Part shown: positions 1-64,000 of the stretch, piece after piece
Numbering within the stretch: the first letter of the stretch is position 1
How the letters are laid out: every line of letters starts with the position of its first letter
NCBI GenBank assembly: GCA_964247055.1
Contig: OZ176052.1
Coordinates: 12,524,001 to 12,588,000 of the forward strand
From: Paragordius varius
Lineage: Eukaryota; Animalia; Nematomorpha
Length of the DNA: 64,000 bases
Direction of reading: 5' to 3'
The notes under the pieces: generated by a model
Databases searched by the model: none
Told to the model about the DNA's origin: nothing
Seen by the model: the letters and a program-made list of their open reading frames with translations, nothing else
Program-made: the position numbers and the translations under genes

Positions 1-999
1 AGACAGTAAGATATTTGTATAAAAAACATACATTCGTGATAAGTCTGCTAATAGGAGACTTATCAAAATTTCAAAGTATTATAACTTGAAAAATATTGCA
101 TCTTTTTGAATTCTGTAAACTGGAGGATTGAAAGTCAGGTATCCTTTACAAATAATATATAGGGTTGAGTGAAAATGCGTAATTCTTTCGACACGAAACT
201 GAGTTTACTAAACACCTCCAAAAATTGTATAAATCTGAAGAAAATGGCATCTATACCATTGTTTCTTATTTGGTAAATATTTTTTTTATATTTTTACAGT
301 TTTAACAATTTTTTTTAAAAAAATTGTACTTCATGGTTCTGACAACAACAAAAATAAATATAGCTAAATATTATTATAATAAATTTGAATTTTGTATTCT
401 AAAATCAGCTTACCCGATAATAACCGTTTTCCCCTAAAATTTTACATGCAGAACGATATCAGATCCAGGGAAGTTTTGGTGGAATTACTTGAAAAAATTT
501 ATTATAATAATATTTAGCTATATTTATTTTTGTTGTTGTCAGAACCATGAAGTACAATTTTTTTAAAAAAAATTGTTAAAACTGTAAAAATATAAAAAAA
601 ATATTTACCAAATAAGAAACAATGGTATAGATGCCATTTTCTTCTATAATACCCAAGATTTTTTATATATTTTTTAAGATTTATAAAATTTTTGGAGGTG
701 TTTAGTAAACTCAGTTTCGTGTCGAAAGAATTACGCATTTTCACTCAACCCTATATATTATTTGTAAAGGATACCTGACTTTCAATCCTCCAGTTTACAG
801 AATTCAAAAAGATGCAATATTTTTCAAGTTATAATACTTTGAAATTTTGATAAGTCTCCTATTAGCAGACTTATCACGAATGTATGTTTTTTATACAAAT
901 ATCTTACTGTCTTATGCTTACTGTCTTACCGTCTTACTATCTTACTGTCTTACCGTCTTACTATCTTTCTGTCTTACCGTCTTACTATCTTACTGACTT
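1..999. mobile_element. Foldback-type long inverted repeat with terminal 8-bp tandem array (left end cut by window edge)
   Basis: Bases 1-386 are the reverse complement of 495-912, apart from a ~32-nt indel and a substitution; spacer 387-494. Followed at ~903-999 by a CTTACYRT 8-mer array (CTTACTGT/CTTACCGT/CTTACTAT), whose complement begins position 1 (AGACAGTAAG). Confidence 0.8.
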
Positions 1000-1589
1000 A
1001 AATTCACATCAGTCTAACATTGTTTGCTTTGGTGAAGAATAATTTTTTATATTTATAGTTTAGGATGGTAAAACGAAAACGTAAAATAAGGTATCATTTT
1101 TGAATTTTTTATCATGAAGAAAATATTTTTTTGCAAATTTAGTTGTTAAAAAGCCAAGTCAACCTTTTGAGTTCCCTTTCAAACTATGAATGTTTCCCCC
1201 AATATTTAATCCAGGTATCAATTTTCTAATATATCAATTATCTTATATTTTAGGTGATAGAATCCACCTAAAAAATGATGGTGATTAAAATTTTCAGGAT
1301 TATCTACATCTTATACTATTCTTGAATCCATATGATCATCATGAACGCACACCGCATCGTACATCATTTATATAAACAAATTACCTGTATTATTATCAAT
1401 AAGAAGAATGTTAATTTCAAACATAATATGAATATTTTGTATAATTATACATTTATAATTTAAATAAATTTATTATTTGGCGATATTCAGATACTTTAAA
1501 AGATGTTTTATATATCTTGATCTTATTTTCAATCTTTGGTGACATAAGTTGTTTGTTAAAATATAAATAGTTGATGGAAAATAAAATGT

Positions 1590-2640
1590 CAAACATAAAA
1601 CCGTAACATGCATTTTTACCTACTCAGATATGTTAACTATATTTATTATATAAGTTATCAATGTAAAAAAAATATTTTAAAAAATTCAAAAAACCGCAAG
1701 TCATAGTAATTTTTACCTGTATATATCAATGTATCACAAATATATAGTAATAAATAAATTAGCAAGGTTGAACAAAAAATAAAATTTACTAATTTAATAA
1801 AAACCGCAATTTACACAAGTTTTTTAAATGTCCATATTTAGTAATTAATTAAATAACAATGATACAAGATACAAAAAATGTTACATTTGAAATTTGTTAA
1901 AAACCGCCATTTTCACCTGTATTTATTAAAATTTCCAAATATGTAGTAATTAATTACAATTAACAATATTAAATAAAAAAACAAGAAAATATTAAATTTT
2001 ATTAAATATAAAAACAACCTCATTTTTTACCTTTATTAATTGAAATGTCCAAAATTAATTAATTACAATTAACAATGAAAATCCTCTAAAACAAAAAAAT
2101 TAACTTTTTACTAAATTTTGTAATTATTATAATGTCCAAAATATGCAGTAGTTAGTTACAATTAACAATGTAAACCTAAAAAAAACAAAAAAAACTAAAT
2201 ATTTACTGAATTTGTTAAAAACCGCAAATTTTACCTGTAATTATTAAAATGTTTAAAATATGTAGTAGTTAATTACAATTAACAATGCAAAACCTAAAAA
2301 AACAAAAAAAACAAAATTTTTACTAAATTTGTTAAAAATCGCAATTTTTACCTGTAATTATTAAAATGTCCAAAATATGTAGTAGTTAATTACAATTAAC
2401 AATGCGAAACCTAAAAAACTAAATTTTTAGTAAATTTATTAAAAACCGCAATTTTTACCTCTATTTATTATAATGTCCAAAATATGTAGTAATTAATTAC
2501 AACTAACAATGCAAAACCTAAAAAACAAAAAAAAACTTAATTTTTAGGAAATTTATTAAAAACCGCAATTTTTACCTTATAAAAATAATGCAAAACATAA
2601 AAGACAAAAATCTACTTAAATTTTCACAAATATATATTTA
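1590..2640. repeat. Degenerate ~107-120 bp tandem repeat (minisatellite), about 9 units
   Basis: Recurring AAAACCGCAATTTTTACCTG...ATGTCCAAAATATGTAGTA...TTACAATTAACAATG at ~1692, 1801, 1901, 2221, 2339, 2444, 2561. Confidence 0.85.
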
Positions 2641-3054
2641 CCTGTGTTTTTTAATTAGTAATAACAACTATATAATATTATGATACCAAGATTAATTAAT
2701 ACAGGTATTTAGCATGTTGAAAAATATTTATTATTAAATTTAGGAATAATTAATATAAAATATCTTAAAATACGTATTTTACTATTTATTAATTTATCAA
2801 AGATAAAAACCCACAAAATTCCGCATCTAAATACGTAACAACAATATTACAAATGTTAACATAAATTGCTATAATATTCCCAAAATTTAACATTGCAAAA
2901 TCCATCAAATTAAAGCCTATGTTAATTCTCACGTCAATCTTCTTTCATATGTGTACTACGAAATAATTTCGTGGGTCAGTATTTTACGCTTTTGATAAAC
3001 CATTTATGTTATTTGGCAGGCAATAAAATTACTTAACAGACATTAAAATGCATA

Positions 3055-3057
<3 letters not shown>

Positions 3058-3105
<48 letters not shown>
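3058..3105. repeat. (TA)n microsatellite
   Basis: Pure TA run. Shorter ones occur near 12925-12946, 32531-32553, 34967-34997, 39081-39104 and 54792-54806. Confidence 0.95.
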
Positions 3106-3109
<4 letters not shown>

Positions 3110-3819
3110 AAACGGATTGGGGTGGCACAGGGCATTTTAAAATGAATATTACGTTTTGAGTAATTATTTTTATGTATAATCTTAATTTTATGAAAATATT
3201 ATAATGTTAATGCAGAAGACCTCTGGTTGCCACAATTAGGATATATACTAAAACATTTACATCATTCATTTTTTTTGATGTACAATGGATATTCTCGACA
3301 TCTAGCGATTTTAAATGACTAAAGTATAAAATAACATAAAAGTATTACTTTAAAATCTATTTTATCAATTTGGACGCAACGACACTATGTTCCGATTTGT
3401 TTTGATCAAAAGTTAACAATAAATAAATTTGCATTAAACTTGATTATTTTTGTATATCATATGCCTATAAAAGGATCGCAACCAAATAAAATCGGTTATA
3501 CACAGACAATAATGCCGGCATTTATTTTAACAGTAATGGAAACGGATAAGACTAAATAGTTCCGTCAATCTTTCGTTTTTATTTCAAGATACAATATTTT
3601 TTTCTTTGTTTGTTTAATGCAAATCGGTTACACACAAAATTCAAAAATAAAACAAAAAACTCAGTAACAAAGAACGCTTTAGAATGAGCGTTTGTGTCAT
3701 TAATTACCTCTAATATTAATGAACAAAATGTTTTACTGGCAACAATAAAAGAGCAAAAAATATAATACGGATATGGACAAGTAAAATGGTGATGTTGGAT
3801 ATAAATTTAAATATTGCAC

Positions 3820-4279
3820 CTGTTTTTCAGTTGGAATATCGCCGGTTAAAAGTAACCAAAACAATCCTTCGGGTAAAGGCTCCTCGCCTTTAGAATCTAT
3901 TTTCGGAAGTTTTTCTCTCAATTCAGGAATTGTATGGCCACGAAACTTTATACCACTTTCAGGATCTAATTCAGATGTTTCAGTCACCAAACCTTTTATA
4001 CCTCTCATTCCGCCATAAACCTACCATATTAATTCCATAATACCATGTCTACTGTTACATCGCCAATTTTTGTGGTCCCAAATTTCTTTTTAAAATCATT
4101 AACAAGGGTTAGGTGTTGTGGGATCTTTTGAGCTAACACATCTTTAAGGTTCTTAAAATATTTAAAACGATTTATACCTCATAAGTAGTATGAGTCTGAG
4201 TTTGGGAGAGGTAGCGTAATAGATACTAAATTAAAATAATAAATACTTTAGAATTGGAGGAAACGAGTTTTTTCAACAT
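3820..4279 (-). CDS. CS: Mitochondrial citrate synthase, 5' exons only (remainder not found in window)
   Basis: Exons 4279-4247, 4225-4178, 4151-4044, 4020-3820 with GT-AG introns of 21, 26 and 23 nt. Product: [19 protein letters not shown]...[13 protein letters not shown]...[36 protein letters not shown]...[21 protein letters not shown], typical eukaryotic CS with presequence. Confidence 0.95.
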
Positions 4280-4366
4280 ATTTGGTAAACACACGAGAAC
4301 CTATACAAAAATAACACACATCTGACATATATAATTTATTATAGATATTTTTTAAGGATTAGCTAG

Positions 4367-5041
4367 TAGGGTTGTGCATTTAACTGCTTTTTCAAAAAAG
4401 TCCGGTCAGACCCAGTCAGGCCATGGTCATGACCACGGTCATGGTCACTTTTTAAGTTATCACGCGATATTGGATTGTAATAAAGTTCAAGCGACTTGAG
4501 TTTATGTTTTTTTAATTAGTATTATATATTTTTTGATAATTATTATTTACAAATATTTTCAACCGAATTTAATCAAAAATTTTGTTTCCAAATAAATTCA
4601 CATGTTTGCGGTCTTCTGAATCTTCAAATACTGGATTTTACAAATTTTTACCTAGTTTGTTTTACACTTTCTTTCATCATTGAAATATCCAATTATATAA
4701 TGTTTCCTTTTATTGGTTTAAAATCACATATACGGAATAAGTGCATGTTTTGCAAAGTGCTGATTGTTTTGTGAAATAACTGGATATGCTTAAATGCTTA
4801 TGTTATAAGGATGCATGTTTAACAATTTTATATTGTTAAAAAATCATATTTAAATATTTTTATATTTTTTAGAAATTATATTAAAAAATAAAAACTTACT
4901 ATCTTTCTTCCAAAAAAATGTATGAGCATTTTCAAATAACAGCTGTTTTTTTAAAATGACCATGGTCAAAAAATAAATAGTCACCGACCAAGTCATGACC
5001 CGGTCAATTCACCAGGTCATGACTTGGTCAGCACAACCCTA
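4367..5041. mobile_element. Non-autonomous hAT element (TAGGG-type TIR)
   Basis: TIR TAGGGTTGTGC / GCACAACCCTA; 8-bp TSD TTAGCTAG / TTAGCTAC; subterminal clusters of GGTCA/TGACC at both ends. Confidence 0.9.
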
Positions 5042-5447
5042 TTAGCTACTGTACTTTATTAAATATCAAAAAAATGTTTAACTTAATGCTTTCTCTGCTG
5101 CATTTATATCTTTATTTTACAGGGTAATAGTCTTTAAAATTTAGAATGAACAGATGATTTGCTATTAAGTTGACCCAAAAAATAATAAATTCACATTTCC
5201 ATGCTTTTCCTATTTCATAGACAATTAGAGCTCAAATTCATAAATATGTCATTGTTTTAATGTTTTTCTTATTATAAAAAATCTATTTTTTGCAGCTTTT
5301 TGACTTCTTGAAGCAAAATTGGTATATCTCAAGACACTATTAGAGAAATATCATATATTAGCTGGCAAGCAGGATTTTCTACCATAATATGCATCTAAGG
5401 CCTATTGTTACCGATTTTAAACTTCAAAAATAGTGATGGCGAAAGAG

Positions 5448-6334
5448 CAGGGGTGTCAAACAAGCGGTCCGGGGCCACTTGTGGCTGAAAATTTTGAGCG
5501 GTTCGATAAAATAATTTGATAAAAAACATTTTTTGCAAATAGTATAATTTTCTAATGATGTAAATAATATTAATTATTTTTCATCACCATCTAATCATTT
5601 ATTTTCTCTTAAATCTGAAAATCTTTAAAATACTTGCCACTGGTAATTATTTAGTAGCCATATTTATTAAAACCATAGTCCCATTTTTAATATTGCAGTA
5701 CCCATATTAAGGTATTCAAAAATATTGAAATTGGTAAATGTTTTTAAATTTATTTAAAGCCATATTTCTGAAAACCATAGTCTCTTTAATATAGTAATTC
5801 TCATATTATTGGAGTTATAAGTTACCTACTCCAAAAATATTTACAATTGATAAACTTTGTTTATTTAAAGCACATATGATTATTTAAAAATAACTAGTAA
5901 TCACATGGGTCATCGTAAGAGGAATATGTTTAAATTTAGGTAAAGCAAGTAAATTGTTTATATTGATCTAGACGTCGGATTTTATTTGAATACTGTAAAA
6001 GATTCCTCGGTAGCCCATACATATATTTCTAATTATCTTTCTACTATATTTTTTAATATATTTCAAAATAGCATGCTAAACACAGTAAGCAGAATTTTAA
6101 GTGATGTTTAAGTTGTCTTCTGTGATAAAAATCATCAATTTCTAGAAAATTTTTTGTGATATATTCTATATTTGTGTGGCAGATATATTTATATAATTTT
6201 TAATTGGTCCATGCATTTCATCAATTTTTTTACACATATAATACATATTAACATCAAATTTACCAATAGTAAAATATTTTTATTAGTTGAGGTCAAAAAT
6301 GTGGCTCTTCAAGCCATTTGTGTTGGCACTCCTG
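5448..6334. mobile_element. Non-autonomous hAT (Charlie/Buster-type) element
   Basis: TIR CAGGGGTGTCAAAC / GTTGGCACTCCTG; TSD CGAAAGAG / CTAAAGAG (7 of 8 match). Confidence 0.85.
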
Positions 6335-6774
6335 CTAAAGAGTTCGAGACGAGAATTTTTTAAAATTAAAAATATTTTTATCTGGCCCCTTAAAGGCGCA
6401 AGAAAGCATGCTTTTAAATTCTACCCAATACCTTAAATACCTTTCAAAAGCTAAATTGTTTCTAAGGTGTAAAACAAGCCCAAAGGGTGATGAAGTGTTA
6501 ATCATATTTTTCCTTTGGGGAAGAAAACAAGTTAATATAAATTTTTTATTAAATCGGGTAAAAAATATTTTATAAAGATATTAAATTACTATGCGGTTAA
6601 AATCGCGGTAAAAAATATGCTGATCTTAAAAGATTTCGGCGAATGCACATAAAATTTGAAAAGTTATAAATATACATTGGTATCTGTAATGATATCATAG
6701 TGAAAACCTTTTCTTCCAAAATCGAAACTTTTCCCCATAATGGAAGTGAATATTTTTATAAATATTTGCAGTAA

Positions 6775-7062
6775 ATTTACCCACACTTCAAACTGACCCT
6801 TAAATATTTTAAATTCACCCTCAACCACCTTGGAACATATATATTTCACCGTAAAAATAAATTGTGTTTTTCAAAATCAAAATTACCTAGGTTTTTTTAA
6901 TAATTTAAAATCAAAATTGGAAATCATAATTTATAAAAAATGTTAAAAATATGCCATTAAAAATAACATTTGAATGATACAAAAACACTATATTTTAAGG
7001 ATGAATTCGAATATGGAAGTTTAAGGGTAAATTTGACTCAAGGGTCAATTTGAGTGGTATAC
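6775..7062. mobile_element. Degenerate copy of the TATACCATTTAC-type MITE
   Basis: Shares AAATTCACCCT, AATTACC and ATGCCAT internal motifs and inverted ends (AAACTGACCCT / AGGGTCAATTTG) with the copies at 22514 and 60602. Confidence 0.55.
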
Positions 7063-8929
7063 ATTATATAAAACACCTATTTTGCGATGCCTTAAAATAC
7101 AGTGCTCATCTACATTATATTCTTTTTTAAAAAAATTCAAGAATAATTGATAGTATTGAGTAATACAATTTTATGGTGCATGTAAATTTTTATATAACAT
7201 ATTTATCAATATAAAAATTTGTCCCAAAGTTACTGATTATAACCAATGATATTTTCAACACACCTTAACATATTTGGAGTAATTTATTGTTACTACATAT
7301 TAATAATTATATACAATGGGATTTGTCAAATCTTCACTGTAAATTTTGCAGTTGCTACATGTGTAACTCATATTCCGTATGACACAACTCGTGCAAATTA
7401 CATCATTAACATCGTAAACATTGTAGGATATGTTCGGGAACCATGAGGTAATGAAAGCTATATCATCAAGTATTAGGGATTAAAATGGAAATATTAAAGT
7501 ATAAACCTAACTTTTTAAAGTCAAAAGGATTTATATTTTTTTATTCACTCTAATTAAGAGAGTGAAATATGGGGTGAGTTTCGCGATGTTACATAAACCG
7601 CATATTTCACAACCGAATGTGCTATCTAAGACATATATGATTGTTTGGTATTTACTTTTTACGCCTTATATTTTGAATCATACCGTTATAAGCAATTAAT
7701 ATGATTGCACAAACAAATTTATCAGACGGAAAATATGGTGATGCCCATCGCTATTATCGAGCTTTTTTATCAAGCGTTTTCCATAAAAATTAAAATTTAA
7801 CCGAAAATTTAACATTTTAACAATTTTCGGGGATAAAATATCGAAAAAAATATTCAACATGGTCATCTATCAGGTGGTTTTAAGCCTATCTAAAAGTACG
7901 AATATTGATATAAATTACCGTGTATCCGAGAAAAATATATCGTGGTTGGAACATATAGGGAGATATTGTTAATTAATGGAGTAAGAGTCATCTTGTATAT
8001 ATTGTTTCTATAAAAGTTGAAGTGAAATCTATTTGGATCCTAAATTCATTGATTTTATTTTATACGCGTAAGATAATATATGTCAATTATATAATGACAT
8101 GCCAATCTCCAAACTTTCTGTGTTTTGTAATAAAAGTATATAAATTATTATAAAAAAACGATGCTTTTTTATGAAAAATTCCTCAACTATACTTTTTAGA
8201 ATGATAAATCATTAAATTTTTTAATTTATTGAAACTAGTGCACGGTTTCCATGAAAGGACACGAATATTATACCGGAATTAATAATAATTTTGTTATATA
8301 CTATTTGGAAATCTCGTGATATAAATAATCTTAATGCATTTGAGTTTAAACGAATTCGTTAAGCAATCTGAGCATATAAAATTTAAAATAATATTCAAAG
8401 AAGAATGATTAACATTAGCCAATTGCAGCCAATAATCTACATAAAAATGAAATACCTCTAGATCCCTAATAAACATAAAGCAGATTTAACTTACACAACG
8501 TTTACTTTAATACAAAATTATCCGAATTCATTACCGAGTTGTATAAAAATTTAGACTCTGATAATCATTGTTGGCAACCATTTTTTTAGGACATCGTTTT
8601 AGACTTTCTGATGGCCTTATGTGCTTTATCAAGTAAATTAATAAAATCTTAGTAACAACCATTTATGTAACAAATGTTAATTAAATAAACTTTTATGATG
8701 AATTCAGTTTCATTGGTGAAGGTGTTGATGAGGGAGTTTAAGTTGAGGACAAAATCGGTTCCCAAATGGTTTCGGAAACTTAACCAAAATTCAGCTTTGC
8801 GTTTAGTGCTATAACCACGAAGCATCAAAATGCTTTTTACTGCTAAATCTGAAACTATTACAAACAAAATTTTTATTGATTAGTGAAATTTTTATATTTG
8901 GAAACAATTTGAGGTAATTTTCCCTGTAA

Positions 8930-9104
8930 CAGGGGTGTCCAACATGCTTTGTTCGGCAAATAGTGCTCTAACAAATGTTAAAATGATAAAAATTTGCATT
9001 GGAAAAATTTACGTTAGAAGATATATCATCCAAAATTAAAAATAAATAGAAACAAGCAGAAATTATCAATGCAACCCGCAAAAAATCTGTGTTGGACACC
9101 TCTG
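8930..9104. mobile_element. Short hAT MITE
   Basis: TIR CAGGGGTGTCCAAC / GTTGGACACCTCTG; TSD CCCTGTAA / CCCTAGAA (6 of 8 match). Confidence 0.8.
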
Positions 9105-9365
9105 CCCTAGAACGATCTTAAAAAATTATAATTGATATGGCTAATTCTAAAAAATGCAGTCACGTAAAATATCATCTCTAACATTTCGCTGCCAAAATTT
9201 CTGATTTGGGATAAATAGCTAAACTATAAATTATGTTTTTAAAATTTAATTAATATTCTATTAATTATAATCTGGTTGCGAAAATAGATTATAATTCAAC
9301 TATTAACTTGGATTTAATAGCTAAAGAACTGTAAAAAGTAAAATCTTTTTATTTGTTTAAAAGTA

Positions 9366-10371
9366 CTAGCGTAAATCTCGTGCTGCTACGTAGCCCAAGG
9401 ATGTCCTTCGGACTTCTGGGGTGGGGGCATATTTGATTTTATAAGCAATTTTATTATGCGGCACGAAGTTCTAAAATGATTCACATAGTCTCATAAGTTA
9501 TCTGAAATTTGGCTTCAAAGGCATGCTGTATCGATATGATGGCGCAGTTGTAGGCGGGTGCGACCCACTACTTAGAGGCCAACATAAAAATGAGTTAGAT
9601 AAAAAATTTTGCCTTTATACCTGAAATCATCATTCATTCCTAATAGTTTATATATGAATGGCTTAAAACTAAATAATAGTTCAATGATAGCGCATTTTTC
9701 AGGGGGTAAAGGGCCTATATAACGGCTAATTTGAAAAATCCGCTCGACTTATATTTTTGACTTTTTATGGGTAATACTTTAAGCAGATATTGAACTCATA
9801 TGGCCTGATAGGTTTTCTGAAATTTAGCCCCAAAAGCACGCTATTTCGAGATGACGGCTAGTTTTTCGTGGCTAGCTCCTTACCTAGCAGCTATCATCAA
9901 TGAAACGCTTGACTAAAATTTTTGCCTTTTAACAGGGAATACGTGGAATCTTTAGTGATATTTTACGGTCTCATGGGCGAATAATAGAATCAAAAAATTA
10001 TTTTTGTGGACTTTGTTTTTTTTGAAAAAAATGGCATTTTACGGGGGGAGCGGGTAAAAAGAGGGCTCAAATTAAAAAAGCGAGCCGACATGTTCGGCGC
10101 AATTGAAAATAAATAAACAAAAATCATATTTGAAATTGAATGGTCCAACACGTTCTCCGGAAAATTATCTCAACACGATTTTTGTGGACTTCTGTTTACA
10201 AAAATAACCCGTTTTTTACACGGGGTGGGTCCGAACTTGGGGCCTTTAAAAAAAGGGCGAGGGGCATTCATTAATGATTATATTTTTTCGATATTTGAAT
10301 TTGAATGGGTCTACCGGTTTTCCGGAAACAGATCACAAAGCTAGCATTTTCCATTTTTATTAATACATAGA
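9366..10371 (-). mobile_element. Non-autonomous Helitron
   Basis: On the - strand it starts TCTATGTATTAATAAAAATG, ends with a GC hairpin followed by CTAG, and sits between A and T. A homologous copy lies at 56691-57769. Confidence 0.85.
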
Positions 10372-10559
10372 TGATGTTCGTATTTTAGCAATAACATTAG
10401 TGATAGTAATTCTTTATACAAAACTTTACAATGTACCAGGATTCATAAGTCTTAGCTGTTATTCAAAAATCATGTATTTGCGGCACGCACTGCTTTTCCC
10501 ATTCAATTAACAGAAAAAGGCTAGACAGTCATACTATGCTGGTATAAACATATGATGAA

Positions 10560-11360
10560 CATGCTCCATCAATTAAAACATGAGAATCGTTTTAAATTAT
10601 AAAAAGTGATTTTAATGTGAAAGGGGGTGAACGCTCTCGTAATCTACAAACTGTTTAGACGATAAAGGTTAAAGGTTATTAGATGTTTGAATAATTCAAA
10701 CTCAACGGGGATTGGCAAAATCACATGTATCTAAATAACAATCAGGAGGACAGGGGGAAAGACCAATAACCTCGGTAAATGGTTCCCTATGTCGAATCGA
10801 AAATTGCAAAGGGATTTTAAAATTCTGTTTCAACGTTACAAGAAGATTATTTTTTCATCAAATTGGGACGGGTGATTAGAATTGCATATATTTTGTAATT
10901 CTTAAGCGGACAACGTTTTCACCTTGCCAAGCCGATCCATCAACACCGAGGCTTTATTCCTTCTGCAATGAAACCATGCCTTGAGTACCAGAGTAGTATT
11001 GCGTATTATAAACTTTTGAAGCCCGGTGTAGCCGTTTAACACCCCAACAAATAATTAATTTGAACTATGCATCAATCGAAAAAAGACCGGAATAGGCCAG
11101 AAAACACGGCAAAATTCAAAACCAGTCAACGACAGCTTTAAATCACTTCAATGGGAACTTCTTTCGCATCCACTCTCCTAACCTGAACCTATTGCATTAA
11201 TATCGCACGTGCTTGCAAACCAAGACTTTAATAATTTCCAATTTGAAAAATGGATTGAAAGATGATTTGCCACATAGGCAATCAGTTTTTCTTACAGCAT
11301 TTATATTTTACCTGAGAGATGGGCGAAATATGTAGAAGCTGATGTCCAATATTTTGCATA
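10560..11360 (+). pseudogene. Degenerate mariner transposase
   Basis: Frameshifted fragments YYKLLKPG, LQWELLSHP and LPERWAKYVEADVQYF resemble mariner C-terminal motifs (YYELLKPG, WEVLPHPPYSPD, LPERWEKCV). Boundaries approximate. Confidence 0.8.
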
Positions 11361-11511
11361 AATATTTTGGTTTTTCTTCAATATTATCTATTCTTTTCCA
11401 AACATGTACGAGATATGACTTAATCTTAGCATGTATAATTTTACAAAAATGTATAAGAAAAAAGTAACCTTTAATGTACAAATGTGCTTAATTATTAATT
11501 TTAATATATAC

Positions 11512-13933
11512 TTTGAAGCAGGCTTCTGTTTAAATTATTGTTAACAAACATATTACAAAATCTCGTATTGTTGCAACAATACCATCTGGCACGGAAAGAA
11601 TTTATTAAAGGATATCTATTTAGTCCTGCGGCACATTTTGTGGGAATATCCTCAAGTGCCATGCAGCTAAATAAAAATAACAAAATTTTAAAGCATTGGT
11701 ACAGCTGACAAAATAAACCCTAAAATGGGAGAAGATTTGAAATTTAACAATAGATTTTTGTATTCACTTTTAAACACTTTATGGTCTAGAATCATTTATA
11801 ATTTAAATATCTAAAAAACATTTTTATTGTTGGGCCAAATTTAAGCTTTTAGCCTTTTAGCGCATACAAATTTTTTTTTAAAAATTTAAATTGGTACAAT
11901 AATTCTCATCTCAAACTTTTCTAACGTCATTTTTTCGTCAATACTTTTTTAAATCAATACAATAGAAATATTGTATATTATGGCTAAATAATATAAATAA
12001 TTATTGACAAGCATTCGAATAACAATTCACCAGCAAATTTTTGATATTTATTTATTTTAATATCAGATGTTAACTTTTATCATGTTTCGGAGCTATCCGA
12101 ATTCGGGAACTGTAAAAAATCTAAATTTTTTATCCATACAGGAGTATTGGGTTTTTGATAATTTAATTTTAACCAAAACAACTTTCTTAACAGTAGTTGG
12201 TTTACTACTTCAAGCCCTGGGATAGAAAAATTCCCCAAAATGACATTGCATACAAATAGATGAAAATGATAGAAGTGTTAAGCATAAATAGTGTATTTTT
12301 ATTTTTCTTATAACTATTTTAATAAATATAATTTTAAGATAGCTGACTAAATACCCATAATCAATCTCTTGGGACTCATCGTTAAATTTGACATAACATA
12401 CACCGGTCGTTATGCAATACTTATATTTTTTACACTGACTGCAGTAACAACGGAATAAATCTATCAATAAAATAATATTATTTAAATAAAAAGCAGCAAG
12501 GCTTATAATTATTTCGCTGATGAATATTAAAAGTCCATATTCGAAGCCTCAAATTTTAGAAAAATTAAAATTGGAAGGAGTGGAGTTAGAAGCCACAAAA
12601 TAGGGACAATACCTATAAGAAATATTTTAATGGTTAAGCCATATACTAAGAACTGATATGGAGAATATGGATAGAAAAGGAATGATTAAATATAAATCAA
12701 ATGTTTTAATAAGACATTATTACGATGAAAAAATTAATGTTGCTAAAGATAGGCCTTTGGTAATTCTGGGATATATATGGGTAATATAAAATACCTTTTA
12801 AAGCAGGAGTTTAAATAAAAAAATTTATAGTTTTTTAAATAATTTTTGATTTAATTAAAAAATATGTATCTATAAAATAATTTTACAATCACAAGATAAA
12901 TACAATATTAAAGGCAACAATCGTATATATATATATATATATATATCATACTCAATCGATTTTCATTTTCGGCATCGATACCTATAAAAATTATACAATT
13001 ATAGTTGTCATGGAAATTTTTTTTAGATCAAAATATATAATTATATTTAATATGAAACATCCTCACCCAATTTAAAAGTTTCTCGATTACCATTGCACCA
13101 ATTGAGTTGACAACATCGCCTGCGCGACACAAAGGCCAACGACGAATTCGCATAAACATTTGGTGGCACAACGCAAAACTCGTATTTTTCAAATTTATTC
13201 AGACATCTGATTTTAAAATAGGATTTTTAATCGCATAAAATGAAATTATTAGCAATTTGCAGGATTAGGCTGCTTACTATCCAGATCCTACATACCTTTA
13301 ATAAAATACTAACTATTTTGACATTTAAGCCATTATTTGATCCCATCAGTTACTCTTTAATCATCTTAAATATCTCTTCTTTAAATAGATAAAATTTTAT
13401 ATGACACGTTTTCACAAATATATTTTGCAAGATTTTGGCTTAAAAAACATTTGTGGAAAGTTTAAAAATAATCACTTTAAACAGATTAAGCAATAAAAAA
13501 TATTGAAGATTGTATTTGTCAAATTAGAAAAGAAATTACAACTCACATAATATAGATTTGATTAAATTACCCGAAAGTTATACTGTTATTGTAACGATTT
13601 TCAACAAAGCAAGAACCGTCTGTGGCACAATATCTGGATCGAAACCTACAATTATTGCAATGGCACCAAAGGGTTTCTAAACATTTGAAAAAGTATACAA
13701 GGTTAAATAAAAAAAAATACAAAAAAAATATTTATTTTTGTAAAATTACAATTAAAATAACCTTTATTTGTGTGATAATCATATTTAGGCCATTATAACA
13801 TATTAAAAATTATACTTTTTGATATAAAAATAAATGCCACAATTTTAAATTAGGTTTGATCTGTACCAGTTTCGAATGCATTCCTTACAGTAACTATGAT
13901 GTTTAGAAAAATACCCAGTAAACCTGTGAACAT
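11512..13933 (-). CDS. Signal-peptide protein with two tandem 10-Cys TGF-beta/activin/BMP type I receptor-like ectodomains (3' end unresolved)
   Basis: Exons 13933-13867 (MFTGLLGIFLNIIVTVRNAFET), 13676-13571, 13206-13091, 12460-12355, 11666-11512; all GT-AG and in phase. Domain A: LWCHCNNCRFRSRYCATDGSCF...GCL...FC...CCQLNWCN. Domain B: FRCYCSQCKKYKYCITTGVCY...GCM...KC...CCNNTRFCN. Confidence 0.88.
12530..12790 (+). mobile_element. Decayed RTE-like LINE 3' fragment (intronic)
   Basis: Stop-interrupted frame containing WLSHILRTD, similar to the RTE WLGHVLRMD motif. Confidence 0.5.
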
Positions 13934-14485
13934 ATGTAAAACCCTTTTTTTAAATATGTAATTATATTGCAAGCTTAATTTAATCAAAAAGTGTTTTTCT
14001 TTCTATGTCCTTATTTAATCAAATGTCAATATTTATATTCGATAACACTACTAGAGCAAAATGATTGGTTATTTTATAGAGTTAAGTTCCACTACATATT
14101 ACATATTTGCATTTGCAATATAAATTGACTGGAATGAATCACAAAGCAGTCAAACCGATTCTTAATAAACGGTTACCTGATCTTAGTTAAAAAACTAATT
14201 TTAGAATACCCCGATAATGTTGTGTTTTTAAGTTTTTTCATTTATGTTGTAAAATTAATTTCATGTATAATAATAAACCTCGACTAATGAAAGATATTTT
14301 GAGTTTTAATTTCTATTATAACAATTCGTATAAGGTTAAAAACATTTTATTATTTGGAGTATTTCACCATCATATTTTTTTATTTCTAATTCTTAAACTA
14401 TTAACTTGTCGCCTGAATAATTAATACCACTTCTTGTCTCAACACATTCCCATTTTATGACCGTTAAATACAAATAGATTTATAT

Positions 14486-15759
14486 CAGGGGTGGCCAAAG
14501 GGTCGACCGCGGTTTACTTTGTGACCGCCTGAAAGTTTTTATAAAAGTGCAAAAAATATTTTTTCACAGATAGATCTAAACAAAATAATAATTTATTTTT
14601 CTTAATATATTTTTATTTGGTATTTGAAAAATATACTTGTTAACAAAAATTTTAAGTTAATTAAGTATTTTATTTAAATGTTTGCGATTTCCTTAGAAAA
14701 TAGTTTAAAATTAGCAAAAAAACAATAAACTTATATTTTAGTATGGTTGAAAATTCAAGCTAGAAAAATGCTAAAGTACATCGTTATATAGAAATGAATG
14801 GGAAAGATTACATTTTATAATTGAATAATAAATGTACTTGTTATGCATTTCCTCCGTTGCCTAAAAAGGCAAATGTCCAAAGATATTTTACTCCTTTCAC
14901 ATGAGATCAAAAATACAATTCAGATATTCTCAAATCAAAGATCAATGTTGAAAAAACAAAATGCTTAGAAACACTGCATTGAATAATACAATAATAAAAA
15001 ATCCATAATTGCAACTTACAAACTATCAGAAATCCTATTAAAAAACAACGTATCTATTCAGGACGTTTTGGAAAAAAGCTCTAATAAAGCTTCCGAAGTG
15101 CTATTAGAAAATTATGAAGACAAGAGTTTCAGATGTCAAATTAGAAAAATGCTTAAAATACTGTTGTTTAATAGATTTGCAATGTACAATTTTTCTGAGA
15201 TATCGCATTAAAAGGTCAAGAAGCGATTTTAGATCTTTCATTTGTGGATATAAATATTCTCTAAAATAGATAGATATATTCGTAGTAAAATTTGTTTTTA
15301 TCTTCTATAAATGCAGCACGACTATGTCAACCCTGATTCCTTTAAATAAACTCAAACTGAGGTGCGACATTGTTTTCAATTTGATGGAATATACAATGTC
15401 GAAGCGTATGTATATTGTTTAAATGGTATGCATAATCCATAGTAAATTATAAAGATCACAGTTAATTATCCATAAATTGAATAAGGTCAATGTTTTAATA
15501 ATTGTACAGATTGCAACTAGAGCTCTTGTGAATCAACCTTAATTATGTATTATGATATAACTGAGATAATATAAAAAAACTACTCAAAACAATTATTATA
15601 AAATAATTTGTGCTAGTCACCCCAATCGGAAAATAGAGATATATATATTTGGATCATTTGTATGAAGTGATGAATAAATCTACTTCATATTCATACGTGC
15701 TCGTTTGAAATTTTCTCCCCAAAAAATAGCCCGCAGGAAAAAAAGGTTGGCCACCCCTG
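14486..15759. mobile_element. hAT (Charlie/Buster-type) deletion derivative
   Basis: TIR CAGGGGTGGCCAA / TTGGCCACCCCTG; TSD ATTTATAT / CTCTATAT (6 of 8 match); internal transposase-like remnants. Confidence 0.85.
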
Positions 15760-16987
15760 CTCTATATTATGTATATGAGCAATCGTGATTTAAATATCAA
15801 AAGCTATTGTGATACCCCTTTTTGACAACCAATATTTATTCAAAAAAGATAAAAGCCTTTTACTGCTATTCTGAACCTAATGTTTTTAATTATTTATTGT
15901 TTTAAGTGCAATAATATAAAATTATATTTCATGCAAATTAATGATAAAATCTAATGGAATACAGACATTTTCATTTCTTTCAATAAATGCCCGAATAATC
16001 AACATTAAATAATTGCTATTAAAACCTGCTACTAATAGGGATAATTGCGACCCATAAAATAGTAGAATAATTTTTGCCATTTTTATGCAAATTATTAAAA
16101 TATATTATTGTGGCTATAAAATGCAAGATTTGTTATATTTCGTCTGACGAGGTTAAATAAAAGAGTAGGTTAATGAATCGTAGCTAAAATTATATAACTG
16201 TAAATAAAAATTGCAAGTATTGTGCCTTTATCAATAAAAATATACGAGGTCGATAAGAATAAATAATTTATTAATAGCCCTGCCAATAATAATCCTTCTT
16301 GCCTCAATATGTTTTAAAGGTCATCTTCAAATCCACAAAAGCTTGAAAAGTTTGATATGAAAAAATAAATTACTAAGAATGCTGATAGACTCATATTTGA
16401 TTGATGTAAAATAATTAATTTGCTATTAAAATTTAAAAATAATTTTTCATAAGGTCAATTAAATGCATCGATTCAATATCATTTAAGCCGTTTACTAATT
16501 GAGATGAGTTTTGTAAAATAGGTTTAATTTAATGATAATATTTGCGATGTTAACACTTAATTATATTTTAAGATTGTTGCTAATTTCTGATATCGCTTAT
16601 GTCGCCTTCGGTACGTAGCGGTTTGCGATCTAAACCGATAGCAGAGCGCCGATCAAAATATATTTTTCGACAAAAAACACATAAAAAATAATAATATCTG
16701 CATTAGTATAAAAAATATTTTCGCCATTTATTTATAATAATTAAACTTTGTTGGGCATATATTTGGCCATTTCCAGTTATTTAGTGATAAAATAAATTTC
16801 CGATTGTAGGCACAATATGGCCATGAAGGACTGATTCGTAAGCCGTCAGACAGGTTATTATCATTGATAAAAGGATATTCTACTAACAAATGGAAATATA
16901 TTTAATTAGATCTATAACTGAGAATATAACTTTTTGCGATATTTATTATTTTTCTGTTTTTTGTAATATTTCTTTTGTAACTCATAT

Positions 16988-17060
16988 TGTTGTTATGAGT
17001 ATGTTCGTATGGTACCCGATAGAGTGTGATTGTTTTATCCGAATATGCTCACTAATAATA
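16988..17060 (+). ncRNA. Candidate structured RNA hairpin (class unknown)
   Basis: 20-bp outer stem (16988-17007 with 17040-17060, one bulge) plus 8-bp inner stem (17018-17025 with 17032-17039). All 7 non-Watson-Crick pairs are G:U on the + strand. Confidence 0.4.
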
Positions 17061-18046
17061 TAAGTAAGCCCCTTAAATAACAAACTCAGGTACAGTGATA
17101 AAAAATATAAAATGTTTTGCATATCTAAACCAAAATTTGAAAAAACACATATTTTTTAGCAGATAATGTTAAATATAGGGTGCTGCAAAATTGCAGATCT
17201 CTTTTTAATTTTTTTCCAAATTCTTGAGTTTTAAAAACATTATTAGAGCTGTAGTAATCCAAATTTTCGGACTAATTACATAATAAATATTTTTAAAATA
17301 TAAAATGCTTGGTTATTGTTAATGAAAATCTAAAATACAAAATTAAAAATGAATTCCAAATAAAAACAGAGTTTTTCTGGTTTCAATTGTGCTTCTCTGC
17401 AGGTATTATTAAATTACAATAACCGGTACGTTCCAAATAACATATTATAATTTTTTTAGGCTTAGATCGAGGTTAAAAAAATTGATTGGGGCAGCGTTTT
17501 CCTTTAATTTTTGGATATTCTAATTATTGCGACAACAAACCGCAAAATTTATTGCCTATGAAAAATAACTGTTGCAAAATCTTAATATTTATAAAGAAAA
17601 TATCTTATTATCTGGGATATTGGACGAAAGAGGACAATATGCATGTTAGCCTTTTTTATTATTAAAAATGAAATGCAAATGTAAAAACATCACCGTTTTC
17701 AATTTATTATCGCATTTTTTTTAATACACATTATATTGATTTATTTTTTGTTTCAATTCCATTTCTCCCCATTAATTTTTTTGGGTTGAAGCAGTTTTAT
17801 CCTTTGGAATATTGCATTTTTTTTGTAATAAGTCACGCCAATATGTATTGTTTATAAAAAAACAAAAGGTAATAAACTGATATATATAATAAAGCTTATA
17901 ATTATATTTGGCAAAAATACCTTCTATATCTGTGGGATAAAACACTCATTTTATTTTATATAGGAAAGAGTAACAAAGTGTTAACTATAAATCAGTATTT
18001 TAATTTTAAAATGCGTCATCAGTGTATGTTGTATGAGGATATCCTA

Positions 18047-20529
18047 ATGTCAGGTGTTTTTCACGATAAAAACAAAATACAGACGGTGGTCCAAGATCGG
18101 TTAAATGAAGCCTTTAAAAGTCAATACATTAAATTAAATGTTGGAGGACATTTATTTTATACAACTATCAACACACTTACCAAATATGATAATATGCTTC
18201 GGGCGATGTTTAGTGGACGAATCAATATTTTAGCCGATGAAGAAGGTAAAATATTAATTTATATTTACAGGATGGATTTTATTGGATAGATCTGGAAAAC
18301 ATTTCGATAAAATTTTAAATTTTTTGCGAGATGCCCATGTTTGTTTGCCAAAGAATGAACAGGAGTTGAATGAGATTCTTGTCGAAGCCAAATATTATTT
18401 AATTCTAGAATTGGTTGATTTATGTACAAAAGAAATAAATGCCCTCGAAGAAGAGTTAGAACCAATTTGTCGAATTCCTCTAATAACATCCAAAAAGGAA
18501 GAACAGATACTCTTGTCAACGACCACAAAACCGGTCGTTAAACTTTTAATTAACCGACATAACAATAAATATTCGTATACAAAGTATGTTTTCATAAATT
18601 TTACATTTTGGCATTCAAAAAAATTATTTTTTGTTAGTTTAGAGTTAAAAGTTCTATGTTATCATTGGTGAGTTTTGTAGATAAATGTGCGATTCCGAAA
18701 TAGCCTTGGCTAATAAGTTTTTAAATTGTTAATAAGGAAAAAAATTAAAGTATGTTCAACATTAGGATATAACACATTCAGTCCTTCAATTTGGATTGGG
18801 GTTACCCCAGGCCAGATTAAAATAAAATATTTCACGAAATAGGGAATAAATTGAATGCAAAATTTTGCACTAATATAACATTGATGCACTGGTATTGAAA
18901 AGAGTTTTTATCAAACAAAATTGATTATAATAATCTTATTGATAAACTTAGCCAACATGACATGTGTGTATTAGCTAAATATAAATTTATTGCAAAATAA
19001 ACCACTTTTTATGTTTTTATATATGTTAGATGTGATTTTAATTAAAAATTAACCTTAACTTTAGCGTTGGAATAATAAAACGATATTTTGCAAAAAAAAT
19101 AAATAAAAACGGCGGCAGAGTAGTTTGATATGGTCATCTAATAACCTTAGTTATTAGGATAGAAGCATAAATTTAAATTGCAATCGTCCTTTTCAGTAAT
19201 TTTTTAGAATATTAATTCAAATATGGTGGGGCTTCCCTAGTTACCCCAATTTGAATCAAAGAGTTATGCAAGTATACAAATAAATTATACCCGCTTATAC
19301 AAATTTGATTTTCACTAACAATTTAGATGTACTTATATATGCAATGTTCAAATATAATAACCTATTTAAGGTACCGTTTCACTAAATCAATTCTTATCCA
19401 TTAGATTTCTAATTAAATGCTGACTTATACAATGTTAGGATTTTTCAATATAGTCCATATTTGTTTCTTTTTTTTGGACTTTGAATCCTAACTTGATTAT
19501 TTAGATAATATAGCCATACAATATAAAAAATTAATAAAATCCAATAAGATTGTTAGTGAAACATTTATCTTTTATCTGAGAGGATTAAATTTGCGTTTCG
19601 TATTAACGCTTGTTGGATTATTAATACACACCTTGTCGAACTAAACTTTATAAATTTTTATACTATTGTAATCAATTTTATCTTCCTTTTATACTATTTA
19701 GCATGTCAGATGACAATCTTCTAAAAAACATTGAATTGTTTGATCGACTTTCCTTGCGATTCAGTCATCGCATTCTGTTTATAAAAGACATTCTTGGAAA
19801 TAATGAAATATGTTGTTGGTTCTTTTTTGGCGATAATCGCAAGATTGCAGAAGTGTGTTGCACATCTATCGTATATACCACGGAAAAGAAACAAACAAAA
19901 GTACATCCCTAATTTTAAACCAAACATACATCAGTCAATTTTTTATTGTGCGCGGACTTTTTTTTGTAAAATGGATTTTTGTAATATTTTTAAGCCATGG
20001 TTTCTAACATGAAAAAAAAACGTTTTTTTATTTACTAAATATATTTAAACAAAACGCTTTTTTATATATATTAATAATGAAATTAATTTATAAAATATGT
20101 GTATAATTTGGTTTTAATAAGGTATATATTTTTTTAGCGTTAAATGGCGTTTTCATTTGAATTCTCTTCTAAAGTTTTTTTTTCTTTATGCCGATTTTTT
20201 TAAATTTTGTGCGGTCCCGTGCTTTTCACCGAAAATGTTTAATTCAAACCATATATATAATTATATGAAAATCTATTAATAAGGTTGATTTCCCAGAAGC
20301 CCGAATATATGAAGAAACTTTAAATACATTGCTTTATGAATCCAACAAAAATAAGGAGAATGTTACAGAACAAATGCGGCCCCTTTTTGTCGACACACAA
20401 AAACTTTCTTTGATTTCGAATGTTGGAAATAGTATTACGACCAACTATACAAGTGATGATGAAGATTCTACCAATATTCCTTCAACTAAAGATTTGGAGC
20501 GTGTCAGACGCCTCAGATTTCATGATTAG
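18047..20529 (+). CDS. KCTD10: BTB/POZ CUL3 adaptor, KCTD10/KCTD13/TNFAIP1 family
   Basis: Exons 18047-18245, 18271-18583, 19702-19900, 20284-20529. Motifs [74 protein letters not shown]. The upstream in-frame ATG at 18011 is an alternative start. Confidence 0.95.
18756..19266 (-). mobile_element. piggyBac-like TTAA MITE, degenerate reverse copy in KCTD10 intron 2
   Basis: Both ends match the reverse complement of the 56091-56654 element (GGATATAACACATTC... and CCCCAATTTGAATCAAAG). Confidence 0.75.
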
Positions 20530-20658
20530 AGGCAAAATCTACTGATTACTTCCAGAAAAGCGAAAAAAATTATATAAATTAATATGGCTCAATGTGATAT
20601 TAAAATGTGAGAATATGGATATTTATTATGCTAATAAAGAAAAATTTATACATTAATG

Positions 20659-21171
20659 TTATCTAAACTCATCTTTGTATGTAGGAAATCCTGATGTTTT
20701 ATTAATACGATTTTCTAAACATGTATGATGCAATAAACCTATTAAAGTATTGGGTTTGGCAAATTTTTTCTAATTTTACAAAAATGATAAACCTCTATAT
20801 CAATTGCGCGTTGTTTTATTTCCTGAAATTGTTTAATGCGTTGATTAATTTCCTATACTCTTATAAAAAAATTACATCTTGTGTGGGCGCATTCTTTCGT
20901 TTACCCCTTAACCAAGCTATATTAATATAAAAAAGTATCGATACATTCCCATTCGATATCCAACTCCCTGGGTGAATATTCATCCCTAGGATCAAAGGGT
21001 TCAAAGTAACGTCTAACTTTCCCACTGCCTTATGGTAAACATAAAAGTACTGATTTTCTCGTAAAAAACGTTTCCTGACACATCTTTACCAATAAGTTTA
21101 GCATTTTTGTTTTGATAAAATGAATCAAATTTGCTCAAAAAATTTCTTAGAGCAATGAATATTTTGCTCAT
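20659..21171 (-). CDS. NDUFAF2: Complex I assembly factor NDUFAF2 (NDUFA12 family), 130 aa
   Basis: Exons 21171-21051, 21028-20945, 20916-20876, 20852-20793, 20769-20739, 20714-20659; introns 22, 28, 23, 23, 24 nt. Product: ...LIGKDVSGNVFYE...RRYFEP...DIEWESWLRGKRKNAPTQDEI...GFPTYKDEFR*. Not in the ORF track. Confidence 0.9.
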
Positions 21172-21204
21172 ATCATATGGAATTTAACTCAAAAAGTTAC
21201 ATAC

Positions 21205-24200
21205 ATGTCACAAAATATACGAGGTGCAAAACACCGAGGATCTTGGTACGAAAGCTCAGGTTTAATGCTTTTTTATGATTTAGCTTCCAAAATAGATAAA
21301 CAACTATCCGATTGGTTAGGATTTAAAAATACTCAAAAGGATTCGAATATATTAAAAGCCATAATATCTCCGTATATGCAATTATAATGTTTTAGGCATG
21401 CAGGATATGCATATTCAGGATCAACCGCTGGTTATGCCTATTATAACATTAACCCATCAAATTAGTATTTTTTAATTTTAATTCATAAGCAATAAAATTT
21501 TCATATTAGGCCCTTCGCACCATGTCAGGTTAAATACTTGTGCATTGTCGCCTGCTTTATATTATGAAACACCCTTTTACAACCTTAAAATCGATGAAGA
21601 AAGTACTATAAAAATTATAAAACTCCATCATAATTTTAAACATATATTTTTCAAAAGGAAACCGTATTTTTAAATCCATGATTTTACCTATGTAATGTTT
21701 ACGATCACAATTGTGAAATATAAAATTGGTTGTGTTACCGATTTACACCGCTGTGTTAATAACCCAGTGATACTTACCAAAAAATTTTGTAGGCCCGTAA
21801 ATTTTTTTTATTCTGTTTCAAGGGCCAAACACCATATAAAGCCGATTAATAATTTATAGCTATTCGAATTTGCATAACTTTATATTCCAAATTAATAATT
21901 ATATATATATTTAAGGACCACATACTGCTCGTTGGCCGCGGGCTGAGTACCATTGTTAAAACCAATACGATATATTATATTGAATGACCAATTTTTTATA
22001 TGATTTTCCCTACTATTTGAAAAAATGTCGTTTACATTATATTATGCATGGCATTTACTACTCTAATTTTTACTGTATCTTTTAAGTATACGCTGAATTA
22101 CAAGCGACTGGTTTATTTAAAACGTTTACCCTGGACCAAGATGAAGATGAACACAGTCTTGAGATGCAATTACCCTACTTGGCTAAAGTTATGTCAAAGT
22201 TTTTTTTCCTTTTTAATTTTGCAGTTACAAGGATCAGTTTACAATCATACCAATCATTGTTGGCTCGTTATCATATGAAAAAGAGGCTCAATTCGGTCAA
22301 TTATTGGCCAAATATTTCCTACGTCCCAATGTACTGTTTGTAATCTCTTCTGACTTTTGTCATTGGGGTAATTGCATGTTAAATTACGTTTTTTATCATA
22401 TGGTTATTAAAAATGAATATTAAATGAAAGACGTTTGAATTTTTAAATTATTTGCTAATTACAACATGGACGATTTTAAATCTTAAGCATGAATGCAAAA
22501 TAATAATTAATCTTATACCATTTACACCTCAAATCACCCTTGAAGTTTTAAATTCACCATAAAATAACTTTTGTGTGTTTTAATATCAAAAATTACCGAT
22601 ATTTTTTATATTTTTCAAAAAAAGTAATTTCGTTTAAAATAATCATTATAAAATTATGCCATAAAGAAATAGAATGATAAGCTATATTAGCCAAAAACAG
22701 ATAAATTTATTTTTAGGGGGAATTTGAGATGTAAATGGTATAATATAAGTATATATTTCAGCAATTATAACATGAGTATTTATAATTTTGGATTTCAACC
22801 GAGTTAATGAATTTATTAATAAATATTTGATATTTCACAGTTTTTGCCTAATTATTGGCTCATCTTTAAACCTTCGATTCAAATTGGGGTATCTAAATAC
22901 CCAGACTAAATTTAAATTAATATTATTAAAAAACTACTGAAGGAAACAGCCCCAATTTAAATTTATGCTTCTATCCTCATAAAAAGTATATAAATATGCC
23001 ATAATATCTTGATAAAATTTTGTTTTGAAAAAAAGTTCCATCTCAAACTTCTTCGACGCCATTTTTATTTTACAAAATTTTTGCAAAATATCGTCTTCAT
23101 TTAATTTTAAGGGTAAAACTAAAGCTAATTTTATATATAAATCACATCTAACATTGATAGAAATAGAAAAAGCGGTTTATTTTGTATTATTCTTTAATTT
23201 TACAATTTCACACATGGCACGTTGACGAAATTTTTACCTTTCGGTTTTAGCTTAAAATAAGTAATATCAAGTATTTTTGAATAAAATTTTTTATATATTT
23301 CGGTTTATCAATGTTATATAAATGCAATGCCATGGTTTCGATTCCTTCCATACTTTTTAAAGTATTTGATTTTAAACAGGCCTGGGGTATCCAACTACCC
23401 CAATTTGAATCGAAGGACTAAAATGAGTGTGTTGTATCCAAGTGTTAAAAGCGGTGCCAAATATGGTCGTGGCAAAAAAATGCATCCTTTAAATATTTCG
23501 CTTTCTTTTTTTATTATTTGGTGTTGTTTAGGCAGACGCTTTAATTACATGTACCATGATAAAAGTTTTGAAATTTATGAATCCATTCAAAATTTGGATA
23601 AACGAGGAATGTATTTGATTGAGAATTTGGATCCTGAAGGTTTTCACAGATATTTGAAAGAATGTGGAAACACGATATGTGGGCGACATCCTATCGCTAT
23701 ATTATTACAAGTACAATTTAAGAAAGATTTAAAATTAAAAAAATGACCAATATAATTTTGTTTCATTTGATAACATTTTTCATCGAATTCTTGAGGCTTA
23801 ATTATACAATATAAATATTGGGATTGTAACACGTATGCAATGAATTTTAGTAGTTTTTTATTGAAAAAAATTTTTTTAGGAATGTTAAGGATTCAATTTT
23901 ATCGAATTTATCATCATTGATTAATTTAGCTATACATACTATGGCGTTATAGCATATATTTGATATCCTGATACCAAATCTACTGGTACCAATATTAATT
24001 ATTTTAATATTTTTTTTCACAAATTTACAAAGAGTTTTGGAATTTTCCATTCATATACCTTTATAATGTTGTGGATTTTTTTATAAAATATAGTCTAATT
24101 TTTAGATTTACAAAAATATCACAAGCCAAGTTCAAGATCGAAAAATTCGATTTTTGGATTACAAACAATCGAATCGAGCTCAGACTTACAATGATTCTTC

Positions 24201-24240
24201 AGTGAGTTATGCTGCAGCTATTTGTACCATCAAACTCTGA
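21205..24240 (+). CDS. MEMO1: MEMO1
   Basis: Exons 21205-21259, 21284-21371, 21396-21464, 21490-21602, 22087-22198, 22225-22367, 23532-23710, 24106-24240. Motifs [60 protein letters not shown]. Confidence 0.97.
21765..21955 (-). mobile_element. hAT MITE in MEMO1 intron 4, ends related to the 51209-53459 element
   Basis: CAGTGATACTTACC ... GGCCGCGGGCTGAGTACCATTG; TSD TAATAACC / TTAAAACC. Confidence 0.8.
22514..22742. mobile_element. TA-flanked MITE (TIR TACCATTTAC) in MEMO1 intron 6
   Basis: TATACCATTTAC ... GTAAATGGTATA; related copy at 60602-60883. Confidence 0.85.
22866..23448 (+). mobile_element. piggyBac-like TTAA MITE in MEMO1 intron 6
   Basis: TTAA...CTTCGATTCAAATTGGGG ... CCCCAATTTGAATCGAAG...AAGTG TTAA. 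Confidence 0.85.
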
Positions 24241-24626
24241 AACAAATTATACTCATAGCATGCATTTAATTGGAAATTATCTTTTATTTATTTTTTGTAC
24301 AAATGCAAAAAAAATATTAGTAATTGTTTTATATAAATATAGTAAATGTATATTTTAACTCTCTTAAAAATATTTACAATTATGGAGGCATTAGTTATTT
24401 AAGTTTCTTCTTAAATTATTTTATATTAAAATCGGGATAATGAATAGGATTTTCTAATCGCCTTTATTAATTAATCAATCAGGTTAGAGGGTTAAGATAT
24501 AAAATATTTCATAGAAAAACGGAAAACAGCTTAAACGCAATCATACCTTAAAAGTATTCTTTAATACACGGATTGTTGCTACTATTTATATGCGAGATAT
24601 CCAACATTCTTAAACTATGATTTATT

Positions 24627-25293
24627 GGTTGATTGGTTATTCCTAAGTCGTAAACGACTTTTTGGATATAGTTTTCACCATTGCTTTCCACTTTCTTCTA
24701 TCTTTTACCGCTACATTGAGATCATTCAATGACATTTTAGTCTCCTCTTTTATCATATCCAACCACCTCATCGGTGGTCGGCCTCGTTTCCTTTGTCCTT
24801 CTACCGCCCAAACATTGTATCTTTCTCTAGAGAATTCGATCGCATGACATGACCAAAATATGTTAACTTCCTTTTTAGAATTATCTCCAGGATGTTTGTT
24901 TTAGGATTTATTTCTGTTGTTGGATTTCTATTCTAAAATTTAACCTTCCAGGTGTATCCTGGCATCCTACGCCAGCATTTTCGAAAGCCATGAGCCTTTC
25001 TTTGTCTCTTTTTCTGAGAGTCCAGCTCTCACAACCATATGTGGTGACCGGGAGAACAAAACAATAGAGTTTAACGCTAACAAAACCAAAATATTATCTA
25101 CTGGAGAAAAGCTTACAATTATTATAGATGAAGTGAAAATAGAAGTAGTTAATCAATTAACGTTTTTGGGTGTTATATGGCTCTTAACTCCTCAGAGAGA
25201 GGGAGATAGAGAAATAGGATTGAGTGGGGAAGCGATGACCAAATTAACAAAGATTTGGAAAAACAAAAGCGTAAGAGTTGAAACTAAAAAAAG
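24627..25293 (-). mobile_element. 5'-truncated, 5'-inverted RTE/BovB-like LINE with 10-bp TSD
   Basis: - strand 25067-24627 encodes YGCESWTL...YFGHVMR...RGRPPMRWLD...DRRKWKAMV. + strand 25068-25293 encodes the immediately upstream part (NANKTKIL...FLG...AMTKLTKIWK). TSD ATGATTTATT at 24617-24626 and 25294-25303. Confidence 0.9.
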
Positions 25294-26673
25294 ATGATTT
25301 ATTAAAAAACACATTATGCATTGTGAGACAGACAGGATCGTGGATTGATCTTTTTCAAATCGGATATTATCATATCCATATATTCCACCTTCTCACTAAA
25401 GATGTATACCCCATTTGACGAAAATAACTGGAGCCAAATTAAGATTGAATTACGACAAAGGTGCGTTGTTTACCTTTGTATTCAATTTTAGAGGAAACAC
25501 GGACAAGGATCTAAAAAACTGCGTATATCATAATTAATGGCTTGACACTTACTGTAAATTATTTACGGAACTGAATGTCAAAAATTCTGTCAACATTCAA
25601 CTACAATAAGGCATATATTTACATAAATGCACCTAATGAACGCATTGAAGCCAAACTATGTGCCATTAACACAGTATACAAAAGTTTTCTACCAATAAGG
25701 CGAAGAATTGGAATGCCAAAAGTCTAAATAAAAACAACAAAATATGGTAATCACGTCATTGTTAAACTAATATAGAAAATAATTGGTTTTCCCATTTATA
25801 AAAAATTAAAATGCAATTTTTGATTAAAAGTGTTATATTCTTATGGTTTTACCTGTTTTCCGAATATTTCAAACATTCAACTCAAATTTTTCAAAAATGT
25901 GTAACATTTGGAGCCCAGACTAAATTTTCAATAATAATATAAGATATAATAACAAATTTTTAAATTGTAGGAGTTATATGGTAAATTTATGTTTGTCACA
26001 TTGTGCGCTAAAATTGTGATTTTATAATTCTTTTATAAATGACTTGGCTTCAAAACTAAAAGCATCATGAAAATTCTAATTTAAGTATCAGGGTATATAT
26101 ATGTATATATATTATCAATAAATTCTTTTAATTCCTAAATAATTTAATTCACATTTGGAAACTCTTATAAATATTTTGAACGGCGGGGTTGGTTTTTAAC
26201 CCGAACCGTTTTCGCACATTTCATGTATTGCTTGTTCTTCCAGTTCCATATATTTTTGTAAAAACAATCCCGGGCAAAATGGTACCACTGTCTAAAAGGT
26301 TTTTTAAACAAGTTTGTTTTTTATTTTGTTTGAATAAAACCAAAAATTAAACATACCCAAAAAAGTTTATAAACTATAACAGACAACCTCATCAAAATAC
26401 AAGGTTAACTTCATTCACAAATTTTAAATAAGTTTTTTTGGACTATTGTTAGGTGCCACGATATTATAAAAGAATCGTTTTATCAATTGTTTTCCAAATT
26501 ATAAGCTAATGGCTCAGATTCCATAAAAACTAATCATTTCTGTGGCAAGACTTTCATAAGGATAAATGTTTAATTTTTATTGCTTATAGTCTTTATGTGA
26601 ATGAATGAGGCCTTGATGTTTAGCTTGCTTTCGCCACAAGATTTAAAATATTCTTAATTACAAATACTATCCA

Positions 26674-27245
26674 TTAACATTTCTTTTTAAATTGGGGTAT
26701 CTAATTACCCGAGACAATATCTAAGTTGATATTTATAAAAACTACTAAAAGAAACCAATTAAAATTTATGCTTTTATCCTAATAAAAATTATATAATTAC
26801 GCCAAAATATCTGAATGAAATTTAGTTTGTAAAAAAAGTTCCGTATCAAACAACTTGGACGCCATTTTTATTTTATATCATTTTTTCAAAATATCTTGTT
26901 AGTATGATTTCAAGCCTAAAATTAAGTTTAGTTTTTTTTTCTTTAAATCACAACGATATTGATATAAACAGAAAACTCGTATATCTTGCATTATATTATT
27001 TAGCACATGCATACATGTCATGTTGTCTAAATTTTTACCTTTGGGTTTTACCTCTCAATAAGTGATATCAAGTATTTTTGAATGATTTTTTTTCCATATT
27101 TTAGGTTCATTAGTGTTATATGAGTGCAAACTTTTATGGTTCCAATTTATTTCTTTTTAAAATATATAATTTTGAACAAGCCTGATATCTAACTGCCCCA
27201 ATAAGAATCGAAGGACTGAAATGAATGTGTTGTATCCAAGTGTTA
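26674..27245 (+). mobile_element. piggyBac-like TTAA MITE (diverged copy)
   Basis: Same internal sequence and ends as the 22866 and 56091 copies. Confidence 0.8.
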
Positions 27246-28807
27246 GATACTAAAATATCCAGAAGAAAATAATAAATATATGATGTCATATGTTTAAAGG
27301 TGTGTCAACAACATATTTTAACCCCTATAAATTTTTACTTATCTATTTAATATTATATTTATTATGTTCATTTGGTACCGTTTTCGCGTTTATTTATTAA
27401 ACAAAAATATACAATTTGGGTTAATTAGAACAATCAGTGTTTAGGATTGATCACAATTCATGCCACAAATATTAATCATTGCATTGCATGCAAATATTGT
27501 AAGCTTGTTTAAAAAATTATTTTTACCTTCATTTACAGTATATTGTATTTTTATTATTGTTAATCAACATATTGTATATTTATATTTCCATAGTTACTTC
27601 CACACACACTCTGTAGGTTAGTTAGCACTGTGCAATATATTTGTAACTGTTGTATAGAGCTTTCAGCGCGCCTATTTAATATTACTGTTATTCATTATTT
27701 TTTTATGGAAAAATATAGATTTTCTCATTTTGTTTTTCTATATAGAGATATGCGTTTATTGTATATCGTATTGGAGGAAAGGAGTAACCTTATATAAGGT
27801 TGTTAGCTACTTTATACCATATATAATGAGAATCCTTATATACCGTATTTCGTATATTTCCAACTACATGATAATGTATTTTACAAAATTAAAACTAATA
27901 ACATTATAAAAAAGTATCCATCAATATATAATTATTAATCCCAATGATTATGTAGATTTTAACATCTTTGGGATTTTCTAAAAATATTTATTTCGATCCA
28001 TCCCTTACCACATAAATGCCACAAATATTGAACAATTCATCATCAACATCATCGATTTAATAAATATTAATAAGCAGTATTGTCACATATGCAGAATTTT
28101 TATCGAAGTGAAATTTGATCTTTTTCCATCATTTTTGTGTATTTATTAAGCTTATGCGAAAAAAATATTTTTTTTTTCGATAAAATCTTGACATGGCGGC
28201 ATCTTAACTTAATATACAATATAATAATAAATCACTGACTAGCTATTGTTATATTTTCATGTTTTTTGCATTCGTAAAAGATTGGTGCATACAAGAGCCC
28301 TATTATTATTATCGATTGGATTCGAATAAATGCTTTTAATCAACCGACTCTAATCAAGTTTATTGTAAAAATTTTACTAATTCGAAAAACTGATATTAGA
28401 ATAAGCAGCCACTCACACATTTTTTTTCAAAATAGATTTTGAAAACTCACGTTTTGTCCAAATTTATCCTTTATTAATTATTTATATATTTATTTATATG
28501 TATTTTACATCAAAACGATGTGTGGACATTCGTTATCCATTTATTTGAATAAAATCAATTTTAAATGCCATATATTGTTAGATTCCTCTTCTACCAAATT
28601 TATAATACTGCCAACAATGCACTAAATACCATTATTCAGGAATCAATGCCATTATTCGAAAATCGATTGCGACAATTATAATTGTGTGATTGATAGTTTT
28701 TTCATATACCATTTTGAAAAAAATCTAAATTTTTCCCATACTCGTAAATCCTTGCTTTATTTAACCAAATTTAACCAGTGTTGTAAACAAATGAAATTAT
28801 ATAAGGT

Positions 28808-31800
28808 ATGGCTGACATAACAACTAAACTCATCTTTTATCGGCTGCGTGAAACTCTTTTCCGACTCCATGAATTTTTTTCGAGCGGAAGTTCTTCAACA
28901 CAAACAGAATCCACTTCTTTTTCTGGTTCTAGCGGCTTACCCTTAACAAATTTTACTCCAACCAAGGTTCGAAACTCATTTTTAGCCCCCGAAAATTATT
29001 TTTCGCGATTTGACATTCTTGATTTATTGCTCGTTGGCTGGTTCATCGCGTCCGTAGTTATCGCTGCTTTCGTTTACATCATTGTACATGTCTGGTTTGG
29101 CACAGCTGGAGACCATGGAAAAACTCCTAATTCGAAACCTCGAGGCAGGAAATCTCAAGATCTTGTTAATGAAAACGATGAGTGTTTGGATAATCTTGAC
29201 ATGGATTCTCAAATGGATACAGGGCGATCATTTTTTCAACAAAGAGATTTTTCACGGTAATTTTAGACTAAAACTATAATTGGACTCATATAATATATAT
29301 ATATTAAATAATTTCTAATACGGAATGAACTTATAAAATATTTTAACAATACATTATATAGGATAGCGGAGTGTACAAAATAATATCATGATATAAAATA
29401 TATTCCGAGAGGGTGCTTTTGGTTTTGGGGCTTACAAGTGTTTTAAGAAAGTTATTTACACTTGGTAAGTGATCAGAAAGCAAAATATTTTTTGTGATAA
29501 ATTTTTTTGGTCATAAATGCTTCATAAATACAAAATTTATCATAAACTACCCATAAAAAGCAAAAAAATATTTCTTAAAAAATTAAATTTTTTGTGTGGG
29601 CTCCGAAAGTCATTTTTTCCACTCTTTTAAAATGGGCTATCTTAAATAAAAGGCAAGAATGCAGAGCTTAGCGCATTAAAAATTTTAGATAAATATATGC
29701 TAAATTTTGATTTTAATTGAAGATATTTTTAAAAAAATGCACACTTTTTTCAAAAATTAAATTTTTGCAAAATTTTTTTGAAGGCTACTTAATACTATTT
29801 TGAGGCATTATGGAAACGGTATAAAAACGCTTTAAGACATTATAAAAGGGCTTTTTTTACATAATTAAATGATGCTGAACATTTCTATCACCTCAGAATT
29901 TTAATTTAAAATTTCGTTGGCTTTAAAATTTTGGTGAATTTTGGTGAATGGTAAAAAAAATATGATAATCTTGAAGACGAACGAATGTTTATTTGAATTT
30001 TGAGGTGATAAAAATATTTAGCATTATCAAATTATATGGATAAAGCGTTTTTATACCATTTCTATAATGCCTCAAAATAGTATAAGGTACGCTTCAACAT
30101 TTTGCAAAAAGTAAATTTTTGAAAAAAGTATTTTTATAAATATTTTTCGTTGATATTAAAATTTAGCATATTTTTTTATATTTTTTCGCCAAGCTCTGCA
30201 TTTTTGAGTTTTATTTAAAAAACTTTGGGCTTTCGGAGCCTACGTCAAATTTAATTTATTTAAAATATTATTTTGCTTTTTTATAAGTAGTTTATATTTT
30301 AGTGATTTTTGGAAATCAAGCATTTAGCTTTCAGCAAGTAAACAAGTAAAGGGTGTAGTGTAGGAAGATCGTTGGCCACTTGCCGTCAAGGCAATCCCTA
30401 ATTTAGATTTTAACAAAAATTTGAAATAAAAAATAGGCGCAAATTTTCCATTTATATGAAGCACTTGCCACAAAAGTGTTAATAACTTTTTACACGTGTA
30501 AGCTTCAAAACCAAATCACCCTGAGTTCCTGATACATTTTTCTATCAGAATATATTCATTTTATTAAGACATTTTTTCATGACCCCCGATTTCGAACACT
30601 GTGTAGTAGATGCGTCTAATATTTGATAAAATAATCTTTACAGCCATGTATAAGAATTTTTCAAATTTAGCAGCGGCTATAACATTAATTCTTGCTCATG
30701 GTCATGCACTTTATTTTTGATATAAGGGCTACTTTTTGAGTTAGTTTAACGTTGATTATCTTTCATATAATCTTTAGAGTTTGAATAATTTGTAGGCACA
30801 CAAACTTATAATTCCCCAAAAACATTCGTATTTTTTATAATAATATATTATCTAAAAGGTTTATTATGTTAATATCATAATTGGGGTTATTATGAAGGGT
30901 TGTGCTGCATTTCAAGGCGCTTTTAGCTTTTTAAATGTTAAATAAGGTTTGGAATATTTCTTAACAAATATATTTATGCTATTTTCTAGGAATGTAATTA
31001 AATTTGAAAAATTATATTGGTACTCCTAAGAATTCTTGCAAAGAAAATTAATCCTCTTTAAGGAAAATATTTAATATTGAAAATAACCATCATACATATT
31101 TTTTACAAGAGATAATGTAGACAAGGGATTATTTATTCTGAGTTAACTTGGATATTAAAAGAATTCAATTTATTTTAAGGTTTAATCTCTTATTAGTATA
31201 CACTATAATAATTTTTGAATTAGTTACAGCCATATTAGATTGTAGTATTTAAAGTAAAAAGATTAAACACTTAAGTTTTTCAACAATAAACCAATTCTTA
31301 TTTAAAGTATTTAAAATTTCGCTTTTTAATTTATATTAAACTTTAGAACAATTTGGGTCAGTTTTATATTCTACAATCGTATAATTTATAATTTATATGG
31401 GTTAGATTAGATATTAAACCAATCAACAAAAACAAAAACGTTAATAATAATACAGACTATCAAGATTTTGAATATGTGGATCCTTGTAAATGGTCTCTTT
31501 GCCTTTTGGATTGGTTCAATATGGCAAGATTGGAAGATAAGGACTTGTTTCATGCTAACATTGTCAAACATCTCAAAAATAATCTCCTTAACGGTCTTAA
31601 CAATAGAGCTCGATTATCAAAAGTTAGTATCTAAAATACTCTTACCTCATAAAAAATTAAATTTCTAAAAAATAATGTGTGATTGGATTTAGGAAAACGT
31701 TCAGATAACTTACGAGGATATTGGATATGTGCGAAATAATATTGACAAAGATTTATTATCCAACATCAAAATAAATCATGTAACATATGAGCCATCAGCA

Positions 31801-34800
31801 TCCACTGGTGTGGTAAGTTAATTTATTTGACTAATTTATCTACATTGATATCTTTTTTAAGATATTCGATTTTTCAATAAAAGTTTGAATTATAAAGTCC
31901 ACTTATAGAAAAATTATATAAGTATTTTAGAAATGTTAAATATTATATGTCAAATTACACCTAAATTTTAGGCATGAAAATTAAATTGTTCTTTAAATTT
32001 TAAATATTCACCAATTATAACGCAATTGATTAAATGTTAGTTGAATAATGTGTTCAATGCAAAAATAAAACAAAACCAATATACGTGATTTATTTAGTCA
32101 GAGATTTCTGTAGTTTTATTTTGACAGTTAACAATACATACAAGGTCATTTCAATTACCTTTCATAATAAATTATTGCTAATAATTCATTTATTTGATAT
32201 AAACAATATAAGTTATATGATTAATTTATAATCTTTTGAGAATATCATATTAGGTCTCAAAAAATATATTTTTGCAACTCGGTTTTATTTTTGAAAAGCA
32301 TTCAATTTTGTAAAACCTTAATTATCCTAAAAAACTACATATTAATATCTATTGTTTAAATTCCAAGAAGTTTTTTTGCTACGAAATTAATTATTTTTCC
32401 TGTATTCCGTGCACACACACCTCTACAGAAAGCTAGACGACCAGTTAATTATGCAAATATGTTTTCCTAAGCTAACACCTTTTAATATTAATGAAGATTT
32501 TCGAAATTTGGCCTGCTGGTTAGACATTCCTATATATATATATATATATATATAAAGTCCAGATTCTGTCTAAAGCTTCAAATATAATTAGAGATTTATC
32601 ATTCTTGTCGTAATTTATATGATAATTACTCGTTCAGAATATTAAATTTTCATGTACAAGGTGGTGGTTACATCTTAACATATCACAATTAATTTATGCC
32701 AAAATTATTTGGTTTTATTATATTTATAATATAATATATAGCAGGGGCGATTTGAAGGTATAAGTATATTTTTGTATTTAACAAAAAATAAAATGGAATT
32801 TTTGGAATATTTATATTGGTTTAATAACCTTATGAATATTTTAAAAATTCAGCTCAAAATTACTCTAAATGAAAATAACTATCATTTTACATTTAAACCA
32901 TACTATCCATGTCAGATGCATAAGATATATTTAAAACGTATCTTTAAAAAATTATTTAAAAATATTCAGTACATATATTTCTTGAATAATGTGCAGAGTA
33001 CCAATTTTGCGTAATAAATGCTTAAAAATATTTAAATATATATTATTGTTTTTTTATTATAAAACAGAAAATTACAGACATGATTGATTTGATAAATATC
33101 CCCTTGAGGATTTTTGCAACACAGCGTTTAGAAAACTCCAATACGACAAATATGGCTTTATATCAAGCAATATGCAAACAAATACACGGACAAGTTAATA
33201 TAATTATTTATATCGTAATGAAAATATGGTCAATCCATTTTAGATTGAACCAAAAATTTTGGGTTTTTATATAATTTAAGAGGTCTAAAAGTGGTATATT
33301 ATGCAAATTATTAGGTCAATACAAATGAAGGTCCACAACGCATTATTCACAAGAACTAAAACATATATTGTTGGATTGATTAAAATAATAGGCCCATTTA
33401 GGAATTTCGCATTTTCGTGTATTTTAGGTTTTAGTCAAGTCTTCAACTATAATTGATAATTGGCCCTTTACTAATTTATCTATTTTATAAAAATAACTTT
33501 TTCCTTTGATAGATTCGATTCATTATATATCCGCTAAAGCATGCTTACCACACCACACTAAGCTTTGACCATCCACCTGAAATCAAAATCCATTTACAAA
33601 AACTTGATGAACCAACTATAAATGATCCTGTAAATACTGGTCATCCGGTTAATTATACTTCAGTCGATATGGAATTACTCGATAGAGTTATACGTGAAAC
33701 GATATCAAGCCTTCAACTAACTATCGATATGTCCAAATTTTATAAAATTAACCGTCCTATTGGTTTAGGACCATTTCCTCTACCTAAAACGCATTTTCGA
33801 GGTTAATCTACAACTTACCACTCTAATATTATTTATGATCAGTTAAAAATATACTTTACATGTTATGATTGTAGGAAAGAAAGCAAGTTATAAGCACATA
33901 GTATTGGAATCGGATTTAGACGAAGAAATTAAGGCCCATAAGTTACGGAAGCAATCAACGGACAGTATTGTCAAAGAGTATGCCATGAGAACGCATAAAG
34001 ATAGCACAAATTACAAACATAACGTAGTAATCCCTAGTTATTATGAACTTCAACGGGATGGAGCTTTCAGATCGTCTTTCGAATCCTTTCCCAATTCAAA
34101 TCTTGAGCATATGCCTTACATCACAGAATATTCAGGTTCAATGGGAATAAAAGACCTAGAAGTAATTTATTTACTTTATATATGTTTAAGTGAAAATTGT
34201 TGTTTGATATATATATAATCGCGTTTAATTAACCCTTTCTTCTAAGCAATTACTGTTTTTTTGAAAAAAATGCGGCTCTAATATAAATGACATTATAATT
34301 GCTTATCATCATCATTTTCATTTTAAAACCAAAAATTATTTACCAATTTAACATTCTGGAAAACTGGCTAGATCCTAAGAAAAGTTAAACATTAACCATA
34401 TATTGTTTTTACAATAATAGCTATTTAAACACCATTTAATTTGGCTATCTATTTTTTACCAAAAAAAACTTAAAAATACAATGATAGAGATAAATGGATG
34501 AAAATATAATTATTTTCGTTGAAATGGTTTAACTAGCGTAAAATCGATTTTTTGAATTTAAAAAAAAGGCCGAAAAATATTTTTTTATATGAGCGCTTTT
34601 AACATATACTGGCATTGGATAATTCTCTTTTATTAAAGAAATGGTTCTCATTTATTTAAACGTGGTTCAATTTTTCTAAATTACAAGTGAAAATTGAAAT
34701 TTAAACAAAACTTAAAATTATATAGAATATTTTTCATAAGACAGCCATAATTAACCTTGATATTTTCTGTATAAATTAATTTAATTACAATTGAAAAATA

Positions 34801-34965
34801 CATGATAAAATGTAATACCAATATACGTCTCAATTTTTTATTTAAAAAACAATATCTATATCGAAATAATAATTTTACATAAGTACAACGGTTTTTGAAA
34901 CTTTTTTATCGTTATTATATATCTTCTCGTTTCCGCATAATTTCATTTTCACTCTAAATGAATTG

Positions 34966-35001
<36 letters not shown>

Positions 35002-38000
35002 ATAGCTAAAAAAACAACGGCAACAGTTATCAATGAATTTAGTTGGAGAAAACAATAAGTTTATGCCGCCGAATCCGTATGATTTATCACTCAAACAGCT
35101 CAGGCGGACTTCATATTTTCCCAAACAACTTTTCGTCAAGGTTGTCAAAGCCAATGGCTTAGGTGACATTCTTGGTTGTTATGAACCGTATTGTCGTTTA
35201 ACGTTGATCGAAACTGATTATTCCGATGATTTATCACACAGCTCACCCCTCTCAAAACATCGAGATAATCAAGAGACTTCACAACTAAAGTATAGCCTTT
35301 TCACTATTTATAAGCGTTTACTCCATTGATAAGATACAATTTTGTAATGCGGGTTGGTAAAATGATCACAATAAATTTATATATTGGTTTAAATAGCTGG
35401 GTTGATCGGCTATAAATGCCTTTATAACTATTAATGTGACCGCTTTTAAATATCACCGGTTAAAAACTGAACATATGTTTTCCATATGCAATTAAAAAAT
35501 ATGATATAATGGTATCAACTGATAATACTATTAAAAGCATTAAGAAATTGTTTTAATTACTGTTATCAAATAAAGCATATTACGTGAAGAGTCTAAATCA
35601 CGATAGCGACTTATAACCAGTCCGAACGGTTTTTATAATTTTTATAGTAATATCAAATATCCAATATAAGTCATTTCTTTCATATGCGATTGTATCACGT
35701 ATTTAACCAACTAGTTTTTATAAATCAATCTACTTTTAAACACTAGTGAAAATCATCCATCTTCTATCGCCCAACAAAAATTCATGACTTCAGTCATCAA
35801 GAATAGCTGTAATCCGTTTTGGGATGAAAACTTTCTATTTGATTTATGGCCTGTAATTCGCAATCAACAAATCCCTTCAGAGGATACTAATGAGGGAAAT
35901 AATGAGCTGAAAGGAGATCATTGGCCAATGTTAAAAATGGAAATTTTTGATAGAGCCAAAAAAGCTGGAGGTAACGTATATAATCAATTAACATTTTATC
36001 ATATTATGAAATAAAGTAAAAATTGAAATTTTACGGACAAATTGTAAAAATATAAAGACAAATATTTTTTTACAAACTTTTTTAATTTTATAAATTATAT
36101 AATTACTAATTGTAAAATAATAAACATCTCTATTTCATACTTTGCAATATAAAACAATAAGAAATGATTTATCTAAATTTAAAAAAAGTTCAGCGGTCTT
36201 TAGAAAAAAATTTATTTTTATATTTTTACGTTTTCCGTAATTAATTTTTACTATAGTCAAACGCAAGCACATTAGGCTAATCGAAATTTGATTAGAATAA
36301 ATAATGTCAATTCTTTATTATTAGACGATTTTTTGGGTCAAGTTATAATCCCTGTGACTTCACTGATTTCGAATCCGAATCAACGACAAATCATACCGCT
36401 ACTTTCGCGACCCGATCGGACGGATCCAGTCTCAGGAGCGATAACTGTCGAAGTTTAACACAATTTTTATATCCAAAAATTTAATTTAGTTTTTATTACT
36501 AGATAACAAAGGTAATCCCATTAATGAATTAAAGTTTCCATCATCTGCCATGCATGCCTCATCTACGCCAGGTACGATATAAAATTTAAGGAATATGTTA
36601 TATCAATCATAAAAGTAATTTGACTTTTAATTTCTTACATAATTATTTTATTCCATTCTTTTATATATTTTGATTTTAGATTTGTTACAACCCCAAAGAT
36701 ATTCGGAAACCAAAAAATTAACACTAGCCCCATCTAGTATGCGTTATTTATTTGTAAAAAATGTTTAGTTTTAAAAATTCATAAAACATAAGTTTTAGAT
36801 GATTAAATTTTATTTTGATAATAAGATTTATTAACTTATTATTAGGTAAAGGCTTAGGACTTCCAAGCACTCACCATGAACAATATCGTTCAGATTTATC
36901 GACCGTTTCTGATAATCAATTGATTCCCAACAAATATACCTCTTTGCTTATAACCGGCATCATGAAAGTATGTTGACTAAATATTATAACTCAAATTTAT
37001 TTTAAAACTGTTGTAAGTCAAATTTATATTCTGTTTTTATAGGATATCAAAGATGGTCGAGTGTATGAAGTGGAAGACATTAATGGCAAAATTGCACCTT
37101 CATCCAAATTCAAAGGTTTTATTTATAATTAAAAAGCTCTCTTATTTGCACCAATTAATTCATTATGCATTAATATATTTTACTGAACAGAATGTTTTAT
37201 ACCTGAAACTGTGTCTTTCCTAACCTCACTCAAACGTAGCATGAGTGCACGACGAAATCGAAGCCAAAGTCGTTCCAGTAGGCAACATCAAAGAGCAACC
37301 TCGCCGACGGGCGGTTCGACTTCGGCCAGACAATCGCCTGCATCCATCAGAAGCCGAAGTGTCGAGGTCTCACGATTGCCCCAAGAACAAACCACCATCT
37401 CCTCGCTTAAAATGAATACATTACCTTCAGATCACGTTGGTAAGTTTTTGTGCACATAATATTTTTGGGCTAATTTCGTAATAAGAAATTTATATGATTA
37501 CACTTTATAAAATTGTATGTACATTTTTGTATAGTTACGCTATAAAATGCAGTGATAGAGAGGTTAAACGAAAGAATAAGTATAAAATAATGCATTTGAA
37601 ATAATAACTAATATTAATATGTCGATCTAATAATTAACGCTTAATCTTAATATTGCCCCATTAGCATTTTGTCCGCGCAAAAAAATATTTGAATAAAGTG
37701 TGGGTGTTTTTGATTAAAAATCTATATTATGTGGAGATTTATATTAGCGACGAAATATTATAATCAAAATTCAAGGGCAAAAATATTTTTAATATGCTTT
37801 AAATTTTAGATAAATTTGTGCCTGATAGTACTGCACTTAATGGAAAATTAGATTGGCAACGTTCAAATCGTAATATGTCAGCCCCGCCTCCTGGAAGTCC
37901 TAAACCGGGCGTCAGATCTTCTTCTGTCAGTTCACCTAATAAATCAGGTTTATACCTAAACTAATTCTAACATATTTTATTTTATTTGAATTTTCAATCA

Positions 38001-39143
38001 AATTTTTTTGGATATATAAAATTTATTTTTGATTTACGTTTATAATGCATTATTTTATATTATTGTTATTATAGGATATTTGGAAGTTCCTGGTATGTTT
38101 TTATATTTACCGTTAAATCTAACTTATTTTTTAAAATTAAGGCATTTTAATATATGATTTTTATTATGTTATTCAAGGATTAGCAGATGATGGAAACAGT
38201 TTGCATAGCCGCTATTCATCTGCCACTTATTTAGCGGATAATTCAATCACTATATTGGAGATTTATCAAGGAGGTTACCCAAAGTAAATTTTTCGTATTC
38301 GTAAAAATAATTAGGTTTTATATAATATAATTTACATAATATTTTAAATTTGAATGATGTTTGTTTAGATACCTTATTCTTCCTGACGATTATTTGAATG
38401 CAAATCGTTTGGCCAAATTGAAAGGAACTAAACTTCACATATATAATGATCACGCCTTTATAGCTCAAAGAGTACCCAAGTATTTCATTATATATCAAAA
38501 AATAATTACAGTAAAATTCGATAAAATATTAAATGTTGCAACAACCATACCACACTTTTAAAACCTTTCCATAAATTATTTGACAACACTTGTAAAATAT
38601 ATTAATTGATTGTATTAATCTCTATTTGTTATATTTAAAATTATATTAAAACAAATACAGCGGTCTTTTAAAAATATACTCTAGTTTTCCCCTTTGATCT
38701 GTATAATTTTAATTTTTACTAAATTCAATCCATTTGTCTATTATGATAGGGACACAGAATGTGATTGTTGTCGCAAAATGATCGGAGGTCACATTGGCAA
38801 AAATGGATATGTTTGTCGAGGTTTTCTTTTCAAAATATTATTAAAAAATTTTTTTATGAAAAGAGGTGTTAGAAATGATATTAAACATGCCTAAAAAATT
38901 TTCACAGTATAAATTTATTTCTTAATTCAGTAATATTTTACTGGTTTTTTGGTTTTATAGATTGCGGCGCAGTGGTGCACAAAGGCTGTCACGATCGAAT
39001 CGAAAACAGATGTCCAGCCCCTAAAATTTCATCCTTAGAAATGTATAACACATTTTTTTATTTCTTTAAAGTTTAAACAATATATATTATATATATATAT
39101 ATATGTTAATTTTTTATGCAGGATATACCTCCTACCCATATAA
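28808..39143 (+). CDS. C2CD2L: C2CD2L/TMEM24-like lipid-transfer protein (TM, SMP-like, C2, C-terminal C1; Drosophila CG10737-like)
   Basis: About 20 in-phase exons, e.g. 28808-29256, 31406-31622, 31693-31812, 33068-33193, 33513-33801, 33875-34161, 35006-35289, 35747-35970, 36325-36450, ..., 38961-39042, 39122-39143. TM: DLLLVGWFIASVVIAAFVYII. C2: LFVKVVKANGL, NPFWDENFLFDL, DFLGQVIIP. C1: KGTKLHIYNDHAF...CDCC...GKNGYVCRDC...HKGC...C. Last exon tentative. Confidence 0.85.
29370..30602. mobile_element. Long palindromic (foldback) MITE in C2CD2L intron 1
   Basis: About 500-bp arms, e.g. GAGGCATTATGGAAACGGTATAAAAACGCTTT vs AAAGCGTTTTTATACCATTTCTATAATGCCTC; related to 47842-48871. Confidence 0.8.
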
Positions 39144-40363
39144 AGAAAAATTAACTTCTACAATATCTGATGAGCGCATAACAGACAATAAAGTATAATT
39201 TTTTATACTAATTATTAAAATATTTGAATTATAATTTAAAGTTGAAAATTTTTACAATTAGGGATATGATGGAATAAAAAGAAAAAATAAAATAACCCAA
39301 GCCATCGATTTTTTAAGCTCAATATTTGGATCCAACAAATAATTGAAAACAAAACCTTCTTGTTTTAAGAGATAATGAATTTAACTGTTTAGTTTTTAAT
39401 TATTATAACCAATTACAAAAATAGTTTCACCGATCTATCCAAATATTAAAAAATGCAAATTTTAAAAATTAATAACTAATACTAATTATTTAGGGTAAGG
39501 TTTGAAATTGTATGAGAAAACCAATGAATGTTTAAATTAAAAATAACCAATTTAATGTTATATGGATAATAAACCTCTGAAAAATAAATATAATTACTAG
39601 TGCTGTATATATTGATATATTATTCAAATAAAATATACTTCGTAAAAATAGTAAAACTTTAACCCTGGATAAACCAGTCATTTTTTATGTAAAGAATTAA
39701 AAATCTTTAAAAAGAGAGGAAAAGCTAATAATTTTTTGTCCTGCATTCACCGAATTGTTTTTATTTTCACCGGTTCCCGTTTTAAGAACATTTTGAGTTA
39801 CTAAGTTTTATATTGCCATATAAGTTTACAATTCTTTATATTAAATCACGAACAGATTAATCTTAGGTTACTTCTATTTTTAATCCACGAATTATTAAAA
39901 TTTTTTTTTATAGAGAATGGATGCCATAAAATCATGAAATGCATGGATAATCAATCACTTTCAGGAGGATAACACTTTTACATTCATTGTGATAATGTAG
40001 CAACCATCCTTACTTATTATAATATCATGAGTGCAATAATAAAATATATTTTAGATATGATTTATCAAATAAATGTACTTTGATTGGCTAAACAATTTTT
40101 TTTTATAAAATATGTGCAGTTGACACCATGTGAAAAATTATTTTTCACAATGTTCTATTAAATTTTAGCACTTTATGCATAAAATGATTTTTCAAATGAA
40201 ATAGCATGCTTCAAAAATTAACCAGATTACAGGTCGCATATATTTTCTTATATTAGGAGATTTATCATCCTAAAACTAGCAAAACATTTTTGTAACGTGA
40301 CTTTCCTTTACAGTTTGTGTGGTATATAAAATTAAAATTCAGAATGAGTCAATAAAAACCAAT

Positions 40364-40560
40364 TTAATACTTGGATACAATACATACATTCGTTTCTGTT
40401 CTTCGATTCATTTTGGGGTGGTTGGATACCCCAGGCTTGTTTAAAATTAAATACTTGAAAAAATATGAAAGTAATCGAAATCATAAGTGTTAATTATTTC
40501 ACAACTTCAAAACTTTGGCAAATATATCATTTTTTAAAAAAATTTAAGAAGTAAAAAATT
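40364..40560 (-). mobile_element. Truncated piggyBac-like MITE end
   Basis: TTAATACTTGGATACAA...TTCGATTCATTTTGGGG matches the family's right end in reverse. Confidence 0.7.
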
Positions 40561-41024
40561 AAACGCTCTTAGAATAAATTTCTTTGAGGATTAAAATTGA
40601 TATTAAATACAACCACTAGCTCCGCTTTTAATTCATTAACAAAATTATAGTTATCTCTAGTTATATTCCTAATTTTTTAGTTTATAGCTTAGTTTTGAGA
40701 GGTTTCGAAAACTCAAACGCCAATAATGCAAATAGGATCTTAATATAATAATATAAAAATTATATAGAAATGATTACTAATATCGCTTACACAATCTAAC
40801 AGACAAATATCTAAATGAATTAATTTATTAAAATACTAAACGATAGCCAAAAAGGCAAATTCATTATTAAAAGATTATAAATGATTGTTAAAATAAATAT
40901 TGTGGTATAATAAATACATGACATAAAATTATTTTAATATACAAGTAAATGATTTAAACACAAAACTTTTTCAAAATTTGTCATGAGATTCAAATTTTGC
41001 ACTTAAGAGCACGCCATTATATTT

Positions 41025-43547
41025 ATGGATTCCATATTCAAACATTATTGGCAAATACTTTCTTATCGTGCTAACATGGTGTCAACCTATTTATCTAGCA
41101 TCCCAAATCAATTAACCACCAACCTCAATAACTATACCAACAAAATCAATGCTGTTGAAATGGACAGACGACAAAATGTCGGTTCTTCTCCAACTATTGT
41201 TACAACATATTCACCAATCAATAATTATTCCTCACCAATTCCTGGGATGGGAATTTCGTTAGGAACCTCCAACGCCTCTAATGAACATAATGAGGACGAA
41301 AGACAAAACATGGCGGTAACCAATTTAGTTTTATGGCGTCAACCGAGAGAAACTATCATACATTTCACGGATGAAATATCCATACAAATGAAACGCATAC
41401 AGCTATGGTCCGTAAAACATAAAATAGCCTTAAGCCTCTTTATCCTGTTCTGTGTTTTATTCCTAATTCGTGAACGATTTTGGCTCTTAAGCCTTATTTT
41501 CTACTATGTACATTGGTTAAATTTGGGAATTCTGTCTTCCATAGGCATAGGGACGGGCCTTCACACCTATCTTTTATACCTGGGTAATAAACCCACATTA
41601 TCTAATTATAGTTAAAAATAATTTAAATAGATAAAAAGCGCTTTTTGAAAAAATCATAACGATCAGTTTCTGTCAAAATTATTTTTTTTATCAAAATATT
41701 GATTAGGTCCATTCATAAGCAAAGTCACGATAATGAGTCAAATATGTAAAACGATCGATTTCCCACAACCACCCTATCCTTACACAATAAAATGCCCTAA
41801 AACATTGATGTATTATATACATCGGATTCTACCTTCCAACAAAACGTCTATCACCATTTTTAATATATATGCAAAAGTGTTTGGTGAAGTTTTTATGTGG
41901 GGTTTGGGAACCGCTTTGGGAGAATTGCCAGGCTATTTTTTAGGTGTTAAATTACTCCATATTTTTCAATCAAAGTTAACCGATTGCTATGGTTACTCTG
42001 ATAACTATATTTTAGTTATCAGTGGAACTTGTAAATTAAAAAAGATTGTGGACATATAGTACTCCAGCACGGAATACGAGGTTAAACAATAATGTTGTTA
42101 AACCTTATAATATTTAATCATTTTCATCATTCATATAATATAAAATAGACTATTTGTTTGTATCAATTTTTTTATCCTACCATATTTTAGTTAATTATTT
42201 ATTGGCAAATATATCGCCGTCATTTTTGATTCGGCTTATCAATGAATCGTTGACAATATGATTTGCTGATTGCCATAAAGTAAAAAAATTGCCCGTGAAA
42301 CGATTTAATTTTACATGTTTGATATCCTAACATCATCAGCTTTTCGAAAATACAACGACCCTTATCTTTCATATTCCTGATACAATTTAAGTGCTTACTA
42401 AACTGTATAGGTATGTACTAAACAGGAACAAAGGTTGACTAAGATTTTTTTGTTGTAACACTTTCACCTAGCACGAATTCATTCAATACAACTATCGTTT
42501 ACTAACTTTATATATTGTCTTGCACACAATTTTACGCCTAACACCCTAAAGCGGCTTCGAAATGGTTCCATGAATATAACCCGCTAAAGCCAATAATCTT
42601 TTATCGAAAACCGCTTTCCAAATTATATTAAGACTGTGAGGACAATATATTGATTTATCTATTTATACGAATTTCCCCAAAAATTTGAAGGGCCGAAAAA
42701 AATATTTTTTTTGTTAATACCAAATAATATTTTATAGTTGTCTGACAGATTAGCAGATATTTATGATATAATAATTAAATAAATATTTCAGGGCTATAAA
42801 AATTTTTAGGGCTCCGGGAATACTGGTGTAAGGCGTAAATTCACTAACCGATTCTTTTTATGCAATTGGATACATTGCTAGTAGAAAGTTGATATTCTAT
42901 TTTTTTGGTTAAAAGGTAAAACGATCCGTAACACACGTTCTCCCGAACTCAAGCGTCGATTATCGAGACCATTCCGAGCGTTTGTAATTGAATCAAATGG
43001 AACTCAACCTTCAACAAATTCTGCTATAAACACAAATCTAAGTTTAGCCTCAACATTCAGAAACAAATTTATTAACTCAAGTGACATTTATAGATCACAA
43101 GTTGTAATAACTAAATTTTTGGAAAAGGTCAAAAATTGGATTCTGTACACGGTTCATAATTTAGGATTTATGGGAATAATGTTTTTTTCAGCCATCCCCA
43201 ACCCATTTTTTGATCTTGTGGGCTTGGTAAGTGGACATGTGTTAATGGAATTTTGGAAATTTTTTACAGCATTACTGGTGGGAAAAGTAATTTTGAAGGC
43301 TCAACTGCAATCCTTAACCCTTATATACGTATTGCATATGAATTTTAATGAGAAAACCTACAAATCGATATTGAAAAAATATCAATGGATAATAAATAAT
43401 TTGAATGTGATAACAAATACGAAAGATAATGGGTCAACAACATTACAAACTATATGGACGACATTTTCATGGATACTTTTTATTTATTTTATGATTAATC
43501 TCATAAATTCGCTGGCACAAGCTAATAAATGTCGTTATATAAAGTAA
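41025..43547 (+). CDS. VMP1: Vacuole membrane protein 1
   Basis: Exons 41025-41583, 41707-41943, 42916-43547. Motifs [55 protein letters not shown]. Confidence 0.95.
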
Positions 43548-43552
43548 ATATT

Positions 43553-43999
43553 TTAATTTCGTTGAGATCTCCTTTTACGAGAAGAATCACTCAGTTTGTC
43601 TTCTTTTTTAATATCTTCTTTTTTGGATAGCTTACTTGAATTATATTTAGCGGAATAATTTTTAATCAAATTATCGTATTCGTCAGGGAGAACAAAGTCT
43701 TGAGTGTCCAACTTGAACGGCATTTTAGCCCGATCATCCTAAAAATTATTATTTTTGTACACATGAATCTAGATCGTATAATTCGCTAAGTTTTTTCCAT
43801 ATTTCATCAGTTGAGATCATGATTGGAGATTTTTCCATAAACTTAGAATATATCTCCATCATATTAAAATGTTTATTAATCCCTACAGATTATATGATAT
43901 TATACCAGCAGGCTTATATTCTTTCAAAATATCTAAAAGTAAAATCATTGTTGGCAATGTCCAAGTTTTTTCTTCATTTTTTCCACTATCTTGAGTCAT
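43553..43999 (-). CDS. MRGBP: MRG-binding protein (Eaf7 family, NuA4/TIP60 subunit), 133 aa
   Basis: Exons 43999-43906, 43882-43761, 43738-43553; introns 23 and 22 nt. Product contains WTLPTMILLLDILKEYKPAGINKHFNMMEIY...DEIWKKLSELYDLD...PF...DFVLPDE, matching the Eaf7 KPxGxxxHF and IWxxLxxxYD motifs. Not in the ORF track. Confidence 0.9.
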
Positions 44000-44093
44000 T
44001 TCAAAATTAAATTTGTGTCATGTGCTGTTATATTTAACATTTGGTCACTTTTATGAAATTCAATATGGTTCGCTAATATTGGTGGACGGGAAT

Positions 44094-45046
44094 ATGGGTA
44101 TGGAATTCTTTAACCTTATTATAAATTTTTAATTTATAATATTTTAGATTGTAATTCTATATCTTCTATTTCTAACGAAACTAAAAGTAAAAGTAATGAT
44201 TTAGCTTTGGATAATGATAAAAAATCTCGTTCCCCATCTTTGGATCGAAAATCACGGTCCAGTTCAAATGAGCAAGAATGGAGAAAAAGACACCATCATT
44301 CAAAACATAATTCTCATCGTCGATCGCATAATGATAGGCGATCTAGGTCGCGTTCATCTCATCGAAGGCATCGCAGACGATCTCGGTCTCCTGTTCATAT
44401 ATCCAGGGCAACGTTTCCCACAAAGCCGAATCCAATTGTGACGCAACCTATCAATTTTTATAAAGCTAATAAAGCCAAAGTTACTGCGCCCACTTCTGCA
44501 GCTGGTGCTCCCAGCGTGTCTCTTCCAAGTTACTATAATCCTGAAACGGTTGATCCAGTTAAATATGCAGAGCGCATGCAAAAGCGAAAATTATTATGGA
44601 GTTCAAAAAAAGCTCAAGACGTCTCTGATTCTTCTCTAAAACCTATATCAGCCACCTTTATTGCTGCTGCCCCTGGTGATGCAGAGAACACTAAACCTAA
44701 CTTTACTCCAACCTCCAAAGCCAGACAAGTCAATGATTCTGGTGACAAAGTTAACATGACTGAACTTTATTGGAAGAAAACTGCATTTTCTGACACAACT
44801 CAAACTGAAAAGTTCCGCAAACTTATGGGTATCAAAAAAACTGCAAATAATAACGGATCCACTGAAATTGATAATGATGTAGTCTTGACTGAAGAGGAAA
44901 AGCAAAGGCGTCAAGAATTGTATGAAAGATTAAATCGCCAATATGAAGTTGCTCGAATGTCTACACATACTATGCGTGGAATGGGACTTGGATTTGCTTC
45001 CAATATCATAGGGAGTACTCCCACAAATCCCACATCTCCAAAATGA
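44094..45046 (+). CDS. RSRC2: Arginine/serine-rich coiled-coil protein 2
   Basis: RS-rich N-terminus; KYAERMQKRKLLW, EKFRKLMGIK, QYEVARMSTHTMRGMGLGF. Probable start: ATG-G at 44094-44097, a 50-nt intron, then exon from 44148. Confidence 0.9.
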
Positions 45047-45179
45047 TCATTTATAACGAATATATGTTAATATAAAATAAATATGTGATTTGTAATACAG
45101 TAGTTATGAAACCAGAATGTTTCATATTAAATATTAATTACATGTTGTGATGGTTCTTAAAATAATAATTACACTATAT

Positions 45180-47560
45180 GATATCGCTCTTTCGAGCGGT
45201 CATTTTCTTAAAACATTTCGCCATACAACCGTGTTTATGACGTCTTCGCGCTTTAGCCATATCTCTTTAACTATTCATTCCATCGCATTTTAGGTCACCC
45301 TTTTACCTTCTATAAATATTAATCTTTTTACCGTTAAACTTACCATTTCTTCTTTCTATGTGTTGAAACGGTTTTTTTAAGACTTAAATCTTTTGTGTTA
45401 TCGGTTTTATTTATTTTCCTCTAATATGTCAATTCTTCGTAGTCTCTCGTTATTAATCACTTCAATCTATGCATTCTCTGTTCAGTAATAAGGTGTTTTT
45501 TTCTGAAAACTTTAGTGCCGTATTATATATTATTGTTGGCTGTGCAACAGCCGTATAAATCTTACCCTTAACTTTCTAATCAATTTTATCGCATACATTT
45601 TCGATAGTTTTTTGCCCAACTATTTTTAATTTATATCATACGATAAAAAAACCCAAAAATCGCTCTTTTGTGACTCACCCTCTTCCAATTCTATTTCTCT
45701 TTTTTTTCCACCAAAATTTATTTCAATTCATGAAACTTGTCTGACCAACTGCATAAAGCAAATACCAACCATTTATTGTCCTACTATTTTAAAATTACGT
45801 CCATGCATACGATAAATAGCAACGCTCAGTGTCTGAACCTTGATAGCCGCTTTGGGTTAATTTAATAAGATCTGACTTTTCCTCATGTGTTTATGCTTTG
45901 GATGGTAAGAACTTGCACACTTGGGATTTTTATGTAAATGAGCACATTGTATTTCGTGGTATCCTGCCAAACACGTTTTCAATGACGATATAAATTTCAT
46001 TTTCCTTTCTATATGCTTTTCAATTAACCTGCTAACTGCGTAAATCGGATGTATGATGGATTTTCCAGGAATAAAACCACCTCCTATACTAACCATTCTT
46101 CTTATCCGTTTTTCTATAACTGTCTTAAATAATTTGTTTATAAACATCAATTTTAGTTCTCTTTAATTGTCACAATCATTAAAATATCCTTCATCCTTAA
46201 AACACTTCATGACCTTTTCACTTTTTTTTGTCTGAAATGACTTATTGGGGTAGTTTTAAATCCTAAACCTTTTGTAATTATACAATTGTTTTAAAAATTA
46301 TTTTTTTAAAATTAATTACAAACATTGTTTTCATGTATTAGGTAAAATAAACCTTTTTACACTTTTATAACTTGTCTAAAATTGTAGTACCTCCAAAACA
46401 CGATTAAACTAAATGATTTTAAAATCAATAAATATTAAGTTTTTTTTGGTAAAATGCCACCTGGAAACTAATAAAGATGCTTATTTATATTTTCTATACA
46501 TTTATTTGCCTATTATATAAATTAATTTAGAAAAAATAAAGAAAAAAAATGACCAAAAGTTTGAAGTAAGGGTTTTTAAAAAAAATTGTATTATGTGCAT
46601 AAAGGGATAAAGGAAGCATTTTTAAATTCGTCCCAATACCTTAAATACATACTATTGATATTCAAATTTCAAAGTGCTCTGGGAAAAATATTATCAAAAA
46701 TAAGTACAGTAAAACTTTCCTCCCATTCAGACATATTATAACCTGTAATAACTTTATCTATAAAATATCCGTTAAAATTTTACACCTTTTTGTAACCTTA
46801 TTTTCCAACAAATTTTGTTATTATCTTCTGGCATTCAGCTTTATGTAATAGTCACCTCTACCCGGACTTCTTTACTAATACCTTTAATTTGCGCAGATGC
46901 ATAATTAGGTGTTTCGACTAAATTTGTTTCACAGACCCCCAATTTTAGAAAAATTTTTTCGTCTCTAAAACTTTCTCTTAATTAACCAGTATCCCGCTTT
47001 TGTGTTTCATAGCGCTCGCCTTCTCATTGTGTTTTGTCGAACAATTTTAAAAACTTTATTTTTAAACTTTGATACTATTTAACTCTTCAGTGGGCTCTTT
47101 TTGACCATTCTTACATCACCGCTCAAATAATTATGAAATATATATTTGTCCAGTTTCCTCTGAATGGCATTAACGCTATATAAACTGTTTTTTCTAACAA
47201 TCAATACTGATACCTACAGCACGTCAAACCTAAATTATTGGTTAGCAATCTTGGACTCACTATCATAACGACCCTAGTGTAAATACTTAACTTAAATAAA
47301 ACCTTTTATAGCTACCCTCTAACGTGTTGGTCCCGTTTCCACGCTATCTACCCTCCTGACAAGATATTAATATTTTTTAACCTCACAGTTTCTATTAACT
47401 CATATATTTTACTTTTTAACGGACCAACATTTAAACTGGCAAAACACAATCTCCATCCTTAATCTTCATTGGCCCCACTCCGGCTAACGATTGGCCGGGT
47501 ATAGTTTGCAGCCCTCATACGCCGAACCCATATTTTATCAAAATACAATTAAATAGAATG
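45180..47560 (-). mobile_element. Decayed near-full-length RTE-clade LINE
   Basis: APE remnant (ASLNVGPLKSK...NINIL) near 47450; RT remnant GFIPGKSIIHPIYAVSRLIEK (ORF 45857-46150); C-terminal remnant near 45200. Many stops; boundaries approximate. Confidence 0.8.
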
Positions 47561-47841
47561 ATAAAATCCAATATACAGTCGGAAAAATAAATAAAAAGAG
47601 TAAGATAGATGCCTTAATAATTAAACCAAAAATAAAAAATATATTGAATGAATAAAAATGCAAATATAAACACATAGTTCAAACTAATGAATGAGGATTA
47701 CGAATTATGAATCGGAATGTATAATTTACATTTTGAGTTATATTCCGAAATCCGCAGGATATATACCAAAATTTGTTAAAATTTAATTTAACCAAGTGCA
47801 ATTTTTCATATTTTTTATTAATGTCATAATTTAGCTTATGC

Positions 47842-48871
47842 ACAGTGTTCAAGAAAAAAATGAAATAAATGTGATCTAATCAAAAAATGTATATCATGGT
47901 GTTCGATTTGGCCGTGAGTGTTTTAAAAAAATTATTCACACTTTTTTGGCAAGTGCTCCGCATCAAAAAAATTTAATTTAAAGATATGGGCTCCAAAAGT
48001 CCCATTTTATCACTCTTTTTAAATAGTTTAGTTCTCTTAAACTGAACAAAAATGCCGGGATCGAGCGATAAAAATTTTAAATATATACTAAATTTTGACA
48101 TCAAATTTAAAAAATGCATACTTTTATCAAAAATTTAATTTTTAGCAAAATTATTAAAGCGTACTTCATGCTATTTTGAGGCATGTTAAAACGGTATAAA
48201 AGCGCTTAAATATAATTTAAAAACAAGTATTTGTCATTTGAGGATGCTGAACATTTTTATCACCTCATAATTTAAATTATTCTTTAGTCATATATTTAAG
48301 TCAAATATAATGGTGTTTTTTATAGAAATCACCAAAAAATTTGAAAGAAAACAGACTTTTAAAATTAATTTTAAAGCGGTAGAATGTTCACCATAAACAA
48401 ATTTTATAGAAAAAGTGTTTTACACTTCAAAAATTTTTGCTAATAATTAATTTTTGTAAAAAGATGCAAAAATATTTTTGTATGTCAAAATTTAACATTT
48501 ATTAAAAATTTTATCGCGCGATCCCAGCGTTTGTGCGTTTTCCTAAAAGAACTAGATTTGAGAAGAGAAAAAGAATTTGAGACTTTCGGAGCCCACATCT
48601 AAATTAAAATTACATTTTTGCTTTTTTTTATGTAGTTTAAAAATATTTAAATGATATTTTATGGAAAAGCGTTTAGCTTCCAAAAATTTTAAGAAAATAT
48701 GGGCAAATTTGCCATTTTTTATGGAGCACTTACCATAAAAGTGTGAATAACTTTCTTATATTTATCGTAAGAGCCAAAACCAAAAGCACCATAATAATCC
48801 TGATACATTTTACATTCAGGTTATATAGATATACATATTTTTAATAAGTTATTTTTTGTGGACATAGTGTA
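47842..48871. mobile_element. Long palindromic (foldback) MITE, same family as 29370-30602
   Basis: Starts CAGTGTTC; inverted arms (GGGCTCCAAAAGT / ACTTTCGGAGCCC; GATCGAGCGATAAAA / TTTTATCGCGCGATC). Confidence 0.8.
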
Positions 48872-49432
48872 AATACGGTAATAATAATAATAAACCTGCC
48901 ATGAAGTAATATATTATTTAAATAATATAATTTAAATGGGTAAAAACTTTAATTTGTCTTTCTATATAAATAAATCAAAATATGTAAATAAAATTTAGTT
49001 AAAAAAATTTCATATCAAACTATTTTGAAGCCGTTTTATTTAGAATATTTATTGATATCATATTTATTTGATTGTAACGCTTAAATTAAAGCTAATTTAT
49101 TATATAAAGCACATTTAACATTGATATGACCAGAAAAATAGTTAATCATTTATATATTAGCAAATTTGCGAATACCATTTTGACAACTAGAGGTTAAAGA
49201 ATAAAATAAGTTATCAATTTTTTTAATTAAATGTTTCTATAAAAAAACGGTGCATCATTATATAAGTGCAAACTTTTACAATGGTTTTATTTCTTATTTT
49301 TAGAAATATTTGATTTCACACACCTGCCCCAATTTGAATTGGAGGACTGAAATAATGTGTTGTAAAGAGGTAAAAATTAAACATCTGATACCATTTATCA
49401 GGTTAACATCGCGCTTCAGATTTCGCCATATT

Positions 49433-50175
<743 letters not shown>

Positions 50176-50504
50176 ATTTAACATTCATCCACATCATACC
50201 TGTAAATTTACCTATATAATATATCAATATGAAATTTTATTCATATCAATAAACAGATGAACATTTAGATTAGTTTTCATAATAAATTTTTAATACGAAC
50301 TTTATTAAATTTCTCATGTTTATTTTGCCTTCATATTTCATTGCCGGCTAGAAACACATTAAGCGAGAACATAAATGAATTATTTTAATATATTTTGTAA
50401 CCTCAGTGAGTCCACCTGTGACTAAGGCCTAAAAATATTATCGAGACGATGGCTTGAAGGTTCTAACCGCATTATCTATGGCGCCTCAATTAAAAAGTCG
50501 ATGT

Positions 50505-50684
50505 CAGTGGTACTCGCTCCAAAGTTTAAGGGGCCGCTAATATTTATGTCCAATGGACGTTCACTATATAATACCGATAAAAAATCAAAACAGTACACAT
50601 TTGCAGATATTTGTATTCAAAATATGTACATAAATAATTCCGGGCCATAAAAACAACTTTTAGGGCCGCGGTTTGAGTACCACG
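50505..50684. mobile_element. Short hAT MITE
   Basis: CAGTGGTACTC ... GGGCCGCGGTTTGAGTACCACG; no clear TSD. Confidence 0.65.
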
Positions 50685-51208
50685 CTCTGTGCGATCTAAT
50701 GTAACCAAAAAATCAGAAATTATTTTTCGACATAACAGATAATAAAAAATTATAGGTTTTTCCCAAAGATTTTATCTATGAAAAATAAATATTTAACTAA
50801 TTTTTTTGTTGTCTGATGGAAGCACTTAACATCTTCAATTGCATTTGCCAGGATTTGGAGTGTTCCGATATTGTGATTCAAACCCAAAATATAGAATTAC
50901 GGCTTTTTCAGGTCTTAACAAAATATAGTGATGAGAATTTTTAAACTCTTGTTTTGCCAAAGCAGCTTTCTAAATTTAAAGAATGTTCGTGATTGAGATG
51001 GGAGAGATATTAATTTAAATAATAATATTGATAATTAATTATGCTAAAAATGCGAAACAAAAAATATACAATATTTATGTTTCGTATCTGCATGGGCGAT
51101 CCATTGTCATAAAAAATCCAGCTAATACCGCTATATAGGAGATGATGTTTACCATATATTTTGTTAAATTAATAAATAAAAAACTTTTTTAGTTTTTGTA
51201 ACTCTACA

Positions 51209-53459
51209 CAGTGTTACTCAAACCGCGGGCCGCATGTGGCCCTAAGAGTGCTTTAAAATGGCCCTCTGACCATATTGATACTTAAATTATTTTTTTATTG
51301 ATGAATTTTTTATGTACAAAACTAATTTTCGCTCATTTTAAATTAATTTATTTTCTTTAGATTTAATTTTGGTAATTTTTATTTTTTACTCAATTTAAAA
51401 GGTAAAAAATTTCCCTACATTAAAATGATTCCAAAATTTTGGGACACGTTTCTGTTTCTGTATTCTATTTTTTCTATTTTGAAATTTTTATTGCATTCCT
51501 TTTTTGTATTTAAGCAAGCCTTTCATCCAAACTTGCATATACATATTCTTTTTATTGCTATCCTGCATCATTTTTTATAATTCATTCCCTTAAAATATTT
51601 ATCAAATCAACATCATAAATTTCGACCTATTTTTTTATAGCATAACTTGATTATTTTTTGAAAAAATTTACTTAATATTAAACATAAATTCGAAGGATGA
51701 CATCTAATGCTAAAAAACGTAAATTATCCGATGAAAATCGCTCTTTAAAAAAAAGAATGGGAAGAAATATTCTTTTTCGTTTTGAATAAAAATGTTGTTA
51801 CCTGACTTATATGTAGGGACACTATATTTGTAAAAAAATACAATATTGAACATTTTACAATCCATCATTCTTCTAAATTACCAGAAAATCAAGAGGGAGA
51901 AGCGAAAAATATAAAAAGATTAGGGACTTTTATAAGAAAAATCTATTATATCATAGCTTTCTCCAAGTCGTAATTCGCTATATTTTAGGAAAACATCTGA
52001 AACCGTTTACTGATTCCCAAAAAATGTCTAATTAATGGTTGCACTTTTTTAGATATTATCCATAATAAATATCAAATCATGGGGCAAATTAAAAAATTTC
52101 AACTTTCTAATTCTGCTTGACGCATTGAAGATATGTCTAAATTATTTTACCATACAGGATTGGCTCTGAGAAAGCGCAAATATTTTGGTATAGCTATTGA
52201 TTCTAGCACTGATATTAGTTCAACCTCGATTTGGGATATTTGTGAGATTTTGAAACGACAACATAATCAACGAGAAATATAAATTTTTACCAATGAATAA
52301 TACCACGAAAAGAAGTGATTTTCTCGAAATAATTACCATTTTTTTCGATAATAATGGTATAGGAAAAAGTTTCGATCTGCACAGATGGCTGTCCCTCTTT
52401 GATTGGAATAAACAAGGATTTATTCCTCTGAAAAACAAATATAATTTGCAAAATATTTTATCCTTTCACAGCTTTATTCATCAGAAAAACTTGGTTTCGA
52501 GTGTAAAAGATGAATCACTCAAAGTAATTAAAACGGTTGTTAATATAGTTTACCACATCCGTGGCAGAGAATGCAACCGCCGTAAATTAAAAAACCTTTT
52601 GAGAGATTCCACTGTGGGTTTGATGATATTCTTTTGCACATCGCTGTGAGATGGCTAAGTCTTAGAAAAGTATTAAATAGAGTTTTTCTTTAAAGACATG
52701 AAATCTTATTATTTATAAAAGATAACAGAAAGTTTGACGATAAAATTAATTGTGACAAATGGTGAGTTTTATTTGCCTACCTTTGCGACATTACTTATAA
52801 ACTTAGTATTTTTAATATAAGTCTTTAAAAGAGCAAAATAATTACAAATTCAGATTTTATGAATTGAGAAATATAAAAAATTGCTTAAAACTCGTTGAAA
52901 ATCCATGGCATATGGATATATCCAATATTAAGCAACTTGAGCATTTCGGTTTTGATCAGGCGCATATAACTGAGAGATTCGTAGAGTTTAAAAATGATTC
53001 CAATTTGGAGGCTATATTCAAGAAGAATGGTAGAGACGAAAGATATGTAGAGTTTAAGTAAGATGTGCCAAACAAACAGGATATATAAAAAATGTGCTCA
53101 AGTTATCCTAACTGTTTTTCGCTCAACTGACGGTATATTTAAAAATGTTATGAAGAATGCATACAGAAATCGCTTAACCGATGATCATATGGACGACGTA
53201 TTAAGATGGCCTCATGAGGCGAAACTAAATTTGTAAAAAATTATTCGTTAATATCGAAATAAATGTTGTTATCAAAATATTTTAATTTTTTAAACTAAAT
53301 GGTGCGAAACAAGTTTTTAGCTGAACTTACATATAATCCGCAAAAAAATCATTGTGGTGATTTAGAGTTAAATATGTGCATATGTGGAATAAGATATATG
53401 ACCCTCGAAAAAAAAAATATTTTATTTGGCCCGTCAAATTTTTTTGGTGAGTACCACTG
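51209..53459 (+). mobile_element. hAT (Buster/SPIN, GTF2IRD2-like) element with pseudogenised transposase
   Basis: TIR CAGTGTTACTCAAACCGCGG / GGTGAGTACCACTG. Broken frames include KKRKLSDENR, ICRD...KKYNIEH, GIAIDSSTDIS, VRWLSLRKVLNR and YRNRLTDDH. TSD not preserved. Confidence 0.88.
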
Positions 53460-54639
53460 CCTTAAAATGCAATCTTCGTTTGAAAATTTCATATGTAATC
53501 AATTGTTTACAACGAAAATTAAATCCTTAAAAATATGATATCTATTTATTTACTATACTTGACCAACCATCGGGATTGGAAATCGGAATCATTAGTTTTA
53601 TTGATCCGAGGACCAAAAGATATTAAATAACAATTGTTGACCGTTTTTATCATTTGAGCTGTTTCAAATGTTTTCGAAAAATATTCTGTTAGCATCTTTC
53701 GATTATTTATATTTCGCTGCAACTTTAAACATTTTGTTATATATTTTATTTATATAGTTGAGAGAAATGCCTTCGGAAATTGTTTAATTACTATGTTGTT
53801 TTCTAGACAAATGGAACCGGAGTTAAAAATTGGCAAAAAATATTTGAACTTGGAACAAAAGTGTTTCGTCAAAAACCGATTTTCACTAACAGTTCATTAT
53901 ATTTTCTTTTTGATATTTTAGGGGTGGTTTTTTAACCCAAAGTTTAAAGCATTAAACAAACTACTCTTTTAAAAGTTTAGTTAATTATCAAACCCTTTTC
54001 TGCTGTTTAAATTCTCACAGTTTCTATTGCTAAAATTTAGATAGCTCAAAAACATAATAGTAGCAAACAGCTGATATTAAAATAACAAATATCAAAAACT
54101 TGTCAGTAATTTTTAATCTAAAGCCTACTTAAGTTAATATATATTTTTCAACCATAATATACATTTATTGGCCTGTTGTATTCAGGATTTGAAAAAATAT
54201 ATTGTTAAAAACGGCGAAAAATTTGAGATGAGGATTTTTCCACATTACATTTTTGAAAACTTTACTTTCTTAAACCCTAAAGAAGGATACTTAAATTTAG
54301 CCGAAAATTTATGCTCCCGGGGTATAATACAACCCCAAAAGATTAATGCTAACTTTCCTCAAATTCAATAGCTAATCATCTATAACTGATACAGCGATGT
54401 ATAATTTAAATCAGTAACATTTAAACCGCGGCCCACGGCCACGCGGCAATTAAGTGCTTTTTATGGCCCTAATTATTTATTAAATTTTCTGTTGCACATA
54501 TTTTGAATATAAACATCTGCATATGTGTCAAACTAATCACTGCGTCCGAAATCGGGTATTAGATATAACTGATGATATATATACTGATAACTGTATCAAG
54601 ATTATCATGGTTTCCATAAAATATCATTAAAATATATTT

Positions 54640-55960
54640 TAACTACATATAAAAATCAAAACAATATTTTGAGAAGTTTCTATTTGCATGTGGGCTCGAA
54701 CGTATCAAATTTTTTTTGCTCTTCTATGATAGGCTAATTCTCTTATAATAAACGTAAAAATGGTGGGATTGCTTGATAAATATTTAATGGTATATATATA
54801 TATATCAGCTAAAAATATTTTTAAAAAATGCATAATTTTTCAATATATCAAAATTTAATGAGTATATTTTTTACTGTTTTGAAGCATGATAAACACGGTA
54901 TATAAACGCTTTAAATTATTAATACACTTTTCCTATATAATTCGACAATGCTGAACATCTCTATCAGCTCAGAATTTAAATAAAAGTTTCGTTCGTATAG
55001 ATTAGCTAAATATAAATTGTGTTTTTCAACATTCACCAATATTTTGACACTTCGATTCAAATTGGGGTATTTAAATACCCCATACTAAATTTGAGTTAGG
55101 ATTTTTAAAATACTGAAGGAAACGGCCCCAAATTTAAATTTATGCTTCTATCCTAATAAAAATTATATATATATGCCAAAATATCTTAATAAAATTTTGT
55201 TTTGAAAAAAAAATACCATGTCACTTCGACGCCATTTTTATTTTAAAAAATTTTTGGAAAATCGACTCATTTAACTTTAAGGGTAAATTAAAGCTAATTT
55301 TTTATGTAAATTACAGACATTGATAGAAATAAAAAAGCGGTTTATTTGTATTGTTTTCAAATTGCACAGATGCCACGTTGACTAAATTTTTACCTTTCGG
55401 CTTTTAAAATAATAAATATGTAGTATTTTTGAATAAAATTGTTTATATATTTCAGTTTATTAATGTTATATAAGAGCAAAATTTTGCCATGGGTTCGATT
55501 CCTTCCATATTTTAAGGATTTAATTCTAAACAAGCCTGGGGTATCTAACTACCCCCATTTGAGTCGAAGAAAAGAATGTGTTGTATCCAAGTATTAAAGT
55601 GAAAATGCTGAACCGATATAAATATTCATCATCATATCATAAGGAAAAGTGTTTTTATACCGTTTCCATCGTCCGTCAAAATTATGAAGTACACTTCAAA
55701 ATATTTTTAAACTAAGATTTTTTAGAAAAGTATGCATTATTTTAAAATATTTCTAGTTGATATCATTCATATATATAAAATTTTTGTCATGTAATCTGTG
55801 CACATTTATTTGCTATTTTCTGATATGGACTAGTTTACACAAATGTGTAAATAACTTTCTTAAATCATTCGTAAGGGCTTAAACCAAAACCAAAATATTC
55901 TTAATACATTTTTTTATTTTATATATTACATATGGTTATTTTTTTATAACCTGATTTTGG
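54640..55960. mobile_element. Foldback MITE interrupted by a piggyBac-like MITE
   Basis: Left-arm motifs (GGGCTCGAA, AAACACGGTATATAAACGCTTT, GCTGAACATCTCTATCAGCTCAG) precede 55044. Right-arm motifs (TTTTATACCGTTT, GTAAATAACTTTCTT) follow 55597. Outer boundaries approximate. Confidence 0.7.
55044..55597 (+). mobile_element. piggyBac-like TTAA MITE (nested)
   Basis: TTGA-CACTTCGATTCAAATTGGGG ... GTATCCAAGTA-TTAA. Confidence 0.85.
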
Positions 55961-56090
55961 ACGACTGTTTGTCCATTTTATGTTGCATATTTTATTTGGT
56001 AAAAGCTTAATCTTAATCTATACATTGCATTTTATCATAAACTTCAAGACGTCCTCCCACCGATTTTTTCTATGTGAGGGCTTTTTAACA

Positions 56091-56654
56091 TTAACACTTC
56101 GATTCAAATTGGGGGATCTAAATACCCCAGACCAAATTTGAGTTAGGATTTTCAAAAAACTACTGAAGGAAAGGGTCCCAATTTAAGTTTATGCTTCTAT
56201 CCTAATCAAAAATATATAAATATGCCAAAATATCTAAATAAAATTTTGTTATGAAACAAAAGTTCCATATCAAACTACTTCGACGCCATTTTTATTTTAC
56301 AAAATTTTTGCAAAATATCGTCCATTTAATTTTAAGTTTAAATTACATTTAACGTTGATAGAAACAGAAAAAGCGGTTTATTTTGTATTATTTTTTAATT
56401 TTACCATTGCACACATGTCACTTTGACTAAATTTTTACCATTCGGTTTTAGCATAAAATAAGAAATATCAAGTATTTTTAAATAAAATTTTTTATATATT
56501 TCGGTTTATTAATGTTATATAAATGCAAGATTTTGCTATGGTTTCGATTCCTTCCATATTTTTTAAAGAATTTAATTTTAAACAGGCCTGGGGTATTTAA
56601 ATATCCCAATTTGAATCGAAGGACTAAAATGAATGTGTTGTATCCAAGTGTTAA
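56091..56654 (+). mobile_element. piggyBac-like TTAA MITE, best-preserved copy (556 bp)
   Basis: TTAA|CACTT ... AAGTG|TTAA. Inner inverted repeat CTTCGATTCAAATTGGG is flush with the left end but about 25 bp inside the right end. Confidence 0.9.
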
Positions 56655-56690
56655 TTTGGCTTCTTGGTGAAATCCGAATTTATATTGATA

Positions 56691-57769
56691 CTAGAGTAAA
56701 TCTCGTGCTGCTACGCAGCCCGAGGAAACCTGGACAATAATATGATCCACATATGTGGATTATTTCGAAACATTATTGAATAGATATAATTTTATAGGAA
56801 TTTTTTTAACGGATCATTCATACTAATATATTGTTTAATTGGGGGAAAAATAGATTTAAAAAATTATTTTTGTGGCAGTCTCATACCTTGGGCAAAAAAA
56901 TACAATCAAAAAATTATTTTTGTGGACTTTGTTTTTTTTGAAAAAAATGGTATTTTACGGGGGTAGCGGGTAAAAAGAGGGCATAAATTAAAAAAGTGAG
57001 TCGACTATGTTCGGCGCGATCAAAAATAAGTAAACAAAATCCATATTTTAGATTTAATGGTCCAACACGTTCTCCGGAAAATTGACTTAACGCATTTTTC
57101 ACACGGGGTAGGCCCGAACTGGGGACCTAATTCCAAAAAAGGGCGAAGCTATTGTCGGGACATTTATAATGATTATAATTTTTTGATATTTGGATTTGAT
57201 TGGGTCCACAGGTTCCCGAAACAGGTCACATTACATGAGGAATCAGTTTTTAGCGGGTAGCTCCCTAGCCAGCAGCTATCATCAAAGAAACGCTTGACTA
57301 AATTTTTACCTTTTAACAGGGAATACGAAAAATCCTTATTCAATTTTTACAGTCTCATACCTTGGGCAAAAAATACAATCAAAAAATTATTTTTGTGGAC
57401 TCTGTTTTTGTAAATGGCATTTTACGGGGGGAGCGGGTAAAAAGAGGGCCTAAATCAAAAAAGCGAGACGACCATGTTCGGCGCAATCGAAAATAAGTAA
57501 ACAAAAATCATATTTAAAAAAAATGGTCCAACACGTTCTCCAGAAAATTGTCTCAAAGACACGATTTTTATAAACTTCTGTTTTCAAAAAAAAACCCGTT
57601 TTTCACACGGGGTGGGCCCGAACTCGGGGCCTATTTCAAAAAAGGGCGAGGCTATTGTCAGGCATTTATTAATGATTATATTTTTTAGGCATTTGGATTT
57701 GAATGGGTCTACCGGTTTTCCGGTACCAAATCACAAATCCAGCATTTTCCATTTTTATAAATATATAGA
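56691..57769 (-). mobile_element. Non-autonomous Helitron with internal ~475-bp tandem duplication
   Basis: - strand: A|TCTATATATTTATAAAAATG ... CTCGGGCTGCGTAGCAGCACGAG hairpin ... CTAG|T. Duplicated block CAGTCTCATACCTTGGGCAAAA at ~56876 and ~57350. Confidence 0.88.
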
Positions 57770-58295
57770 TTCATAGAAATCTCTATGCATTAGGTTAATA
57801 AATTTTATTGATTAGCGGTTTGACAAAAGAATTAGAAAAAATGTTGACAACTGCGGCCTAATGCCATAAAATTCTATTTTTAGGCTTGACCCAACGAGTT
57901 AAAAAACTAGATATTGATATATATATAAAAATCTTTTAATAAATATAAATTTTATGTTTACAATCTAAGTCCTCAACTCCCAATTGTTTTGAAAATTATT
58001 TGTATTATTTAACCTTTAAATTTGATTGAAAATTATTTGGTATCACTAAAAACCAAATATGAAAATAAGTGAATCTTTTGATTGTGGTTGAAATTCATAT
58101 TCATATTTTCTTGTAAATTTTATTTTTATAGTAATTATTCAATATATTACTTTTAATAATATATAGCACATGTAATTTATTTAAGCGCTTTTAACAAACA
58201 TACAGCTCTTTCAAAATAATTTATACTTTTTGCATGCGTATTTACGCACATATTTTTCATATGGAGAACGGGTGAGTTTTTGCGGGTTATTCAAA

Positions 58296-61200
58296 ATGGG
58301 TATAACAGGTTTGATTCCTCTTCTTAAAGAATTACATATAATCTCAATCACACATTTAAAACGATTAAACAAATTATACGAAAACGATGAACAAGATTTT
58401 GTAGCTGCAATCGATGTTTATTCGTGGTTACATAAAGCAGCTTTTGGATGTTGTGAAAAATTATTTTACAAACGAATGGATGAAGCTCGAACTATATACA
58501 TAAATTATTGCATGAAATACGTAGATCTTTTAGAGAGTTACGGCATTAAACCCTTGTTTGTATTTGATGGTATGCCTTTAGCGCAAAAAGTTAAATATAC
58601 GAATTCGGTGAGAAAACAAAAGCGATCTGAAGCAAGATTAAAAGCCCAAGCTCTGATCGATAAAGGTCAAGCAAAAAAAGCTTATGCATTCTTCCCTTCT
58701 GCGATCGAAATAACTTTTGAAATGGTACAACATTTGATTGAGGTACGTGGTGCTTATCCACCTAATTACTTGTTTTAGTTCTAACTTTTTATTTCATATT
58801 TTAAACACTTAGGAGTGTCGAATTTGCAAAATACCATATATTGTTGCTCCCTTTGAAGCCGACGTCCAAATGGCATTTCTAGAGTTAAACGGATATGTGG
58901 ATTTTGTTATAACCGAGGATTCTGATTTGGTAGCATTTGGATGTCGAAATATAATTTTTAAATTAAATTTGGATGGTGAAATTTGGCTTTATCGAAAAGA
59001 AAGGTAATTTCTATGGTATTTTAGAATATATAAATTATTATGCAGATAAATTAACTTATATATTATTTAAAAAATATATTTGTATAGATTATTAAAAGCG
59101 CTCGGATATGTAAAACCACCACCAATAAAAAATACTGAAAAAAATTATGCTCAAAAATCTTCAGTTTCAGAAGATGTATTCATAGGAAAAGAAGTATTCA
59201 GCGTGACAACCACCGAAACACCCGCTAATGGAAAACGTTTTACTCGTCGCTCTTTATCGCAAATTAAAGAGAGAAAAAACTATAAGTTATCGCCTCATAC
59301 CTATTCAAGCCCTAAACTTTTTAGTTTTAGTCAAAACACTAATATTCAGCTCAATTCAATTGGTTTAGACTCAGTTGAGTTGACAGAATCTACAAACATA
59401 ATGTCATCAAAACAGCCTACCAAAACCGCTTTACCGAATATGGATTTCGTTAAGTTTCAATATATGTGCATTCTATCTGGGTGTGATTATCTCCCTTCTT
59501 TGCCCCAAATAGGGTTGGGTAAGGCGCGAAGATTTTTCACACTTCCACTCACACCCGCGAAAGATATAAGTCAGCTATTAAAGGACCGTTTGCCAGGATA
59601 TCTCAAAATGCCAAACCTTACTGTCACCGATAAGTATTGTGAAGAATTTTGTTTAGCTCATCAACTCTTTTTGTATCAAACTGTATTTGATCCAAAAACT
59701 CAAACGTTTCGCCCATTAATACAAACAATGACGGAATTGTTAAACATACTCTGTCTCCCAGACGATAATTGGATTCTAAATTATGCATCAACCATATTTA
59801 ATCCAAATACACTTTTAAATGGATCGGCAAAGTTAGGGACCTTTCCTTCATTTAACACGAAAATGTGTGACGTATCTCAAAAGTCTCGTTTTCCTTTACA
59901 CTTGGCTGTGGGTAATATTGATGTATCACACCCAGAATTACCAACGGTTGATTCATTCAACCCAGACCTCAGTGAACTAATAAAATTACAATGTAAATTT
60001 GAAAAATCTATCACGCAACAATCTCAATACCGCTTAACAAATCTCCAAAAAATTGTTGAGAGAAAAGCAATTGACATTAATAACATACATATCAAAGATT
60101 TTGTTACAATTTATCAGAAAAATACGAAGTTTGATGAATTGGATCAAGTCGATAATTATCAAAATAAAATGTGTCAACTAATATCTTCACCGAGTGATTC
60201 AGGCATAATATCTGATATAAATTGTTCAAATAACAATTCTCCCAGCGAAGATGCAACATTATTACCCTTGAAAGATGTAGTCAATGAAACCACACAGATT
60301 ATAGAAATCAAAACTATCACAAACAGCAAATATTTTACAAATATTACTAGTAATGGTTCCTTAACAAAAAATGGCCTCCACATTAAACCACAACCTGTGA
60401 ACACTGAGAGTAGAGAGGAAAAGTCAAATCAATTAATTTCGCCTAAACCCGTCATTAAATTATCCCCTCAAGATTTTTATAATAGTCCAGTTATCGATAT
60501 AACCAATGTCATCCATCAAAGACAACCCATAAAATCTGCAACAAAACACAAAAGGTTAAAATGAAATTCTTTACTATAAATAATATTCATTGTGTTTGTT
60601 TTATACCATTTACGATTCAAATTCACCCTTAAACAATTCCACCCTTGAACAATTCGAATTCACACTCAAATAAATAATATGTTTTTTAAAGATTAAAATT
60701 TACCTATAAAAATAAAATGTTAATTAAATTATTATTGAAAAAATAATAAACTATGCCATAAAGATATATTTCATATTAATGTTTTGTTAATTCGAAAATA
60801 TATAATTTATTTTTAGGGTGAATTTGAATTGTTCGAGTGTGAATTTGAATTAATCAAGGGGTATTTCAACTGTAAATGGTATATCAAATTTTATGTACAG
60901 AGCGTTAATAAATAAAGTCCTTTAAATTGTTAAAGTAATAAATTATATTTATTTTCTAGGAAATGCTCCATCGATTTGAGTCAATTCCAATATGAAAAAG
61001 AAAACAAAACAGTAGTTGATGATCAAAACCGCTTAGATTGTTCAGAAATTATCATGTTATTGATTATATTTGCTCTTGTTTATACATTAATATATATCTT
61101 AATAAATACAAATGATATTTGAAATAATGAGGAGTATTAATATATTATCAATATAAATCTTAAGAAACAAATCAATTTTAGTGTAAATTATTTTTGAATG

Positions 61201-61840
61201 GGTTAAATAAGGTTTTTAGATTAATATTATGATAAATATATTAGTTTTTTATAATAATTTCACTATACAGCAGATATATTTGGTATGTTTTAGATCAAAA
61301 GACGGAATAGATAAAGCAGTTGAAATGGAACTAAAGGTATAATATTTTATCTTATATTTATATAGAGCCCGATTTTAACCAAATATCAAATCAACTCAAA
61401 TCAAGGCAATGAAAGTTTATAATCTTTATTATAATATATAATATTTTAAAATATGTTTTATAAACTCATCATGATGAATGTACTTACCAATAAATTTATT
61501 CATAAAATGAATATTTTTTATAATTAGATTTTATTTTTTAGGCGTAACCACTTCACCTAAATTTTGCGTGACTCAAGCGAACAAAATACGGCTTTCGGCT
61601 AAAAAGTGTTCCATTAAAGCGCAAAAACCAATCCCTACTATTGACAATGAAAATATTCATAAAATTAACACTGATAATAATATTTTTCCTGTTGAAAATA
61701 ACGTGGAATTCAAACCCGCAAATAAGAATTGTATCGTATCAAGTAAAAAAATCAATACAATATGCCCCTTACTAAATCAAGATTGTGAACGTCGATTGAG
61801 TGTTAGGAAAAGATTGGCTGTTTTCAGCTATACCAAATAA
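58296..61840 (+). CDS. EXO1: Exonuclease 1 (XPG/FEN1 family)
   Basis: Exons 58296-58742, 58813-59003, 59088-60554, 60960-61055, 61294-61336, 61366-61414, 61542-61840. Motifs MGITGL, IDVYSWLHK, FVFDG, APFEAD, TEDSDL, MCILSGCDYL; C-terminus RKRLAVFSYTK*. The last four exons are inferred from phase compatibility. Confidence 0.92.
60602..60883. mobile_element. TA-flanked MITE in EXO1 intron 3
   Basis: TATACCATTTAC ... GTAAATGGTATA, with inner AATTCACCCT / AGGGTGAATT repeats. Confidence 0.85.
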
Positions 61841-62413
61841 TGTGTGTGTGTGTGCGTATAAATTAATGCATTTTTAAACCTATATTGCATTTTTTAAATA
61901 AAATTATATATTTTTTATATTACATATAATATACCTTAATTTCTGCCTTATTGACCGAATAAAAAACATCCGTTAATTTTTAACAATTTTGCCATATTAA
62001 CTGATTAGGTGGGCCAGTAATTATAAGTTTAAATCTAATTTAACATTTAAAGTTAAAACATATTAACTATAATAATGAACGCATATCCAAAATCAAAATT
62101 TTTTCGTTAAATAAATTTATATATTTTATAGTAAATTAATTTTCTATTATAATGGTTGCCTTTATAACAAGAATAATGAAGAACCGACATAGTATGTTTT
62201 TGCTTTTTTCGTTTAATGTGTATGTTCTCTGTATAGAATTAAAAACCAAAAATGATTGAAAACATCCATACTTAATAAACGCATTATTTATATATAATGA
62301 TAAGAAATTACACCATTTAATGAGGCTAAAATTAAATTCTCATAAAAGATTACAGGTTTACATTTTTGAGATCGTATAAGTTTTTATAAGTTGAAATGCA
62401 TCAAAATTTAAAA

Positions 62414-63832
62414 CTATTTATCGAAAAAACGTTTAAACACTTTGTTGACCATAATTCTGTAATAAGGGTTGAACATGTAAGTAAAGTAAAATGTGCACGT
62501 GATGTATACGTATTCAAGGAATGAAAAAAAGAGAAACCATTTCGACATACTGGATCGTACCATCCATTGAGATATAAAATCCCAAATCATTTGAATAATA
62601 GATAAAGGTAATATGAGTAAAATGAATTCTACAGTCAATATAATCAATGTACGGATTTGTTCTTTGTTGATCAATTCTTTCCGACGATACAGTACATTTT
62701 TTGTAAGATCAATTCTACTGTGAGTAATCTGTGGTTGATTTAAAACTGAGATTTGGGACGTAAATTTTTTACTAAGTTGTGTGTCATTTGGTAGCCTTTC
62801 ATTAACCGGAAACAAGGTATGTGCTGATAAAGTTCTTCCACCCTTATTTTGATGTTTGGGGACCACACTTTGGTTTTTACGAACTACGGTGTCATACGTA
62901 ATTAAATAGGAATTTAATATTTTACGGCTGTTTTTAATTAATATACATTTGCATATTATGATACCAAGGAATGGCAAGATACGTAAAAATACTTCCCTAC
63001 TAATTTCATACGTTGTATACAACTTTTGTAATATAGGGCGCGTCTTTGGTATAACTAGAGGGCTTAATATCCAGAGGTATACACCTTCGCTTGTAATTTC
63101 TGGAGGAGGAATAATGGAATGATGATTGTTTAAACTTTCTTTCTTAAGGTGCTCATCAAAACATATCAAGTATCTTTTATGATCTAACCAAAAATATATG
63201 GGTAAGGACCAAAGGAAAACACTGATTGACAAAATCCAAATAGCTAATCGTACGCGTTTCTTAGTGACTAGATAAACGTATCGATATGGGTATTGTATTG
63301 CAAGGAATTGATTTAAAAAGACCAATATATACATCATGAATCCTATATTCACTAACGCTTTGTTCATGATATAATGAATGTGAGCCAAATAAAAGACCCA
63401 ACCCTTTCGTCCCCAAATGGGATTGTAATTGGCCTTTCCCCACATCCTCAAAACTGGTGCAGGGATCATTAGCAAAGTGTTTACCAAATTCACGGCATAA
63501 AAAAGTCTTAAAAGGTGTTGATTAACATTTAACTTTGCATGTGCGGTACCATATTTCTTTTTGTGGTGAACATGTTCAGAGGTTTTGTCAGTTTTACTAA
63601 TAATATTGGATGTTGAGCTTTTTTTATGTTTATTGATAATTCTGTTTGATGTTAAAGCAATTCCAATCGAATTCCCTACCAAACCCAGGGCCAAAAGGAA
63701 AACGAAAGCGTAACTATTGACTAACATAAAATGATCATCTAAATAGAGATCGATGTAACTAAAAGTTGTACAATTTTGTGTTTTGGGTAAAACTGTAGCG
63801 GGTAACGTTTTGAAGATTTTTAATTGAATCAT
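62414..63832 (-). CDS. Intronless orphan class A (rhodopsin-like) GPCR, 472 aa
   Basis: Seven hydrophobic segments. TM1 LGLVGNSIG; post-TM3 FLAIQYPYRY; TM4 IWILSISVFLWSLP; TM5 FLRILPF; long basic ICL3. Resembles invertebrate peptide (FMRFamide/Srw-type) receptors. Confidence 0.85.
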   Translation of the reverse strand: MIQLKIFKTLPATVLPKTQNCTTFSYIDLYLDDHFMLVNSYAFVFLLALGLVGNSIGIALTSNRIINKHKKSSTSNIISKTDKTSEHVHHKKKYGTAHAKLNVNQHLLRLFYAVNLVNTLLMIPAPVLRMWGKANYNPIWGRKGWVFYLAHIHYIMNKALVNIGFMMYILVFLNQFLAIQYPYRYVYLVTKKRVRLAIWILSISVFLWSLPIYFWLDHKRYLICFDEHLKKESLNNHHSIIPPPEITSEGVYLWILSPLVIPKTRPILQKLYTTYEISREVFLRILPFLGIIICKCILIKNSRKILNSYLITYDTVVRKNQSVVPKHQNKGGRTLSAHTLFPVNERLPNDTQLSKKFTSQISVLNQPQITHSRIDLTKNVLYRRKELINKEQIRTLIILTVEFILLILPLSIIQMIWDFISQWMVRSSMSKWFLFFSFLEYVYITCTFYFTYMFNPYYRIMVNKVFKRFFDK

Positions 63833-64000
63833 AGTTTAAGGCTTCAATATATGGTAAAAATTATCTTAATTTTGAGATATGTATGTTTAATTATTTATAA
63901 TAACGCACAAAGTAAATATTTCGATTGGAGCACAAAAAAATTAATAAGTTAAGTGTTTTTATATAAAATATTTTTAATTATCCCTAAAAGCTTTTTTAAT

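Follow-up and report, generated by a model that had tools for sequence, protein, structure and literature searches.

A compact gene of five exons on the minus strand of the window, by which is meant the whole 64,000-nucleotide stretch of Paragordius varius DNA analysed here, encodes two tandem ten-cysteine modules whose N-terminal halves resemble the start of the ectodomain of TGF-beta receptor type-1 (TbetaRI). Receptor kinase motifs are absent from the window. Tentatively, and with a likelihood that we would place somewhat below even, the product is read as a secreted protein of ~194 aa with two Ly6/uPAR (LU) domains that are type I receptor-flavoured in their N-halves, and which would act as a soluble binder or decoy of the TGF-beta/BMP/activin system.

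Gene structure

The gene extends from 13933 to 11501 on the minus strand, and its five exons join in one consistent frame across introns with GT-AG borders, which bears out the gene with two tandem receptor-like ectodomain modules that had been proposed from a sequence-only reading of this DNA. Exon 1 (13933–13867, 67 nt) opens with the ATG at 13933, encodes a 22-aa hydrophobic leader and ends at a phase 1 donor (G|GTACAG). Module 1 is formed by exon 2 (13676–13571, 106 nt), which carries the N-half with five cysteines (CxCxxC-x6-C-xTDGx-CFV), and by exon 3 (13206–13067, 140 nt), which carries the C-half (C-x9-C-x19-CC-x4-CN) followed by a 9-residue linker and a phase 1 donor (G|GTGAGG). Module 2 is divided between exon 4 (12460–12355), which encodes the N-half with its five cysteines (CxCxxC-x5-C-xTTGx-CYV) and which, at 106 nt, is of exactly the same length as exon 2, as had been noted previously, and exon 5 (11666–11501, 166 nt), which encodes the C-half (C-x9-C-x18-CC-x5-CN), a 16-residue hydrophilic tail and the stop codon. 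The coding total of the five exons is 585 nt, or 194 codons plus the stop. The four introns lie within 11667–13866, measure 190, 364, 606 and 688 nt, all begin with GT and end with AG, and have a GC content of 0.17–0.24 (17–24%, vs 34–40% for the exons, with exon 2 at 0.39).

The intron phases read 1-2-1-2, with E, G, D and G as the junction codons, in agreement with the duplication of a two-exon module with phases 1-2-1 that the earlier reading had described. At the internal junction of both modules a Gly codon is rebuilt immediately before Cys6; in the case of exon 3, it is the acceptor tcag|A that gives the junction codon Gly before the Cys. The gene had been thought to end at 11512, and here the earlier reading has to be corrected: the open reading frame stops at a TAA at 11503–11501, and at 11511/11510 there is no more than a potential, unused phase-1 donor (A|GTATAT, 11504–11511). 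This site falls within the final codons of exon 5, which would end at 11511 were it used, and its position relative to the CN motif is approximately the same as that of the exon 3 donor. Among the downstream minus-strand ORFs examined, none could be paired with it as a following exon.

Between 13860 and 16000, no ATG leader other than exon 1 combines a hydrophobic core with a phase-1 donor. The 22-aa hydrophobic leader is a plausible candidate for the signal peptide that had been claimed, albeit one with a weak donor and without an obvious cleavage site, and the claim is retained at that strength only. A micro-intron within exon 1 (28 nt, GT..AG, 13888–13861) was considered and rejected, the frame then stopping after 17 codons without a phase-compatible donor. 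Alternative borders for exon 3, comprising a stronger phase-0 donor (ACT|GTAAGG) and an acceptor at cgag|TTTTGC, were also discarded, the outcome being a broken frame or loss of the cysteine motif. Additionally, division of the locus into two separate single-domain genes was rejected because a leader that starts with ATG and ends in a phase-1 donor is missing from intron 3.

Cysteine modules

Each module has 10 cysteines in the arrangement C-x-C-x2-C-x5/6-C-x5-C ... G|C-x9-C-x18/19-CC-x4/5-CN, with the internal split falling between Cys5 and Cys6 in both, and 13 residues separate the CN of module 1 from the first Cys of module 2. The 20 cysteines observed compare with 4.3 expected (P about 2e-8). 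Stops account for 7% of codons in the genome, yet all four coding stretches are open, an outcome with a chance probability of about 4e-6. In six-frame translation of the 64 kb, both cysteine motifs are confined to these four exons.

Similarity to type I receptors and to Ly6/uPAR proteins

The best matches of exon 2 in a search of the whole PDB were the ectodomain starts of TGF-beta receptor type-1 and ACVR1B (E=0.18), and the top five matches of exon 4 in a search of the same scope were all TGF-beta receptor type-1 (E=0.04). A profile built from both exons matched TGF-beta receptor type-1 in the PDB with E=0.0023, the next unrelated match having E>1. Alignment of module 1 with TbetaRI revealed identity at 11 of 24 aligned residues. 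A Cys-rich off-frame ORF, used as a control, gave no match in the PDB search, and the PDB matches of the N-halves included no three-finger toxin, CD59 or uPAR chain, despite the many such chains in the PDB. The C-halves, whether searched as exon 3, exon 5 or a profile of both, matched nothing in the PDB. The earlier identification of the modules as type I receptor ectodomains is supported for the N-halves, which are closest in the PDB to TGF-beta receptor type-1 and ACVR1B, but not for the C-halves, which match no receptor.

Scanning of each exon alone against Pfam returned nothing at E<=10, the queries of 34–54 aa being half-domains that are too short for the UPAR_LY6, Toxin_TOLIP and Activin_recp profiles. 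A word-indexed protein search with exon 5 gave no candidate, and neither exon 5 nor exon 3 had a usable match in a feature search of the ESM Atlas. The N-half profile (35 positions) retrieved four matches with HMMER from 1.84 billion representative proteins, none of them a homologue; since all four were spurious, consisting of NHL-type 'TDGSCWVAD' repeats from bacteria and of repeats of other kinds, this search is uninformative about relatives.

The type I receptors TbetaRI/ALK5 and ACVR1B/ALK4 (PDB 2pjy_C, 3kfd_I and 7oly_K) display the same 10-Cys three-finger pattern as the modules, share with them the C-x-C-x2-C cluster and the C-x-T-D/T-G-x-C-F/Y-V motif, and have their ectodomain directly after the leader, as is the case in the gene described here. 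Conversely, the modules have a longer Cys7–Cys8 loop (18–19 residues) than type I receptors, and the match to the C-terminal half of the receptor ectodomain is one of pattern only, with no detectable similarity. The GC-x9-C spacing of the modules presumably resembles that of BMP type I receptors.

The gene structure is also that of the LU superfamily. The archetypal LU gene comprises a signal exon followed by two exons per domain, with phase-1 introns on either side, and in multi-LU proteins every added domain retains this exon structure, the signature of the domain being 10 plesiotypic cysteines with an Asn after Cys10 (PMC6600238). The present gene shares the signal exon, the two exons per domain, the split in loop 2 and the phase-1 flanks, and both modules have the 10 cysteines and the CN ending. 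Tandem LU proteins are known in flies, fish and mammals, examples being uPAR, C4.4A, Haldisin, the zebrafish two-LU proteins and the Drosophila multi-LU proteins (PMC6600238); the zebrafish proteins have all 10 cysteines in both of their tandem domains, as here. LU-only proteins have also been reported from hairworm genomes (PMC13719153). The 'type I spacing' ascribed to the modules is therefore correct as to the 10 cysteines in each, but the CCx4-5CN ending and the 10-Cys pattern are generic to LU domains (PMC6600238). Specificity for type I receptors is confined to the CxCxxC...TDGxCF half, the two-exon module being as generic as the cysteine pattern. Similarly, of the suggestion that the locus represents an undescribed system, what stands is the two-domain receptor-like model itself, whereas multi-LU proteins and their gene layout were already known.

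It is possible, if on balance unlikely, that the gene encodes an ordinary secreted Ly6/uPAR protein with two LU domains and a partner unrelated to TGF-beta (for example as a modulator of ion channels, a factor in junctions or adhesion, or a regulator of the complement type), in which case the likeness of the N-halves would reflect shared LU-superfamily ancestry. LU proteins have many binding targets that are unrelated to one another. The archetypal layout, the plesiotypic cysteine signature with its CN ending, the C-halves without similarity to any receptor, the failure to detect Activin_recp on any single exon and the LU-only proteins of hairworms are all consistent with such a protein. However, the C-x-C-x2-C cluster and the xTDGxCF/V motif are those of type I receptors as opposed to the usual LU start of C-x2-C, and the whole-PDB search of the N-halves yielded TbetaRI and ACVR1B only. 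Multi-LU proteins are mostly GPI-anchored, whereas the last exon here closes with hydrophilic residues and a stop codon.

Possible alternative use of the modules

Both modules start in phase 1, and a splice from exon 1 to exon 4 would therefore be in frame, while skipping of the exon 3 donor leads to a stop after 5 further codons. The modules could feasibly be used alternatively in either of these ways, giving single-domain secreted isoforms with different specificities, and the lack of a leader belonging to module 2 itself is consistent with this. A precedent is provided by Drosophila Baboon, the isoforms of which arise via an alternative fourth exon (PMC12124520), and which likewise has frame-compatible duplicated exons for variant ligand-binding sequence of a TbetaRI/activin-type ectodomain. 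However, the Baboon alternatives are single exons joined to a common transmembrane (TM) and kinase body, whereas the units here are whole two-exon domains, and the shared downstream exon that a Baboon-type design needs, or any shared receptor body, is absent from the 64-kb window. The 13-residue spacing from the CN to the next module is, in addition, typical of tandem LU proteins. Alternative use is considered improbable on these grounds, and the two modules are presumed to be joined in one transcript.

Integrity of the gene

The gene is apparently intact, with 20 of 20 cysteines and 8 of 8 splice sites preserved. Two variants in exon 5 were identified in another individual, at 11543 and 11633, both at third codon positions and both synonymous (codons read by hand). 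Five sequencing runs that contain the locus were classed as DNA because their contigs run through the introns; in the runs guessed to be RNA none of the locus's words was present, and no splice junctions were readable. The latter result, the weak exon 1 donor and the lack of a homologue in the protein databases would each fit a pseudogene, in which a copy of a family member is decaying or has never been expressed. Such a reading is very unlikely, however, given the four coding stretches that remain open despite the frequency of stops, the intact cysteines and splice sites, the retained contrast in GC content between exons and introns, and the synonymous nature of both exon 5 variants.

Absence of an anchor, GS box and kinase

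HRDxK, DFG/DLG, G-loop, SGSG and GSGS motifs are absent from the six frames of the whole 64 kb, which upholds the earlier statement that no GS box or kinase is detectable; matches to APE and VAVK-type motifs are isolated chance cases on the plus strand, outside the gene. In LU genes, a GPI signal would sit in the same last exon as the end of the domain (PMC6600238). The tail encoded by exon 5 is not hydrophobic, and thus contains neither a GPI signal nor a TM segment. Similarly, no convincing TM exon was found among the minus-strand ORFs downstream of exon 5, and no Pfam domain was detected in them. Hydrophobic ORFs in this region, e.g. 9117–8971 and 8879–8652, are AT-rich with polymorphism at the intron level, and their candidacy as a TM exon was rejected as unsupported. 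The next gene on the same strand is that for citrate synthase, from about 4500 downwards, as previously described. Rfam and tRNA scans of the surroundings of the gene returned nothing, and an exact look-up of a neighbouring single-exon ORF returned no record.

Type I receptors have one ectodomain together with a TM segment, GS box and kinase, whereas the gene described here has two ectodomain-like modules in tandem and none of these other elements was found. BAMBI is cited as a negative regulator of the pathway whose type I-like ectodomain comes with no kinase activity (PMC13719153, PMC6600238). The kinase-less type I-like ectodomain is common to BAMBI and the present gene, but BAMBI is a transmembrane protein with a single ectodomain and a short intracellular domain, whereas two domains and no TM segment are found here. 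It is very unlikely that the exons represent the ectodomain of a true type I receptor, or of a membrane pseudoreceptor resembling BAMBI, with TM or kinase exons that lie far downstream or were missed, as the possible donor just before the exon 5 stop, the downstream hydrophobic ORFs and the multi-kb, transposon-filled introns of the genome might allow; against it stand the absence of kinase and GS motifs from all frames of the window, the citrate synthase gene occupying the same strand, the domain-free and intron-like character of the hydrophobic ORFs, and the single ectodomain of known type I receptors.

Proposed function and significance

If the preferred reading of a secreted two-domain binder is correct, then the leader would direct export of the predicted protein with its two tandem three-finger (LU) domains. 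The tandem gene would have arisen by duplication of a standard two-exon LU module between phase-1 introns, the symmetry of which allows such a module to be duplicated. With no TM segment, GS box or kinase, the protein could not signal by itself, and it would most likely work as a soluble binder outside the cell. Its targets would most probably be ligands of the TGF-beta/BMP/activin family or their receptor complexes, which the decoy may sequester or modulate, perhaps with both domains engaged. A role as a growth-factor decoy is plausible; the C-halves, which are without receptor similarity, would carry much of any ligand interface. Unless a type II receptor is present, ligand binding by isolated ectodomains of TbetaRI/ALK4-class type I receptors is poor, which weakens a simple trap model.

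A soluble two-domain trap composed of type I receptor ectodomains has not, to our knowledge, been described, and no description was found in the literature searched; the natural antagonists known for the TGF-beta pathway are built on other folds, and BAMBI is bound to the membrane. If expressed and able to bind ligand, the protein would be a natural example of such a trap, and a mobile LU module flanked by phase-1 introns would illustrate a route by which a receptor ectodomain can escape its kinase. A family of these proteins in an insect-dwelling parasite would, if real, be a clear candidate for disturbing the growth-factor signalling of the host. We attach very little probability to the full version of this idea, in which the gene would belong to an expanded family of secreted decoys, specific to hairworms and descended from type I ectodomains, here with two domains, that are released into the insect host, where they would sequester its activin- or BMP-type ligands and shift its development, immunity or behaviour; were it true, the strategy would be the opposite of that of the known helminth TGF-beta mimics. 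Should the product prove to be an ordinary Ly6-type protein instead, the outcome would be the routine annotation of an unannotated gene.

With regard to the non-coding parts of the locus, intron 4 contains a dispersed repeat (11875–12103), a copy of which is located at 54034–54259, and intron 3 contains a (TA)n run. The genome, which is AT-rich, also has transposon-filled introns of multi-kb length.

Gene structure and coding evidence

The exons of the gene were identified by reading the minus strand from 13940 to 11490, within a window of AT-rich eukaryotic DNA (GC 0.24-0.34 in 2-kb bins), and their borders were verified by script. The resulting model comprises a 67-nt leader exon (exon 1, 13933-13867), two exons that encode a first cysteine-rich module (exon 2, 13676-13571, 106 nt; exon 3, 13206-13067, 140 nt) and two that encode a second (exon 4, 12460-12355, 106 nt; exon 5, 11666-11501, 166 nt, TAA included). 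All four introns (190, 364, 606 and 688 nt) are bounded by GT..AG, and the exons total 585 nt, or 194 codons plus the stop. Intron phases are 1-2-1-2, with split codons for E, G, D and G, and the junction inside each module restores the Gly that immediately precedes the sixth cysteine. Each module has ten cysteines in the arrangement C-x-C-x2-C-x5/6-C-x5-C ... G-C-x9-C-x18/19-CC-x4/5-C-N, the first five falling in the N-half (exon 2 or 4) and the remainder in the C-half (exon 3 or 5). The sequence-only reading of this DNA had described the paired 106-nt exons, the intron phases and the ten cysteines per module, all of which are borne out by the verified borders and the exon reading; it had ended the gene at 11512, however, whereas the ORF stops at 11501. 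The exon 3 acceptor is tcag/A; use of a nearer candidate, cgag/T, breaks the frame and loses the CC..CN motif. A 28-nt GTAAGG...ACAG segment in the leader region (13861-13888, minus strand) falls within the 22-33-nt length range reported for micro-introns of this genome; it was considered as a micro-intron and not adopted, its removal producing an early stop.

The gene is very probably genuine. Relative to the window background in all frames (stops 7.1% of codons, Cys 2.6%), P is ~4e-6 for all four coding stretches (168 codons) being open, and 20 cysteines were observed vs 4.3 expected (P ~2e-8). Across six frames of the whole 64 kb, the N-half and CC..CN motifs occur only at exons 2-5, alternating N, C, N, C along a single strand, and GC shifts at the predicted borders, from 0.34-0.40 in exons to 0.17-0.24 in introns. 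Contigs from sequencing runs X4 and X5, derived from a different individual of this species, depart from the window at numerous sites within the introns; among the differences listed, the exon 5 changes (11543 and 11633) are at third codon positions and both synonymous (GTT>GTC and TGT>TGC, codons read by hand), which hints at coding constraint on this exon.

Over 8600-14599, several percent of intronic positions differ in X4/X5, a second sample labelled as the same species, with many small indels, indicating high heterozygosity or population divergence. Run X3, which carries another organism label, matches the window exactly in seven of its eight listed pieces and shows three differences in the remaining one.

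Similarity to type I receptor ectodomains

Similarity searches were run per exon, with pieces of 34-54 amino acids that each represent half a domain; none of these matched Pfam. Against all 177,635 distinct PDB sequences, the best six matches of exon 2 were five TGF-beta receptor type-1 ectodomain chains (E=0.18-0.52) and ACVR1B (E=0.74), while the best five of exon 4 were the same five chains (E=0.04-0.05), both alignments lying at the very start of the receptor ectodomain. When exons 2 and 4 were combined in a two-sequence profile (A1), TbetaRI matched with E=0.0023, the next match being unrelated (E>1). An equally long Cys-rich control ORF, read off frame in this stretch of DNA, gave no match. 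Three-finger toxin, CD59, uPAR and other Ly6 chains were absent from the PDB matches, though the PDB is rich in them. The N-halves share with the type I receptor a tight C-x-C-x2-C cluster and the motif x-T-D/T-G-x-C-F/Y-V. The C-halves, either singly or as a profile of exons 3 and 5, had no match in the PDB, and no match to them was found in the Atlas. The earlier description of tandem type I receptor ectodomains is supported by sequence similarity for the N-halves but not for the C-halves.

A word-indexed protein search with exon 5 found no match. Exhaustive scanning of 1.84 billion representatives with A1 returned four matches only, all spurious repeat proteins, the 35-position profile being too short for true receptors to reach significance in a set of that size. 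The assemblies index has no entry for a neighbouring single-exon ORF, and the genome therefore seems to be unannotated there.

The duplicated two-exon module, with its phases, ten cysteines and CCx4-5CN motif, had been regarded as special; it is instead the archetype of the whole Ly6/uPAR three-finger domain (LU) superfamily, since LU genes typically have a signal exon followed by two exons per domain, generally with flanking phase-1 introns, multi-LU proteins retain this structure in every additional domain, and type I receptor ectodomains themselves fit the plesiotypic 10-Cys signature and following Asn (PMC6600238). Nor is the tandem arrangement new: uPAR and C4.4A are likewise tandem LU proteins, zebrafish two-LU proteins also keep ten cysteines in both domains, and Drosophila LU proteins have 2-44 LU domains each. 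What is specific to the gene is the receptor-type N-half within a predicted secreted tandem protein. In nematomorphs, the one annotated genome encodes 14 LU-containing proteins, comprising LU-only proteins and receptor kinases, according to a 2026 survey (PMC13719153).

Transcript structure, kinase and anchor

Were all five exons joined, the protein would be tandem, with the CN of its first domain separated by 13 residues from the first Cys of its second. Within 13860-16000, the ATG at 13933 is the only one to open a hydrophobic leader that has a phase-1 donor, and intron 3 contains no ATG-started equivalent, so module 2 depends on exon 1. It is reasonably likely that both modules are present together in one predicted product. 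The modules may, alternatively, be used one at a time, either by an exon 1 to exon 4 splice, which preserves the frame, or by reading through the exon 3 donor to a stop five codons on. The five sequencing runs found to contain the locus are all DNA, since their contigs continue through the introns, and locus words were absent from small runs presumed to be RNA.

We are highly confident that the gene product is without a kinase and without an anchor. The absence of a kinase or GS box, already remarked upon in the sequence-only reading, was confirmed by scanning six frames of the whole window for HRDxK, DFG/DLG, APE, G-loop, VAVK, DxWS and SGSG, which yielded just one APE-type and one VAVK-type match, both isolated, ascribed to chance, on the plus strand and outside the gene. 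Between 11500 and 4600, the ORFs of the minus strand resemble AT-rich noise, and Pfam found no domain in the largest. The next same-strand gene, starting ~7 kb downstream, is citrate synthase as had been proposed, with one exon (4020-3736, minus strand) matching Pfam Citrate_synt and an N-terminal exon (4178-4032, minus strand) assigned by eye. In LU genes a GPI signal, if any, is in the last exon (PMC6600238); here, the 16-residue tail at the end of exon 5 is hydrophilic, and hence neither GPI signal nor TM segment is present. A possible phase-1 donor (A/GTATAT, 11511/11510) lies roughly as far from the CN motif as does the exon 3 donor; no exon joinable to it was found.

Predicted function

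The product would most likely be a secreted protein with two LU domains of type I receptor character, incapable of signalling and acting as a putative soluble binder. Because of the kinship of the N-halves with receptors, TGF-beta-family ligands or receptor complexes would be the most natural target class. Binding of a TGF-beta-family ligand is nonetheless doubtful, given that the C-halves, which would form much of a ligand interface, are unrecognisable, and that LU domains have many kinds of partner. TbetaRI/ALK4-class ectodomains alone bind ligand weakly.

Flanking sequence and repeats

Just 3' of the stop codon, a unique stretch (10450-11350) has exon-like GC of 0.38-0.48, with no long ORF on either strand and no Pfam or Rfam match; it may serve as a 3' UTR or regulatory sequence, or encode a non-coding RNA. 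Between the gene and citrate synthase is a dispersed, transposon-like repeat with a very high copy number (9360-10372, copy at 56689-57770), with a summed contig word depth of 10^5-10^6 vs a few hundred alongside and many contigs with internal deletions; Pfam found no domain in one of its ORFs (9993-10169). Intron 4 carries a ~230-bp dispersed repeat (11875-12103) with an inverted copy at 54034-54259 (71% identity); depth is raised at 12000-12199. A 472-aa single-exon ORF (62414-63832, minus strand), which is absent from the public gene index, has many hydrophobic segments and matches the rhodopsin-family 7TM profile only weakly (E=8.5e-4, short of Pfam's cutoff), and is a putative divergent GPCR-like gene. 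The upstream neighbour, on the opposite (plus) strand at 17978-20529, is a BTB/KCTD-type gene with a Pfam BTB_2 match on its first ORF.
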